Assembly (NCBI RefSeq): GCF_009914755.1
Contig: NC_060931.1
Reading direction: 5' to 3' (one strand)
DNA from: the human T2T-CHM13v2.0 reference genome, Homo sapiens
Length of the DNA stretch: 64,000 nt
In this document: positions 1-64,000 of the stretch, in pieces
How positions within the stretch are numbered: position 1 is the first letter of the stretch
Layout of the letters: every line of letters starts with the position of its first letter
Program-made: the position numbers and the translations under genes
Notes under the pieces: model-generated
Databases searched by the model: none
What the model was told of the DNA's origin: nothing
Seen by the model: the letters and a program-made list of their open reading frames with translations, nothing else

Positions 1-690
1 GTGTGTGTAGCATCTAGGTTGTTTTCACCTATTGGCTATTGTGACTAATGCTGCAATGAACATAGGAGTGTAGATATCTTTACAAGGTGGTGATTTCATC
101 TCCTTTGGGTAAACACCCAGAAGAAGGATTGCCAGGTCATATGATAGTTTTACTTTTATTTTCTTTGGGAACCTCCACACTGTTTTGTATAACAGCTGTA
201 CCAAGCTACATTTTTTTTTTTTTTTTTTTTTTGAGACAGAGTCTCACTCTGTTTCCCAGGCTGGACTGCAGTTGTGTGATCTCGGCTCACTACAACCTCT
301 GCCTCCCAGGTTCCAGTGATTCTCCTGCCTCAGCCTCCTGAGTAGCTGGGATTACAGGCGCCCACCACCATGCCTGGCTTATTTTTTGTATTTTTAGTAG
401 AGATGGGGTTTCGTCATGTTGGCCAGGCTGGTCTCGAACTCCTGACCTTAGGTGATCTGCCTGCCTCACCCTCCCAAAGTGCTGGGATTACAGGTGTGAG
501 CCATTGTGCCCAGCCCAATCTACATTTCTATCAACAGTGTACTGGGGTTCTCTTTTCTCCATACTGTCGCAAACATCTGTAATCTTTTGACTTTTTGATA
601 ATGGTTATCCTTATGGGTATGAGATGATATCTCATAGTGGTATTAATTTGCATTTACCTGATGATGAATGATGTTGAGCGCCTTTATATG
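1..690 (-). mobile_element. Old L1 (L1M-type) ORF2 3' fragment interrupted by an Alu
   Basis: Antisense L1 motifs (ctgcaatgaacat..., gagatgatatctcatagtgg...taatttgcattt) continue on both sides of the Alu. Confidence 0.8.
211..515 (-). mobile_element. Alu (AluS-like), full length
   Basis: T22 tail and full antisense Alu. TSD caagctacattt (202-213) / caatctacattt (516-527). Confidence 0.95.
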
Positions 691-3600
691 AGGTTATTTA
701 TAGAATTGAAGAAAGATTCCTCATTCTGAAAAAAAAATTCTTCTGATAATGCAATTTATTCTTGGTGAACTATGTGGAATTGACTTTTTTCACTTTTTTT
801 TTTCCATAGAACTCTTTCAACCTATGGGAGGTAGGGACTTCTGCCCTCCAAGTTTTCATCGTGATTCCAAATGCACTACTGAAGTGGCATTGCTTTCTTT
901 GCTATTAAACATGGGTTTTCTGCTTCTTCTAGAGAGTTCTTTTCCTAATGGAGGTCAGCAAACTGCAAGGCCTAGCAATGATTGATCCCAGTCCCATACA
1001 GCATTTTACAAAGCCAAAGTAACAGCAGCCTGAGCCATGGCACAGTAAAAGTGGTTTTACATTTCCAATGCCTGTCCTAAAGTAGTTTTAGAGGTCAGCA
1101 TTGATCAATAAATCATTCTGATCACATGTATCCTCTCTGGGGGCCCATTAGCTAGTGGTGATGACTTAGTCATCTCACCATCAGCTTCATTAGTCCAGAA
1201 GTCGCTGGGACCACAAGTTCAAATCCCTGTTGAGCTGATGTAGCTCTTGGTCTTCCTGAAGTAGATAAATTGAGCTTCACATAGTTTGTCGTGCAGAGAT
1301 TTCTATGATGCATCATCTGCTCTCCGGTGGCAGTACAAGATCTATGACCCCTTTTTTTAAAAGGAGACAATGCCTGATCCTACCCTAGTAACTTCTCTTT
1401 TCATCTAACTCAAATAAGGCAGATATATGGCTTCTGAAATGATTAGATTCATTAATTTCCTTAAAATGCCATGTCAGGGCAATGATGCCCCTTTGCCAAT
1501 AATCCCATGCCCTTAACTGTGTGAACATTCTGTGAGGGCTTGGTAGAGGGAGGCTTTCAAATCCAGTTCTTCCAAGACTCCAGCAGAGGACTGGAGTCTG
1601 GAAAAAGTAAGGAAGGGGACCGCTGGTAACCCTTTTGAATGACAGTAACAAAATGTCTGTATTTTTTCTGTTTGTGCCTTGTGACTGGTAAGATTATCAG
1701 GATGAGAGTAACATCAGCGTGGCTTATCTTCTTTCTGTAGCCAAGAGGGCTCACGATAGAGAAAAAGGTGATCTGCAGGCCAAGGACATTGTCCACACTG
1801 CCTATTTATGCTTGTATACTCATGCAGTGTTGGAAAATGCAGTGAACCGTGAGTTTTAGTTGGGTAGGGCTTTGTCTGAAACTGGAGTCCAAAAGTATCA
1901 TGAAGATTCTTATCATTGAGATGCTCAGGGTCCTGTAAAAACTCCTCAATAGTCAGTACCTGGTTAATCCTCCTCCAAGAGTTCCTGACAAATCAACCAA
2001 GAGGCCAAATTATCTTCCAGGCTGTGGGTGGATAAGTGACCCCCCAGCTAGTTGTTAGGGACTGGCTGTGGCAGTTATTTATTTTACTGGGCTGGAAAAA
2101 ACCTTTCTGTCCCCAAAGGTTCCTGCTTCTCCTCCTGGCCACTGGAGAGAGATACGAAGGAAGGCTGGTATTAAAGTTCTCTACCCGATCCAAACCTCTC
2201 CTCCCTCGTCCCTGTATTAAGAGGTTTCCCATACCTGTTGGCAGACCCCCATAAAAGGTGGCAAATGGGCAAAGCAGTGAGGGGTGCCAGCCCAAGAAGT
2301 CTGGTCTTCTCCCTGTGGCTGGATCGGCTGAGATTCCTAAGGTCATTCAGTGATTTGCTGCCAGAGTGGAAATCACTCCCTAGGTCCCCTGACTCGGCAT
2401 CCAGCTCTCCATCCATTAGATCGTGAAGCCTCTCACCACCAGCGAGACACACTCAGGACACTTTAATTTCAGAGTTTGATTCTATGTCTATTTTTCAGCT
2501 ATTTGCTGCAACATTCTGGGAAAGTAAGGTTTAAATTTCCTACAATCCAAATCATTTTCTAGTTTACTTATAAGTGATTCTGAAACAGTTGGCCCTGGAA
2601 AGCTGACAACTTGATAAAATGTATCTTTCAAATCAACCTAGTGCTGCCTTTATATATAGTTAAATCATCCAAATCCAGGGTGCCGAGTTAAGAAACGGAG
2701 ATCTTCTGTTCCCAGGCTGCCTGTCACTTTGGGTAAGAAAACACACAGAGTTATGCTCGCTTACGCTTACTCAAGTGAGGTCTCTTGGGAAAGAAATAAG
2801 CACTGGCTTTTGGCAGGTTTATCTGCTTTTAGCCTATAAGAAATGGTTTCTGCGGTGATGTGCGTTGGACAAAGGTGGTTTGGGGAGACTTAGTGTCAAA
2901 ACTAGCAGCCAGTATAATGTTGATGGAGAAAAGATTTTATATATATATATATTATTATGAAGGTTGGAGGGTTGAAGAGCAATACTGAGCATTCAACACC
3001 AATGATGGCAGTTTCTATTGCTTTAAAAAAATAGATTGATCTGTATTTGAACTGATGTGGCATTTATTCATGACAACAAGCTGGGATTGATGTGACATGC
3101 CTTGCATCTCTCTACACCGACCCAGGATCTCAGACATGGTGGCTTTTCTGATTTTGCTACACAATACGATCGCATCCCACCCTTTGGGGGAAAAATGGGG
3201 TCGAGAGCATGAAAAAAATAGGGAGTCATTTCAAAACATCTACATTTATATCCAGAGATTCTAGATGTCAACAGAAGGGTTTTGATGCCTTTTTATTTCA
3301 GGGTAAATCAGTGAAATGAAATCATTATCCTCATACTACTATTGTAGTTAACAATTAATTAAAAGATTAATTAAAAGAAATGAACAGATACACTGATTAA
3401 GCTGATTTTTTTATTTCAACAGCCCAGATAAAGTCGTGGTGCTACTTATTCAGTTTTTTCCCTTCATCTCTGTACGTTGCTTGTTTTTCTAAAGAGTAGG
3501 AATGTAAAAATCAGTACTGTAGTTGAGTCCCTTAACATCCAGGCCAAAGAGTGCAGTACCATGAGAAGCCTTGCGGGCAAAGGGGACGCACTTGGAAAAA

Positions 3601-3989
3601 CAGCCGGGTTGCTGGGAGGGTGAGAGATCAGATGGGTACCCTTGCCACTGGTGTAAACATGGATGACAGCTAATTTAATAAACTCTGCCACCTATAATGT
3701 TCACAAGTAAGTGGTAGGGACACATAAACATCAATAGTAACTGTTAGAAATCTGGCTGTTCACAGTGATAATTAGCTTTAAAAATGGAAGATGATTTAGA
3801 TTTTGAGAAATACTGTTGTAAACACAATGAATAGCATACATTACTCATAGCCTTGTTAGCCAAACATTTCAAAGTACAAACATTAATCTGGTTAAGTCAT
3901 TTAAAATCAAGTTAAAGGGATGTGTTTCCTACTTTCCCCAGTCATTCCCACACTCTGTTGTCTGTCTCCTTGGCCAAGTAGCTGTGCTG

Positions 3990-4210
3990 GGCATCTAAGA
4001 CAGTAGCTGCAGCATGCGCTTTGGAGTAAGGTAGACCTGGGTTTGCTTCCTGCTTCCACTTTGCTTTAGGACCCCGGTATATAAGCTCTCTTGGCCCCAG
4101 CGTGATAATGCCTGTATAAGGCATTTATAGAATTAAATGAGCAAATATACATATAGCTCTTTGCTTAGTTACTAGCACAGCAAGTGCTCCCTTAACAGCA
4201 CTGTTACTGT
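3990..4210 (+). mobile_element. MIR fragment
   Basis: gacctgggttt..., aattaaatgagc..., gcacagcaagtgctc resemble the MIR consensus. Confidence 0.55.
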
Positions 4211-7200
4211 TATGTGCTCATGTGTCTGAGCATTATGTCTAAGTTCATTCACATCTAAGATCCTTAAAGGCAAGGCTTATGCCTTGGTCTTCTCTATAGT
4301 ACTTCCCACATTGCTAATAGTTGATCCGTTTTATTGAAATTAATTGGATTAGAAATTGCAACCGCAGGTAGAACCACTTTCTAGGGTTGATAACCCTGAA
4401 TGAAACATGAATTCATGCTCTTCTTTTGTATATAGGCTCTGTGGGTGAGGGTGGGGCCTCCTAGCCAAGTTGAAAAAAAGATGACAACTGGGGAAGAGAA
4501 TATCACTACTGCAATGAATGTACCGATGACTGCCCTGGCTCAAGGCATAGTAATCTTTCCCTTTATTTACTGTGAATCTAGGCAGAACCCCAGCAAAATG
4601 GAGAAGGTGGCTGTGTTTCTGTAGTAATCCCATGGCCCGGAAATAGTAAAATAGTTCAACATGTGCTGTTCAACTGATACTATGTGCTGATTCATGCTTT
4701 CAGGTTGTAGGACAGTTGGAAATTGTTCAAGAGGGGTGGACCTGTGGAATAAAATGATCCCGGTACACAGGTTCTCCCCTCTCATCCATAAAAGAACCAC
4801 ACCTGAAAGTGAAAGTTGAGTAGTGACTTTCCTCAATGACCAGTGTGGTGGAATGAGGGATAAAGCAATCTCATATCCAAGCAGGCAAAACAAGATCAGA
4901 TTAAAGAAAAAGCATTTGGGGGTTCTGAAAGGAACTGATCAACTTTTAAAAAGAAATAATTCCAAACAAATATTTCTCTTGCTATTACTGAGTTTTTTTG
5001 GGGGGTGGGGGTTGGGGGGGAGTTCAGTCCTAAAGCTTTTTTTTTCTTAGTAATGAGATAGAGCAACCTTATATGAGAGGAAGAAGATGAAGAGGGTGAG
5101 ATGGAAAGGGTATTAAAAATCTTTTTCACTATAGCCAGGATGCCTTGCTTTCCAAACTTGTGTGAAAATTGTGAAAAGTGGTTTTATTTTTGGGAAAAGA
5201 GGGAGGAGCATAAGAGAATGATTTGTTGAAGACCAATCTGGAGGAGTATAATTCCCATTTAGAAAAACTCAACTTGCAAATCATAAGCTCTGAAGTTGCA
5301 AATACCTTTGAAAAACTTTGCTAGCAAATCTACATCAAATGTATCCTGTAGTATTTGTCTTAAACCAGGTTCATGTGTATTGAAATGTTTTACTCTCAAG
5401 ACAACTACATGTTGTGTCAGAGGATGCATAAATAAAAGGCAAACATCCAATTTTATAATTTACATTATAATTCAGTGGTCTTAATTTTTGTTCCCTAAGC
5501 TTTCTGAAAGGAAGATAGACTTGAAAGAGAGAAATTTATTTTTAAAGTTTATCTGTTATTTTAGCATGAAAGTTTTATCTATATATTTTTATATAAAATG
5601 TGTAAATAGCCATATGGCAAACACTATTCAATTAGCCACCCATATTAAACAATGTAATAGTACCTATTGTTGAAGCCCCTGAGGATTCCTTCTTGAGAAA
5701 ATTCCCCTTCCTACTCCCAAAATGTAACTCCTATCCTGAATTTGATGGGTCACATTATTTTTCATATTAAATAGCTGTTAGTTTCCAAAAAATACATATT
5801 AAATACACATTTTGGCTGACAGAGACATAATGACCTAAGAAAATGTCTATATCTCTCTCTAAATGACCAGGTAAAATCCAGATTGTGAGTTTCTTGCCTA
5901 ACACAGGAATGTAGCACCAACAATGAAGGAATGTTTATGCTGTGTCTAAGATTAGTGGATTACAGTATGATCGTAAACATGTATTTTACAAAAGACCATA
6001 TTGACTACAGACCCCCATTAGATCATTTAAGTTAGCTGAATGATCATGAAAGAATTGGGCAAGTGTTCATTGACTTTTGAGGCTTTTCCATTATTCAGTA
6101 GATATTTTGCAATTTCACATGTTTTTTTCCCTTTTAACCCTGTCTCTAGTCTTCATTTCAGCTATGTAGTTTATGTCAGTACTGTGCTTTAGATTAATTG
6201 AGATAATATATAAAAAGAGTTTAGGAAACTATACAGCATGAAATGAATGCTGTTATAATTGCTCCATTACTGAGAAAGCCAGAAATTTGAGAGATACTGC
6301 TTAAAGGGTAATGAAAAAAATCTCAGAGTGGGATTTGCAAACTAACTTTAATACATGGAGGACTTCCTTCTAGATTTTTCGAGTTTTATAGCTGGATGGA
6401 ATCTTCTAGACAGTCATTCATCTTGTTTATTTAAAGATACAAAATTAAGGTATAGAGAAGTTAAACGACTCAAAAGCATGCAAGATCATTCAGGAAGATT
6501 CAAGATGAAAACCAGTGTTCCCAACCCCTCATTCATTGCTCTTCCCTTCCCTGCTTACCTCTTCAGGAAAAGGAAGCTGGGGAGGAATGTCTAGATTTCA
6601 ACCATGCACCACATACGTGCACAAACCTTCACCTAGCATCAAAGTAATGCTTTTGTGTCACTTGGCCTGGCAGGACTGAACAGAATGGTTTTCTTCATGG
6701 TCAAAACTTTAAGGGGAGTTTTCTTTTGTTTCTACTGCAAACAAAATAGTCTCTCTTTTCCTAGTGCCACCAGATATGTCTTTAGAACTTCTTTGTATTT
6801 ATTGTAATCTGTGAATATTGTGTTTTACAGCCTGTAAATTAGATATAGAATTGAATACCGAGGCAGAGCACAGGCTGTTAAAATGTTCAATTCCGGTGGG
6901 GGAACCAGTGAGCAGTTAAGGCCTGGTGCATATAATGTTAATATTACATTAAGTACTATGTTATTGCATGAGATGCTTATTGTTAATGTCTGTGGGGAGG
7001 ATCCGTTCCAAAGATTTCAATTTCAATAAACAGATTACGCAGTTCCACCATACACAATTAGGGAGGTGGTAATGAAATGGTTATAAAGTCCCTTGTGGAT
7101 CTGTCATCTTTTTTTTTAATTTTGTAAATATCATCAGAAGCATTCTAGAGGGAAGTGCTTATGCATTTATTTATTATCGATTTTTTAAAAATACATTTAA

Positions 7201-7744
7201 CATTACTGGTTATTGCAAATCCAGTCTCAGTGAGTTAAAGAAGATAAGCTGTTTCTAGATTATTAAATGCTGAGTGTATAGGGAATTGTGAAGTGGCATC
7301 CTTCATATAAATATATTAAATATTAATAAACAGTGATTGTAAGGAATTAATTTACAGCTACATTTACTTGGCAAATAAAACCGTATTAAGGTTTTGCCCT
7401 TTTGTTGCATGCAATGCATGTTTTAAAGAAACCCCTTTGGCTAATGGTTTGGATGACTGCAAGTGATTCTGTCCTACAGCTGAAATCATGCACAACTGCA
7501 GATAATCAAGTCGGGTTAAACATACATTCTTTCAACAGGCAACGAATTGTTGGAGGTGCAACTTCAATAAACTGACAAAGTTTTGAGGGATCCCTAAATG
7601 GTTAACTGTTATTCCTTCTGGGGCCTATAATAAAGCAGTAAAAATGAATGCTGGATGGTTAGTAGCCGAAATATCTCCTTGGAGTAAGATGTTTAATATA
7701 GCAGACAAAAATTCAGGATGCTAGCCGTTCATTCAGGAAGGCAT

Positions 7745-7965
7745 GCTACAGGCTGAAGAGCAGGGATCTGAAGCAGGCTGTCTGGATTTTATTTTTTCCA
7801 ACTTCAGCAATTCATGTAATTTCTCTGCGCTTTAGTTTCTTCATCTGTAAAATGTGGATAACTATGTTCCATTCTTCCTAGAATGTTGTGATTGAGATTA
7901 AAGGAAACGTATATAGTAAGCACAAAACATAGTATGTTGCTCATAGTACTCAATAATTATTAGTA
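7745..7965 (+). mobile_element. MIR
   Basis: Core tttagtttcttcatctgtaaaatg and tail tagtactcaataattattag. Confidence 0.75.
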
Positions 7966-8125
7966 ATTTTTTAAAAGCATTCGTCATTCACTCCTGAATT
8001 CAGTAAGTGATTATTAAATATTCTAATTGGCAGGATTGAGGATACAGTGTTGAATCGCAGTCCTCAAGTTTCACAGATTTTGCAAAATTTCTAGACATGA
8101 TTGGGAAATGCCAAGGAATTTAGAT

Positions 8126-8950
<825 letters not shown>

Positions 8951-11900
8951 CCATTTCAGATGCCCTCCTCCAGTGTCACATTATTGTTTTTCTATAGGAT
9001 TATGTTCTTGTCTATGTTCTATGTCTTATCTTTCATTGGCAGTTTATAATTACACAAAGATATATAACCGCTTTTTCTTTCTCTGTTTCTTCCCCAATCC
9101 ATTCTTCAGCGCTCATCCAAGAAGAGGTATTAGACAAAAGCTCCCCTGCATCTAAGCACAGTGGAGCACCTGAATATATAATTAACCCAGTCAGAAGTTA
9201 TTGTCCAAAGACTTACACTTTTATAGCTTTGACTACCACATTTAATTTCTATGTAGTCTTTTTAAAGTGTTGAAACGTACACGCATTTCTGCTGGGTAAA
9301 CACATAAGCATATCTAGCTCAATCCAGATAATTATTGCATACCTACTCTGTGCAAAGCACCTCAGGAGAAAATGCATAGAACATATATTAAAATGGGCAT
9401 TATACTAGGTACTGTGGTGGGAAGAGGTAACAAAAAGATGATAATAGATAGTAACAGAAGGGATGTAAAGAGGGTAGGAAGGAAAAGAAAGAAGGGAGGG
9501 AAGAAGTAAATAGGCAAACTGTGTTCTTGAAACTATGAATTTGTCAATGAAACAGAAGAGAAGAGGAAGAAAAGAAAAAAAGGAGAAGGGAAGTGAGGCC
9601 AGAGAAGAGAAAAATATCTACCTAAACCCGTCAGAAAGGAGAAGGTAGACTTGTGACTCTCAACCAGAAAGACACGCCTTCCCAGAATCTTTGGATGGCA
9701 TGGGCAATTTAAATAAGCCAATCCTGAGATTCTGACATAACATGAGAGGGCCGCTATCTTGATTCAGTGTCTCTGATGGTGTGGACAGAAGTGGAATTAC
9801 CAAGGGAGACTGGGAAGTACGAGTTGAAGAACTATCAGCAAACATAGGAGAGGACAGCGTCCCAAGTTGAGAGAGGGTTTCCGAAGGAGGCTGTGGCCAA
9901 TATGGAGCATATGTCATAGAGCTCCTAGCACACAGTGAACACTTACTGAATGCTAGTTATTAAAATAATTTACTAATTCTGTATGGAGCATCCAGTAGAG
10001 GAAGACTGAGAACAGCCAAATGGATTTTATAATTTCAGTAAACCAGTGGTGGAAGGCTTATTTCAGAGCTCTGGTAGGAGCAGTTTACAAGAAGGGTCCC
10101 TCCAGTCCGTCTTGTACTTTTCCGTCCCACAGACACTCTTCTGGTTTCTTCTACTTTAAGGTCTCCAATTAGCCTTTCTGATTGGAGCCTCTGTCCCAGT
10201 CCGCACCTATGATTCTCCTTGTTGCCACTCATCTATGACAAACACCTCAGCTATCAACAAGAGAGGGCCATTCTGTGTGTCATGAGACACTGCTTCTTTA
10301 TTTGTAACTGATATTCATCTAAAACTGACCTCCTGCTTTCCTGCTTCTGGACTTTTGCTCCAGCCTATTCTCATCTCCCTTGGTAGAAACCCTGCCTCTA
10401 CCATCAGCCCTATTTAAAAATCAGCCTATTTCATGAAGACTTTGTTGATTAATTCTTTGGGATTAACTTGCCTCAATATTCTTAGCACTTATAATATTAT
10501 ATCTTGTATGGTAGTTGTGAACTTGTAAATCTCCTTGCTAGATTTAGGACTCTTAAAGGAGTGCCCACGTGTTATAATGTCCAGAGGATAATTTTTGTCA
10601 GTGACTTGCTAAGTGAGAGCATTACCTTTTTTTGGGTGCCTCTTTCAGTGCCAAACACAGTGTTTTGCACATAATAGTTACCTGTTAAATAGATGTTGAA
10701 TTGAGTTCATGGCAGCCGTTGATATCTTTCATTAGCCTTTTAGTTCATATTTTGTGCACAGAGTAGTAGTAAATTCTGATGAAAGTTCTGGGTCAGACTA
10801 TCAGAACTGTGAGAGCCCAGGAGAAGCCAATGCACAAGGGTAAGTACCAGAGAGATTTCCTGTTTCTTAGTTATCTATTCTAATCATCACCCACTCCAGG
10901 CACCACCTATTCCTAACTACAATCTCTTGCCTTCTCTCTTTTCTCCTGTTTGCCTTTTCTTTCCTCTGCTGAGATTCATCTTCACAAATCTTTTTATAGG
11001 GAGATGGTTTAATACCTTCCACTTCATGTAGTACTTTATCTTTTCAGAAAAACATTTACATGCATCTCATTGAAACTGATACGCTACTTGAGTCACTTCC
11101 GTCTGCCTGAAGTATATTTCTTTGTTCTAACTTAGTCTCATTTCTGCAAAGGTCAGTAGAATTGTAGTACTAGAATTTAGTATTTCTCCAGTTTTCAATC
11201 TTCCAAAGACAGCTGTATGACAGATATGTTGGTGTAGGTATTAACCCTGCCAGGCAGATCCAGGCTGGTATCTTTGTTTTATAGATGAGAAAATAGGAGC
11301 CCAGAGAGGTCAAGTGATTTGCTCAAGGTAGCTGACTTCGGAACGGCCCATGTAAACTGATAAGGCATCTTTCAAATCCTCAGACCAAAGCCATATGAGT
11401 ATTGCTTGGCTCATGGCTCTATTGGTCAGTGACAGGCACCTTGTCTCCCCACAATTTTATGATACAAAAGCGGTACTATGCAAATCAGGGAAGAACATCC
11501 GGAGACAGAATAATGAAGAATAAGGGAAAAGAAAAATAGATTATGCAAAACAGGAGGTAGACTGCCCTGCATCTGTTTAAGTACATTTTGCCATGACATT
11601 TAGGGACCAAGAATTGGGTGTCTTCTCATGTGTCGTCATCTTACGTGGTATACTGGCCATCTTCTCCAATGTTTATTTCACCTGCATGGTAGAGTAACGC
11701 TGTCCTTGGATCAGAAAATAAGGCACTTGACCCACCATTCATCATAACACGTGCTTTGGATGTATTTTTCTATTTGTGGGGATGCCTTTCTGCTGATCCA
11801 TTTATAACCTCTCATGGAGTTTCCATGGTGACTAGGAGGCATTTTTATAGGACATGTGGTCAGGGGCTGTGGATAAGACTGTGTCTGTAGAACACAGAGA

Positions 11901-12347
11901 GCCTAAGTGTATGTAGCAGGAGAGAAAAAGAAACTTGGGAAATGAAGCCATGTGATAGAAAAAGAGCTCCAGAGGGAAGATAAGAAGTGTGCAGATAAGA
12001 CTTAGTGAGGAATATTTACAGTAGTTAGGATATTTTAATTTGTATTTTAATTTCTAACAACAGATGCTCTGTAGAAGAGTGGTACACGTTCAGTAAGCAG
12101 GCTTGGTTGCAATGCCAACTTGAGAAGGTTTAACTGGTAGACCTAGTTACTCTATGCCAATAAATACAACAAAGTTTTACATCTTCCAAAACGGTCTATA
12201 GTTTCAACGGAATAGGTCTTAACTTAAATTTCATTCACACAGTGAGGTTTTGTTGTACCTGAATTTTGCTTTTTCCACGATCAGATAGTCTCCATTTAGC
12301 AAGTCAGATAAATCTCCATGATGCAAGTTTGATGTGAGTCCAATGGA

Positions 12348-12615
12348 GCCATATTCCCCAAAGTGTGTTCCTTGGTGGTCCACTTCACCAGGGTGCTCAT
12401 AAGTAACGTGCCAAACTATAGTTCTGTGGACAAAGAAGTTTAGTATAAACAAAGTTAAACACTCTGGCTTTCTCAGAGCCATGATGCCATTATGCTGGTA
12501 AATGTCTAAGTGGGGATAGTACTCAGTATTTCCCAGACATTTTAATAAATAAAACATTTCTTCTACTACCTTAGTATCATTCCGAAAACTGAGTAATTAC
12601 TTGGGTAAATGCTGT
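12348..12615. mobile_element. hAT-Charlie MITE (MER103C-like)
   Basis: Termini ttccccaaagtgtgttcc ... ttgggtaaatgctg. A similar element probably lies at ~15970-16245. Confidence 0.45.
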
Positions 12616-13149
12616 TATAGAGCCTGGGTTTTCTAGGCATCTGTAACATGGTTTGTCATATCATTCTAGGGACGACTGGGGCATGAACAAAGTTAGAACC
12701 TTTTAGCTGTGTGTCTCTACTATTACCCCACACTCTGGAGAATCTCTATCATTCATAGAAGCACCTTGTTTTGCTTTCTGATGTCTGGCTTTAACTCATA
12801 CCAGTATGAATTTAACCCCTTTCTCTTAATCAAAGACAATTTTAAATGCAATGTGTCAAAGAGTATATGATCAGCTAGAATCTGACAGAGAATATCAAGC
12901 CCTGATCTACCTAAGGAAGTTTTGTGGACAATTAATTAGATAATTTCTAAAAATCAAGAAATCATATCTCCCAAGAATCATATCTAACCCATTAGTATTG
13001 ACTCAGAAAATCTGCTTTAATTCTCATGTTTGAATCTCTAGTGGAGCTAAGAAGCTGTCTATTGTAGCTATGAAAATTGTGGAGAAGTTTCTGGAAGTAG
13101 TTTCATGGAAGGAGTAACACAGAGAACACGGCATTATCAAGCATTATCT

Positions 13150-13382
13150 GTAGTGGGAAGTGTTCTGGATGGAGATTCAGAGACTTGGGGGCCTACTCCC
13201 TGCTTTGACACTTATGAGGTGATTTTGACCAAATCCCTTAAAACCTCTTTTGGGACAGCACATTTGGCATCCTGTGGATCTGTCTCTTGCGTCAATAGTG
13301 TTTGGACAGAACAGATCCAGAGACTCTCTATTAAAATAAAAAATAAATAAACCTCTCTTGGTTTCAGTTTCATCTTTAAAAT
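13150..13382 (+). mobile_element. MIR split by the FTL-derived insertion
   Basis: gtgattttgaccaaatcccttaaaacctct resumes after the insert as acctctcttggtttcagtttcatctttaaaat. Confidence 0.65.
13254..13348 (+). pseudogene. Mini-retrocopy of the ferritin light chain (FTL) mRNA 5' end / iron-responsive element, with A-tail
   Basis: tcctgtggatctgtctcttgcgtcaatagtgtttggacagaacagatccagagactctct closely matches the recalled FTL 5'UTR (TCCCGCGGGTCTGTCTCTTGCTTCAACAGTGTTTGGACGGAACAGATCCGGGGACTCTCT), with several differences explained by CpG decay. A-rich tail at 13330-13348. TSD aaacctcttttgg (13241-53) / aaacctctcttgg (13349-61). TT/AAAA L1 endonuclease site. Confidence 0.88.
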
Positions 13383-13394
13383 TTAACGGTTAAA

Positions 13395-13985
13395 GCAATT
13401 TCACTACTGGATATATTTCCAAAGGAAATGAAATCAGTATGTTGAAGAGATGTCTGCACTCCCATGTTCATTGTAGCACTATTTACAATAGATCAGAAAT
13501 GGAAACAACTAGGTGTCCATCAGTGGATGAATGGATAAAGAAAATGTGGTACAGATACACAACGGAATACTATTCAGCCTTAAAAAAGCAGGAAATCTTG
13601 TCATTTGTAACAGCATGCATGAACCAGAGGGACAATATGTTAAAAGAAATAAGCCAGGTGCAGGTTACCAGAGGCTGGGAGAGGGATGAAGTCCGGGGAG
13701 AAGGGGAGATGTTGTTCAAAGGATACAAAATTCCAGTTAGGCAGGAGAAGTAAGTTCAAGAGATCTACTATAAATCATGGTGACCATAGTTAATAATGAT
13801 GCATTGTATACTTGAAAATTGCTAAGAGGGTAAATTTTTAAGAGCTCTTACCACAAAAAAGTTAACTATAATGTGTACATTCATTATCTTGAATTAGCCA
13901 TTCCGCAATGTATACATATTTCAAAACATGTTGTATATATTTATGATATCATAAATTTTATTTGTCAATTAAAAAATAAATAATA
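13395..13985 (+). mobile_element. L1MA-type 3' end (ORF2 C-terminus remnant plus 3'UTR)
   Basis: ORF 13439..13753 contains CPSVDEWIKKMWY...EYYSALKK (L1 ORF2 C-terminus). L1MA 3'UTR follows and ends tttgtcaattaaaaaataaa. Confidence 0.85.
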
Positions 13986-14093
13986 GTAAGTTTCAAACAT
14001 AGCAGTTAAACCATCGATTTTTTTTTTACCGTCTTTTCCTTCCTACATCCATGCTTTTCAAATGAAATCATTTCTATAAAGTAGATAAAAGCA

Positions 14094-14234
14094 CTCCATA
14101 GAGTCCTGCTGGAAGGTCACAGGGAGGGACAGGGTGGCAGGGTAGGTGGAACTCTGAGCCCACTTCCATCCCAGAGTTCCACCTACTCTGCCACCCTGTC
14201 CCTCCCTGTGACCTTCCAGCAGGACTCTATGGAG
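14094..14234. repeat. Long inverted repeat: 63-bp arms (14094-14156 / 14172-14234), 15-nt spacer, 1 mismatch
   Basis: Base-by-base reverse complement. The only non-Watson-Crick pair is G14141:T14187. Confidence 0.97.
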
Positions 14235-16739
14235 CAGGGTAGGAACCCATTGTTCTGGAAGGTCCCCATTAGCAATAAGGCTCTGGGTGTGCTAAGTCAC
14301 AATTTGTGCTGGGTGCAGTGTCATATGGGAAGGGATGCTGTGGAAGCATTTGCCATCCAGAGCTGCTGGTGGTCCTTAGGGTGTGCACTGAAGCAGGGTG
14401 GAGTTCACAAAAAGAGCTGTGGCCAGCATGGGGGAAGCCAGGGACAGAGCATGCTGGCCTCACACATGTGAGCGAAGGAAAGGAATGAAGATGAGAAGGA
14501 GAAGCTAAAGTCTAATACTCCTGTAGTTAAAGGTGAATATCTGCTAAGAATTTTGTGTCTGAAAGTTATTTCTTTACGGCAGGCTTTACAAGGAGATGCT
14601 GATCCTCTCCAGTAAGCCAGATAAGTCTTCTTTACCCTCATTCACTCCATTCCCAAGTCTGCATTAGGTACATTAGATATGGTCCCACTTTTCCTATTCA
14701 TTAATATTAGCATGGTGCCACCCATTATTTTTATTTCTTTGAAGTCATCCTTGGCCTATTTATTTAAATTATGCAAAGGGTTTGTATTTCCTAAGATTAC
14801 AACTCCACTAGGATCAATGATTATGTCATGCTTCCCCGGGGATTACAGCCTGCCCTGACTGGCGGCGCACTCAGTGTTTTCATAGGACTTTTCCATCCTG
14901 GTGATAATCTAATGCCCTTGATTAAAAGGCAACTACACTCCCCCCAGCCCCTCATAAAGTGGTGTCTCAGGTGAGACTAACCCCTCCTTCATCTGTTAAC
15001 CCTTTTAAGCCAGGCTGTGGCTACCCAACGTTGCTTACTCTTTGTCCTCAGTCTCAACTGAAGACCATGAATTTATTTCCACTAAAATTTGAAACGTTGA
15101 AACTAGACCAACTATGAAATTAATTGTCTAAGACAGTGATGCCTTACATGAGTCCCTGGACCCCTAGAGATTCTGAAGCCAATAGTGGCAGTTTCGTTAA
15201 CTATTTTTATTGTTTCAAAAGTCGTCAAATAAGAATTTACTCATGATAAACAATTAACAGATCAAATTTCTTTCATTAGGCTGAAGTTATATTATTTTTG
15301 TGGCTTAATAGGCTGATCTGTAACCCTGAAGGATAGTCATATATGTTTCGATAAATTAAAAATGAGATCAGAATATTATCACCTTTAAAGAAGTTCAGTT
15401 TATTTGACATAAAAGTTTTCCAAGATCAAGATGCTTAAGATAAAAGAGTAGTCAAGCTCTTGATGGAGGAAAAAACCTGGCAACTTAAGAAAAAGAAGAG
15501 GGGGGAAACAGGAGAGTTTTCTAAATAGAGGATCAAGGTGAATAAAAATCCAGAGGCAAAAAGTAATAATTAGCCAATAAATACAATACAAATTAGGAAC
15601 TGACCAGCCACACATGAGTAAAACTTTCTCAGTCCCAAACTTTCCAAATCCATGTAGTACATTGCAGCTCCTAGGTGATCATTCTTGCTTTGTAGTAAGC
15701 AAACCACATCCTTCGGAGAACCTTTTCCATTCATTCCTTCTCCCTACTCTAGGATGTTTAACATCATCCCTGTCATTGCACCTCACTACTCAGCAGCACA
15801 AATACCTGTTCATGTTCATCTTATCCACCAGACTGTATCCTATGTCTTGACATTTTCTGTGTCCAGCATAATGTCCAACACAAACAAGATATTTCACCAA
15901 TAGTGGTTGAATTAATAAATAAATGAATGAGTCTTGCTGCCAAAACCTAAGACATTTTATCACTTTTAGGTCTGGTTTTTCAAACAAGGATTCCACAGAC
16001 AGTGTGGAAAACTTGGTTGGTTCCACAATTAAAAATAACTTTGGAAAATGCTATATCCTATAATTCCTTCTCATATTCACAGTCCATTTTACATATTAAC
16101 GGGAGTTAGACTTTCTCTCCAAGTTCAATTTGGCTTGACCTCTAGTATCTCCCAACCTTATTTGATCACGTAAACTTTCTTCGCCTGCTGAATTATGGAT
16201 ACCAGAGAAGTAATGTTCTCTAAGACACTGATTGGGAAACAGTTCTTTGGAGAAGGAGGGTGTGTTTAGGAAGAGGTACAATGGGCATCATTTTGACAAA
16301 GCCCAAGTGTCAGCCTGACTGTTATCTGTGAAAGCCGGAGCCTGTCACTAGCCCTTAGGAAAGTCACACTTCCAAGGGACTGAGGGCTTGTCCCTACCTC
16401 TCTAACCCCTGGGGCTCTCTGGAGCTTTTTTGTTACCACTGTGATCCTTGTTTATCCTGTTTACCTTAATGGATCCTGTCCAACTGCTGAGCCTACCTGT
16501 GGAAGGTAGTGCTGGAATGTTCACCTCGCCCTAGTAAGGCAGAAAGCCTCTTTCCAAGCAGGTGCACTTCTTGGGGGATAAAAGACACATTTCATGACCA
16601 GTAGTGTCCCAAATTTGAGTGGGGTTTTCCCGTAGACTAATGTTAGCTCTGTAAGTTTTCTATATGGAAATAGACAAACTACATTTTGGGAAATTTTTGT
16701 GGGTTTGGCTATTAACTCATTTCAAAATAATACATATTC

Positions 16740-17800
16740 TTTGTAGCATATTCAAATAATATAGACATCTTTCCTCACACCTCACACCCCATTCTCCAGC
16801 AAACATTTAGAATAGTTTGATTTAAATTCTTTAGTACTTTGTGTATATCCAAACAAACTTCATATGCATAAAGACAGACAGATAATATGTTGTATATATA
16901 ATATCTATAAGGTATATTATATAAACATATATACCTACACTCATATGTATATGAATATAATTTTATTTGGCTAAAAAACATACTTGTCTTATGCATGTTA
17001 TTAAAAACTTTTCTTTTGTACTGCATAAAACATCATTAATATCTGCCTATAGCAGTGCTCACTGTTTAACAGCCACATAGTATCCTACATAGTACTAGTA
17101 TCCTAGTATCCCATGTTAGCAATTACTCATAATTTACTTAGTTTTCTATTGATTAATTTACCTTTGGGTCATTTGTAAAATATTTACAAATATTAATTTA
17201 CCTGTACAATATTTCTATGAACATTGTATGGATATCTTTGCGTCAGTGTGACTATTACTACCAGAAGGTCATCCAGAAATGGAATTCCTGGGTATCATGC
17301 ATGAAAATCTTTCACTTAAGTCGGTACTACAAACTTTCCCTTCCCCATGACTGTAGCATTTTATACACTTCTTTAATTACTAGTGATATTAAATATCTTT
17401 TTCTTTATTAGCTACTTGTATTTCTTTTACAAATTGTTTATTCATATCTTTTACCAATTTTTTGTTAGGTTATCTTTGTATTGTTGGTGTATAGGCAATG
17501 TTATATTTTATGAATATTAATGCTCTAAATATTATATATATAGATATATTTTATACCAATTCTTCATTGTCTTCAAAGTTCATTTGTGCCTCAGATAAGT
17601 TACATATTTTATACAGTCACATATGTTATACTTATTTTTGGCTTTTAGGTTTTGGCTTTTGTGTTATGTTAAGTAAGGCCTTTTCTAATTCAGGCCTGTA
17701 AAACTATTGCCATATTTTTTTGATACTTTCTCAAATTTATTATTTTTAAAAATAGATATTTAATCCAGCTGGAATTTATTTTTTTGTGTCTGGCATATCT
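16740..17800 (-). mobile_element. Degenerate ancient L1 (L1M) fragments
   Basis: T-rich antisense L1 motifs (ctatgaacattgt..., ccagaaatggaattcctgggt..., ttaatccagctggaatttattttt). Confidence 0.55.
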
Positions 17801-19605
17801 AAGAATTTTCAAATTGAGAAGGATACCACAGAAAACATATCTACAATGGTAATACAATTTATTAGATCTTATAAGAGATTTTTTTTGTCTTGGAAAAAAC
17901 AAAATTAGGAATTTTGACCAAGCATCAATAATAGCCTATTTTTATTTCTCGAGAGCCTTCAGATGACAAAATGCGCTTTGTATTTGTGTAGCACCTTAAA
18001 ATTGTCCGAACATTTTTGTATCTGGGTTCTCTATTTGCAGCATCATGACAACCATATGAGGTACATGGAGCAGGGAGTATTATCTGTTTTAAATGACTTG
18101 TCTAAGGTCTCTAATTAATGGCTGTGTTGATTCTGGAAAACAGCTCTGTTTACATTCCAGTATTCTTTCTACTAATGTAACAATCATAACCTTTCTACCA
18201 GGCGTTATTCCACATGCAGAGAAATCCCAGGGCAGAAAGTCTTGACTGTAATCAAAGTGAGAGGCTTAAATAAGTTAAGCAATACAGATTTGTTAAAATC
18301 ATTGGTCACGAGCCCTTTCTCCCCACCTCTGGCCTGACGTAATGGTTGTGACTGAGTTGGAAGCCTGCTGGAAAGAGTCTGGGGTGGTTGTCCGATACAG
18401 GCTTAACTGGAGTGGTGCAAATTGTGCCAGTATAATTCCTAATACAAGACAGTGGAAAATTGCTAGCACAATTGAGAGTTGTTAACACAATAGAAAGGAC
18501 GCTAAAGAAAAACCTGATGTGTCTCTCCTGCATGTTTTTTTGTCCCCACTGCCATTTTCTGAGGGGATAAAATGAGATGACATTGGGAAGAAAACTACCA
18601 CACCAGAGCCGGCAGTGATTGCTGCTTTGAATGCTGTACAGCTGCGCCCATGTGGCCAGATTGATCCATTTCAAAGCAATGGTCATTAGATTGCGTTTTA
18701 CTCTGAAAATGCAGTGCCTTTCTGTTTCCCAAGTTGACTGTTATGATGGATGGTGGGATGCCCTACCTCAGTACATTATTTTATGTTTAACAATCTTGCA
18801 TTGTGGAATTAACTGAGTTGTACATTTTGATAGTATTCTATGACAAATTCTGGACTATGAAGAGAATGTGAATTATGGAAGATGAACTTTGTACAGTAGG
18901 AAAGTTTTATTTTGTTCAAACAACTGTACTTTAGATCTGATTAGATCCAGCATCTAACTTTAACACCTTTATTTTAATGCCTGCTGATTTTTAGTCACAG
19001 AAGAAAATTCTTATTCTTTTAAAAAGTTGACTTGAAACTCCCTTTAATTTCTCTCCTTTACTACTTCACTATTTTAAAGCCATTATGCTTTGAGAATGAA
19101 AGTCTTTGGGAGAAGAACTGTTAGGCTTGTTAAGCCTGTGCGTGAACTGCAACACGCCCATAAAGTGTCTGGGCCCCTCCAAAACAACAAAAACCAACAA
19201 CCAACAACAAAAACCTGTTCAAAGGGAATAGAGTTAACCTGTACACACTCATTGCAGTGAATAAAATTCATCAAGTCATACAATGTTTAAAACTCTCAAT
19301 TGTAAAAATGTAATTTCTGCATTCTTTTTGGGCCTAACGTAGACACATGATCAGACTTGAACTAAATATACCTAGAACATTCACTGTCAGATTGTGATTA
19401 AATACACCTGGAACTTCCACTACACCATTTGAAAACTGATCTGTAGTAGCCCATAGAACAATGTCCAGGATGGTACAACAATTATTGGTTGAATGATTGG
19501 ATAAATTAATAAAATAAGGGTTAGTACTCAGGATAAAATATTTATACTTTTTATAATAAAATTATTTTTCATAATGTTATGTCACATTATGAAATTATAA
19601 TGTGA

Positions 19606-19965
<360 letters not shown>

Positions 19966-20414
19966 TTACATATTTCTATTGCTTACTATACTTTCTTAAC
20001 TTTGCAGATTGGAGAGTTAGATTGGTAAAAACACATATTCTTACATTTTGTCTTTTTTAAAGAGAAAAAGGAAGTAAAAAGTTAGAAAATACCCAGAATC
20101 CTTTGCAAACTACATGCTGTATATTGGTTGCAATAATAATTTTATTAAAACCATCAGGTCTAGGTCTGTAGATGAATTCATATGGCTAGGACAACTAAAA
20201 ATTTCCCAATTTCCCAACTTTGAACAACATAACCATGCAGTATTGCAATATCATTATATATATTTAATCATAAACTAGGAACAATAGAGATATAATAGAT
20301 GAAGGCTTACCTAATCCTCATTTAACTAATCAAAGAAGCTGCATAATCCTATAAAATTATTAACCATTTAAAATGACTTTTAAGCAACTCTGGAACAAAA
20401 ATCAGAATTAATTT

Positions 20415-20720
20415 TATAGTACAGTGGTAAATTATAGTTAATAATAATTTATTATATATTTCAAAGTAGCTAAAGGAGAAGAATTGTAGTGTTCCCAACG
20501 CAAAGAAAAGATAAATGTTTGAGGCGACAGGTATCCCAATTACCCTGATGTGATCATTACACATTGTATACATGTATCAAAATATCACATGTGGCCGTTC
20601 TGCCTATGAAGTAGCCATTCTTTTATTCCTTTACTTTCTTAATAAACTTGCTTTCACTTTACAAAAAAAAATCACATGTAACCCAATAATATGTACAACT
20701 ATATCAATAAAAAATAAATA
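20415..20720 (+). mobile_element. L1MA 3'UTR fragment hosting the MER41 mini-insertion
   Basis: tttcaaagtagctaaaggagaag...taccctgatgtgatcattacacattgtatacatgtatcaaaatatcacatgt resumes as aacccaataatatgtacaactat. Confidence 0.8.
20593..20670 (+). mobile_element. Polyadenylated MER41 LTR R-segment retroposed by L1 machinery
   Basis: ttctgcctatgaagtagccattcttttattcctttactttcttaataaacttgctttcactttac matches the recalled MER41 consensus. The A-run starts 16 nt after AATAAA (20641-46). TSD core atcacatgt (20584-92 / 20671-79). Confidence 0.82.
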
Positions 20721-20764
20721 ACAATTTTTAAAGAATTAGAATTTAAATGTAGTTCACATATATC

Positions 20765-20993
20765 TTTTTTTTTTTTTTTTTTTTTTTTTACTTTAAGTTC
20801 TGGGATACATGTGCAGAACGTGCAGGTTTGTTACATAGGCATACATATGCCATGGTGGTTTGCTGCACCTATAAACCCATCATCTAGGTTTTAAGCCCTG
20901 CATGCATTAGGTATTTGTCCTAATGTTCTCCCTCCCCTTTACCCCATCCCCCAACAGGCCCTGGTGTATGATGTTCCCGTCCCTGTGTCCATA
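20765..20993 (-). mobile_element. 5'-truncated L1PA 3' end
   Basis: Poly-T followed by actttaagttctgggatacatgtgcagaacgtgcagg.... Perfect 16-bp TSD agttcacatatatctt (20751-66 / 20994-21009). Confidence 0.93.
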
Positions 20994-22373
20994 AGTTCAC
21001 ATATATCTTATGTGTATTTTATAATATATATTTATCCTGTAAGTTCTGCTATAAAATACTGCTGCAAGTTCTGCTATAAAATTATTAATTAGAAATTAAA
21101 CAATTTTCCTTAGTCAAAATGTTTTAGTAGTTATACTTAAAGGTGGAATATCCAATTTTTAAGTGTCAGAGCTCCTTTTAATCAGGGAAACAATCTGTAA
21201 ATGATAAGATGTCTCTTATTTAGATTTAGATTTTTCTTAGACATTGTTAGCAAGCATCTCTCAGTATTGTCTATCTTCCCAAAATATTGAGTCAAAAAGA
21301 GAGAAACAGAAGTGGTTGGATTAAAAAGAAAAAAAGATGTTCACCTATAAAACAAAAATAATCCCTCAACTGGTTAATGGCCATCCCTGATAGACTTGTG
21401 CAAGAAATCCAAATTTCGGAGCATTTAGCCATAGGACACCCATCATTGCTCCTTTTCCTGCAGTCTCAGGTAGGAAGGGATGCTACAGTGTCCTTTGCCC
21501 TGTGTAGACAGCAGCACCATCCACTCAATCTGCTCTTTGAAAATCACTTCGGTCTCGTAACACATCTAAGTGTTAAAAAACTTTTCAAGTCAAGAGAGAC
21601 TTCTGTATATTTAACTTACATCTTTCATGCTCAACAGTTTCATGACTGTTAAGGAGTAGGGCCATCAGGCAATTTTTGTGAATTGCTTTTTTGTTTATTT
21701 GTTCTTATTGGAGTGGGGGAGGAGAACAGAGAGTCTGCAAAATGAAAAGTGGTTCACTTTGCCAAAGCATCATTTTTACAAAAGGAACACTTGCTCCTTT
21801 TAGAGAAATCAGAAAAGTGTAAAAAGATTTGTCTTTTAAAATCATCTCAAACCTCATCTTCCCCAAGAGATAGTCATTACTAATATTTGATGTACTGTCT
21901 TCCAGTTTTTCTTTGCACATTTGTGTTCACATATTTAAGATAATATTATATATTTAACATTAGATCACATACATTTTTTAGTATCGTTGTAAACTCTTTA
22001 GTCTTTTTAACATTTTACTTAACATTCCAGCTCACTTATATCCCATAATTTACATAACCATTTCCTCCTATGAGTCACTGAGGCTGTTGCATCATCCAGG
22101 TAACATCATTTTGGACCTGAACTTCTACAGAGTAATTCCTTGGTCACATAGTGGCTTATTCTATAGGATTTATTGAATTACCCTATAGAACTTAACATAG
22201 TGAAGGTGATTCTTCACTAGAATCTTGTTATTTTCAAGACATCTGTAACCCAGGAATTGTAGGAAAATTATACTTGAGATTACTACCCACCCCACCCCCA
22301 CCTTCATGTTTTAGAAAATTGAAGACAGAAATTATCAGAATTATCAGAGGCCTGACTCTTCAGGTCCCCCTCC

Positions 22374-22670
22374 TTTTTTTTTTTTTGAGGCAAAGATTCA
22401 TGCTGTTGCCCAGACTGAAGTGCAGTGGTGTGACCTTGACTCACTGCAACCTCGACCTCCCCGGCTCAAGTGATCTTCCCACCTTAGTTTCCCAAGTAGC
22501 TGGGACTACAGGCACCTGCCACCATGCCTGGCTAATTTTTGTATTATTTGTAGAGACGGGGTTTCTCCATGTTGCCCAGGCTGGTCTTGAACTCCTGGGC
22601 TCAAATGATCCACCCGCCTCGGCCTCCCAAAGTGCTGTGCCATTACAGGCGTGTGCCATCGTGCCTGGCC
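22374..22670 (-). mobile_element. Alu (AluJ-like)
   Basis: Antisense Alu with J-type motifs (ctcctgggctcaa). TSD core caggtccc. Confidence 0.93.
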
Positions 22671-22702
22671 TCCAGGTCCCTTTTTTTTTAATACTTTAGA
22701 GA

Positions 22703-23019
22703 AGTACTGTCCAATAGAAATATGATGTGAACCACAAATGCAACCCTCAGATGTTACTTTTAAATGTTCTAGTAGCCATATGTAAAAAGTAAAAGAGGAA
22801 ACTAATTTTAATAATGAGCTGAATGCAATATACCCAAAAGATTATCATTTCAATCTGCAATGATATAAAAATTACTAATGAGATATCTTATAAATCTTCT
22901 TGTGTTAGAAATGGACCTACGCATTCTATATTTAACACATATCTGTTTTCAGTCTAGCTACATTTTAAGGCTCAGTAGCTGTATGTAGCTAGCTGCTGCT
23001 ACTACTTGGGATAGCACAG
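22703..23019 (+). mobile_element. MER33 (hAT-Charlie)
   Basis: ctgtccaatagaaatatgatgtgaaccacaaatgc ... ttgggatagcacag. Confidence 0.8.
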
Positions 23020-23029
23020 CTGTAGAGAG

Positions 23030-23230
23030 CTAGCTTAAGCGGTAGATAAGGTGGATTCCATCTGGAGTTTCAACTAGCTCTGTGCTTATTAGCTAACCTC
23101 AGGCAAGTTACTTAACTTTTCTATGCTTCAGTTTGTCTGTCTGTAAAACAGGAATAGTCATAGTAACTATTGGGTAGAGTTGCTGTAGAGTTTGATGAGA
23201 TAATCCACGGAGACAGTGCTCAATAAAAGT
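23030..23230 (+). mobile_element. MIR
   Basis: ggcaagttacttaactttt...cttcagtttgtctgtctgtaaaa...gtgctcaataaa. Confidence 0.75.
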
Positions 23231-25094
23231 CCTGTAAAGAAATGTTGAAAAAGTGTAGCTAGTGATCCTACTCTAACTTAACCAATGACTTTCAGCATCC
23301 TATCATCTTCCCCTTTCATCTTGTCACTGTTTTTGGTAAGAATGAATTATTTGGAAGCTAATCACTGCTCTCATGCTCTGGAGAAAGGGACTAACATTTC
23401 ACCCATAGCCTAGATGCCCAAAGCAATGTGGAATCACGTACCTCTTTGTAATGTTTAATCTATGTTGATGACAGGGCTTCTCCAGGGCTCCTTTTGGTCC
23501 TCCTCTAATAGAGGCCTACACTATTTCCTCCTGGCCTGTCAGACAATATGTTCTGATCTCTTCCAAGTGGTGGATGGGAATGTAGAGGGAACCACAGGTT
23601 CTTAGCATGGCTACATACTCTGTGGCTGTCATGGTAGTTTGCAAGGGTTACTTAGTGGAAATTAAGGGCTATTCTACCTGTCTTCTCAACTTCTAATATT
23701 CCAGCCTCAGCATGGAGCTGAAACAGAAATAACTGAAAAGAGAGTTTGGCAGAGATTTCTGAGCCAGAAAACTTCCTTCTCATGCTGATCCAGGTGTATG
23801 TGCCTCAGTGGTTCTGCCATAGGATGGGAAAGATCTACCAAGTGGGGGTGTGATGGAGAAGGCTCCCTTCAGTTCACCCTGGAGGTGGGTTGGATTTCTT
23901 TAAGCAGGAAGACACCGGCTGGAATCCCAAGTCCTTTGTACTTAGAAAATGTGACCAAATCTCACAGATAATGCTGTATGAAAGGCAAATGCTCTTGCTG
24001 ACCAACAGGCAGGCTGTCTTCAGGCACATCACAGTTAGAAAACACACCTGGAACCTTTTGTTGAATTCTTGTTGGTTGCCACTTCTCTGTATTGACTTTT
24101 GTGTCCTGATCATTGAGTGTTAGTGCACAATATTTTTATATTGTGGGTGTGATCAGGACTGTTCTTAAGGGTGACTATAATTAGAGAACAGCCATCTATA
24201 CCTGATTTTCATTGTATTCATATATTACTGTGATCTCTTTATTTTCATTTAGTGCTGAAAACACCTGCAAACTTATCTGCAGTCACGTGTGTCTTTTCCT
24301 CCTGTTCCAAGAGGTATCCTATCACGGCCAAAGCCCTTAATCCCATTCCTGCCCACCTCCTCCTTCCTTCACCCCATGGCTTGTCCCCTCTCTCCTCAGT
24401 CTTCACCTGATCACTCACCTGATCTCCTCAGTCCCCTCTCTCCTCAGTCTTCACCTGATCACTTGGCTCCTTCACATCTGTTCTTACAACCACTCAAGTC
24501 CTTTCTGTCTTCCTGGACCCCACATCCTCTCCAGTTGCCTGATCTCTCTCTTCTCTGTCATAGCCTGATACTTGCAAGAACTGGTCTCACTTGTGACATC
24601 CCTGCCCTGACCCCCATGTACTCCTCAAGCCCCTGTGATCTGGATTCCACCCACCATCACAATGGCACTGTTCTCCCCAGGTCAGCCATGTGCTCCTTGT
24701 ACTCTTTATTTCTCTTCTCCTGTGACCTCTCTCCAGTGTTTGATGCTGTTGTCTATTCCCTCCATCATCAAATTACTTTTTCCCTTTGGTTATGGTGCCA
24801 CACTATCAGTGTATGTGTATGTGTGTGTGTGTGTTCACCTACCTCTTTGGTTTACTAGGTTCTCCTCCTCTATCCATCCCTTGAATGGGTGCCCTTTTCT
24901 GTCCTCTATTTTTCTTATACCTTCACTCCTTTGGCTTTAATGATATTAAACACTGATAACTCCACTCCATACTTTAACTCCAAGTCTTTCTTCTGACTTC
25001 CAACCCATACTTCCAGCTTTCTACTAGACACTTTCATTCAGACATCCCAGTAGGCACCTCAAACTAAGCATGTCCAAAATTTCGTGCATCAGTA

Positions 25095-25498
25095 TAGGGT
25101 GACCATATATTTTATTGTCCAAACTAGGTCAACTTTTGAGTGTGAAAAAGAGGTACTACTAGTAATTATGCCACAACAATAGGCATAGACAGATACTGTT
25201 CCAGGAAAATCAAGACAGGTGTCTAGGGCCTACTTGTCCCTTAGGCACAGCAAGCACAGTGCCCAGGCCATGGTTATGATACTTTTAGGGGCCCCTGAAA
25301 ACATTTTAATTTTGTTTAAAATCAGAAGAAAAATTAATATACTGCTAATAAAGTAATAATGAACCCAGCTCTGTCTTTATATCAATGCAGTCATAAAGTA
25401 TAATTTTGAATTTTTTTAATGAAGAAAGGGGCCCACAAAGGCCAGTGTGCCAGAGAAACCATGAAAATCATCATGTGGCCTCATGTATGGCCACCCTT
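25095..25498 (-). mobile_element. MER94 (hAT-Blackjack) split by ORSL
   Basis: TIRs tagggtgaccatat ... gtatggccaccct. The internal sequence matches recalled MER94. Confidence 0.72.
25224..25482 (+). mobile_element. ORSL-like (hAT-Tip100) nested in MER94
   Basis: taggcacagcaagcacagtgccc...gatacttttaggggccc...aaaatcagaagaaaaa...ggggcccacaaaggc. Confidence 0.7.
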
Positions 25499-27042
25499 AA
25501 CACCCACTTCTCCAGATGTGCTTCCTTTCTTGATTTATCTCGCAGACTAGCATCCTCACATTCACTCAGAAGACCCCACTCCAGAAACCTGGATATCATC
25601 CTTGAGTCCCCTCCACCCATCCCTTCAGCACCCACTCCACTGAGCAGAAGGATTACCTGTGACTCAACAGTTCCCTAAGCTTCTCCTTCCATCTAGGAAG
25701 ACTGGCCCATGGCTGCCTTTATCTTAGGTCAATCAGCAAATCAAAGAAGCAGACTTTGGCCAAATGTTTTCTCATTTTTCTTTTTGTTTTCTTCCTTCAG
25801 TGTATTCCCTCTTCTTCCTTTGTAACTTTCAAGTGCTTTTATTGGCCAGCAACAAAGTGCTTAACTCCGCCAAATAACCACCCCTGGCCTGCAGGCTCTT
25901 CTCCATGCAGGACCCAGTCTCCTCTACCACCTGCTGTGAATTTGTTCTTGGGCTGTGAGGAGCATCTCTCAGCATTTCAAGATTCAGGTGATGGTGCTTC
26001 TCTCTTTGTCAGAGAGAATGAGCATGACTTAACTGGCAAAGCAGCCTCATGTTTTTCTACATTATCCTTAATGCTTAAATTCGAGGAAAAATTGCTCTGT
26101 AAGGAATGTTAATTTTATCTTTAATGCTACAAATAATGAGAATGAGAATTCTGTACAGTGCCTAGACATTGCCTGCGTGGATGGTTACTCAATGCCCTCA
26201 TGAAGCCCCCTCTGCTCTCACATTTCATCTGATGAATTCCCATTTGCTCCACAGGTTGGACCAATGAGGCAACACTAGGGGAGAAGCGTGTCTTTTCCAG
26301 AAAGATAGGGAGAGCCTTTTCCTTTCCAAAATATGCTTCCTGGATCATCGCTGCTCTACTGATCATAACTTTTACATCATGGCCTTCAAATGTTGTTTTA
26401 TTCACAAATGAGTATAGAACCAAAGAAAGGTCAAAAAGAAAATGCATGCATACAAACACATACCCCATATCTTGTGTTAGCAAGAAATAACACATTTTCC
26501 AAATTCCTGAATGTTGAAGTTTTCCAAATACCGTGAAAACATCATGCTAGAAGAGTCCATAACATTAAGCATGAGAAATAAATCACAGTAGCCTTAGTCT
26601 GTTAAAAACTAGAAACAAGTTGATGCCTACCAAAATAAAAGTTAAGGGGCATAATGAAACCATTGGAAGGAATGGACCTTATTTAGAAACTTGCCCATAG
26701 AAAGTCACAGAATTCCTTTGCAGCCGCATCTCATGACTTACTCTTCAACCAGCCTATTCCTTCTATGCTATGGCTCACTCAGTTTAAAATCTTTTTTCCA
26801 CTCTTCAAACACAATGCATAGTTAACTGCATTTTCTTATAAAATAGTTTATTTTTAGAATGAAAATCAGGTCACTATAGGAGGATCCACATGCAAAACCC
26901 AGTGTCCATCATTCAATGTATTTGTCCCTAGGACACTGGCCTTTTGTCCACTCCCCTTGCCTCCACCCTCCTTTTAATGATTCAGAAGCTACAAGAATTT
27001 CCTTGGGACTTCCTGAGTTCTGCCTTCACACAGAGTTCAGGG

Positions 27043-27200
27043 CAGGGATGGAAAATCTCTTTCAACCTCCGTGCCAACCGTGATCAAGTGGGGGCACCTG
27101 TGTTAGAGGAATTCTGATGGGGCATCAGGATTCACTCCCAGTGTCTGCCATTGGCCATATGGGGGAGTGGAAGCTCAAACGCACTAAATTGCCATCTCTG
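27043..27200. mobile_element. Unnamed hAT-like MITE
   Basis: Imperfect TIRs cagggatggaaaat / attgccatctctg. Confidence 0.4.
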
Positions 27201-27722
27201 GGATAAGAACACCTGGATGAGACAATCCAAGGATTGGGAAAGAAGCGAAAGAAAAATGCCTTCTGAGATGTAAAGTTTAAAATCAACACTATTTGTGTTG
27301 CATTTCATCTACATTGCCTCCTGGCTTAATCTGAAGCTGGTAGTGTCCTTCTAAGCACTTCACACGGAAGGGGCTGGCATGGCCTGTGAACTTGGCCTGA
27401 AAGGTCCTATAGTTCTGAATGAGCTTGGACTCAGAGAGACTGATGCCACCAAATATGAAATTCCCAGTTTTTCTAAGATTTGTAACATTCTCAAGTTAGG
27501 AGGTGTCTCATAATCAGTTCTACTTTTGATACAGCATTTTAATATGAGAAGTTATTATATTGATGCTACATTTTAAAATTAATGATTTCCCTGAATAGGA
27601 AAAGCCCAATAGGTACTCTACTCCTCTTGCTATAAATTCACAAGCATAAGTTTATAACTGTAACTTGTATTCCATATAATTATATCTGTATCAGTCTTTT
27701 TTAAGCTTTAAAACTTTCTTCA

Positions 27723-28025
<303 letters not shown>

Positions 28026-28984
28026 TCAGATATAAACATTTTACTATTCCCCATTTTTATATGCCTCAATCTTCCCTGAATATCCCACAAGAGTTTCTCT
28101 TCTATATGCCCCTATTGAATATAGAAAGTATTCATTGAGTTTTACATTCTATAATTTGATTATAAAAGTAGTCTTTATTTTCTAAGTATTATAACATTTT
28201 ATAAGTATAATACAAATTATATTAAGAGTAATAACATTAAATATGCTTTTAAAACTACCCATGCAGAAACTCTCTCAATTGGGAAGGATAGCCTACCCGG
28301 AGAGGCTGTATTATTTTTAAATTTAATTTAACAACTTGTCATTTTGGTGTCTACAAACCTTGTGATCTTCATAAAGTTGAGTCTTTTCATGAAAAATATC
28401 TCCACCCTATGAACCAAGAGAATCATAGTAATCAAGTTCAGAGACAGCAAAGCCAAAAAACAGATCTTGGATGATGGTGGCCTCATAAAAAACAGGAGCA
28501 CTGAGAAGGCTGCCTGGCTCTCGTGTCCTCTGTTGACTGCCAGTTTACCTTCTACTTGTTGGCTCTGATGGAAGAAGGCTAGTCCTTTTCCAGATAGTTC
28601 CATCCCATCAGGGCATTCCTTTCTGTACCTGAGGCAAGCTGATCAAGTGTTTGTTTGGGTACAGGGCATTCTCAGCTGTGTTTTATTAGGTGAATAAAAG
28701 CTGCTTTTTTCCTCATTAAAGGGATGAGACGTGACGGTTTTTTTAATCAGCTATAGGTTCTGCTCTGGAGCTCTTCTGGAAGCCTGTGTTTCAAGGATGC
28801 TGGCCTCCAGATACCTGGAGTTTAGATTCCATAAAGATAACATGATTGTATTCCACCTTATTATAGCATTATCAGTCAGTGAAGAAAATTTAAAGTCACT
28901 GCTACTATATCAAGACGATTGTCTTAAGTGCCGTGGAATGATCCCAAAAGACCAGAGAGGATGCTCCTTCATTCTTCCGGTGAG

Positions 28985-29245
28985 GTGGAACAGCATAATC
29001 CTTAAGAATGTGCATGTTGGTGCCACACTGCCTGGGTTCAAATCCAATTCTGCGACTTTTAGTGGCTTAGGCAAAGTTACTTTACCTCCCAGGGCCTTGC
29101 TTTTGTTGTTTGTAACATGCAGGTTGTAGTGGTATCCTCCTCTCTCCTAGCTAGGGTTGCTGTGGGGGTTAACTGGGTTAGAATACGTCAAGCATTTAGA
29201 AGAGTCTGGCACTTGCTAAGCCCAATTGAATCTTTGCTATTATTA
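28985..29245 (+). mobile_element. MIR
   Basis: ctgcctgggttcaaatcc...gcatttagaagagtctggcac...gctattattat. Confidence 0.75.
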
Positions 29246-29261
29246 TGCATGGGACTGAGAC

Positions 29262-29305
29262 CGCACGCGCGCACATGCGCGCACACACACACACACACGC
29301 ACACA
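29262..29305. repeat. 44-bp alternating pyrimidine/purine tract (CG/CA)
   Basis: cgcacgcgcgcacatgcgcgcacacacacacacacacgcacaca. Confidence 0.9.
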
Positions 29306-29544
29306 GTCTACAGAACTGATCTTTGATACACATAGAAACCACCTGGGGATCTTAAAATGCAGATCTTGATCCACTGGATCTGGGGTGGTCTGAGGCTCTG
29401 CAGTTGCCGCCGGCTCATAGACCATGCTTTGAGTAGGAGAGATGGAGAGCAGATGTGTTTACAGAAAATATTAGCAAGAGTGACAAATCAATGTGGCTCT
29501 GGTTATAATCACTCCTTGTCTACTGGAAAGTTCCCAGAGCTGGT

Positions 29545-29750
29545 GGGGAGCTGGGAGGATGAGGTTCTGGCCCTGACTAGCTGCACGTTATATCACTTAA
29601 GGCCCACCACTTAAGCACGTTGTATTTCATTTCTCCCATCTTCCAAATGGGGATAATAATACTTGCTCTACCTACTTCATGGGATTGTTGTAAGGGTCAA
29701 ATGAGAAAATGTATGTGAAAGCTCTTTGAAAAATTAAAAGTGCTGCCCAA
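29545..29750 (+). mobile_element. MIR
   Basis: aaatggggataataatacttgctctacctacttcatgggattgttgtaagggtcaaatgag. Confidence 0.75.
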
Positions 29751-30369
29751 TAGAAAAGGGATCAATAGTAGCAGAAGGAGGGGTGGACTGGGGGACATTT
29801 GACTGGGAGTGGAGAGCTCCCCAGAAGAGTAAATTCTGAGCTGAGGTTTGAAGGAGGCTGGAGAGGCAAATTGGCTGTTATTCCAATGTAGCAGTAACTG
29901 CTAATGGAGGAAACAGCACAGAGACAGAAGCAAATACGCCCAGGTGTGTATCCATGCATTCAGAGAGCCAAAGCAAACTAGCATGCTTTCTCAGCGGAGG
30001 GTCTATTCCGAAGATTTAATGAGATATTAGATTTTTTTTAAGTAGCCAGAGAAAAAGAGCATAAAAGGGAAGGTAGAACATTCTATCTGAAATCTCAATC
30101 GAAGCTTTTTGAGTGGATGCAAAGACAATAGAGGAATTATTTTACACAGTATTTTCAATGCCACTCAATCAGCAAATGTGTCCCCCACCACTTCTTGGGC
30201 ACACAGCACAGAAGAAGCCTCCCAACACCTGGCCACTAATTACTGCCTCCACCAGGCTTTGATGCTCCCAGGGATTAGCTTGTGTCTGTGCCAAAGACTT
30301 CATTCCAAAATTGTATGGGAAACTCCAGCCTCGTGTCTCCGCTATTCCCAGTCATTTGCCTTTTTGGGT

Positions 30370-30530
30370 CATGGCTGGCTTCATGGCTGTGTGATTCATG
30401 CAGGCGCTTAGGACCCCAAGCTCAGACGGGCTCTGTGTTTAGTTCAATGCTCTGCTGTCACTGTCCTGAAATGCTTGATATTTTTGAACAAGGGACCCAG
30501 CACATTTGTTTTTGCACTGGGCCCCATTAC
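30370..30530 (+). mobile_element. MER91A-like (hAT-Tip100)
   Basis: ggctggcttcatgg...aatgctctgctgtcactgtcctgaaat...ttttgaacaaggg...ttttgcactgggcccc. Confidence 0.7.
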
Positions 30531-32728
30531 TGGCTTCAGTTTCCCTCTTCTCCCTACCAGCTGCCCACTGCTGACCCTCCTGCCAACCTTTTCCCTTTGC
30601 CTTCCAGAGCACCTTTCCATAAGAACCCCTCCCACCCATGGTTCTCATTGACTAAGCATCAGTGTCAACTAAGGCACTTTAAATAATACTAACGTCTAAG
30701 TCCTACCCCAGACAATTAGAGCAGAATTGCTGGGGCTGTGTATTTCTGTGATGATGTGCATGTGATTCTAATGTGCCCCCATTCAGGGTAGAGAAAAACA
30801 GTCCTGTTTGCAGAAAGCATCTTCTCTTCCTGGCTTTAAGCAAAACTTTGCTGTTCTCTGTGAACATGGCTCTCTGCAGTTCTTTCAGGAAGAGACTGTT
30901 CACTCGTGTCCACCCTACACATGATGGCATCAGAAGGAGGTTGGGATTGTCACATCCCCCAGATGCCACTAACACACCATAACTCCTCCACTGTGGTCCT
31001 TTGAGAACCTTGCTCCTCTCTGATATGCCGCATCTCTTGCCTCATTTCTGTCACTGAAGGCAATGTTCTTTGGCCACCTCAACTCTGGCGGCCTTCACCT
31101 TCTCTGTGGATACGTACTCTCATTTCTAACTCTGTTATTACCCAGCACTCTTTACTCCAGAGACCATATGTGGAGCCTAGGCTTATTCTGCATCATCTCT
31201 CAGTGCTATCTTTGTTCCTACCATATCTATTCTCCCACCCCAAATAAAGGAACATTCACTTGCTTTGGCGAATAGGGAACAGATATATCTTTTGGGAGGC
31301 AATCATTCAACTCATTACACAACTTGCGCAACTTTGCAGATTGGAGCCACAGAAAATCCATGGTCTCCAACCTCTTCAACTATCCTGTTACTTGCTCACA
31401 AAGAGCTCCTGTTCCAACTCCTTTCAATGACTGTCTAAAACGTCACAACCACCCCTCTCCAACTCAAGCCATCCCCACCTCTCTCACAGCAGATGAGCTG
31501 GTGTCCTTCATTCCTTAGAAAATTAAAGTCATTAGGTTGCTTTTCCATCACCTCCCTCCATCCACACTCATTCTCTTCTCTTCCAGCCCCAAAGATGATG
31601 TTTCCTTCCTCTTGTTCAAAACCAACTTATCATGTGAGCTCTCAGTTCATTTCCCACCTCTTTCAGAAGCTTATTCCATCAGGAACTTCTTACATATATT
31701 TTTAACCTTTCTCTCTTAACTACCTCCTCAGATTACAATCTCTACTCCTTAAAAAAGAAAACAGAAACAAAAACAAAATATTATACTCCATATTATCCTT
31801 TTCTGCTTTATAAATCAGAAGATTTCAATTTTTTTACTTCATCTTAAAGCACATAAGATGTTTCACATTGCTTATAATATTGACATTGTAAATGTCACAT
31901 TTTAAATAATACGAATGACACATTGCAAATAACATTTATCCTTAATATGTGCTAAGCACTCAGTTATTTCTGATTTTATTCCACTTCATTCTATTATATA
32001 TTTTACTATTCTATGTTTTGTAAATGCTGGTTGCCACTCACAAACCTTTTTTCACATTCCTCAAATGGACTACAACCTATAGTTTGAAAATCATTGATCT
32101 AACCTGTTTTGCCTGTTTAAACACATTGTATACATGTCTTCACTTCCTATGCATCTCAGCCCTCACTGAAATGCAGTCTCAATTCTCATTATTCCAATGG
32201 AACTGCCCATGCTAGGGCTTATTCATACAAATAATATTTTAAGTACTTAGTACTTGTTAACATATTAACAAATCTAGTAGGCATCTTTCTCTTCTTTTCT
32301 CGATCCCTTTAAAGCATTTGGGATGACCAGCTGCACTGTCCTCTTGCAAAATCTGTGTACTGTTAACTCTCTGGATTCTTATCTCACCTAATTGAATGTT
32401 TCTCCTCGGTTTAACTCCTGGGCTCTTTTCTGCTGCAATTGTAAACCATTGTATTCCCCAGAATTGCATCCTTAAGTCATTGTTTTCTAACCCAGTCTTC
32501 CTGAGAGCTCATCCATTCTGTGGTTGAAGTATCACCTGTTTGTTGATTGTCCCTGAGTCTGTGTCTCTTTCTTGAGCATCTTGTGGTATCAACATCACCA
32601 TCAGAGTCCGATAGGCACTTTACACTTAGTATGCCCAAACCTGAAATTTTTATTCCAGCAAAAATGCAGCAAGGAAAATCATGTTTTCTGGGAACCTTGC
32701 TTGGCAACAATTGACATATCCTTTAGAC

Positions 32729-33463
32729 TAGGTGTCCCCAACTCCCAAGCTGCAGACTGGGACCAGTTCATGGCCTGTTAGAAACTGGGCTGCACAGCAG
32801 GAGGTGAGAGGCAGGCAAGTGAGCATTACTGCTTGAGCTCCACCTCCTGTCAGATCAGCAGCTGCATTAGATTCTCATAGGAGCATGAACCCTATTGTGA
32901 ACTGTGCATGCGAGGGATCTAGGCTGTGCACTCCTTATGAGAATCTAATGCCTGATGATCTGAGGTGGGAGAGTGTCATCCCGAAACCATCCCCCACCTG
33001 CTGTATTAGTCTGTTCTCACACTGCTATAAATAACTACCTGATACTGGGTAATTTGTAAAGAAAAGAGGTTTAATTGACTCACAGTTCCACAGACTACAA
33101 AGGAAGCATGGCTGCGGAGGCCTCAGGAAACTTACAATGGTGGCAGGAGGCAAAAGGAGAGCAGACAGTTCTTATGTAACAGGAGAAGGAGGAAGAGAGA
33201 GAGAAGGGGGAGGTGCTACACACTTTTATAAACAACAAGATCTCTTGAGAACTCACTCACCATTACAAGAATAGCAAGGGGGAAACCTGCCCCCATGATC
33301 CAATCACCTCCCACCAGGTCCCTCTTCCACATTGGGGATTATAATTGGACATGAGATTTGGGCAGGGACACAGACACTAACCAGATCACCACCCTCTTTG
33401 GTCTGTGGAAAAATTGTCTTCCACAAAACTGGTCCCTGGTAGCAAAAAGTTTGGGAACTGCTG
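32729..33463 (+). mobile_element. MER1B (hAT-Charlie) split by a MaLR LTR
   Basis: MER1B sequence on both sides of the LTR. 8-bp TSD ctttagac (32721-28) / ctctagac (33464-71). Confidence 0.88.
33002..33388 (-). mobile_element. THE1D/MSTA-type MaLR solo LTR
   Basis: tgtattagtctgttctcacactgctat ... gagatttgggcagggacacagacactaaccagatca. Confidence 0.88.
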
Positions 33464-35540
33464 CTCTAGACCAATAATTCTCACATTTCTTAGCCCTAAT
33501 AATGCCAAGAGTTCATACAAACCACCTTTTTCTATAGCTTCCATTGACAAAGAGTGAATTTTAAGTTTATGCAACTATTCGTTATCCACAATAACAAATA
33601 TAATTCCTCATCATTATAACACAAAACACACTATGCAAATCTAGATTATTATATCATGCTCCAAGCCAAAGTACAAACATTTTCATATTTCCAACATAAA
33701 ATCCACTCAGAGTCCAACATTCCAACCACCTGATTAAGGTCCGTAAGTCCAGGCTGACACCTGCATTCCCCATTAAGTCTTGCAAATGCCAGGGTCCTCC
33801 CTTCCTAAGAGGCCCAGTTCTGTTTTGATAGATACTAAAGAGGGGCAAATTCATGTGTTTAGTCTATGGGAAAGGACAAGCTGGTCCATGCAAATAGGCC
33901 AATAAATTATGGATTTATTTGCACAGCAATAGAATCATCATAAAGATTACAGTGACCCAATCTGTTAATTTTTCTTTTTCTCTATTTTGGTTATCTTTCC
34001 CCCTTCAGGTGCAGAAAAAATTGAATCAGTGCCAATTTGTTTAATTGGATTTTTAAAATAACCACAAAAAATATCAAGTAGTCCTTTTAAGCTTTTTGAG
34101 TGAGCTCAACAAGGGCCAAATCAATTAAGCAAATTGCTTTAAAAAATAATCTACTAACTCCAAACAAACCTCTTCCCTATTTCAGAGGTGGTATATGCCT
34201 AAATTTACGCCCAGCACATTTTTCCAGCTGAATTACCAGCTTCTCAACACTAGGGATTTAAAAGGGAAATGCTGACACAGTCTCAGCCCTGGTAGCAAAA
34301 TGGTGCAGCTTTAATCCAGCAGGGCTCTTTGGACAGCAACTGTGCGGCAAGGCAACAGTTTGCTGAAGCTTACTAAGCCCGTGGCTGTCACCTGATTTGT
34401 TTGTGGCTTGGGTGGGGCACTCATGCTCAAAATATCTGCACTCTGACTTACAAGACATTTTTCTCTCCTCTTTGGTTTTCTTACATAAATATATGTGAAA
34501 TATGAAACACACCAAATGGGTGGGAGATTTAATGGTTTTCTTTTTCCCTTTGTCTGCCACCTCCACCCTCACCTACAGTTTAATAAACAGTAGCATAAGA
34601 GCTGTATTTTCTTTTGAGCAGTAATATGTAACCAGAACAAACAGAGGACATAGGAAAGGTGGAAAAAAGTTAGATATACAAGCAAGAAAAAGTGAGTTAT
34701 TGATTTTATTGACTGGTCTGTTAACTTCTGACATTGCAATGAAGTCTTATTTATTTGTATACGGAAGACTCAATTACATAGATACATATCATTTTAACAA
34801 CTGGGTTATTTACAGGAGAATTGCAGCTTCATAAATAATATAGACCTGGAATTTTTCAAGCTGATGTTTATCCATTGTTACCTAAAGAAGTTATGATGGC
34901 TGCAAGTACACTTCAGTGTAAAGTCATTAGAACAGCATTACAATAGGATGGGTGGCGGGATGGGGGAGGGGGGTGAAGGACAATAGTGTACTAAGGACAA
35001 GAATGCTCAGTCCAGTGACGATATACAGCAAATACTCCTGGGCTAATCAGATCCAGGACAGCGCCACTGGATTGTCCTCCCTCCCACCATAACATGACAA
35101 CCAGGAAAATTGTCAATGGAGACAGTTGGGTTCAAGCAACCAGGTTTTTAAACTTCTGTTTTAACTGTTTTTACAAACCCTGAAATATAATGCTAATGAC
35201 TTAAAACCGAAGTTTATGAAGGATATGTCTAAAAACAAAGCCTACGTCTCAAAGAAGGTTTTATAAAAATAGAACCAGGTATTCCCAAATATCTTCTCTT
35301 GATGGGGCAACTGGTAGACATGTAGGGGAATATTCTAGTGCTGCCCTGCGTTCCCTGGAATTTCCTAGATCCTCTTTCAGGTGATCTCCTGAAATAATTC
35401 CTTGTTTAACCATTAGTTTAATGGTAGCTTCATTGCCAGGTTGTAGGCCCCAGAGGCTCAGGGAGCATATCTGGCCATCATTCAGTAAATATTTTTGGGA
35501 ATTAGTAAATTAATTAAGTAATGAGAAGTATGACAACTTG

Positions 35541-35551
35541 GTATACATATA

Positions 35552-35584
<33 letters not shown>

Positions 35585-35655
35585 GTGTATATATGTATAT
35601 ATGTATATGTATATATTTATATGTATATGTATATATATGTATATGTATATGTATA
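35541..35655. repeat. (TATATG)n/(TA)n microsatellite at an Alu tail
   Basis: Seen directly. It abuts the tail end of the antisense Alu. Confidence 0.9.
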
Positions 35656-35805
35656 TTTGAGATGGAGTTTTGCTCTGTTGCCCAGGGTGGAGTGCAGCAG
35701 CACGATCTTGGCTCACTGCAATCTCCGCCTCCCAGGTTCAAGGGATTCTCCCACCTCAGCCTCCTGAGTAGCTGGGATTACAGGCACTCACTACCACGCG
35801 TGGCT
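35656..35805 (-). mobile_element. Truncated Alu (right monomer only)
   Basis: ttgagatggagttttgctctgttgccc...ctaccacgcgtggct, with no left arm. Confidence 0.88.
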
Positions 35806-36749
35806 GGTATATTTTTTATGTATCCCTAGCATGTTGCAAAATACGTTCCACCTGGCAAGAACTTAATAAATATCATGTTGAATGAACAAATGAACAAATT
35901 TCAGATGATGACTATGACTAGAGCTCATAGTCAGTAGTGAACTTGGAACTCAGACCAGGGTCTTAGAACTGGGAATCCCCAAGCATAGCTCTCCTGCGGG
36001 GCAAGGACTGAGAGCTACTGGGAATGGAGTGCAGGTAGATAAATGACAGCTGCAAGAAAATACCAGCAGAATCCAGCCTGGGCTCTGAGCAAGCGTTTGC
36101 TACTTGGTTAAGCATGCAGGCTGTCACTACCTCCCTGGTGGCTGTCTCCCTGGTCTTTGTTTATTTATATGGCCCCTATCATTACAGTCCACCTATATCT
36201 ACATGTGTGCTTATGCTCCACTTAGGACCTGAGTTATTTTGGGGATGCACATTCAGACACCACCGCAGCCTTTGTATAGATTCCTCAGCACCAACCGAGC
36301 CATTTTTGCCCAAAACCATCCCTGTGAGACATTGCCCTGAAAATGATATCTTCCGCACCGGAAATATAATTCCTTTCATTCTTCTTCCACTACCGCTCAT
36401 ACAGGACTGCATGGATTTCTGTCCTGAGCTCTATGTCCCTTGTCTCTGAGCCCTGAGTAGTGCCTGTCATCTCCCCTCCCGCAGATTCTTTGCAAATCAC
36501 TGGGGGAGGTGCTGTCAGGGTCTGCTCCTTCCCCAGCTCTGTTTCTTCCCCTCCTGACACACCTGTGGGCTCTACCCTGCCCCCAGGCATTGACAATGCT
36601 TGAGGCTAATGCTCAGAATCTCAGTATCTTGTCAGATCAAACAGCTGTGACCCGGTTTCCCAGGCCTGCCGCCTGCTCTGTGTTCTGGAGCCCTGCTGGG
36701 TGACATGCCTACTAATGTGATCGCCAAGGTGGTCTCTTGTCTCCCTTCA

Positions 36750-36990
36750 AATATAAGGTAACAATAAGAAAGCTTACATTTATTGTGTGTTTACTATGTG
36801 CCAGAAACTGCAATTATGCAATTTATTTATTTAGCGCACTGCATCCTCACTCTATGAAGGAGGTAGCATTTTTATTTCAATTTAGAGATGACAAAACTGA
36901 GCCAAGAAAGATTAAGCAGCTTGCTGGAGGTCCCATGTCCATTAAGTGGTGGAGACAGGCAATCCGCCCTCAGAGCCTGTGCTCCTCGTC
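36750..36990 (-). mobile_element. MIR
   Basis: acatttattgtgtgtttactatgtgccag...tttagagatgacaaaactgagcc. Confidence 0.75.
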
Positions 36991-37799
36991 CTAAGGCTCT
37001 TGCTAGATCCCTGCCTGGGGCTGGTGCTTAACCACTGACAGGCATCCTGATGGAGGCTGTGTCTTTGCCTGCCTGTTCCACCCCAAACCCCAAACCCTGA
37101 CTGCTCAATCTCCTGACTCAGCTGTCTGAGAGTAAGCACCAAAGTTGCAGGCATTGGCTAGGCTTCACTCCGTGGTGGCATGGACAAGTCTTTACTGCCA
37201 TCAGAGGGTAGGGTGGACAAGAGACAGGACAGAGCAGAGGCATGCAGCTATGCTTGTGGTCTGCACGTCACCGAGGGCCGCTGAAGGGGCCGGGGGACAG
37301 CTACCAGCAACAGTAGCATGCAGCATTTTGGATTTGAGAGCCGCTACTTCTGGGGGTGAGGCAGAGAAACCAGGCAAAGGTAACTGACAGATGGGCTTTT
37401 TGAGCATATGTGGATTAGAAAGATGAACATGAATGGAAATGTGAAATTAGGAGGAACCAGAGCTTTTGAGAAGAAAATGCCGAGTTTTTTTGGACCTGTG
37501 GGAGATTACGCTGTTTCGGAACACCGGATACAAGCTCAGAGGAGTTTTTAGATGTGGCCATTTCAATTTGAAACCCCCTTGTCCTCTGGTCTTCCTACAT
37601 TTTTTTCCATATGCCTGAGTTAATTCTTACATATTGGCCATATGAGTCTTTGATTTTACAGGTTCCACTAAAGTGTCGCCTTGTTAGAAGGCATCCTCTG
37701 TGGCCACAGTGATTTCTTCAATGCTTCCTTCTTTCCTTCTTTATCATGACCATTTGTGATTGAACAATTGTATGTCAATGTCACTTGTAAAAATAATTG

Positions 37800-37995
37800 A
37801 TAATGACAGCCAACATTTGTTGAGTATTTATTATGTTCCAGGCACAGAGCTGGGCTCTTTTTATTCAGTAATCTCTTTAAGTCTCACAATTATGATGCAG
37901 GTGCTATTATTACCTCCATTTTAGAGTTGAAGAAACTAAAGGTCAGGGAGGTTAAATAACTTATCAAAAATCACACAGGCAGTGCATGTGAAGCA
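37800..37995 (-). mobile_element. MIR
   Basis: aacatttgttgagtatttattatgttccaggcac...ccattttagagttgaagaaact. Confidence 0.75.
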
Positions 37996-38041
37996 AAAAG
38001 GAAAGCACAAGTCAGTCAGATTCTACATGGTGGTCAGAATC

Positions 38042-38342
38042 TTTTTTTAAAATTTTTTTTGAGACAGAGTCTCGCTCTGTTGCCCAGGCTGGAGTGCAGT
38101 GGCATAATCTTGGCTCACTACAACTTCCGCCTCCTGGGCTCAAATAAGTCTTATGCCTCAGCTTCCCAAGTAGCTGGGATTGCAGGTGCACACCACCACC
38201 CCTGGCTAATTTTTGCATTTTTAGTAGAAACAGGGTTTCGCCATGTTGCCCAAGCTGGTCACAAACTCCTGGCCTCAAGTAATCCACCCACCTTGGCCCC
38301 CCAAAGTGCTGGGAGTACAGGCATGAGCCACCATGCTGGGCC
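38042..38342 (-). mobile_element. Alu (AluJ-like)
   Basis: Full antisense dimer. TSD core agaatct. Confidence 0.93.
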
Positions 38343-39081
38343 AGAATCTGATTTTTAGAGACTCTTTTTATCTTCTAAGGGTTCTGGTTACGGGATTATG
38401 TGAATGATCTTCCTGAATTTTGCAGAATCTAATTTTCTAAAGTCTAGGCACATCTGCCTCTGCCTCGCATTCCCTTTCTGGATAAACAACCCGTCTAAGG
38501 ATATTCAGTCACATTATCCTAAGGATCCTATTACAGCAACGTGGCCCAGTTGTTCAGAATTAAGTCTAGACTGTGCTCCCTGAACTCTCCAGAGAGATGA
38601 AACTGTCAGACAGGTCAACCAGAAATTTATCAGGTATTCTGCTTTCAGCTGACATTTCCAAGAGAAGCTCTTCATTACCAAATGTATCTCCCTGTACAAA
38701 AATTGTATAATTAGCATTAGATAGCATTATCCATACCTCCCACATGGTTTGGGGTCCATCATATACTCTCAAAATGAACCTTGTACTCTTTAACTGAGAA
38801 AGAGAAGAGCAGCCCCTAACACCTAGGACCTGGCCTGGTGCTCACAACTGAGGTCTTGATATTGTCCCACTGAGCACAATTTCATAGAATATCAACATCA
38901 GATGAGGCCACAACATCAGACAAGGCCACTCTGACCAGGATGGACCATGGCAAAACCAGGTGCACTCCATTATCATGCCTGAAGACAGACAAAAAACCAA
39001 CATTGTCCAAACCACAAAATGACCAAATAGTCACTCATTCTGACTGATATGAGTGCAAAGTGTTCTTTTATCAAATAGTTT

Positions 39082-39433
<352 letters not shown>

Positions 39434-39647
39434 AAATAGTTTTAAATTGGCTTCATTTTTCCTACCTCCTGCAGAAGAATTATTATTCAGTCATAACATT
39501 GTCCCACTTTCAGAAAGCATCATCCAATCCAGAGTGAAGCTCCACTTCCTTGAACTCTTTCCAAAATCACTGAATGCAAGCCCAAATCCTATCAATCATT
39601 CCTTCTACCCCCTTCCTACTGAGATGCCCCCATGGTGTATGTATGTC

Positions 39648-39929
<282 letters not shown>

Positions 39930-40147
39930 CTTCCTTTCAGTGAATCTATAAATCAGAATGTGCTCCACCACCTGGTGGTCTGTGACTAAAGTACATTGAC
40001 ATACCTAAATGCTCCTCATGATACACATTGATAGACTTGCATATAATACATAGATTTGTGTACAATGCAGCTTGGGATTGAAAGAGCACAAGAACTTGAC
40101 CAGCCTCAGGTTTGAATCCCAACTCTTCCTTTTCCTCCTCCTCCTTT

Positions 40148-40180
<33 letters not shown>

Positions 40181-40363
40181 TTTGAGTCAGTTACTTGAAT
40201 TTTCTAACCCTTAATTCTAATATTCTAATATCATAGGTTTGTTATGAAGATTAAATGAGATCACAGATGCAGAATTTTCTAGATAGAATATTGCCAGATT
40301 CTAGGCTGATGCTCAAGGACTGGGTGTTTCTTTCCCTGATCCCTTCTTGTTTGAGTCAACTTC

Positions 40364-40665
<302 letters not shown>

Positions 40666-40845
40666 TGAGTCAACTTCTTCTAATAAGGCATTTTACCCAA
40701 CTGCCATACTCCAGAAAGACATTTTAACCCACCAAACCTTGAGGATCTTTAGAAATTGTACGTCAAAATCTCCAGTTTGTTCGACTTCCTATTGTCTGTG
40801 CCATAACTCACTGATATATAAAGCCCATTGACTAATGAGTACTAA

Positions 40846-41049
40846 CGTATTTTATTCATTCTAAGATATACGGCCTTTTAACCAACACTTTAATAAGGCA
40901 TCTTAAAAGGAAGATTTGGGGATGCAAATTGGGATGTGCCTTATAATTAGCGGCATGTCATGGTTTAACTGGCAGCTTTGTTTCTTTCCTTGTGGAACAA
41001 AATATTCATGAATTTTACATCAATAACATCTTGGATTTAATAAAATATG
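40846..41049 (+). mobile_element. MER104-like (TcMar-Tc2)
   Basis: Termini cgtattttattcattctaagat ... atcttggatttaataaaatatg. Internal tgtcatggtttaactggcagc. Confidence 0.65.
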
Positions 41050-42574
41050 ACATCTATTTTTAAACTATTGGATACTTTTTTTTATTATTTCACCTTTTCA
41101 CCATTGTATTTAGGGTCATTGTCTGTGTCTTATTTCAATTCTGACCCTAAAGTTCTAAAATCAAATGTAAACTCAAGAAGTAAATTTTTTAAGAATTTGG
41201 ACTGAAAACCTGTAAGTTATAATCAGAGTCCAAGTCATGGTTAGTAGGGATATTTACATAAGATGAGCTCTGACACAGACCCAAAAATAAGTTGATATAA
41301 CAAATGGAAATTGCTACACAATTGATACTATCATGTAATGGTGTTAAAATAATGATAAAAAATAATCTGAACAAGTTCTGTGGAGCTTTTGTTCTATTTG
41401 ACTTTAAGTGGAACATAATCTTCAGAACAAGAGGACAACAAAATAATGCTTTGCTAAAAGGATAAAAGAATATGACCTAAGTCTATTAGTAATATAACAC
41501 TCTATGAATGCACTCAAGTTAATAGCATCTTTTAGCAATAGATACTTTTTCAATTATAGTAATGTGAAGAAATAGACTAAGTGAGGGAAAATGGTAAGAG
41601 ACACATGAATTGGACTAATTGTTTGGCTGGTTGGTTTTTTATAACCAACTCTTGGGAAGGAAAAAAGTCTCCAACAATCTCTTGATGAGACATTAATTTG
41701 AGTTTTCATATTCTAGATCTACTTAATCTTCGTAGGAATGCAATATTTTGTTACCCCATCTTTGAAGAAGGTTTGAAACTCTTGGTAATTTGCTTGTAGT
41801 GAGTTGTGCGACATCTTTCTCTTCCTGATCAATTTTGTGGTGTTGTCTGTTATAGAAGCTCTATTACCATAAGGGTTTGCTAACTAGGTGTGATGCTACA
41901 ATTTCATGCAATGTAATTCCTCTGGGGGTAGGTATTTCCTTCCTGTCCTTTACTGAGTTCTAAATGACCCTCCTTTCACCAATTTTGAGTTGCACACAAG
42001 AGTGGATTGCAAATGCTACCCTTTTGGAGTATCTGTGTAGAAATGCTGTTTTATTTCTGCTTTAAGGGATTTAAAATTTTCATTCCCCTAATTTAAAGTG
42101 GTGCTTTGGCTACTTTTGTAAAGAATGTGGTGTTCTGAGAGCAAATAACTGAAATGGATAGGCCAGACTCTTATCTTCATGGACCCTCACAAATGGAAAA
42201 GTAAAGATATGGATATGGAAGGAGAAAGTGGTCAGGAAAATTGCCATAAATAAGAGAGCAATGATATTGGGCTACATTTGGCACCAGTTTTGTTGTGTTT
42301 TAAAAAGGATAAATATGGTTCCCTTTAAGAGAATATGGGAGCAGCTCTTCCTGCTGTGAACCTCTTCCTTGGGCATCCTCCCAGCAGGTTGCATGGGGTG
42401 AGAAGTGGCCCAGGTTATTACTGTGATTGAGAGCATTCCTCCAGCACATTTTCTTTCTCCACATTCTCACGCCTCCCCCTTGACTTTTGTGGGATAGGAT
42501 TTAAGAGTCTACTGCAAATGTCTGATACAAGTTAGGAGCTGTGGGTGCATTCCTGCTTTTAGTACTGCTCAAAT

Positions 42575-42695
42575 AAAAAAGAAAGGGAGGAAGAAGGAAG
42601 GAATGAAAAAGAGAGAAAGGAAACAAGAAAGGGAGGAGTGAAGGAGAAAAGGATGGAGGAAGGAAGAGAGGAAGGACAAGGAGAAAGGGAAAGAA
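42575..42695. repeat. GA-rich polypurine low-complexity tract
   Basis: Seen directly. A similar tract lies at ~9470-9610. Confidence 0.8.
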
Positions 42696-42709
42696 TTATG
42701 AACTCAAAC

Positions 42710-42895
42710 CCAGTGCTTCTTGCACTTTACCGTGGGCATTGTGCATCACCTAGGGGCTTTGTTATAATGTAGATTCTGATTTGGCGGGTCTGAGGCCTGG
42801 CTTGACTGGGACCTGAGCATCTGCCTTTCTCACAAGGTCCCAAGGGATGCCAATGCTGCTGGCCCAGGGGTCACACTTGACTATGGAGACCCTAA
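42710..42895. mobile_element. MER5-type hAT MITE
   Basis: cagtgcttct...catcacctaggggctttgttataatgtagattctgatt...ccaatgctgctggccc. Confidence 0.65.
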
Positions 42896-43214
42896 ACTAA
42901 GAATGCAGCTGCACTTAGCTCATTATTAACATTTTTTTAAAGACGATTGCGGGGGGTGCTTATTTCTTAGGAATTTGGTCAAGTTTTCCTGGGGAAAAAA
43001 ATGGGGCACAGGAAAAGGATGTCTCTGGTGGGACCCACTCTTCCCCTTCCCCCACTTCTCTGCCATTTCCCCTCCACCCACCATACTGGGAACGTAGAGT
43101 GCTCTGGGGCCAGGTTCCATTAGATGCAGAGGAAAATATCTGAAAAATGCAATTTGTATCATGATATTGGTGATTTATTGTGGTCTGTCTTTTTGAAATA
43201 TTTGCATTTTATGT

Positions 43215-43455
43215 ATAATGTAGTGTAGTCTTGAAGTCAAATGGAATTGCATTCAGATCCCAACTCTATCACTCACTAACTGTGACCACACGTGAATTAC
43301 TTAACCTGTCTAAACCTTAGTTTCCACATCTGCAAAATGGGAATGATGGTCCTGATTACACAGACCTTCTGTGAAGATTTAATGAGAAAACAGATATAAA
43401 ATACTGAGTATAGTGGCTGGCACATGGTAAGTATTGAGTCGATGGCAGCTATTGC
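43215..43455 (+). mobile_element. MIR
   Basis: ttacttaacctgtctaaaccttagtttccacatctgcaaaatgggaatg...ctggcacatggtaagt. Confidence 0.78.
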
Positions 43456-44111
43456 AAAATGTTTGAGCAGTAGAGAAACCTAATTGGATAAAGACGTGAT
43501 CCTGCCATCAGTGAGAAAGCCCGGATACACTCATCTCTCTGCTGCTTCCTCATTGTGCCAAACAGGCAGTGAGTTAATTTCTGTCTATTTATTTAGACAG
43601 TTTATACAGTTTTGTTTCCTGTATAAATGAATGGAATAATCATAAACACCTAATAGGGTTATTGTAAGAGTTGAAGAAATAATATATACAAAGTCATTAG
43701 TGTATGACCTGGCACATAGAAATGTGTATATATGAAGGAAATTATATTTTTGTCTCTTAAAAATAAGGATTAAGGGAAGAAAGGAATTCTTTATTCAAAA
43801 TTATTTTGAATAAAGAGGAGTGTTGGCCACACATTCCTGTGCCTAGAAGAATAAAAGCAGTGAGCATGCTGTGATTCCTCAAATCCTACCTTGCTCACAT
43901 GAAACACATGAAACTCCCAAACACTCCAAACAGACCAGGGTCCATCTACGATGAAACAGTCACTGGTCAAAAGGAAAGTGAAAAAGAAAGCAGGATGCTG
44001 CGAGTTTTTCATTAGGCTGAAATTCTTCATTTTAAAGGATTGTCTTGAGATCGAGAACACATCCTTGGGGTGGGAGAAGGGCATTAAAAATGTCTTGTTT
44101 GATCATGATAG

Positions 44112-44787
44112 TGAGAGGTGAAGCCAGCTGGGCTTCTGGGTCAGGTGGGGACTTGGAGAAGTTTTCTGTCTAGCTAAAGGATTGTAAATGCACCAATCAG
44201 CGCTCTGTATCTAGCTAAAGGTTTGTAAACACACCAATCAGCACTCTGTAAAAACGGAGCAATCAGCACTCTGTAAAGTGGACCAATCAGCGCTCTGTAA
44301 AATGGACCAATCAGCAGGATGTGGGCTGGGCCAAAGAAAGGAATAAAAGCTGGCCACCTGAGCTAGCAGTGGTAACCCACTCCGGTCCCCTTCTACGCTG
44401 TGGGATATTTGTTCTTTCGTTCTTCACAGTAACTTTTGCTGGTGCTCCCTCTTTGCTTCCGCACTACCTTTATGAGCTGTAACACTCACCGCGAAGGTCT
44501 GCAGCTTCACTCCTTAAGTCAGCGAGACCACGAACCCCCCCGGGGAGGAAGAAGCAATTCTGGACGTGCCACCTTTAAGAGCTTAACACTGTGAAGGTCT
44601 GCAGCTTCACTTCTGAAGCCGGCGAGACCAAGAACCCACCAGAAGGAGAAACTCCGGACACATCTGAAGGAACAAACTCCGCACACACCATCTTTAAGAA
44701 CTGTAACACTCACCACGAGGGTCCGCGGTTTCATTCTTGAAGTCAGCCAGACCAAGAACCCAGCGGAAGGAACCAATTCTGGACACA
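44112..44787 (+). mobile_element. LTR12-family (ERV9) solo LTR, short variant
   Basis: tgagaggtgaagccagctgg...ctggacaca termini, repeated caccaatcagc units and U5 repeats. 4-bp TSD atag / gtag. Confidence 0.93.
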
Positions 44788-46183
44788 GTAGCACATGACA
44801 ATTAAAATTTTTTTCTTGGAAAAATTAAATTTCAAGATTCATATTCCTATTGTCCCAATTATTAATGTTCTCATTTAATTTGACTGCACTGTGAAATCTC
44901 AAAATCTGGGCAGGTCCACGGTCTGTGATCATTTAATCACCTGCCCTTTGCAGACACAAATGCAGCTACTGCCCAGGAAGAACCACTGTCTTCTGTGTTG
45001 AAGGTCTCTGAGGTCTTGTACCATGCATATTAGCAGAAGTGACTGCACCCAGAGGCTATCATTTTCAATTGAAATAATGGCTTATTCTGTTGTAACTCAT
45101 GCTTAAATCATATTCTGCATGACAGATTAGTACCCTCCTTGCTGCTGAAGGGTTGTGCAGCGTTCAGACTTCTGGAAGGCATCTGGGGTCTTGGAGGAGA
45201 AGAGGGGAATGAGATATCACTGTCATTCTCACGATAATTTTGGTCTGAGCCAAGCGTGCGGATTCATGTCACCACAACACAGGGATCTCTGTTCAGTCCC
45301 CATCTCCTCTTTAGGCTTCGGTTTCCAGTATCCATGTGGGGCCACTTGGTTAACAGTCTCGGTGAGTAAAAACAGTTGAAAATCTCGTAAGAAGGTGTCA
45401 GATGGGGAAGTCCTGTAGGTCTGTAAGGCTGCAAAGAGAGCCTTGGAGATATTAGAACACAAATCAGAATGTTTTAGAAGTGGGCTGAAGGGTGGGATCT
45501 TGCAAAAAGAACTACAGCGTTCTCTAGCCTTGCCATTTCCACATCACAGTACTGTAATGCAGGTATCAGGTAAGAAAACATGGACTAGCTCTCCTCACTT
45601 CGCCCACATCTCCTCACCCCCAAAACGCTCTTCTCTCTCTCTCTCCTCACCTAAGCTAGTCCCACAATTTCAAAGATTATTTAACAGCTTTGGCCATTTT
45701 TCAAGCACATTTAAAGCCAGCTCTTGGTAATTCTTGACTGTTTTACTATAGGTAGGTAAACTGAAAACAATTTAAAACTAGGCCAATTACACTGCCTTGC
45801 AGAATCTAGATCTTGTCCCCTTGTCAAGCTCCACAGTGATTCGGCGGCCAGCCAGGAGAGAAAAATCTGTGGTGGTGGTAGTGAAAGCGAAACACTGTTA
45901 CAAAGGTAGATCTACAGCTGAAGAAAGGCAGGTGACACCTTTCGAATGCTTCCTTTTTTGAAGAATTCATACCTTGTCTCTCTATTATCAGCATAGATAA
46001 TGAGTTAGAAAACAAAATCGTATTTTATCAATTTCCCACCAAATGATATGTTTAGGAGGTCATTCATAATGACCTGTAATAGACATGTTGATGATTTGTA
46101 GATTTGATTTCTTATTGGGGAAAAAAAGCCATGTTTAAATTCCTCTGTAGATATAAGCATTCTTAAGAATTTGCACTAATTTG

Positions 46184-46501
<318 letters not shown>

Positions 46502-46646
46502 TTAGAAAAGCAACTTTCTTGAAGCAGTTTCAAGTGCAGGGACAATTTTCAAAATTTGAGGATCCTTTCTGAGGTTTCTTGAAGGAAAACTAGTAACCCA
46601 AAATTGTATGGAAACCGAGTCAGTGGAATCGGCAGCGAGCTATGGG

Positions 46647-47180
46647 GAGGGCCCCTTTCACGAGCAGGTGATGGCTGCAGTCTCACAGAGCCCGGCAGCC
46701 CCCAGAACCCCATGGCTGGGATTTAATGCCCTGAGGTCACCATCCTGAATTTCTTTAGAATTTGTCTGTGAATTTGTGTTTTATGAGTAAAGTCCAATGG
46801 GACATCTGAGCGTGTAGGAGGGTGGAGGGGGCTTAGAGTTTCCTCACCTCCCCAGGACAGGACGGGCTCTGGCTGCCCACTCTCTGCCCCTGGAAGCCTC
46901 AGTGTGGCTGTCACATGCTCCACTCTGCCCTTCTCAGGGGGCTTGGGCTCAGGTGAGGGGAAGGTCATATGCTCAGCATGCAACTCCTCAAGGGTCTTCC
47001 TGTCCAACCCGATCCAGGTCTCCAACACATCCCAGCCGGAAGGTTACAATCCCTTGGGTTCGCCCATGTGCGATAGGTTGGGGTGGTGCCTTGGGGAAGG
47101 AGGGATTGATTTACCAGCCGCAGGCCAGGACCTGCGTTTGTAATTTGCACTGATCCCCACAAATTATTTAACCCCATTGG
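46647..47180 (+). mobile_element. MER115 (hAT-Tip100)
   Basis: aatttgtgttttatgagtaaagtccaatgggaca, cccgatccaggt, ggttacaatcccttggg and terminal tttgcactgatccccacaaattat. Confidence 0.7.
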
Positions 47181-50100
47181 CACAGGGTTGAGCAAGGACG
47201 AAGCAAGAGGGAGGCTGCTTAGATGGGCATGAAAGCCCAGAACATGTGTGGCTGCACCATCTGTGGATTCCAGAGCCCAGCTATCAGTTGTAAGGAGACT
47301 GTCCAGGGATGGAGCGCAGTGTTGAGGGTGCCTCCTAGCAATGACCTTGTCAGAGCAAGTGTGCATTTCCTGGGAGAACTGTGTTGAAATGAGCAAGGCT
47401 TCTTAGACTTAAAAAGGCATTTTAAAAATCAGACAAACTATTTTTGAATGCTCTAAAATCTGTGTCTGACTTCGTTCCGCTGATTCTGACACACACCTCT
47501 ATCATTTTAAGGATTTGAACTCACTGTGATGTACCTCAACACCACCATACACACATACATATAGAGATACATACATATGTATATTCTTACATATGAAGGC
47601 CTGGAGCTGGCCTGTGGGAGATACAAAATGAGTTAGAGACTTTTCCCTGAAAGAACTTACACTCTTGTAGAGATAGCAGTACTCAAGGAATAATCTCTAC
47701 TCCCAAAGTTCTCTAACTGCCTAAAGTATGTCATGGAATTTTGCCAAAATACATTTGATGACTATCTCCTTTTTTCCTGTCTCTCTGAGAAAAAGTATTT
47801 ACAGAAAATGAGACCTTTATTGGGCTGGATATCACAGGAGTTTCGCTCTGCTTTTATTAGATAGATGTGAAAACAAATGATAAAAAATTATTGGAGGAAG
47901 ACTGAGGGATGTTTAGTAAATTTTGAAGAAAAAAGTCATTAAAGTCTTCTATAGCACAGACTAAATCTACCTATAAAAAATGAAGCAATTATTGAGGAAT
48001 TTTGGCAGAAAGTACAAAAACATCTTCAGTCCAAATAAGAGATTTGTAGAATTTCTTTTTGTAGTTTATCTAACTGTCCCAAATCTCCCTTTGGCTTTTC
48101 ATGTGTAGATGCAGCCTTAAAATAAAGATTTAGAACCACTTAGGACCTAGACCCCTCACCCAAAGAAAGCTGGACTTCCTTCTGCTGGAGCCAGATAAGT
48201 CACTCACTGTAAGAATAAAGAAATGCATTTTTCATATTAATGTAATCAGACAGTCTTGGTTCTCCAGGTCTCAATAGGTGAATTTACAAGTACCTGACAA
48301 TGTAATTTGCAAAAACGTACAAACCATTTTGTGGATTAATGAATGTTTGATTTCCAAGCATGGCTTGTAGAATTAGCCTTAGAGTCTCAGATTCTACTAA
48401 GGGTCTCTACAGTGTTCTGTACATAAATACCTGTGTGACCAGTATCATAAAGAAATTCTAACTGGCAATAAAAAGTGGCAAACAGTGGCAGTAGCTCAGC
48501 AGAGATTTTTATAGACACCTCCACTCCCTCCTTGGCATTTAGTAATCTTGAAAAAATTGAAAGGAAGAAAAGTTTAATTTAGAGGGGACTTTTGCTCTGC
48601 TTAGCTGGGATTCTCACACCCAACATGAAATAATAATGCATCCAACTGTCCGTCTTAGAATAAGTAACCTTTGTGTCACCTCCTTCACTGGTGGAAACTG
48701 CAAACAGTCGGTGAGAAAGGTATGAATACCAGAGAAAGCTGAGGGATCTCTGTGACCTTCATGTGATTATGTTTGTGCTAATGCAGAGAGCACAGAAACC
48801 CAAACTCTCTATCCAAAGAACCCAATTCATAAAAAATGCATTGGTCATTAACCAGGGAATCTTAAGCACTGTACTTTGGAGGGATCGCTGACACATGGGA
48901 GGAAGTGGAGTTGTTTTGCTTGGGATGAGCAATTCGTATTTGCAGTTCTGTTCCTTTCTCAATCTGCCCTGGCCGTCATATCCTCTTTGCAAAGGGTAAG
49001 GCTCCAGAAAGGAGTATATACTCTCGGGATTAAAAAGAGTATATGTGTTTCTTAAAATGACTTACTTGGAAGAGTCAACTCCAAAAAGAGGGAACAATTC
49101 AAAACTCTGTGCAAGAGTGAACATCTATTTTACTTTTAGTGTAGCTAAGAGATGCTGAGACTGGTTTCCCTTGGTGAATGAAAATCTGTTGTACCAATTT
49201 TTTTTTTAAAAGAATTGGAAAACAAAAATGAACTTGCTATGAGGAGTGCGGTGACAGTTATTGGTGACGGTTCTTCAGGGACTCAGCTTGAGCTGGGTGG
49301 AGAGAATGGAGTGTGGGAGGCTTGGTCCTCAGGAGGGCACTGAAGAAAGGAGTGTCGTGCTCAGGTGGTCACCCCCTCACCTCTGTGGGTCACAGTCCCT
49401 TCAGAGCAGAGGGATCTGCAGGCACCCTGTGGGTTTCAGATGTGAGATCAACCCTGGGACCAATGGTGTTGAGTGAACAAATGCCCTCTGACAACCAGGT
49501 CTTATAACAATTAATAATAAGTTGTATCCAAGTGTACCATCCAAACTCCTAATCAGTATTTTGATGTCTTCACCATTTATGACCTATCATTTCCATAATA
49601 GATTCAAAACAGGGTTTCTTGTATTTGCAGAGAATTAACTTCTATTATGTAGCTATTTTAAATTTTATATTATGATCCCTTTAAAATCAGTTATTATATT
49701 TTTAAAATTACCTGTGAACAAATCACAATTACAAAACAGATGTATCTGAGATGATTCCTCCCTTGCTAAGCTAGAAGTCAATCAGGATTATGATAAAAGA
49801 ATGGTGCAGATAAAGAAGCTTGGAAGGCCAAGGGGATTACACTAGCTGCAGACCCATCTGCCATTCAGAAAACGGATTGCATATGGCAGTCTCAGCGCAA
49901 AGGAGATTCAGCCTTGCCTGGGTAACATCTAAGCCACTGCTGGCTCCCTGTGGTCTTCAGTCACAGGTAGAGTTTCATAAAACATTCACGTGAGCAACGC
50001 TTTAGATGCTCTGTCAGTAGCCTCATGAGGGATATCAACCTCTGTGTTCAGGAAGCTCCACAAATGATTCACAGGCCTGGGTGAGAACCACTTCTATAAG

Positions 50101-50420
50101 CCATGGTCTGTGTAAAAATTTGGAAACTTTGCCACTATCTTTGTGCCATATTTCCTGATTATGCTACCATGGACTAAAGGAAGCAACTCTATATGTAAAC
50201 ATCTTGCTTTGTAGGCTCTTCAGGACCCAACTATTTAGTCGAGTTCCAAACGTTCATCCAGTGGTGCCAAGGACAGAGTTAGAGTCAGTGCACAGTGGCC
50301 ACCTTTAGTCAGTGTGCAAGAGAATGTGAATTCCACACAAAGGGACAGAGGGGCAGGAATATGAATTGAGTTGACTTGGGGCAGGTCACTATTATAGACA
50401 AATAATATTAAATATTATTA

Positions 50421-50747
<327 letters not shown>

Positions 50748-50764
50748 TACAAATTAAATATTTT

Positions 50765-51030
50765 CATTAAATAATAATAATCAAGAGAAATAGCACTTAT
50801 ATGGCAAGTATGCGCTGTTTCAAGAAAGTTACATACATATTAGTTCATTTAATCTTCACAACAGCAATGCTGTGAGAGGGGTACTATTGTTATCCCTGAC
50901 TTTTACAAGGTGATGCATGAAGTTGGAAAACAAGCCAGAGTTCACATTCTCAGTTAAGTGGTAGTGCTAAATTTAAACCCAGGCAGAGTTTAAATTTTTT
51001 TAGAGTTCTTGGTTTTAACTCTTACACCAA
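50765..51030 (-). mobile_element. MIR
   Basis: ttcatttaatcttcacaacag...gtactattgttatccc...tttaaacccaggcag. Confidence 0.7.
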
Positions 51031-53521
51031 ACGGCTTTTAATATCTAAATTGGAATCGAGGTGGAATTTGCCAATAAGCTAATAATTTAAAGATATTTCA
51101 AAGGTTTATGTTAAACAACAGTGAGTAGTCACGTGGATGCCAGTACCTATCTTAAAGGAATTATATCACTGCTGAATTAAAAGCCAGACCCCTATTTCTA
51201 TTGAAAAAGAAATGTGAATGAAATGACAGCATAAAGTGATGAACCAGCAGCACAGCCCCTGTCCCATGGAGCTCATAGTTGCTGCCTCAAAAGCATAGGC
51301 TGCTAACTTCAGAACAGACTTCAGAGAGCTTTCCTGGAATTCCTTGGTCTCAGAGATGTAACATGTTTCCTAGGCTCCTGGTCAGGAGGAACCCACCCAA
51401 CCCATTCAAGTTTGTGTTTTCATATCTGTGCCCATGAAAATATCCAATGTCAAATTTTCTGCAAACGTTCAGCTAAGTGTTGCTTCAAATCTCTCTGAAA
51501 CCCTTAGCCAACGCCATTTATTCATTCTGACTTCCTGATTCCCCCTCTGGCTCTGAGAAGGCCCCTGATTCCAGAGCCGCCTTCCAACCAGACGGATTAG
51601 TTTATGGTCCTGCAAGGTTATGCGTGATACATCTGTTTGGGGAAAATGGGGATGCACACTAAGAAGAAACATTACTTTTGGATCCAGGCAGGAGAGCATA
51701 CATAATCTCCTCTAGAGCCTGTGAAAGACTTTATTTTACACATGAAATTGTGTGGAATTGCCCTGGACTGCACTGAACGTGGTTTTTGAGAATTAACCAG
51801 CCTCAGAACAAGCTACTGAGCACCAGCTAGGCCTCAAAGCAACAAAGAATAAATGTAAGCAAATGTAATCTGTGTAAAGTTGAGGGGAACAAATGCACAA
51901 TCTTGTTGACACAGTGCCCGTGTGAGACCAATCCTAAACATTACAATGGCATGCATTAGAAACAGAGTCAAAAAGTGGGCTTGGTATGCATGAAAGAAAA
52001 AAGAGACAGAAGGGCTTGGCATGGTATAGAAATTTTTTAGAATGCAGGTATTCATTTTCTAATTGCTTAAAAGGGCTTTTCTATTTTTCTGTGCATTGTA
52101 AAAACACTCTTTTCATAGTCTGGTATAAAAACCCATGCCTGGCAAGTATGGGAAAACAACCAAATTTTTAAAAAATTGTGCATTTTTAGCCGTTTGAGAA
52201 TTTGCCTAATCTGAATATTTGACCAAAACATCACTTTGAAACCTCATAAGCTCTTTGAAGTACATAAATTTCTGCTGAGAATTTTAGGGCAAAATTGGAC
52301 TTGGGTATATAAGAAAGAACAGAGACTTGCAAGGTTTGCACTGCACAAGCCATCTCCCAGCTTCAAATGCCGTGCTTTTAAGCATAATAGGTAAATCACA
52401 TCTAAAAAATTTAGAAGAAAGGTCTTCTGCACATTATGAGGAAGTGGTTGGCATCTTATGATGGGTCATCTTACCCTTGTTATTAAATGACAGCAATCAT
52501 TAAAATGCCAAACATATTTTGTCAGAATTCACTTTATAAAATGTCAGCAAGTCTGTGTTTTTATTAGTTTGTTCCAAATCAATTTAGAAATTTCAATAGA
52601 ATGCTTGTAAGTATTCCCCAAGCAATGTCCATTCCTGACTTTCTGCACAAAAAATATTACAAATTAATCAGATTTTCAGATTTCTGCATAATGGCTTTGC
52701 ACATTTATTGCTTAATCCTATTATAAAATGCTGTTATGATTGACACATTGTGGTAGAGATAGAAGTCAATTGAATAATATGTAGCAGTCAATTTTATTTG
52801 TAGCTTAATGTGCTGAAGTATTTTCCCCCGTTTCCATTATTTATAAGTCTGTCCCTTTGGAGAATATACAGGAGAATTTGTTTTAAATGAACCAATAATA
52901 CCTTCTTTAAAATTTATAAGTGTGACAGAGTCATATCTTTTTTTCTGGGTTGTCCATGGCATGCCGGTAAACAGGGTTTGAATTGTCTTCCACTTGTTAT
53001 TCATAGGACAAACATCAGGAAAAAGGATCTTGTTAAGGTTTGCTTGGAATTGGATTTCAACCACCCATTAGAAAACTCCAAGGAAACAAAGCTACCAAGT
53101 AGAAATTCTCAAAAATTGCCACTGGTTTTATTTGTTTTGTTTGTTTGTTTGTGTATCTATTGTTTCCACCACTATCTTACCTGCTATAGTTTGTCCTGAA
53201 ACAAAGCACAGAAACACACGTAGAGAAATGACCATGTTAAAAGGGTTTGAAGGATTTGCTCTTTGGTGGAATTTCATTTTTTCTGCTTTGCTGTCCAATA
53301 GGATTCTGGTAAAGGAAGCAAGTTGTGTTCTGTGCTTAGCATGGCGGAGCTCCCTGGAGCTATTGCGGGATTCCTACTGTTTCAATTAGCACCTGGGACA
53401 CTTGCTTAGGGAGAGCCATATTCTTTTTAGAACATTTTATAAGGTGATATGGAAAAAGGCTTTGTTTTCAGGAAAGCGATGTCATAAGATTCAGTGTTCA
53501 AAGAGTACGGAAGAAGAACTT

Positions 53522-53587
53522 GGGAGTATGAAGGAGATGGGGAAAGCCATATTAGGGAATATGAAGGAGATGGGGAAAGCCATATTA
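53522..53587. repeat. 33-bp tandem duplication
   Basis: ggga(g/a)tatgaaggagatggggaaagccatatta twice, with 1 mismatch. Confidence 0.95.
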
Positions 53588-53942
53588 GGGGAAATATTGA
53601 TAGACTTGGTCATATCTGAGATCACATTTTGTTTAATTTTAGGAAACTAGATTAGCTGTGGCTCGCCTGTACTTAAAGGGTGCAGCTTCCCACACATACA
53701 ACACACTGGCATACTCTATGCAAACTGACTGTGCTACATTCCCTGCTGTTCTATTCTTCTACCTCTTGATGAACTTGGCCATCCTGAATGTCTCTCATCA
53801 TTATGTATGCAGTTGATAAGTGATTTGAGCACTGGAGATATTGATAAACCACTCTGTCGTATCATCTATGCCTTAATGTTATGTGACATCAGTTCCCAAG
53901 CTGGATCATATATTAAGGGAGTATTTCTCTTTTGAATTCCAG

Positions 53943-54034
53943 GGGCTAGAGGAAACCCAGCATTATCAGACCCAGGCACTCCTGACCAACACCAGGCCAG
54001 TCAGACCCACCCCCCATTTCCAGTTGGGCCACAG
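53943..54034 (+). CDS. POU6F2: POU6F2 internal coding exon (92 nt): (G)ARGNPALSDPGTPDQHQASQTHPPFPVGPQ
   Basis: Acceptor tttctcttttgaattccAG (53941-42) and donor CAG|GTCAGT at 54035. The phase-1 start plus 30 codons matches the recalled POU6F2 N-terminal peptide. It ends in phase 0, in frame with the next exon, and is not shown in this frame in the ORF track. Confidence 0.95.
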
Positions 54035-57000
54035 GTCAGTATCTCTCAACTGCTTTCCACTGGGCTGCATTAAGGATGGTTTAACCGTATAAATCACCAA
54101 ATAAATAATAATGAGTTAAATCCAATTGACTCCAACAGAGCAAAGATGGTAATAAATTTTCATATGAAAAGCTGTATGACTACATTATTTATTAAATACC
54201 ACCAAGAAAATATGTGTTTGCAAAACTCTTCTCTCTTCTTAAAGGAAAGGTTGGCTTTAATCATGTGGAAACACTTTTTTTTTTTAACTTAAAACCCACT
54301 ACAATTGTGCTGTTGGTTACCGTGCAGTTTCCTGGAAAGTAAAACTTTAATGACTGGAGTGTGAAGAAAATTAAGTTATTTCAACCTTACTATAGCCATT
54401 TTTGAAATACAAGATGTGATTTAATATAAAAAAGTTAATGCAATTTTAATGCAAGTTCAGCTTATTGGGTTTGACAATACTGTACATCACACATAGCTCT
54501 TGCATTAATAAAGAAATACAATCATTATTTTTTAAAGTCCAATATTTGTTTTTTGCAGCCTGGTGTGGGCTATATGGAGATGTAGAACACAATTATAAAA
54601 GGCTGGGCTTTTTTTTTTTTTTTTCCTTTTTACCTCTATCATTTAGTGTGAAGCTTTCAGAGTTCATCCTGCTTTTTTGGAAAGAGAAGCTGAGACTTGG
54701 GCCTTTCTCTCCCTTTTATTGTCATTATTGCTCCTGGAAGTTAATGACTTTAAGCACATTGAGGGCTCACCCAAGTTTAGAGTGAGGGTTGGCCTTGACA
54801 TTCTTATTCCACTCGCCACCAAGACTCCCTATGGCCTCAGATCCCGTAGTCCATCTCGGAGGACAGATCACTCTGTGCCTGTGGACAGAAAGCCTGGGGA
54901 AATGTCTGCTGGCTTATGGAAGCCTAGAGAGTTTTCCTGGGACTCTCAGGAACAGGATTTTTGGTGTCATACGCTTTATAATTTTATGCTTGTAACATTG
55001 TGTGTGTGTTCATGTAATTATGTGTGTCTGTGTGTGTGTATGTCTGCACACCTGCCTGTGAACATACTGGGGGTAACACACTCTAATGCCTTCAGGTTGG
55101 GTAGGCAGCCCCACAGGCCCAGGTCAGTGAGGAGTGGTGGCCCTCCGACAAACTGGAGAGTGCATGCCCTGCCTTGAGCCCACAAATCCTATTTTTAAAA
55201 TGCTGCAGGCCAAAACCCCCAAATCTATGACCCATATATGGTCTGAGAGCTACTTATTTGCCTTCCCTCTTACCATAATATCACTATTGGCAGTGATGTA
55301 ACACCTGGAATCTGAGGGCCAGCATATAATTTTGTATACATTCCCGAAGTATATTTATTTTGCTCATTAGAATAACTGTATTTTTTTAAAAAGGGAAGCA
55401 CAGTTACTTGGTGTGAATTTAGCAAAGTGCACAAATACATTAGGAGCAAGGCCTGTGGGGTCTAAAGCAGCAGTTCTAAACTCAGCTGTGCAGAATCCTA
55501 GGGCTCTGCAGAGTCTCCCCCAAAGGGTCCTGAAAGGAACACTGCAGGGAATGGCCAAGTATGGGCTTAGCCCTCTCCACACCTCCCCTCATTCTTCAGA
55601 TAAAGCAGCCCCACTTCTCTAAATCTGTTCTTTGTATTGGAGGGGATACAAGAAAGGGGTAAAACATGGGCTCTGGAGCAGCCTTCCTGGGCTTGAACTT
55701 GAACCCCCTCTCAACTAGACATGGGACTTGGGCAAGTTACTAACCTCTCTGTATCTCATTGGTAGATTAACTACAGCATTAGAATAGTGCCTGGCTATTA
55801 TACATTGAGCTTAGTAGTATGCCTGTATTTAATTTCCTACCCCTCACATAAGAGTTTTGCATTGGTTCTTGTAGAAGAACAACAGATATAGGATTATTAT
55901 GTTCCACATGGCTCCCACAAGGCTGCAATGAAAGTCCTGAATCAAGGACTCTAAGATCAAATGACTCTTGTGGTCATCTGGCTTGACCAGGGCAGGAATC
56001 CTTCCCATGTCATCCTGGTGAAGAGCCCACGTGCTGCACTCAAAACATGCCGAGCAGTTGCCTTTCCCTACCAGAGAAGGGCTGTTCCATCCATAGTGGA
56101 TGTAAACATGTGTTTGTATAATATCATTTTAATTGGGCAAATGATGTTAGAGTAATAACAAAAGAATTATTTTCAAAGATTTTAAGTTTTATCCACATCA
56201 AATATTTTTATGTCTTACATTCTGTTTTAGATCTTGTCATTGTACATACATAATTCTACCATTTTAACAATAATCATTCAAGTTTACTTAATAGTTATCC
56301 AGCTTACTTTCTATTTTATTCTCATATTATAAACATTTTCTATTTTTCTAAAGAGGTGTCATAATGATCCATTTTAATGACTATGCAATATTTCATCTAG
56401 TTTAGTACTGTAATAAGCTATTTTCAATATTTATGTATTTTGAAACAATACATGTTTTTATGCAGTTATCTTATTTCCTTTTGAATAATATCTTCAAGCT
56501 ATATCCTAGGAGTATATTCTGAGTTAAAGGGGGATAAATATTTTTGCAGCTCTTGATAATCTATTTCTAAATTGCTTTCCAAAAGGATTATGCTAGTGTA
56601 CATGTCCCCCAGCCATAGATCTGCATAATGGTGTCAATACAGACTTTCCAGCATTGAGTAAATTTTCTACATTATTTTTGTTAATTTAAAAGTCAAAAGT
56701 AGTATTTCGTTGCTCTTTTTGAATCAAAAAATCCCACTGATCCCAATGAGTTCTTTCTGGAACAACAGAGAATAAATTAGCTGAGAGCTTCAAATATATG
56801 AAGATAGGATCAAATGGAAACTCAATGGAAGAGTAGCATATAAACGTAAGTTATTACTTGTAAAGATATTTGAGTTCCTCACAAGAAGTCCAAACCAAAT
56901 GAAATTTTCCAAAGAAATCAATGAAATGCAACTTTGAAAATTTTTTTCTACCAATCATTTTTTTTTAATGAGATAGGGCATGTTTTTTGGTACTTCTTCG

Positions 57001-57098
57001 GGAACTTTCTGACCCTACTTAAGTGGAAAGAAGATGTTTTTAAAACCCATGCCTTGGTTCCACAGGAAAGTGAGCTAGCTGTATCTGTTTCCTTGCAG
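54035..57098 (+). other. POU6F2: POU6F2 intron (3064 nt, GT-AG, phase 0)
   Basis: GT at 54035 and AG at 57097-98 join the two exons in frame. Confidence 0.93.
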
Positions 57099-57327
57099 CC
57101 ACTTCTGACGGCACAGCAGTTAGCTTCTGCTGTGGCCGGCGTGATGCCGGGAGGCCCCCCAGCCCTCAACCAGCCAATCCTCATTCCCTTCAACATGGCG
57201 GGACAGCTAGGAGGCCAGCAAGGACTGGTTCTCACACTGCCAACAGCGAATCTCACCAACATCCAAGGGCTGGTGGCAGCAGCTGCAGCCGGAGGCATTA
57301 TGACTCTGCCACTGCAAAATCTACAAG
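57099..57327 (+). CDS. POU6F2: POU6F2 internal coding exon (229 nt): PLLTAQQLASAVAGVMPGGPPALNQPILIPFNMAGQLGGQQGLVLTLPTANLTNIQGLVAAAAAGGIMTLPLQNLQ
   Basis: Acceptor tctgtttccttgcAG (57097-98) and donor AAG|GTAATC at 57328. It has 76 codons plus 1 nt and matches the recalled POU6F2 protein. It lies within ORF 56934..57338 and is GC/CpG-enriched relative to its flanks. Confidence 0.96.
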
Positions 57328-60300
57328 GTAATCCATAATGTCCATGCGCCACGTAAGGCTCTACCCGTTGGCCAGTATTCTCTGAAGTGGGCAAAAAAAA
57401 ATGTGCCTAGAATGGTGAATGTGGTTCAGAGTTGCTTCTGCCCTAAATGATATGGAAGGCTTCCACAGGAAGCAAAATTTTCAGTTGTCTGTGAATCCTG
57501 AGCCTGCACAAGCCATTGGTTTTATCAATCCTCATTTCCTAACATTGGTATCAAAACTTTTCAGGACTCCTGGAAGCATTTATGAGTCATCATTGCATGA
57601 CATATCAGAAACTTAAAAGTAAAATTCCTGTGTTGTTATTTGAAGACCTGAGTTATCATCTCACCAATTCTTCAATTTAGCCATGGGTAAAGAAAAGTTA
57701 GAGGTTGCTTTTTTGTGTTTGAAGTGATTGGAACATCTCAAATACAAGATATTATTTGGAATAATTTATTAATGATTATTTTGCTCTACAAAGTATGTTT
57801 TAGTTATAGTTATTAAACAAAAATTGTGTTATTTGAGCTCATATTTTGCAATGAGAAAAATAGACTTGTATGTTGAGCCTTTATACTACAGGGACATATA
57901 ACAAGTCAGACTCTAATTTTACTTAGGAAGGGTAGTTGTCTTGATATTATGAAGGTTTTGACTTTTCTTTAAAAGATTTGGTAGCATTGACTGATAGATT
58001 GATTTACAAAAGATTCTGTCAGAGGAGTAATTATTTTGGTGGAAAATGACCTGAATATAAATAGGATGCCTGCTAAAGAGAAAATGAATTTATTTTGGAC
58101 TAGTCAAAGATGTTTGTTTTCTTCATATATATATAAAATTAACAATTAAAATTTTTGCAGAATGAGGGCCTGTCTGGGTAAGTTATCAGAATAGCAATTT
58201 AAAATACTTTTTTAGCTGGTCAAATGTTAGGGCTTCATATAATTTATCGGAGAATCAGTCCACAAGACTAAGAAACAGACCAAGTAAGAACTGTTCACTC
58301 TTGACCCAAACTTCTTTCCGTTCTCTATGTTCTGTTACCCCACCCATTGTTGCCACTTCTTGACTTCCATTTTGATGTTTAAAACGAAGTCTCTCTTGTA
58401 CCATTAAATTGTGCCAAGAAACCTGCCATTCATAAATCATGCATGCCCAGGATACGCTAATGCACAAACTTTGCTTGTTTCAAATTTGAGAGTGCCTGGG
58501 AAGCCAGATCTCAAGATTAAGCAAATAAAGCAGGAATACACAAGGTGAAAGCCGAAGCAACAAAGTGTAGGGAGAGGCGTTTTAATGTAGGTGGATGATG
58601 AAATCTTAATGAAGAAATGGGCATTATCAAAATGCAGCCTTCCGTTTGGAACATTTGTGCTTATGGGAATATTGAATATTATAAATAAACATAAGCTCAA
58701 AGAGCTCCTAGGCCATGAATTAATCCTGCTTGGTTAAGATGGTTGCCAAAAATCAGAGTTTAAAAAAAAAGTAGGCTTGTTATTTCTTGATCATAGTTTG
58801 ATATTCTTAAGATATTAGTACCTGTTTTTTTAAGGGTTCAAAATTAATGATTGGTCCAACGTGGACTTCTTCCACCAAGATTTTCCCTTTTGTTTTTGTT
58901 TGTTGTAAATATCAAAGTTCATTATTAGCGTATAGTTTGGAGTTTGGTTCTTTGAGTCACCTCTGGTTTCAGAAAAGGAATCCCAAGCTTTGTAGCCTGA
59001 TTAAGTAGGGGAAACAAAAGTTCTTGCTTTTCTTATCCCTGGGCACTTCTGACACAATTTCCCTCTCAGCATCATCTTCAGAAGTGGGTTGGAGTTGACG
59101 CCCAAGCTCTTGTCTGCTACACAAGCACAAGTGAACATTTCCCCCTTTGTCTTCCTCTTTGAAATTTGACTGACGTTGGAGGGAAGGTGATGAGGTTATT
59201 AGAATAAATCACCTCCCAGTTGCAAATCAGCTGGTTATAGGAAAAGCTTTCTAATTAGTATAAGTCTCAGGTAACCCAGAAAGAGGTGGTCATCCTAACG
59301 AGAAGTTCAAGGGCAATAAGGATGGTAATCAGGAAAGTCTCATGCCTCAAAAGTGCCCAAGATAAATGTCCACCACCTAAAGGGCAAAGCCAGTGGTCAC
59401 CTTGTAATCAATCCACCAGCAGCCATCCCAAAGCTGATTTTCCCACCTTTAGGCGACCTATTGCACAGCCCTTGATAATCCCTAGGCAGAATCAATGGCT
59501 TGTGGAGCTTTCCAGGTTATGTTGCAGAAGCAGTGGGACTCGGGATGGTGAGTGAATGTCTGACAGGCTGAAAGGTCATCTGCAGGGGTTCTGAGACTGA
59601 GCTAGTCTTCAGGATGACCTCAAATCTCATCCTCTCTCAAAGGTGAGAGTTAAGGGTGAGAGTCTTGTAAATGGACTATCAGTACCTTAGAAGGAATCCT
59701 TACATGCATTCATGCAGTCAACAGCGAGGGGAGAAGGCTGTTTCCTTTCCCCCATCTCTTTCCTGTACAATAAATACAGTATTTATCAACCCAAGGCTTT
59801 TCAGAGTCTTTAAAAACAACTCTTAAGTCTGCTCGTCTATAATAAACACCCCACTTCTCCAGTGATTTTATAAAACATATTTGGTGGGTCATTGTGAGGG
59901 GCAGGTTTCATACCTAGTCTGCACACCTAGTCTGAAGCACAGCCTGTTACCATGTAACATGCTTGGTCATGAATAGTGCCCTTTTCCTCATTGTGAAGTG
60001 TTAAGCTTTTATTCATGAAACAGTTCGGCCAACTGGAATTATCTCCAGCCTTCCTACCCAGCCCTCTAGCCTGTCTATTCTTCTAGCTCAAAAGTCACAA
60101 ATTTGCTAGGATGAAAGGAAAAAAAAAAGTTGCTGACATCAGTCTCTTAATGGTTTGGAATTCAGGGATAAGTTTTCAAATATTTTCCTTTTTACTGAAG
60201 TGATTGAGAGCGTGTTCATTTACATCCCCTATCAAGTCACACAGAATAGCTCTCAGAGCCTTGGAGGCCATGATTTACACATGTATTTTAATGAGCACTC

Positions 60301-60359
60301 ATGACATGCTGTTACACTGAGAGCAGCTCTTCTCGACTCTGACAGCGGGGGTCATATCA

Positions 60360-60534
60360 CAATCTCCTCTTAAAACATGGTCCCCAGACCAGCGGCATCA
60401 ATGTCTCCTGGGAGCTTGCTGGAAATACAGGATCTCAGGCTCTACCCGAGATACCCAAGACTCTCGGAACAGAATCTGCATTTTTAAAAGATCCCCAGAT
60501 AATCCCCATGCACATTAAAGTTTAAGAAATGCTG
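60360..60534 (+). mobile_element. MER5A
   Basis: tggtccccagaccagcggcatc...ctgggagcttg...agaatctgcattttt...gcacattaaagtttaagaaatgctg. Confidence 0.8.
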
Positions 60535-60572
60535 ATCTAGGGAGATTATTCAAAGTTCATTAGGCAACTCCC

Positions 60573-60942
60573 TGCCTTAGTCTGTTTGGGCTGCTATAAC
60601 ATAAAAACCATAGGTAGGGTGGTTTATAAACAACAGATTGTATTCCTCACAGTGCTGCAGCCTGGGAAGTCCAGGATCAAGGCACAGGCAGATTTGGTTC
60701 TGGTGAAGGCCCACTTCCTGGTTCATAGATGTCTGTCTTTTTACTGTGTCCTCCCACCACAGAAGGTATGAGAGAACTCTCAGGGTTCCTTTTATAAAGG
60801 CACTAATTTCGTCATGAGGGCTCCACCCTTATGACCTAATCAACTCCCAGAGGCCTCACCTGCTGATACCATCACCTTGGGGGTTAGGATTTCAACATAA
60901 AAACTTGGTGGGTTGGGAGGAACAAACACCCAGTCCATGGCA
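60573..60942 (-). mobile_element. MLT1A-type MaLR solo LTR
   Basis: tgccttagtctgtttgggctgctataac ... ggatttcaacat ... cagtccatggca. Confidence 0.85.
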
Positions 60943-63109
60943 TCCCCCAATATCACCAGCAGCCAGAATCAGAGACTCTTATGACAATGGATGACCCACA
61001 TGAAGGCAGTGAATGTCCTTATTAATGCTCCCGCTCTCACTCACCACCCCAGGCCTCCAGATGAGAATGACAGAAAGGAATAATGTGTGGGAACGTTTTT
61101 GCTTCTGTTAGGAGTTTCATATCCTCAAGACCAAGGGAAGTTCTCTTACATAGTGGAAGCCCTCTTGAAGTCCTTGCTCTGAGATTTTATCCAATGAAAG
61201 TTTTGCTTTGCTGATAAAAAGACCTTATAACTCAGCAGAAAACCTGTATGTGTGGCCTGGGAATTATTTTATCTTTCTCTCAGATCCTTCCCAGCAAGAA
61301 AGAGATTGATTCCTGTCTCATCAGTGATGAGTTCTTATTGTAAGAAGATACACAGTTGTAAGGAGTTAGACATCTTGCAGGATCCTAGGAACAGCCCTGT
61401 AACCCAGCCTCATTGGAACCTGGAATGAATTTGGGCATTAGAGCATCCAGCAAACCACAAGGCTGCAGGCTGTATCATCCTCTCCTCTGCAGGAGGCAGG
61501 CATCTAATCCCCACACCCAGAATGACTAATGACCCATCTCCCTGTCTTCTCCTGCGCCCTCCAGGACGTTTCTCTACTGCATTGGATGGCTTTTGGCTGA
61601 ACCATGATTCCGGTTCACTCATGTTCCATTTTGTCTCCTCTAAGGTCAGGCATCTTTCCAATTCATGTACCTGTCAGGAACTCTCCATTTTTCTCTGTCT
61701 CCATCATCTTTATCCTTATCTCCATGTCTGTCTAAAATTCTGACTATCCAAGAGAGAAATTACCATGAGGCTGAGCCTTTTAATTTAAGCTATCTCATGT
61801 CACTGGCCAGACTGGAGATTGACTGCCCCCAGACTGAGATGTTCGTTTCTGTCCTCTTGGCTATGATGTGGGTGGGAAGTGGGAAGCCAGAATGATGTGG
61901 TATGGAACATGGACAAGCGAGCTTAAGAAACAAGCTGAGCCTCTCTCATCAGCAGAAGGGGTGGCAGGTAAGGCAGGCTGGACATTGGCCTTTCTCTTGG
62001 GAACAGTAAAAGCCAGTAGGGCCTCTTATGAGCAAGGACTGAAACAAATTCTGAGCTCAGGAGATGCCAATGGTGAGGTTTAGGTTCTGAGTGTTTTGAA
62101 CGAAGACCTTGGAAGCTCTGGGTGGGATTCAGAAATGCTCTACTCAGAGCATTCAGATGAGATCTAGAAATGACCTCCTCCTCAAAGCCCTGTGTCCCTA
62201 TGTGAAATAAGTGAGTTCTGTGCCCTCTCGTACCTTGCCTTGAGTGCCCCTTTCCCCTTCCAAGTACCATCCATCATCAGCTACACTGGGTCTCTCCATC
62301 CCTGCGTCCTTTATCCCATGTTTATTGGGCTTTGGCCTCTGATGACTGTAAGCAAGCACACACCTGTGAAATAAGACGAATAATAGCCATAAACTCCAAA
62401 GAAAGAAGATAATTAAGCTTGCTCTGTCACATATTCCATAAGCTCCTTGAAAAGTCAGTGTCTTCCCTTTTACTATTACTTTGGAACACAGATAGCTGTA
62501 CTAAAGATGTGCAGTCCTAGGGTAAAAACAGAGGTTGTTAGTTGATGTAGCAAAATAAAATCCCCTTTATGGAGCTCATGCAAATGTGTTGGATCCTTTG
62601 CTTTTTTGAAACATAGGCAGGAAATGAAGATATATACAGCCTCGATGTGAGTGACAACAGGCAGCAAAAGGGTTAATGGAACGGTAGAGCTGAGTCTACT
62701 TCTGGGACAGATGGTTCAGGTTAGTGACTTGTTCTCACAGCACAGGCCAGAATGACCTACTAATCACTGTAGGCAACATGAATGGAGAATATAAATGTGC
62801 TACATAGGAGATTTATGTCAAAGTGTGAACATTCCAGTTAAGTCAAGCATAACATTTAAATTAATGACCAAAAATACATTAAAGAGTGCTGCTAAACCTG
62901 AACATGGAAAAGCAATTAGGTTCAAGGCCAGTTGAAAAATCAAGGCCAAGGATGGTTTTTCTTCCCTTCACTCTAGCAGGAAACCTGCCCCGGTTTTCTC
63001 TGACTCCCCAAATTAAAGCCTGTGGATGCTGAAGTACCTGGGAATAGTTTGGGGATTAGGGATTTCATGTGCAAGTTACATTATATTCCATTTTGTTTGT
63101 ATGATTGTT

Positions 63110-63500
63110 GTTTTCACTGAGGTATCCTTTACATACAAGAAAATGCATGGACCTTACTTGCTTAGTTAAATGAGTTTTGATAATTGCATCCACCCATGCA
63201 GGCTCCATCAATACAGAAAACATTTAATTATCTCTAAAAGATTCCTCTGTGTCCCTTTGCAGTCAGTCCCCTCCATCCAACCAGGTAATCTGTTTTTTTC
63301 CTGTTCTAGAACTTCACATAAATGGATTCATATTATATGTATTCTTTTGTGTCTGGCTTTTCTCATTCGGCATAATGTTTTTGAGGTTCATCCATGTTGT
63401 CGTGTATACAACAGTATAGTAGTTCCTTTCTGTTAATTTCCAAGCAGTGTTTCATCATAAAAATATGCTACATTTTGTTTATCTATGACCATTCCAACAT
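63110..63500 (-). mobile_element. Old L1 3' fragment
   Basis: ttctagaacttcacataaatgga...tctggcttttctcattcggcataatgtttttgaggttcatccatgttgt. Confidence 0.75.
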
Positions 63501-64000
63501 CCCAGTGGGCAGACATCACGGAGGTTCCTTGATTGGGTGTCTCTAGGGAAGCACCTTTGGCCACTGTTCTCTTTGGCCCTTGGCCACACCCCTGGGAGAT
63601 TCTTTCCTGTCCGTTATCTTCCTTGGCCACATCTGATGAGGAAGTTGAGGAATATACCTTTCTTCGGGGAGTTTCTCAGTCCCTGTATAGCTTATAGATG
63701 CTGGAGATCTAATGGGCTGCTTGATGTTTCCAACAGATAGGGATGTGTAGCTCCTTTGAAAATGCAGTCCCTCAGAAAAGGGAATGCTTCTTTTCTTTCT
63801 GCTTCCAGTCAGTTCCCTGTGCCAAAGTTTTTTCCAAGACAGACATCTTGAATCTAATTTATTTTGCTTTCTTGTTCCCTACACCCTTCTCTTTCAATTA
63901 AATCAGCCTTGATGTGAGGGCATTCTGGCCTCCTTGGTGTTCTTTGCACGTACTCCTAGCCCAGGGCCTTTTGCACAGGCTGTTCCCTCTGCCTGAAGCA

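What the first reader, a model, noticed from the sequence alone, without database searches (positions are those of the whole stretch)
13241..13361. An isolated ferritin-L iron-responsive element retroposed on its own into a POU6F2 intron
Seen: a ~75-nt segment, then an A-rich tail (13330-48), flanked by a 13-bp TSD (1 mismatch) at a TT/AAAA site and splitting a MIR. It folds like an IRE, with lower stem TGGATCTGT/ACAGATCCA (13275-83/13311-19), bulged C13290, upper stem GTCAA/TTGGA and loop TAGTGT (13296-301). Established: the segment matches the recalled first ~70 nt of FTL mRNA, and L1 retrocopies normally keep the 3' end and lose the 5' end. This one is the reverse, with the cap-proximal IRE kept and the CDS absent. 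Inference: the template was a short adenylated FTL 5' fragment, such as an early-terminated transcript or an IRP-protected decay intermediate. The insert is sense to the POU6F2 pre-mRNA. The loop C>T (CAGUGU to UAGUGU) and an upper-stem T>G predict weak IRP binding today.
Basis: partly seen in the sequence, partly recalled or inferred. Interest (0 to 1): 0.8.

Follow-up and report, generated by a model that had tools for sequence, protein, structure and literature searches.

The report
Ferritin-L leader-only retrocopy, one of seven
This stretch is an ancient reverse-transcribed copy of only the first 76 bases of the ferritin light chain mRNA, and six more copies elsewhere in the genome end at almost the same base, which suggests the gene once produced a discrete short leader RNA.

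Summary
Window 13254-13329 matches nt 1-72 of the FTL mRNA leader (60 of 71 aligned bases). It carries an Rfam IRE_I match above the curated cut-off (37.2 vs 34 bits). A 19-nt A-rich tail follows (13330-13348). A 13-nt target-site duplication with 1 mismatch flanks it at a TT/AAAA site.

It is not isolated. Whole-genome searches found at least seven leader-only FTL copies, on C7 (this one), C2, C9, C10, C13 and two on C14. All start at the mRNA 5' end. All stop at FTL nt 68-75, 0-7 nt past the base of the extended IRE hairpin. All continue directly into an A tail, and their flanks are unrelated. Eighteen other FTL retrocopies holding the 5' end run past nt 184, and none ends between 76 and 183. 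None of 16 FTH1 retrocopies is leader-only (Fisher p=0.03).

Best reading: LINE-1 repeatedly copied a discrete, 5'-complete, 3'-adenylated FTL leader RNA of about 70-80 nt. The shared 3' end lies inside the published FTL-specific eIF3 site (nt 53-76), so a protein- or hairpin-protected decay or termination product is likely; this step is inferred. The window copy is old, with all 7 CpGs decayed. It carries C39>T, the change listed as disease-causing in FTL, and is probably inert. No description was found in print.

The parts
13241..13253 (.). Target-site duplication, copy 1 (AAACCTCTTTTGG), directly abutting the insert; preceded by TT|A (L1 endonuclease-type TT/AAAA site at 13238-13243)
   Evidence: Sequence read. 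Best direct repeat found by script (13 nt, 1 mismatch, offset -13). Window-wide null 10 of 9043.
13254..13329 (+). Retrocopied FTL mRNA leader, equivalent to FTL nt 1-72 (76 nt here, because older FTL transcripts carried 4 more bases near the 5' end). It is complete at the 5' end and stops at ...GACTCTCT.
   Evidence: Whole-genome DNA searches. BLAST to FTL exon 1 gave 86.7% over nt 13-72, E 7e-13. Global alignment gave 60 of 71 identical.
13280..13314 (+). Decayed iron-responsive element. Bulged C at 13290. Upper stem 13291-95/13302-06 has a G.A mismatch at its base (FTL T34>G). Loop is UAGUGU (FTL C39>T).
   Evidence: Rfam RF00037 IRE_I at 37.2 bits (cut-off 34), E 2.3e-6. The same hit appears in the genome-wide scan. 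Substitutions listed.
13330..13348 (+). A-rich tail (ATTAAAATAAAAAATAAAT), a decayed poly(A). No FTL 3'-UTR sequence lies between body and tail.
   Evidence: The FTL 3' end was read from the gene and is absent here.
13349..13361 (.). Target-site duplication, copy 2 (AAACCTCTCTTGG)
13200..13240 (.). Left half of the older repeat that was split (probably MIR); approximate bounds
   Evidence: The computed empty site aligns colinearly across the junction with the MIR-like copies at 7833 and 43318. This is weak (26 bp, E 0.01). Likeness to the MIR core is otherwise recalled.
13362..13388 (.). Right half of the split repeat (TTTCAGTTTCATCTTTAAAAT...); approximate bounds
   Evidence: same caveat.

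Best explanation
Window 13241-13361 is a LINE-1-mediated (target-primed) retrocopy of only the cap-proximal leader of ferritin light chain mRNA. It inserted tens of millions of years ago into a MIR-like repeat in a POU6F2 intron, in sense orientation. It is one of at least seven independent insertions of the same short RNA.

The template (inferred) was a discrete FTL leader RNA of about 70-80 nt with these features:
- It was complete at the 5' end.
- It consisted of a 9-13 nt lead-in plus the whole extended IRE hairpin.
- It ended 0-7 nt after the base of that hairpin, inside the pyrimidine tract that follows it.
- It carried a non-templated A tail, which let L1 ORF2p prime on it.

The most likely source of that RNA is a 3'-to-5' decay intermediate or a prematurely terminated transcript. 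Its 3' end would be set by the stable hairpin together with FTL-specific proteins bound just 3' of the IRE (IRP plus eIF3), and then adenylated. This is inference, not shown.

Today the window copy is a decayed, probably non-functional IRE-like hairpin within the POU6F2 pre-mRNA.
For: Shown by tools:

1. Retrocopy hallmarks in the window: FTL homology, an A tail, a 13-nt TSD and a TT/AAAA site.

2. Seven leader-only copies (places in the full report), found by five DNA queries and one 30-mer pattern and read.

3. Their 3' ends, in FTL numbering:
- nt 68: C9
- nt 69: C2
- nt 72: window
- about nt 73, plus GGG: C14:63.9M
- about nt 75: three copies ending at the same base (C10, C14:15.7M, C13)
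Each is followed at once by a tail of 5-34 A-rich nt.

4. The length distribution is bimodal. Of 25 FTL retrocopies that hold the IRE region, 7 end at nt 68-75, 18 run past nt 184, and 0 end between 76 and 183.

5. The insertions are independent.
- TSDs: 15/15 (C9); 13 nt with 1 mismatch (window); 12 nt with 1 mismatch (C10); 12 nt with 2 mismatches (C2); 10/10 (C13). They are weak for the two C14 copies.
- The 600-nt flanks of the six copies tested share only Alu-sized, non-colinear matches. Rfam SRP-like hits confirm Alus there.
- CpG decay differs from copy to copy, and no shared derived base is seen.

6. No copy (0 of 7) keeps FTL 3'-UTR sequence or any L1/Alu 3' sequence before its A tail.

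7. The ends lie 0-7 nt 3' of the outermost pairs of the consensus hairpin.

8. FTL specificity: 0 of 16 FTH1 retrocopies holding the IRE are leader-only, against 7 of 25 for FTL. Fisher two-sided p = 0.031.

From print (PMC6721798, passages read): the eIF3 PAR-CLIP site on FTL mRNA spans nt 53-76, the repressive element spans nt 58-90, and no eIF3 site is seen on FTH1.

From established knowledge: L1 ORF2p primes on 3' poly(A), and decay intermediates can be oligoadenylated (PMC4748820, listing abstract only).
Against: - No RNA data were available, so the short RNA itself is inferred only from its DNA fossils.
- Whether the RNA itself was adenylated is not shown. An A tail could also arise if the reverse transcriptase switched from the poly(A) of another RNA onto the fragment.
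- The FTL-versus-FTH1 contrast is modest (p = 0.03, small counts).
- Two of the seven TSDs are weak.
- The eIF3 coincidence is soft. PAR-CLIP boundaries depend on RNase T1 cutting at G, and the site was mapped on the modern human mRNA. The copies derive from older transcripts that differ by two 4-nt indels.
- No orthologous empty sites could be examined, so a longer ancestor at this locus is excluded only by parsimony across seven loci.
- The genome search scores only the best candidates. The C2 copy was found by 1 of 6 DNA queries (one search used C2 itself), so the counts are lower bounds and the long/short ratio is approximate.
- The predicted fold of the window copy is no more stable than shuffles.
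Confidence: 0.7

Rival explanations
1. Template switching. L1 ORF2p began cDNA synthesis on the poly(A) of an L1, Alu or other mRNA. While still inside the A tract it jumped onto the 3' end of a non-adenylated FTL 5' fragment, as proposed for U6/L1 and U3-fragment/L1 chimeras. Alternatively an RNA ligation produced the same product.
For: Chimeric retrocopies whose 5' part is a small RNA or a truncated U3 are documented (bioRxiv 10.1101/2025.02.02.635956, passages read). The result would look the same if the jump always happened within poly(A). This reading also requires a discrete FTL fragment ending at nt 68-75, so it shares most of the evidence above.
Against: None of the 7 copies (0 of 7) has any L1, Alu or mRNA 3' sequence between the FTL part and the A tail, whereas the known chimeras typically keep a piece of the first template. 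There is no A-rich microhomology at the acceptor site.
Confidence: 0.2
2. Ordinary full-length FTL processed pseudogenes that each later lost everything between about nt 72 and the poly(A) tail by genomic deletion.
For: Internal deletions do occur in FTL pseudogenes. The C1:8.05M copy lacks a stretch after nt 184, and the C14:63.9M short copy lacks 15 nt.
Against: Seven unrelated loci would need deletions starting within the same 8 nt and ending inside the A tail, leaving no 3'-UTR base. No copy ends between nt 76 and 183.
Confidence: 0.03
3. The short copies descend from one 'master' short element, a SINE-like source locus carrying the FTL leader, rather than from the FTL gene itself.
For: Six of the 7 short copies share the T-type decay at the CpG near nt 7, against 4 of 10 old long copies. 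All seven carry the older form of the 5' end.
Against: The seventh copy (C2) has the other decay type. The remaining CpGs decayed differently in each copy, so the source still had CG. No other shared derived base is seen. The leader has no known internal promoter, and the 3' ends vary by 8 nt.
Confidence: 0.05

Closest known systems
FTL processed pseudogenes (the long FTL retrocopies, e.g. at C7:46.16M, C1:104.20M, C20:4.05M, CX:30.22M)
   Same: Same parent mRNA and the same 5' start, including an extra G before the first base in several copies. Also an A tail, TSDs and L1-type target sites.
   Different: The long copies run through the 5' UTR into the coding sequence. The window copy and its six relatives stop at nt 68-75 and have no coding or 3'-UTR sequence. 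This reverses the usual 5'-truncated, 3'-complete pattern.
A-tailed retropseudogenes of small RNAs (Y RNAs, U6, 7SK and the like; the class is named in the introduction passages of 10.1101/2025.02.02.635956)
   Same: A short, structured, 5'-complete RNA copied by L1 with an A tail and TSDs, in several independent copies.
   Different: The source here is not a known small-RNA gene. It is the first 70-80 nt of a protein-coding mRNA, and no such RNA species is on record in the papers searched.
Tailless retropseudogenes (Noll et al. 2015, PMC5322556; abstract and passages read)
   Same: RNAs truncated at the 3' end at defined positions that coincide with single-stranded regions next to structure. 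mRNAs are among the sources.
   Different: Those copies lack an A tail by definition. All seven FTL leader copies have one (5-34 nt). Neither FTL nor ferritin occurs in that paper's main text (0 occurrences). Its supplementary tables were not opened.
U3-fragment/L1 and U6/L1 chimeric insertions (10.1101/2025.02.02.635956)
   Same: A 5' fragment of a cellular RNA carried into the genome by L1. The U3 parts are typically about 30% of U3, i.e. 5' fragments.
   Different: Those chimeras keep a 5'-truncated L1 as the 3' part. Here nothing but A's follows the fragment.
Functional ferritin IRE and its hyperferritinaemia-cataract mutants
   Same: Same hairpin architecture by descent, and still above the Rfam cut-off.
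   Different: The loop is UAGUGU, not CAGUGN. The same C39>T change is listed among disease-causing FTL mutations (PMC2994742). The upper stem has lost one pair. The hairpin sits deep in an intron rather than near a cap.

Membership tests
L1-mediated retrocopy (target-primed reverse transcription product) | Sequence derived from a cellular RNA (here FTL mRNA) | tested here: met
   60 of 71 aligned bases identical to FTL nt 1-72. Reciprocal genome searches link it to FTL and its pseudogenes.
L1-mediated retrocopy (target-primed reverse transcription product) | 3' A-rich tail directly after the copied RNA | tested here: met
   13330-13348, 19 nt.
L1-mediated retrocopy (target-primed reverse transcription product) | Flanking target-site duplication of about 7-20 bp at a TT/AAAA-like site | tested here: met
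   13 nt with 1 mismatch, abutting both ends; TT|AAAA at 13238-13243. Null 10 of 9043.
Canonical processed pseudogene | Keeps the mRNA 3' end (3' UTR up to the poly(A) site); truncation, if any, is at the 5' end | tested here: not met
   No sequence past FTL nt 72. The FTL 3' end read is absent. The 5' end is complete.
Canonical processed pseudogene | Lacks the parent gene's introns | not testable with these tools
   The fragment lies wholly inside FTL exon 1, so no exon junction is covered.
Iron-responsive element (Rfam RF00037 IRE_I) | Covariance-model score at or above the curated gathering score | tested here: met
   37.2 bits vs 34. FTL itself scores 57.1.
Iron-responsive element (Rfam RF00037 IRE_I) | Apical loop CAGUGN (definition quoted in PMC8196845) | tested here: not met
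   The loop is UAGUGU at 13296-13301.
Iron-responsive element (Rfam RF00037 IRE_I) | Five-pair upper stem above an unpaired C on the 5' strand | tested here: inconclusive
   The bulged C13290 is present. The upper stem has 4 standard pairs plus a G.A mismatch (T34>G).
Iron-responsive element (Rfam RF00037 IRE_I) | Binds IRP1/IRP2 | not testable with these tools
   Needs a gel-shift or competition assay.
Tailless retropseudogene | No A tail between the copied RNA and the 3' TSD | tested here: not met
   A 19-nt A-rich tail here. All 7 family members have tails.
L1 chimeric insertion (U6/L1 type) | A second RNA's 3' part (L1, Alu, mRNA) joined 3' of the small-RNA part within one TSD pair | tested here: not met
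   Only A-rich sequence lies between body and TSD in 7 of 7 copies. The L1 piece starting near 13390 lies outside the TSD.

The most novel reading that the evidence does not exclude
The FTL gene makes, or made in the mammalian germ line, a discrete, capped, A-tailed leader RNA of about 70-80 nt. It would consist of exactly the IRP-binding hairpin plus the eIF3-repressive element, with its 3' end set by that bound protein complex. The seven genomic copies would be its fossil record. If it is still produced, such an RNA could titrate IRP and eIF3 away from full-length ferritin mRNAs. That would be a by-product or regulator of iron-dependent translational control not described so far.
Probability: 0.3. 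Interest if true: 0.8.

Novelty: new variant of a known kind. Interest (0 to 1): 0.62.

Why it matters
Retrocopies record which RNAs were present, and accessible to LINE-1, in ancestral germ cells. Seven independent copies that all begin at the FTL cap site and all end within 8 nt of each other are hard to explain unless a defined short FTL leader RNA existed. No such RNA was found in the literature searched.

The shared end falls at the 3' edge of the region where IRP and eIF3 sit on FTL mRNA, and the sister gene FTH1 shows no such copies. This turns a genomic oddity into a concrete, cheap experiment: look for capped, A-tailed FTL RNAs ending at +68 to +76, and ask whether they depend on iron status, on the eIF3 element, on the exosome, or on premature termination.

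It also adds a class, mRNA-leader-only with an A tail, to the catalogue of L1 passengers. It further shows that some IRE_I hits in genome scans are fossils of this kind. For POU6F2 itself the insert is most likely neutral.

Tried and rejected
1. A covariance model of the leader (R1) could not be run on this genome, because the tool does not accept it. DNA and pattern queries were used instead, so more diverged copies may be missed.

2. A pattern spanning the leader/A-tail junction found only 3 copies, all already known, with 1 control hit.

3. BLAST of a computed empty site against the rest of the window and all loci gave 3 hits. None spanned the junction, and all lay in the neighbouring L1 piece. 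A MAFFT alignment with two MIR-like copies is only suggestive.

4. Folding energy of the window copy is not distinguishable from shuffles, and the same holds for the 200-nt FTL 5' UTR.

5. IRE-only FTH1 copies were looked for and not found: 13 retrocopies from the Rfam scan and 3 more from a DNA search, all long. Only 82 of about 1.28 million first-look candidates of the Rfam scan were scored.

7. Literature: eight full-text searches and term searches inside two retrotransposition papers returned nothing on leader-only or IRE-only FTL retrocopies, or on a short FTL leader RNA. Subscription journals and supplementary tables were not covered.

8. Rejected as weak: a shared-master origin (one CpG pattern, not significant after multiple sites, and broken by the C2 copy); splicing (no GU near the end point); internal priming (no A-rich stretch after nt 75 in FTL).

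9. The mir-6130-like match at 13375-13471 (23 bits against a cut-off of 117) is treated as noise.

Full report
**What is in the window.**
- A 13-nt direct repeat, AAACCTCTTTTGG at 13241-13253 and AAACCTCTCTTGG at 13349-13361, brackets the insert.
- The body is 76 nt (13254-13329).
- A 19-nt A-rich tail follows (13330-13348).
- The first repeat copy sits at a TT|AAAA site.

At 9043 other places in the window, a 13-mer recurred with at most one mismatch in the equivalent downstream zone only 10 times. Rfam's IRE_I model matches 13280-13314 on the + strand at 37.2 bits, above the curated 34 bits, E 2.3e-6. The predicted folding energy is not unusual (z = -0.77), so the identification rests on the covariance model and on homology.

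**Homology to FTL, by tool.** The window's assembly is held and searchable. The window is C7:39308001-39372000. The FTL gene 5' end lies at C19:51960189. Counting from that base reproduces the clinical numbering (G32, C33, loop 39-44, G51, G52). The window body aligns to FTL nt 1-72 with 60 of 71 aligned bases identical. Five of the 11 mismatches are at CpGs, and T34>G and C39>T are among them. Against a family consensus, all seven CpGs of the window copy have decayed and 4 of 61 other positions differ. That points to an age of tens of millions of years, with a wide margin for so short a sequence. The FTL 3' end (read) is absent: A's follow the leader directly.

**It is not alone.** Five DNA queries taken from other copies, a sixth from the C2 copy itself and a 30-mer pattern with up to 3 mismatches (19 hits, 0 control hits) gave, after reading the loci, seven leader-only copies.

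| Place | Strand | Body | Body ends | Tail | TSD | IRE_I bits |
|---|---|---|---|---|---|---|
| C7:39321254-39321329 (this window) | + | 76 nt | ...GACTCTCT | 19 nt | 13 nt, 1 mismatch | 37.2 |
| C2:61747799-61747871 | + | 73 nt | ...GGGGACTC | 27 nt | 12 nt, 2 mismatches | no hit at E<=1 |
| C9:117917680-117917752 | + | 73 nt | ...GGGGACT | 34 nt | 15 of 15 | 49.8 |
| C10:103257845-103257924 | + | 80 nt | ...GACTCTCTTTC | 9 nt | 12 nt, 1 mismatch | 28.0 |
| C13:59303282-59303361 | + | 80 nt | ...GACTCCCTCTC | A9 | 10 of 10 | 39.2 |
| C14:15712109-15712188 | - | 80 nt | ...GACTCTCTCTC | short A-rich | weak | 42.5 |
| C14:63885780-63885844 | + | 65 nt (15-nt internal deletion) | ...CTCTCTTGGG | A11 | weak | 38.2 |

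Notes to the table:
- The C10 copy sits inside an L1-like sequence; that identification is recalled, not tested.

A junction pattern found no further copies (3 hits, all already known, 1 control hit). The C2 copy surfaced with only one of the queries taken from other copies, so seven is a lower bound.

**Independence.** The 600-nt flanks of the six copies tested share only Alu-sized matches at non-colinear offsets. Rfam SRP-like sub-threshold hits confirm that these are Alus. The window's own flanks match none of the others. CpG sites decayed in different directions in different copies, and no derived base is shared by all short copies. So the copies radiate separately from a CpG-intact source, that is, from the gene.

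All seven carry four bases near the 5' end that modern FTL and its two youngest pseudogenes (C20:4.05M and CX:30.22M, about 96% identical to the gene) lack. This places them in the older cohort of FTL retrocopies. Several copies, short and long, begin with an extra G where the gene has C. This fits cDNA synthesis reaching the cap; that interpretation is recalled knowledge.

**The end point is discrete.** Of 25 FTL retrocopies that contain the IRE region, 7 end at nt 68-75. The other 18 continue past nt 184, most of them through all 301 nt of exon 1. None ends between 76 and 183 (plus). Three copies end at the same base.

An RNAalifold consensus of the gene and five short copies shows an extended hairpin whose outermost pairs close at ...GACU (nt 65-68). 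The ends therefore lie 0-7 nt 3' of the base of the hairpin, inside the pyrimidine tract that follows it.

**FTL-specific.** FTH1 has an equally good cap-proximal IRE (54.1 bits). It has 16 retrocopies that hold that IRE: 13 from the Rfam scan and 3 more from a DNA search. All 16 run on past nt 167 of exon 1. Seven of 25 against 0 of 16 gives Fisher two-sided p = 0.031. This argues against IRP protection as the sole cause.

In Pulos-Holmes et al. (eLife 2019, PMC6721798; passages read):
- The eIF3 PAR-CLIP site on FTL mRNA spans nt 53-76.
- The eIF3-repressive element spans nt 58-90.
- No eIF3 site is seen on FTH1, whose adjacent sequence is not conserved.

The retrocopies thus contain the cap, the IRP site and essentially the whole mapped eIF3 site, and stop there. 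I read this as a candidate cause of the shared 3' end. The match is soft. PAR-CLIP edges depend on where RNase T1 can cut, and the ancient transcripts differed by two small indels.

**Mechanism.**
- Shown: L1-type insertion of a leader-only FTL sequence with an A tail, seven times over.
- Inferred, with good support: the template was a discrete, 5'-complete RNA of about 70-80 nt.
- Inferred, with moderate support: that RNA itself was adenylated, since no copy keeps any piece of another template before its tail (0 of 7).
- Inferred, weakly: its 3' end was made either by 3'-to-5' trimming halted at the hairpin and its bound proteins, followed by oligo- or polyadenylation, or by premature termination just past the hairpin.

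A stable hairpin next to an A tail also resembles the 3' ends of L1 and Alu RNAs. That may favour use by ORF2p (idea from PMC5135761, listing abstract only).

**Rivals.**
- Template switching from another RNA's poly(A): it still needs the same discrete fragment, and no partner sequence is seen.
- Seven parallel deletions: rejected on parsimony.
- A SINE-like master copy: no diagnostic substitutions and no promoter.

**Present-day state.**
- The insert is sense to POU6F2 (hub table). It lies about 40 kb upstream of the nearest exon in the window (53943).
- Its loop is UAGUGU rather than CAGUGN (definition in PMC8196845).
- C39T is listed among the mutations that cause hyperferritinaemia-cataract syndrome (PMC2994742 table).
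- The upper stem has lost a pair.

I expect weak or no IRP binding and no function, but this was not tested.

**Novelty.** Full-text searches and term searches within the tailless-retropseudogene paper and the LINE-1 chimera preprint (0 occurrences of FTL or ferritin in each main text) found no description of these copies or of such an RNA. Supplementary tables and subscription journals were not covered.

The element is a new variant of a known kind. It is an L1 passenger, but one made from the leader of an mRNA, with a fixed 3' end and in seven copies.

**Not possible here.** Dating, and exclusion of longer ancestors, through orthologous sites: no other eukaryote genome is held. Any RNA-level evidence. 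A model-based whole-genome scan.

Noticed in passing
window 13390-13700 and beyond (+ strand): A 5'-truncated LINE-1 3' portion (end of ORF2 onward, recognised from memory) starts about 30 nt after the second TSD. It lies outside the TSD pair, so it is a separate insertion. The weak mir-6130-like Rfam match at 13375-13471 (23 bits vs 117) falls in it and is taken as noise.
   Followed up: partly
window 7833-7855 and 43318-43340 (+): Two matches (3 mismatches each; 0 expected in shuffles) to the recalled MIR core motif. They were used as stand-ins for the pre-insertion repeat.
   Followed up: partly
L009 (C19:51960189 onward) versus older pseudogenes, e.g. L002, L006, L013: Relative to the older retrocopies, the modern FTL leader lacks 4 nt near position +5 and 4 nt in the pyrimidine tract after the IRE hairpin, that is, inside the eIF3-repressive element. 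The C19:3.85M pseudogene (89% identical) has the first 4 nt but not the second, which gives an order for the two losses in the gene lineage.
   Followed up: partly
L019 (C17:16293573) and L022 (C17:22882685): Two long FTL pseudogenes on C17 share the same 5' deletion and flanking sequence. They look like one retrocopy later duplicated with its surroundings, so the count of independent long copies is 17 rather than 18.
   Followed up: no
L017/L033 (C15:90524514-90525119): A long FTL pseudogene whose IRE is split immediately after the loop by an Alu-sized insertion of about 300 bp.
   Followed up: no
L021 (C1:8046051-8046231 and onward): A long FTL pseudogene with an internal deletion after leader nt 184 that joins the 5' UTR to a later part of the coding sequence.
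   Followed up: no
L035 (C13:59303362 onward): An Alu begins within about 25 nt of the A tail of the C13 short copy. It possibly inserted into or beside that tail.
   Followed up: no

What the first reader, a model, noticed from the sequence alone, without database searches (positions are those of the whole stretch)
14094..14234. 63-bp-arm near-perfect palindrome that is fully paired in the pre-mRNA
Seen: arms 14094-14156 and 14172-14234 are reverse complements at 62/63 positions around a 15-nt loop. The single exception, G14141:T14187, is a G-U wobble in the + strand RNA, so the POU6F2 pre-mRNA can form an uninterrupted GC-rich 63-bp duplex. The arms resemble no repeat I recognise and show no TSD. 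The arm sub-motifs gcagggtagg and ctggaaggtc recur just downstream (14234-43 and ~14255-64). Established: such palindromes arise by replication template switching, can extrude cruciforms, and are substrates for ADAR and Drosha/Dicer. Inference: this is either a young template-switch product (possible de novo miRNA or endo-siRNA source) or is maintained by arm-to-arm conversion. It lies <800 bp from the IRE-derived hairpin.
Basis: partly seen in the sequence, partly recalled or inferred. Interest (0 to 1): 0.75.

Follow-up and report, generated by a model that had tools for sequence, protein, structure and literature searches.

The report
Replication-error hairpin in POU6F2 intron
Deep in an intron of the human gene POU6F2 lies a stretch of 63 bases followed, 15 bases later, by its almost perfect reverse-complement copy; it is likely the neutral scar of one DNA-copying accident in a primate ancestor, unusually long but of a known kind, and is predicted to be a poor microRNA precursor.

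Summary
Observation confirmed: arms 14094-14156 and 14172-14234 pair at 62 of 63 positions around 15 nt (z -15.9). No other copy turned up genome-wide, and there is no usable TSD, so it is not a young MITE. The two downstream 10-mers are exact copies of left-arm sequence and exceed chance (0 of 5000 shuffles). An inverted copy followed by short forward copies matches published multi-switch templated insertions (PMC8421209); template switching made about 31,000 new stems in human genic DNA (PMC10710096). New here: the left arm holds a canonical G-quadruplex motif (14122-14142), the sources of the 10-mers bracket it, and the single mismatch breaks its copy. That is a possible trigger, found post hoc. 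Function is unsupported: the G-U wobble is a 1-in-3 chance outcome, both strands fold equally well, and the 63-bp stem exceeds the ~35 bp Microprocessor prefers, with no UG, UGU or CNNC motif. One mismatch needs no arm conversion (0.2-44 Myr at an assumed 1e-9 per site per year). Orthologues, Dfam and RNA data could not be checked. Long-tail member of a known kind; low interest.

The parts
14094..14156 (+). Left arm, 63 bp, G-rich on + strand; inferred ancestral (template) copy
   Evidence: GC skew +0.37, like 14235-14510 (+0.29 to +0.37)
14122..14142 (+). Canonical G-quadruplex motif (four GGG tracts, loops 1, 3 and 5 nt) inside the left arm; possible trigger of the event
   Evidence: 1 of 15 such motifs in 264 kb; G4Hunter-type maximum 1.68; structure predicted, not measured
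14157..14171 (.). 15-nt spacer, C-rich like the right arm; possibly inverted together with it
   Evidence: 1 G, 8 C; binomial P 0.001; empirical likelihood ratio only about 3
14172..14234 (-). Right arm, reverse-complement copy of the left arm; inferred to be the newly synthesised copy
14187..14187 (+). Only mismatch (T opposite G14141); inferred later C-to-T change in the right arm; breaks the fourth G-tract of the - strand copy of the G4 motif
   Evidence: (the downstream 10-mer carries the left-arm G)
14234..14243 (+). Exact 10-nt forward copy of 14137-14146, flush with the end of the right arm (1 nt shared)
14244..14254 (.). 11 nt between the two 10-mers; no template of more than 6 nt within 13950-14520
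   Evidence: greedy parse (a 6-mer at 14246 recurs at 14265)
14255..14264 (+). Exact 10-nt copy of 14109-14118 (equally the reverse complement of 14210-14219)

Best explanation
This is a single-copy inverted repeat with 63-bp arms that likely arose in one germline replication or repair accident by template switching, and it is likely neutral. Shown: the arms, their single-copy status at the search's sensitivity, two exact 10-mer copies at the right junction, and a G4 motif in the left arm. Inferred: a polymerase left its template near 14156-14171, copied the left arm in reverse (63 nt, or 78 nt if the spacer was inverted too), made two short forward copies from 14137-14146 and 14109-14118, and rejoined the original template (right arm new about 65%; all one event about 65%). 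Inferred more weakly (about 30%): stalling at the G4 motif at 14122-14142 set this off. One later transition made the mismatch. When POU6F2 is transcribed the intron would form a 63-bp duplex, more likely bound by ADAR or NF90 and degraded with the intron than cut into a microRNA. The DNA could form hairpins and be mildly fragile.
For: Single copy: only self; 26-mer with up to 3 mismatches found only in the two arms; the same DNA search found five paralogues at 80-88% identity for the neighbouring IRE fragment. No TSD. Two exact 10-mers beyond chance, on the right side only; none of 7 nt or more in the 100 nt upstream. The same order (reverse copy from upstream, then forward copies) is described for germline event FG-16, with 33 of 103 and 26 of 99 germline calls complex (PMC8421209). 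Template switching gave 53,666 events and 31,007 new stems in human genic regions, and 0.9% of miRNA-sized ones are in miRBase (PMC10710096). Copied fragments reach 128 nt, median 12 (PMC7954356). One difference in 63 pairs fits 0.2-44 Myr at an assumed 1e-9 per site per year. G4 motif in 208 of 87,473 63-mers, and 53 of 4,817 among those with at least 55% GC; G4 blocks give templated inserts in C. elegans (PMC4654259).
Against: No orthologue or second human haplotype could be read, so neither the ancestral state nor the age nor which arm is new is shown. The outer end of the left arm coincides roughly with the step from AT-rich flank (30% GC) to GC-rich sequence, which is simpler if the left arm is the new copy. 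Junction microhomology is only 1 nt at 14234 and cannot be read elsewhere. 11 nt between the 10-mers have no template. The G4 link is post hoc, the motif is retained rather than deleted, and the arm ends lie 14-30 nt from it, unlike the G4 deletions of PMC4654259. No event is listed at the estimated GRCh38 place among the 4017 great-ape events of PMC7954356, which fits an older or an undetected event but gives no positive support. Neutrality is inferred from priors, not measured.
Confidence: 0.8

Rival explanations
1. An older, looser inverted repeat that is kept or was recently made near-perfect by arm-to-arm template switching (classical quasi-palindrome correction), with or without spacer inversion.
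For: The mechanism is documented in human-chimp comparisons (PMC5453318; hsa-mir-4713 loop inversion in PMC10710096). The spacer's skew matches the right arm.
Against: Not needed: 1 mismatch is expected for an age under about 30 Myr (P of at most one difference 0.11-0.78 for 30-7 Myr). Complementarity stops abruptly outside 14094 and 14234, with no decayed outer arms. It does not explain the two 10-mers.
Confidence: 0.08
2. A functional intronic RNA hairpin under selection: a young non-canonical microRNA or siRNA source, or an editing or NF90 platform that tunes POU6F2 processing.
For: Sense-strand intronic position, as for 81 of 99 intragenic template-switch miRNAs (PMC10710096); uninterrupted duplex; NF90 prefers long stable stems (bioRxiv 10.1101/2020.01.24.916957).
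Against: Stem 63 bp against about 35 bp (PMC8865264). A cut measured from the base leaves a 117-nt product with a 50-bp stem, with no basal UG, apical UGU/GUG or CNNC. Human Microprocessor is impaired on long hairpins and helped by an internal bulge, which this one lacks (PMC12553114). No Rfam miRNA family reaches its gathering score, and the annotation given with the finding lists no RNA gene. The wobble is a 1-in-3 chance. The nearest annotated exon in the window is 39.7 kb away.
Confidence: 0.05
3. A remnant of a palindromic non-autonomous DNA transposon (MITE).
For: Terminal inverted arms with a short spacer and a total length of 141 bp; a flush 2-nt CA on both sides. The DNA search warns that no match does not prove rarity.
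Against: No second copy; no TSD of 3 nt or more flush with the ends. Arms of a 40-Myr-old element would show at most one difference with P 0.004-0.04 (the end of human DNA transposition at about 40 Myr is recalled). The stretch is not in the list of masked repeats given with the finding, which shows only the longest.
Confidence: 0.03
4. An assembly or library fold-back artefact in T2T-CHM13.
For: Fold-back chimeras make palindromes with short spacers (own knowledge); reads could not be inspected.
Against: A fold-back copy would be exact, yet the arms differ at one site, and the right junction carries two templated 10-mers.
Confidence: 0.02

Closest known systems
Short-range template-switch mutations, four-point model types 3-2-1-4 and 3-1-2-4 (PMC5453318; PMC7954356; PMC10710096)
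   Same: A near-perfect inverted copy of adjacent unique sequence with a short, possibly inverted spacer; intronic and sense to the host gene.
   Different: The copied fragment (63-78 nt) is far above the median of 12 nt (maximum 128), and the extra 10-mers need more than two switches. The ancestral state was not seen.
Complex germline MMBIR-type templated insertions (MMB-TI class CM, example FG-16; PMC8421209)
   Same: Reverse copy from an upstream template followed by short forward copies from templates within about 100 bp.
   Different: Those were called against a reference allele with resolvable microhomology; here no pre-event allele is available and only 1 nt of microhomology can be read.
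Long inverted repeats classed as recombinogenic (Lirex, PMC5414712)
   Same: Arms over 30 bp, identity over 85%, GC over 20%, short spacer; the paper reports over 100 recombinogenic ones in the human genome.
   Different: Longer than any comparable repeat in its 7.08-Mb test contig: 7 of 656 rows have spacer up to 50 and mismatch up to 5%, the longest 43 bp (counted by eye).
Template-switch-born primate microRNAs such as hsa-mir-4713, hsa-mir-5690 and hsa-mir-576 (PMC10710096)
   Same: Likely the same birth mechanism, and the same intronic sense position.
   Different: The 63-bp stem is outside the 30-55 range, there are no processing motifs, and there is no annotation or known reads.
G-quadruplex-induced, polymerase-theta-mediated lesions with templated inserts (C. 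elegans; PMC4654259)
   Same: A G4 motif with short templated copies from its edges.
   Different: There the G4 is deleted with a junction within 3 bp of the motif; here the motif is kept and duplicated in inverted orientation.

Membership tests
Template-switch mutation (four-point model) | Fragment is the reverse complement of nearby sequence | tested here: met
   62 of 63 complementary, 15 nt apart
Template-switch mutation (four-point model) | Outgroup or ancestral sequence lacks the repeat and is converted by two switches | not testable with these tools
   No primate genomes held; the genome search states the genome has no relatives
Template-switch mutation (four-point model) | One reciprocal pair of switches explains the whole change | tested here: inconclusive
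   Two further templated 10-mers at the right junction imply more switches if they belong to the same event
Complex MMBIR-type templated insertion | Several templates within about 100 bp, in mixed orientation | tested here: met
   63-nt reverse copy plus 10-mers from 14137-14146 and 14109-14118
Complex MMBIR-type templated insertion | Microhomology at the junctions | tested here: inconclusive
   1 nt at 14234; other junctions cannot be read without the pre-event allele
Canonical microRNA precursor | Stem of about 35 bp | tested here: not met
   63 uninterrupted pairs against about 35 bp (PMC8865264) or 30-55 (PMC10710096)
Canonical microRNA precursor | Terminal loop of 8-38 nt | tested here: met
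   15 nt (range)
Canonical microRNA precursor | Basal UG, apical UGU/GUG, flanking CNNC (enhancers, not obligatory) | tested here: not met
   None at the expected places for a cut measured from the base
Canonical microRNA precursor | Match to a known family at the curated threshold | tested here: not met
   All miRNA-family matches below gathering score (best 52.9 bits against 100); only IRE_I passes in the whole window
Canonical microRNA precursor | Discrete ~22-nt reads from both arms with 2-nt overhangs, Drosha and Dicer dependent | not testable with these tools
   No small-RNA data available
MITE / palindromic DNA transposon | Many dispersed copies | tested here: not met
   Only self; positive control found paralogues at 80-88%; families more diverged than that could be missed
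MITE / palindromic DNA transposon | Target-site duplication flush with the ends | tested here: not met
   Only a 2-nt CA, expected by chance about 1 time in 16
MITE / palindromic DNA transposon | Dfam or Repbase consensus match | not testable with these tools
   No repeat library available
Long inverted repeat, recombinogenic class (Lirex criteria) | Arm over 30 bp, mismatch under 15%, GC over 20%, arm-to-spacer ratio at least the mismatch rate | tested here: met
   63 bp, 1.6%, 60% GC, ratio 4.2 (criteria as read in passages)

The most novel reading that the evidence does not exclude
A G-quadruplex stalled a germline fork in an ape or Old World primate ancestor; the rescue duplicated the motif in inverted form and so locked an RNA G-quadruplex of the POU6F2 intron inside a 63-bp duplex. 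That duplex is now edited or cut into a lineage-specific small RNA in retina or brain, with a stem far longer than vertebrate canonical microRNAs carry: a structure-triggered birth of a non-canonical regulatory RNA.
Probability: 0.04. Interest if true: 0.65.

Novelty: new member of a known kind. Interest (0 to 1): 0.22.

Why it matters
As a neutral scar it matters little: tens of thousands of template-switch stems lie in human genes (PMC10710096). It is a clean example from the long tail (none as long in 7 Mb of a published scan), with readable templated pieces and a G4 motif, so it is a good test locus for two questions: whether G-quadruplex stalls seed long inverted duplications in the germline, and what human cells do with an unbroken 63-bp non-Alu duplex in an intron. 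It could also be a site of recurrent spacer inversion or small deletions, and one that short-read mapping handles badly.

Tried and rejected
A third, degenerate copy of the left arm at 14353-14401 looked suggestive but is not significant: 175-639 of 3000 shuffles and 6-17 of 513 window tiles score as well, by parameter set. A gapped pattern built from those two stretches gave 5 genome-wide matches (2 at this locus) against 0 for the control, but it is circular, and the three outside loci L008-L010 share no extended similarity. No tandem repeat overlaps the arms. The GC-rich block 14094-14520 has no convincing relative in the window or in 200 kb more of the gene, and no convincing TSD. Cryptic exon: the splice-donor-like site at 14142 matches 7 of 9 consensus positions, as do or better 142 of 3336 GT sites on the + strand of the window; rejected as unremarkable. 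Short ORFs over the region: the longest, 87 aa, has no Pfam match. Rfam miRNA matches are shape-driven and all below threshold. The G-U wobble as a sign of RNA selection was rejected. Literature: POU6F2 with inverted repeat gave 2 papers, neither about this locus by title and abstract start; broader searches listed none about it. POU6F2 is absent from the readable supplements of PMC10710096 and PMC7954356. A second great-ape event could not be used to check coordinates, because no local inverted repeat marks it. Earlier scan findings were not available.

Full report
Observation. The repeat is as described. Arms 14094-14156 and 14172-14234 are reverse complements at 62 of 63 positions around a 15-nt spacer, with G14141 opposite T14187; arms are 60% GC and have no CpG. 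Complementarity ends abruptly outside the arms. As RNA or DNA it folds far better than all 200 shuffles (z -15.9; z -17.5). In 264 kb of the POU6F2 region (the window and 20 stretches fetched; 2 kb counted twice), 143 inverted repeats with arms of at least 16 bp and loops up to 100 were found; 4 have at least 25% GC, and the next longest of these has 19-bp arms. In the full Table S1 of PMC5414712 (656 rows for a 7.08-Mb contig, counted by eye) 7 rows have spacer up to 50 and mismatch up to 5%, the longest 43 bp. So near-perfect repeats of 30-45 bp occur about once per Mb, and this one is rarer than one in 7 Mb on that sample. That paper puts recombinogenic long inverted repeats at over 100 per human genome (passages).

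Not a transposon. Searches of the window's own genome with left arm plus spacer, with the 286 nt downstream and with the 121 nt upstream found only this locus. A 26-mer with up to 3 mismatches matched only the two arms. As a positive control, the same search found five paralogues of the neighbouring IRE fragment at 80-88% identity. The tool warns that no match does not prove rarity, so an ancient, highly diverged repeat under the GC-rich block 14094-14510 is not excluded. There is no TSD beyond a flush 2-nt CA. Arms 40 Myr old would show at most one difference with P 0.004-0.04 at assumed rates of 1.5e-9 to 1e-9 per site per year; that human DNA transposons stopped moving about then is recalled.

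Anatomy of the right junction. Directly after the right arm come an exact copy of 14137-14146 (at 14234-14243, sharing one base with the arm), 11 nt without a local template, and an exact copy of 14109-14118 (at 14255-14264). Two matches of 10 nt arose in 0 of 5000 shuffles of the 41 nt downstream, 1 of 5000 for 101 nt, 6 of 5000 for 287 nt, and in 3 of 1265 real control tiles; the 100 nt upstream hold no match of 7 nt or more. The test is post hoc, but the margin is wide. A reverse copy from upstream followed by short forward copies is the order described for germline event FG-16 in PMC8421209, where complex events were 33 of 103 and 26 of 99 curated germline calls in two people (passages and section 10 part 1). 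The first 10-mer carries the left-arm G, so the mismatch is most simply a later C-to-T change at 14187 (inference).

Which arm is new. For the right arm: the templated pieces are flush with its end, and left arm and downstream sequence share a G skew (+0.37; +0.29 to +0.37) that the spacer (-0.78) and right arm (-0.35) interrupt. The spacer's skew is improbable under the flank's composition (binomial P 0.001), but the empirical test is milder: 30 of 1854 G-skewed 63-mers are followed by so C-rich a 15-mer, against 95 of 1861 for C-skewed neighbours, a ratio near 3. This weakly favours the spacer travelling with the right arm, as in type 3-1-2-4, which leaves an inverted spacer (PMC5453318, passages). 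Against: the left arm's outer end falls near the step from 30% to 60% GC, which is simpler if the left arm was pasted in, and that reading also explains the spacer's skew. I put the right arm as new at about 65%. A seeming third copy at 14353-14401 was not significant.

A possible trigger. The left arm holds a canonical four-tract G-quadruplex motif at 14122-14142, one of 15 in 264 kb; 208 of 87,473 sampled 63-mers contain one, and 53 of 4,817 among those with at least 55% GC. The source of the first 10-mer overlaps its last tract, the source of the second ends 3 nt before its first tract, and the mismatch breaks the fourth tract in the right-arm copy. The left arm alone is predicted to fold as an RNA G-quadruplex, which the full hairpin overrides. 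G4 blocks produce templated inserts through polymerase theta in C. elegans (PMC4654259, passages), but there the motif is deleted and the junction lies within 3 bp of it, which is not the case here. I noticed the motif after the fact, and give the trigger about 30%.

Age. One difference in 63 pairs gives 0.2-44 Myr (95%) at 1e-9, or 0.4-88 Myr at 0.5e-9 per site per year (rates from own knowledge). No conversion is needed. The table of 4017 human-chimp-gorilla events in PMC7954356 (count from passages) has no chr7 coordinate beginning 3916; its nearest are 39,139,956 and 39,186,179. My GRCh38 estimate for this locus, about chr7:39,165,070-39,165,210, rests on a recalled gene start; with that offset the event at 39,186,179 lands at window 35205, inside a 16-bp-arm inverted repeat at 35149-35216, which supports the offset. 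Absence from the table fits an event older than the African ape split, or one the method missed; it is weak evidence.

Function. The G-U wobble carries no weight: one random substitution gives G-U on the + strand with probability 0.33, and the two strands fold alike (-140.9 and -140.7 kcal/mol). Microprocessor prefers a stem of about 35 bp and cuts about 11 bp from the base (PMC8865264, passages); here that would leave a 117-nt product with a 50-bp stem, and basal UG, apical UGU/GUG and CNNC are absent. Vertebrates lack long miRNA hairpins, human Microprocessor is impaired on them, and an internal bulge helps (PMC12553114, passages); this duplex has none. Long stable stems are preferred by NF90, which competes with Microprocessor (bioRxiv 10.1101/2020.01.24.916957, passages). 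No Rfam miRNA family reaches threshold. The prior is low too: of 53,666 template switches in human genic regions, 31,007 made a new stem, 6,054 of miRNA size (stem 30-55), and 57 of those are in miRBase (PMC10710096, parts 1-4 of 6). Some ADAR editing would be expected for any such duplex (own knowledge) and would not show function. In DNA, inverted Alus 12 bp apart stall forks in primate cells (review PMC7999016, passages), so mild fragility is plausible but untested.

The IRE 780 bp upstream is unrelated. It lies in a retroposed fragment of about 76 nt with an A-rich tail and a 13-bp TSD with one mismatch (13241-13253, 13349-13361).

What is in print. POU6F2 with inverted repeat gave 2 papers, seen as listings only and not about this locus; two searches listed none. 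POU6F2 is not in the readable supplements of PMC10710096 (3 files) or PMC7954356 (6 files); one large file of each could not be read, and the genome-wide list of 53,666 events is not among the readable files. Wang and Leung 2009 (FEBS J, PMID 19243432), which by its title reports species-specific intronic long inverted repeats, is not held and may list this repeat. PMC5398296 (parts 1-2 of 6) counts 4.3 million inverted duplicates in the human genome under loose criteria.

Verdict. A real, unusually long and clean inverted duplication, most likely a neutral multi-switch templated insertion (confidence 0.8). New member of a known kind; interest 0.22.

Noticed in passing
window 13241-13361; L013 ~1501-1594 (+); L014 ~1484-1582 (-); L012, L015, L016: The IRE (Rfam IRE_I, 37.2 bits) sits in a retroposed 5'-end fragment of about 76 nt with an A-rich tail and a 13-bp TSD. 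3 of the 6 loci found (window, L013, L014) stop at nearly the same pyrimidine-rich point just after the IRE and go into an A-rich tail, while L012, L015 and L016 run on into shared longer sequence. This suggests repeated retroposition of a short IRE-only RNA. The parent looks like the ferritin light chain 5' UTR (recalled; two L016 frames gave no Pfam hit).
   Followed up: partly
window 35149-35216: AT-rich inverted repeat with 16-bp arms (1 mismatch, 36-nt spacer) that coincides with great-ape template-switch event 3395 of PMC7954356 (GRCh38 chr7:39,186,179) under my estimated offset.
   Followed up: partly
window ~13375-13990: Looks like the 3' end of an old L1 with an A-rich tail (recalled); part of it matches window 18-108 on the opposite strand at 77%.
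   Followed up: no
window 32864-32951 and L032 6231-6318: Same 16-bp-arm inverted repeat with a 56-nt spacer at both places, likely the internal palindrome of a dispersed DNA-transposon-derived repeat (family not checked).
   Followed up: no
L022 ~7198-7860 and L020 ~2390-3290: AT-rich palindromic microsatellite blocks in POU6F2 introns; one has 112-bp arms with 3 mismatches and no spacer (L022 7468-7691), a candidate cruciform-forming fragile site.
   Followed up: no
window 14018-14147: A pyrimidine-rich tract, AG dinucleotides near 14080-14084 and a donor-like site at 14142 buried in the duplex; the donor match (7 of 9) is common in the window.
   Followed up: partly
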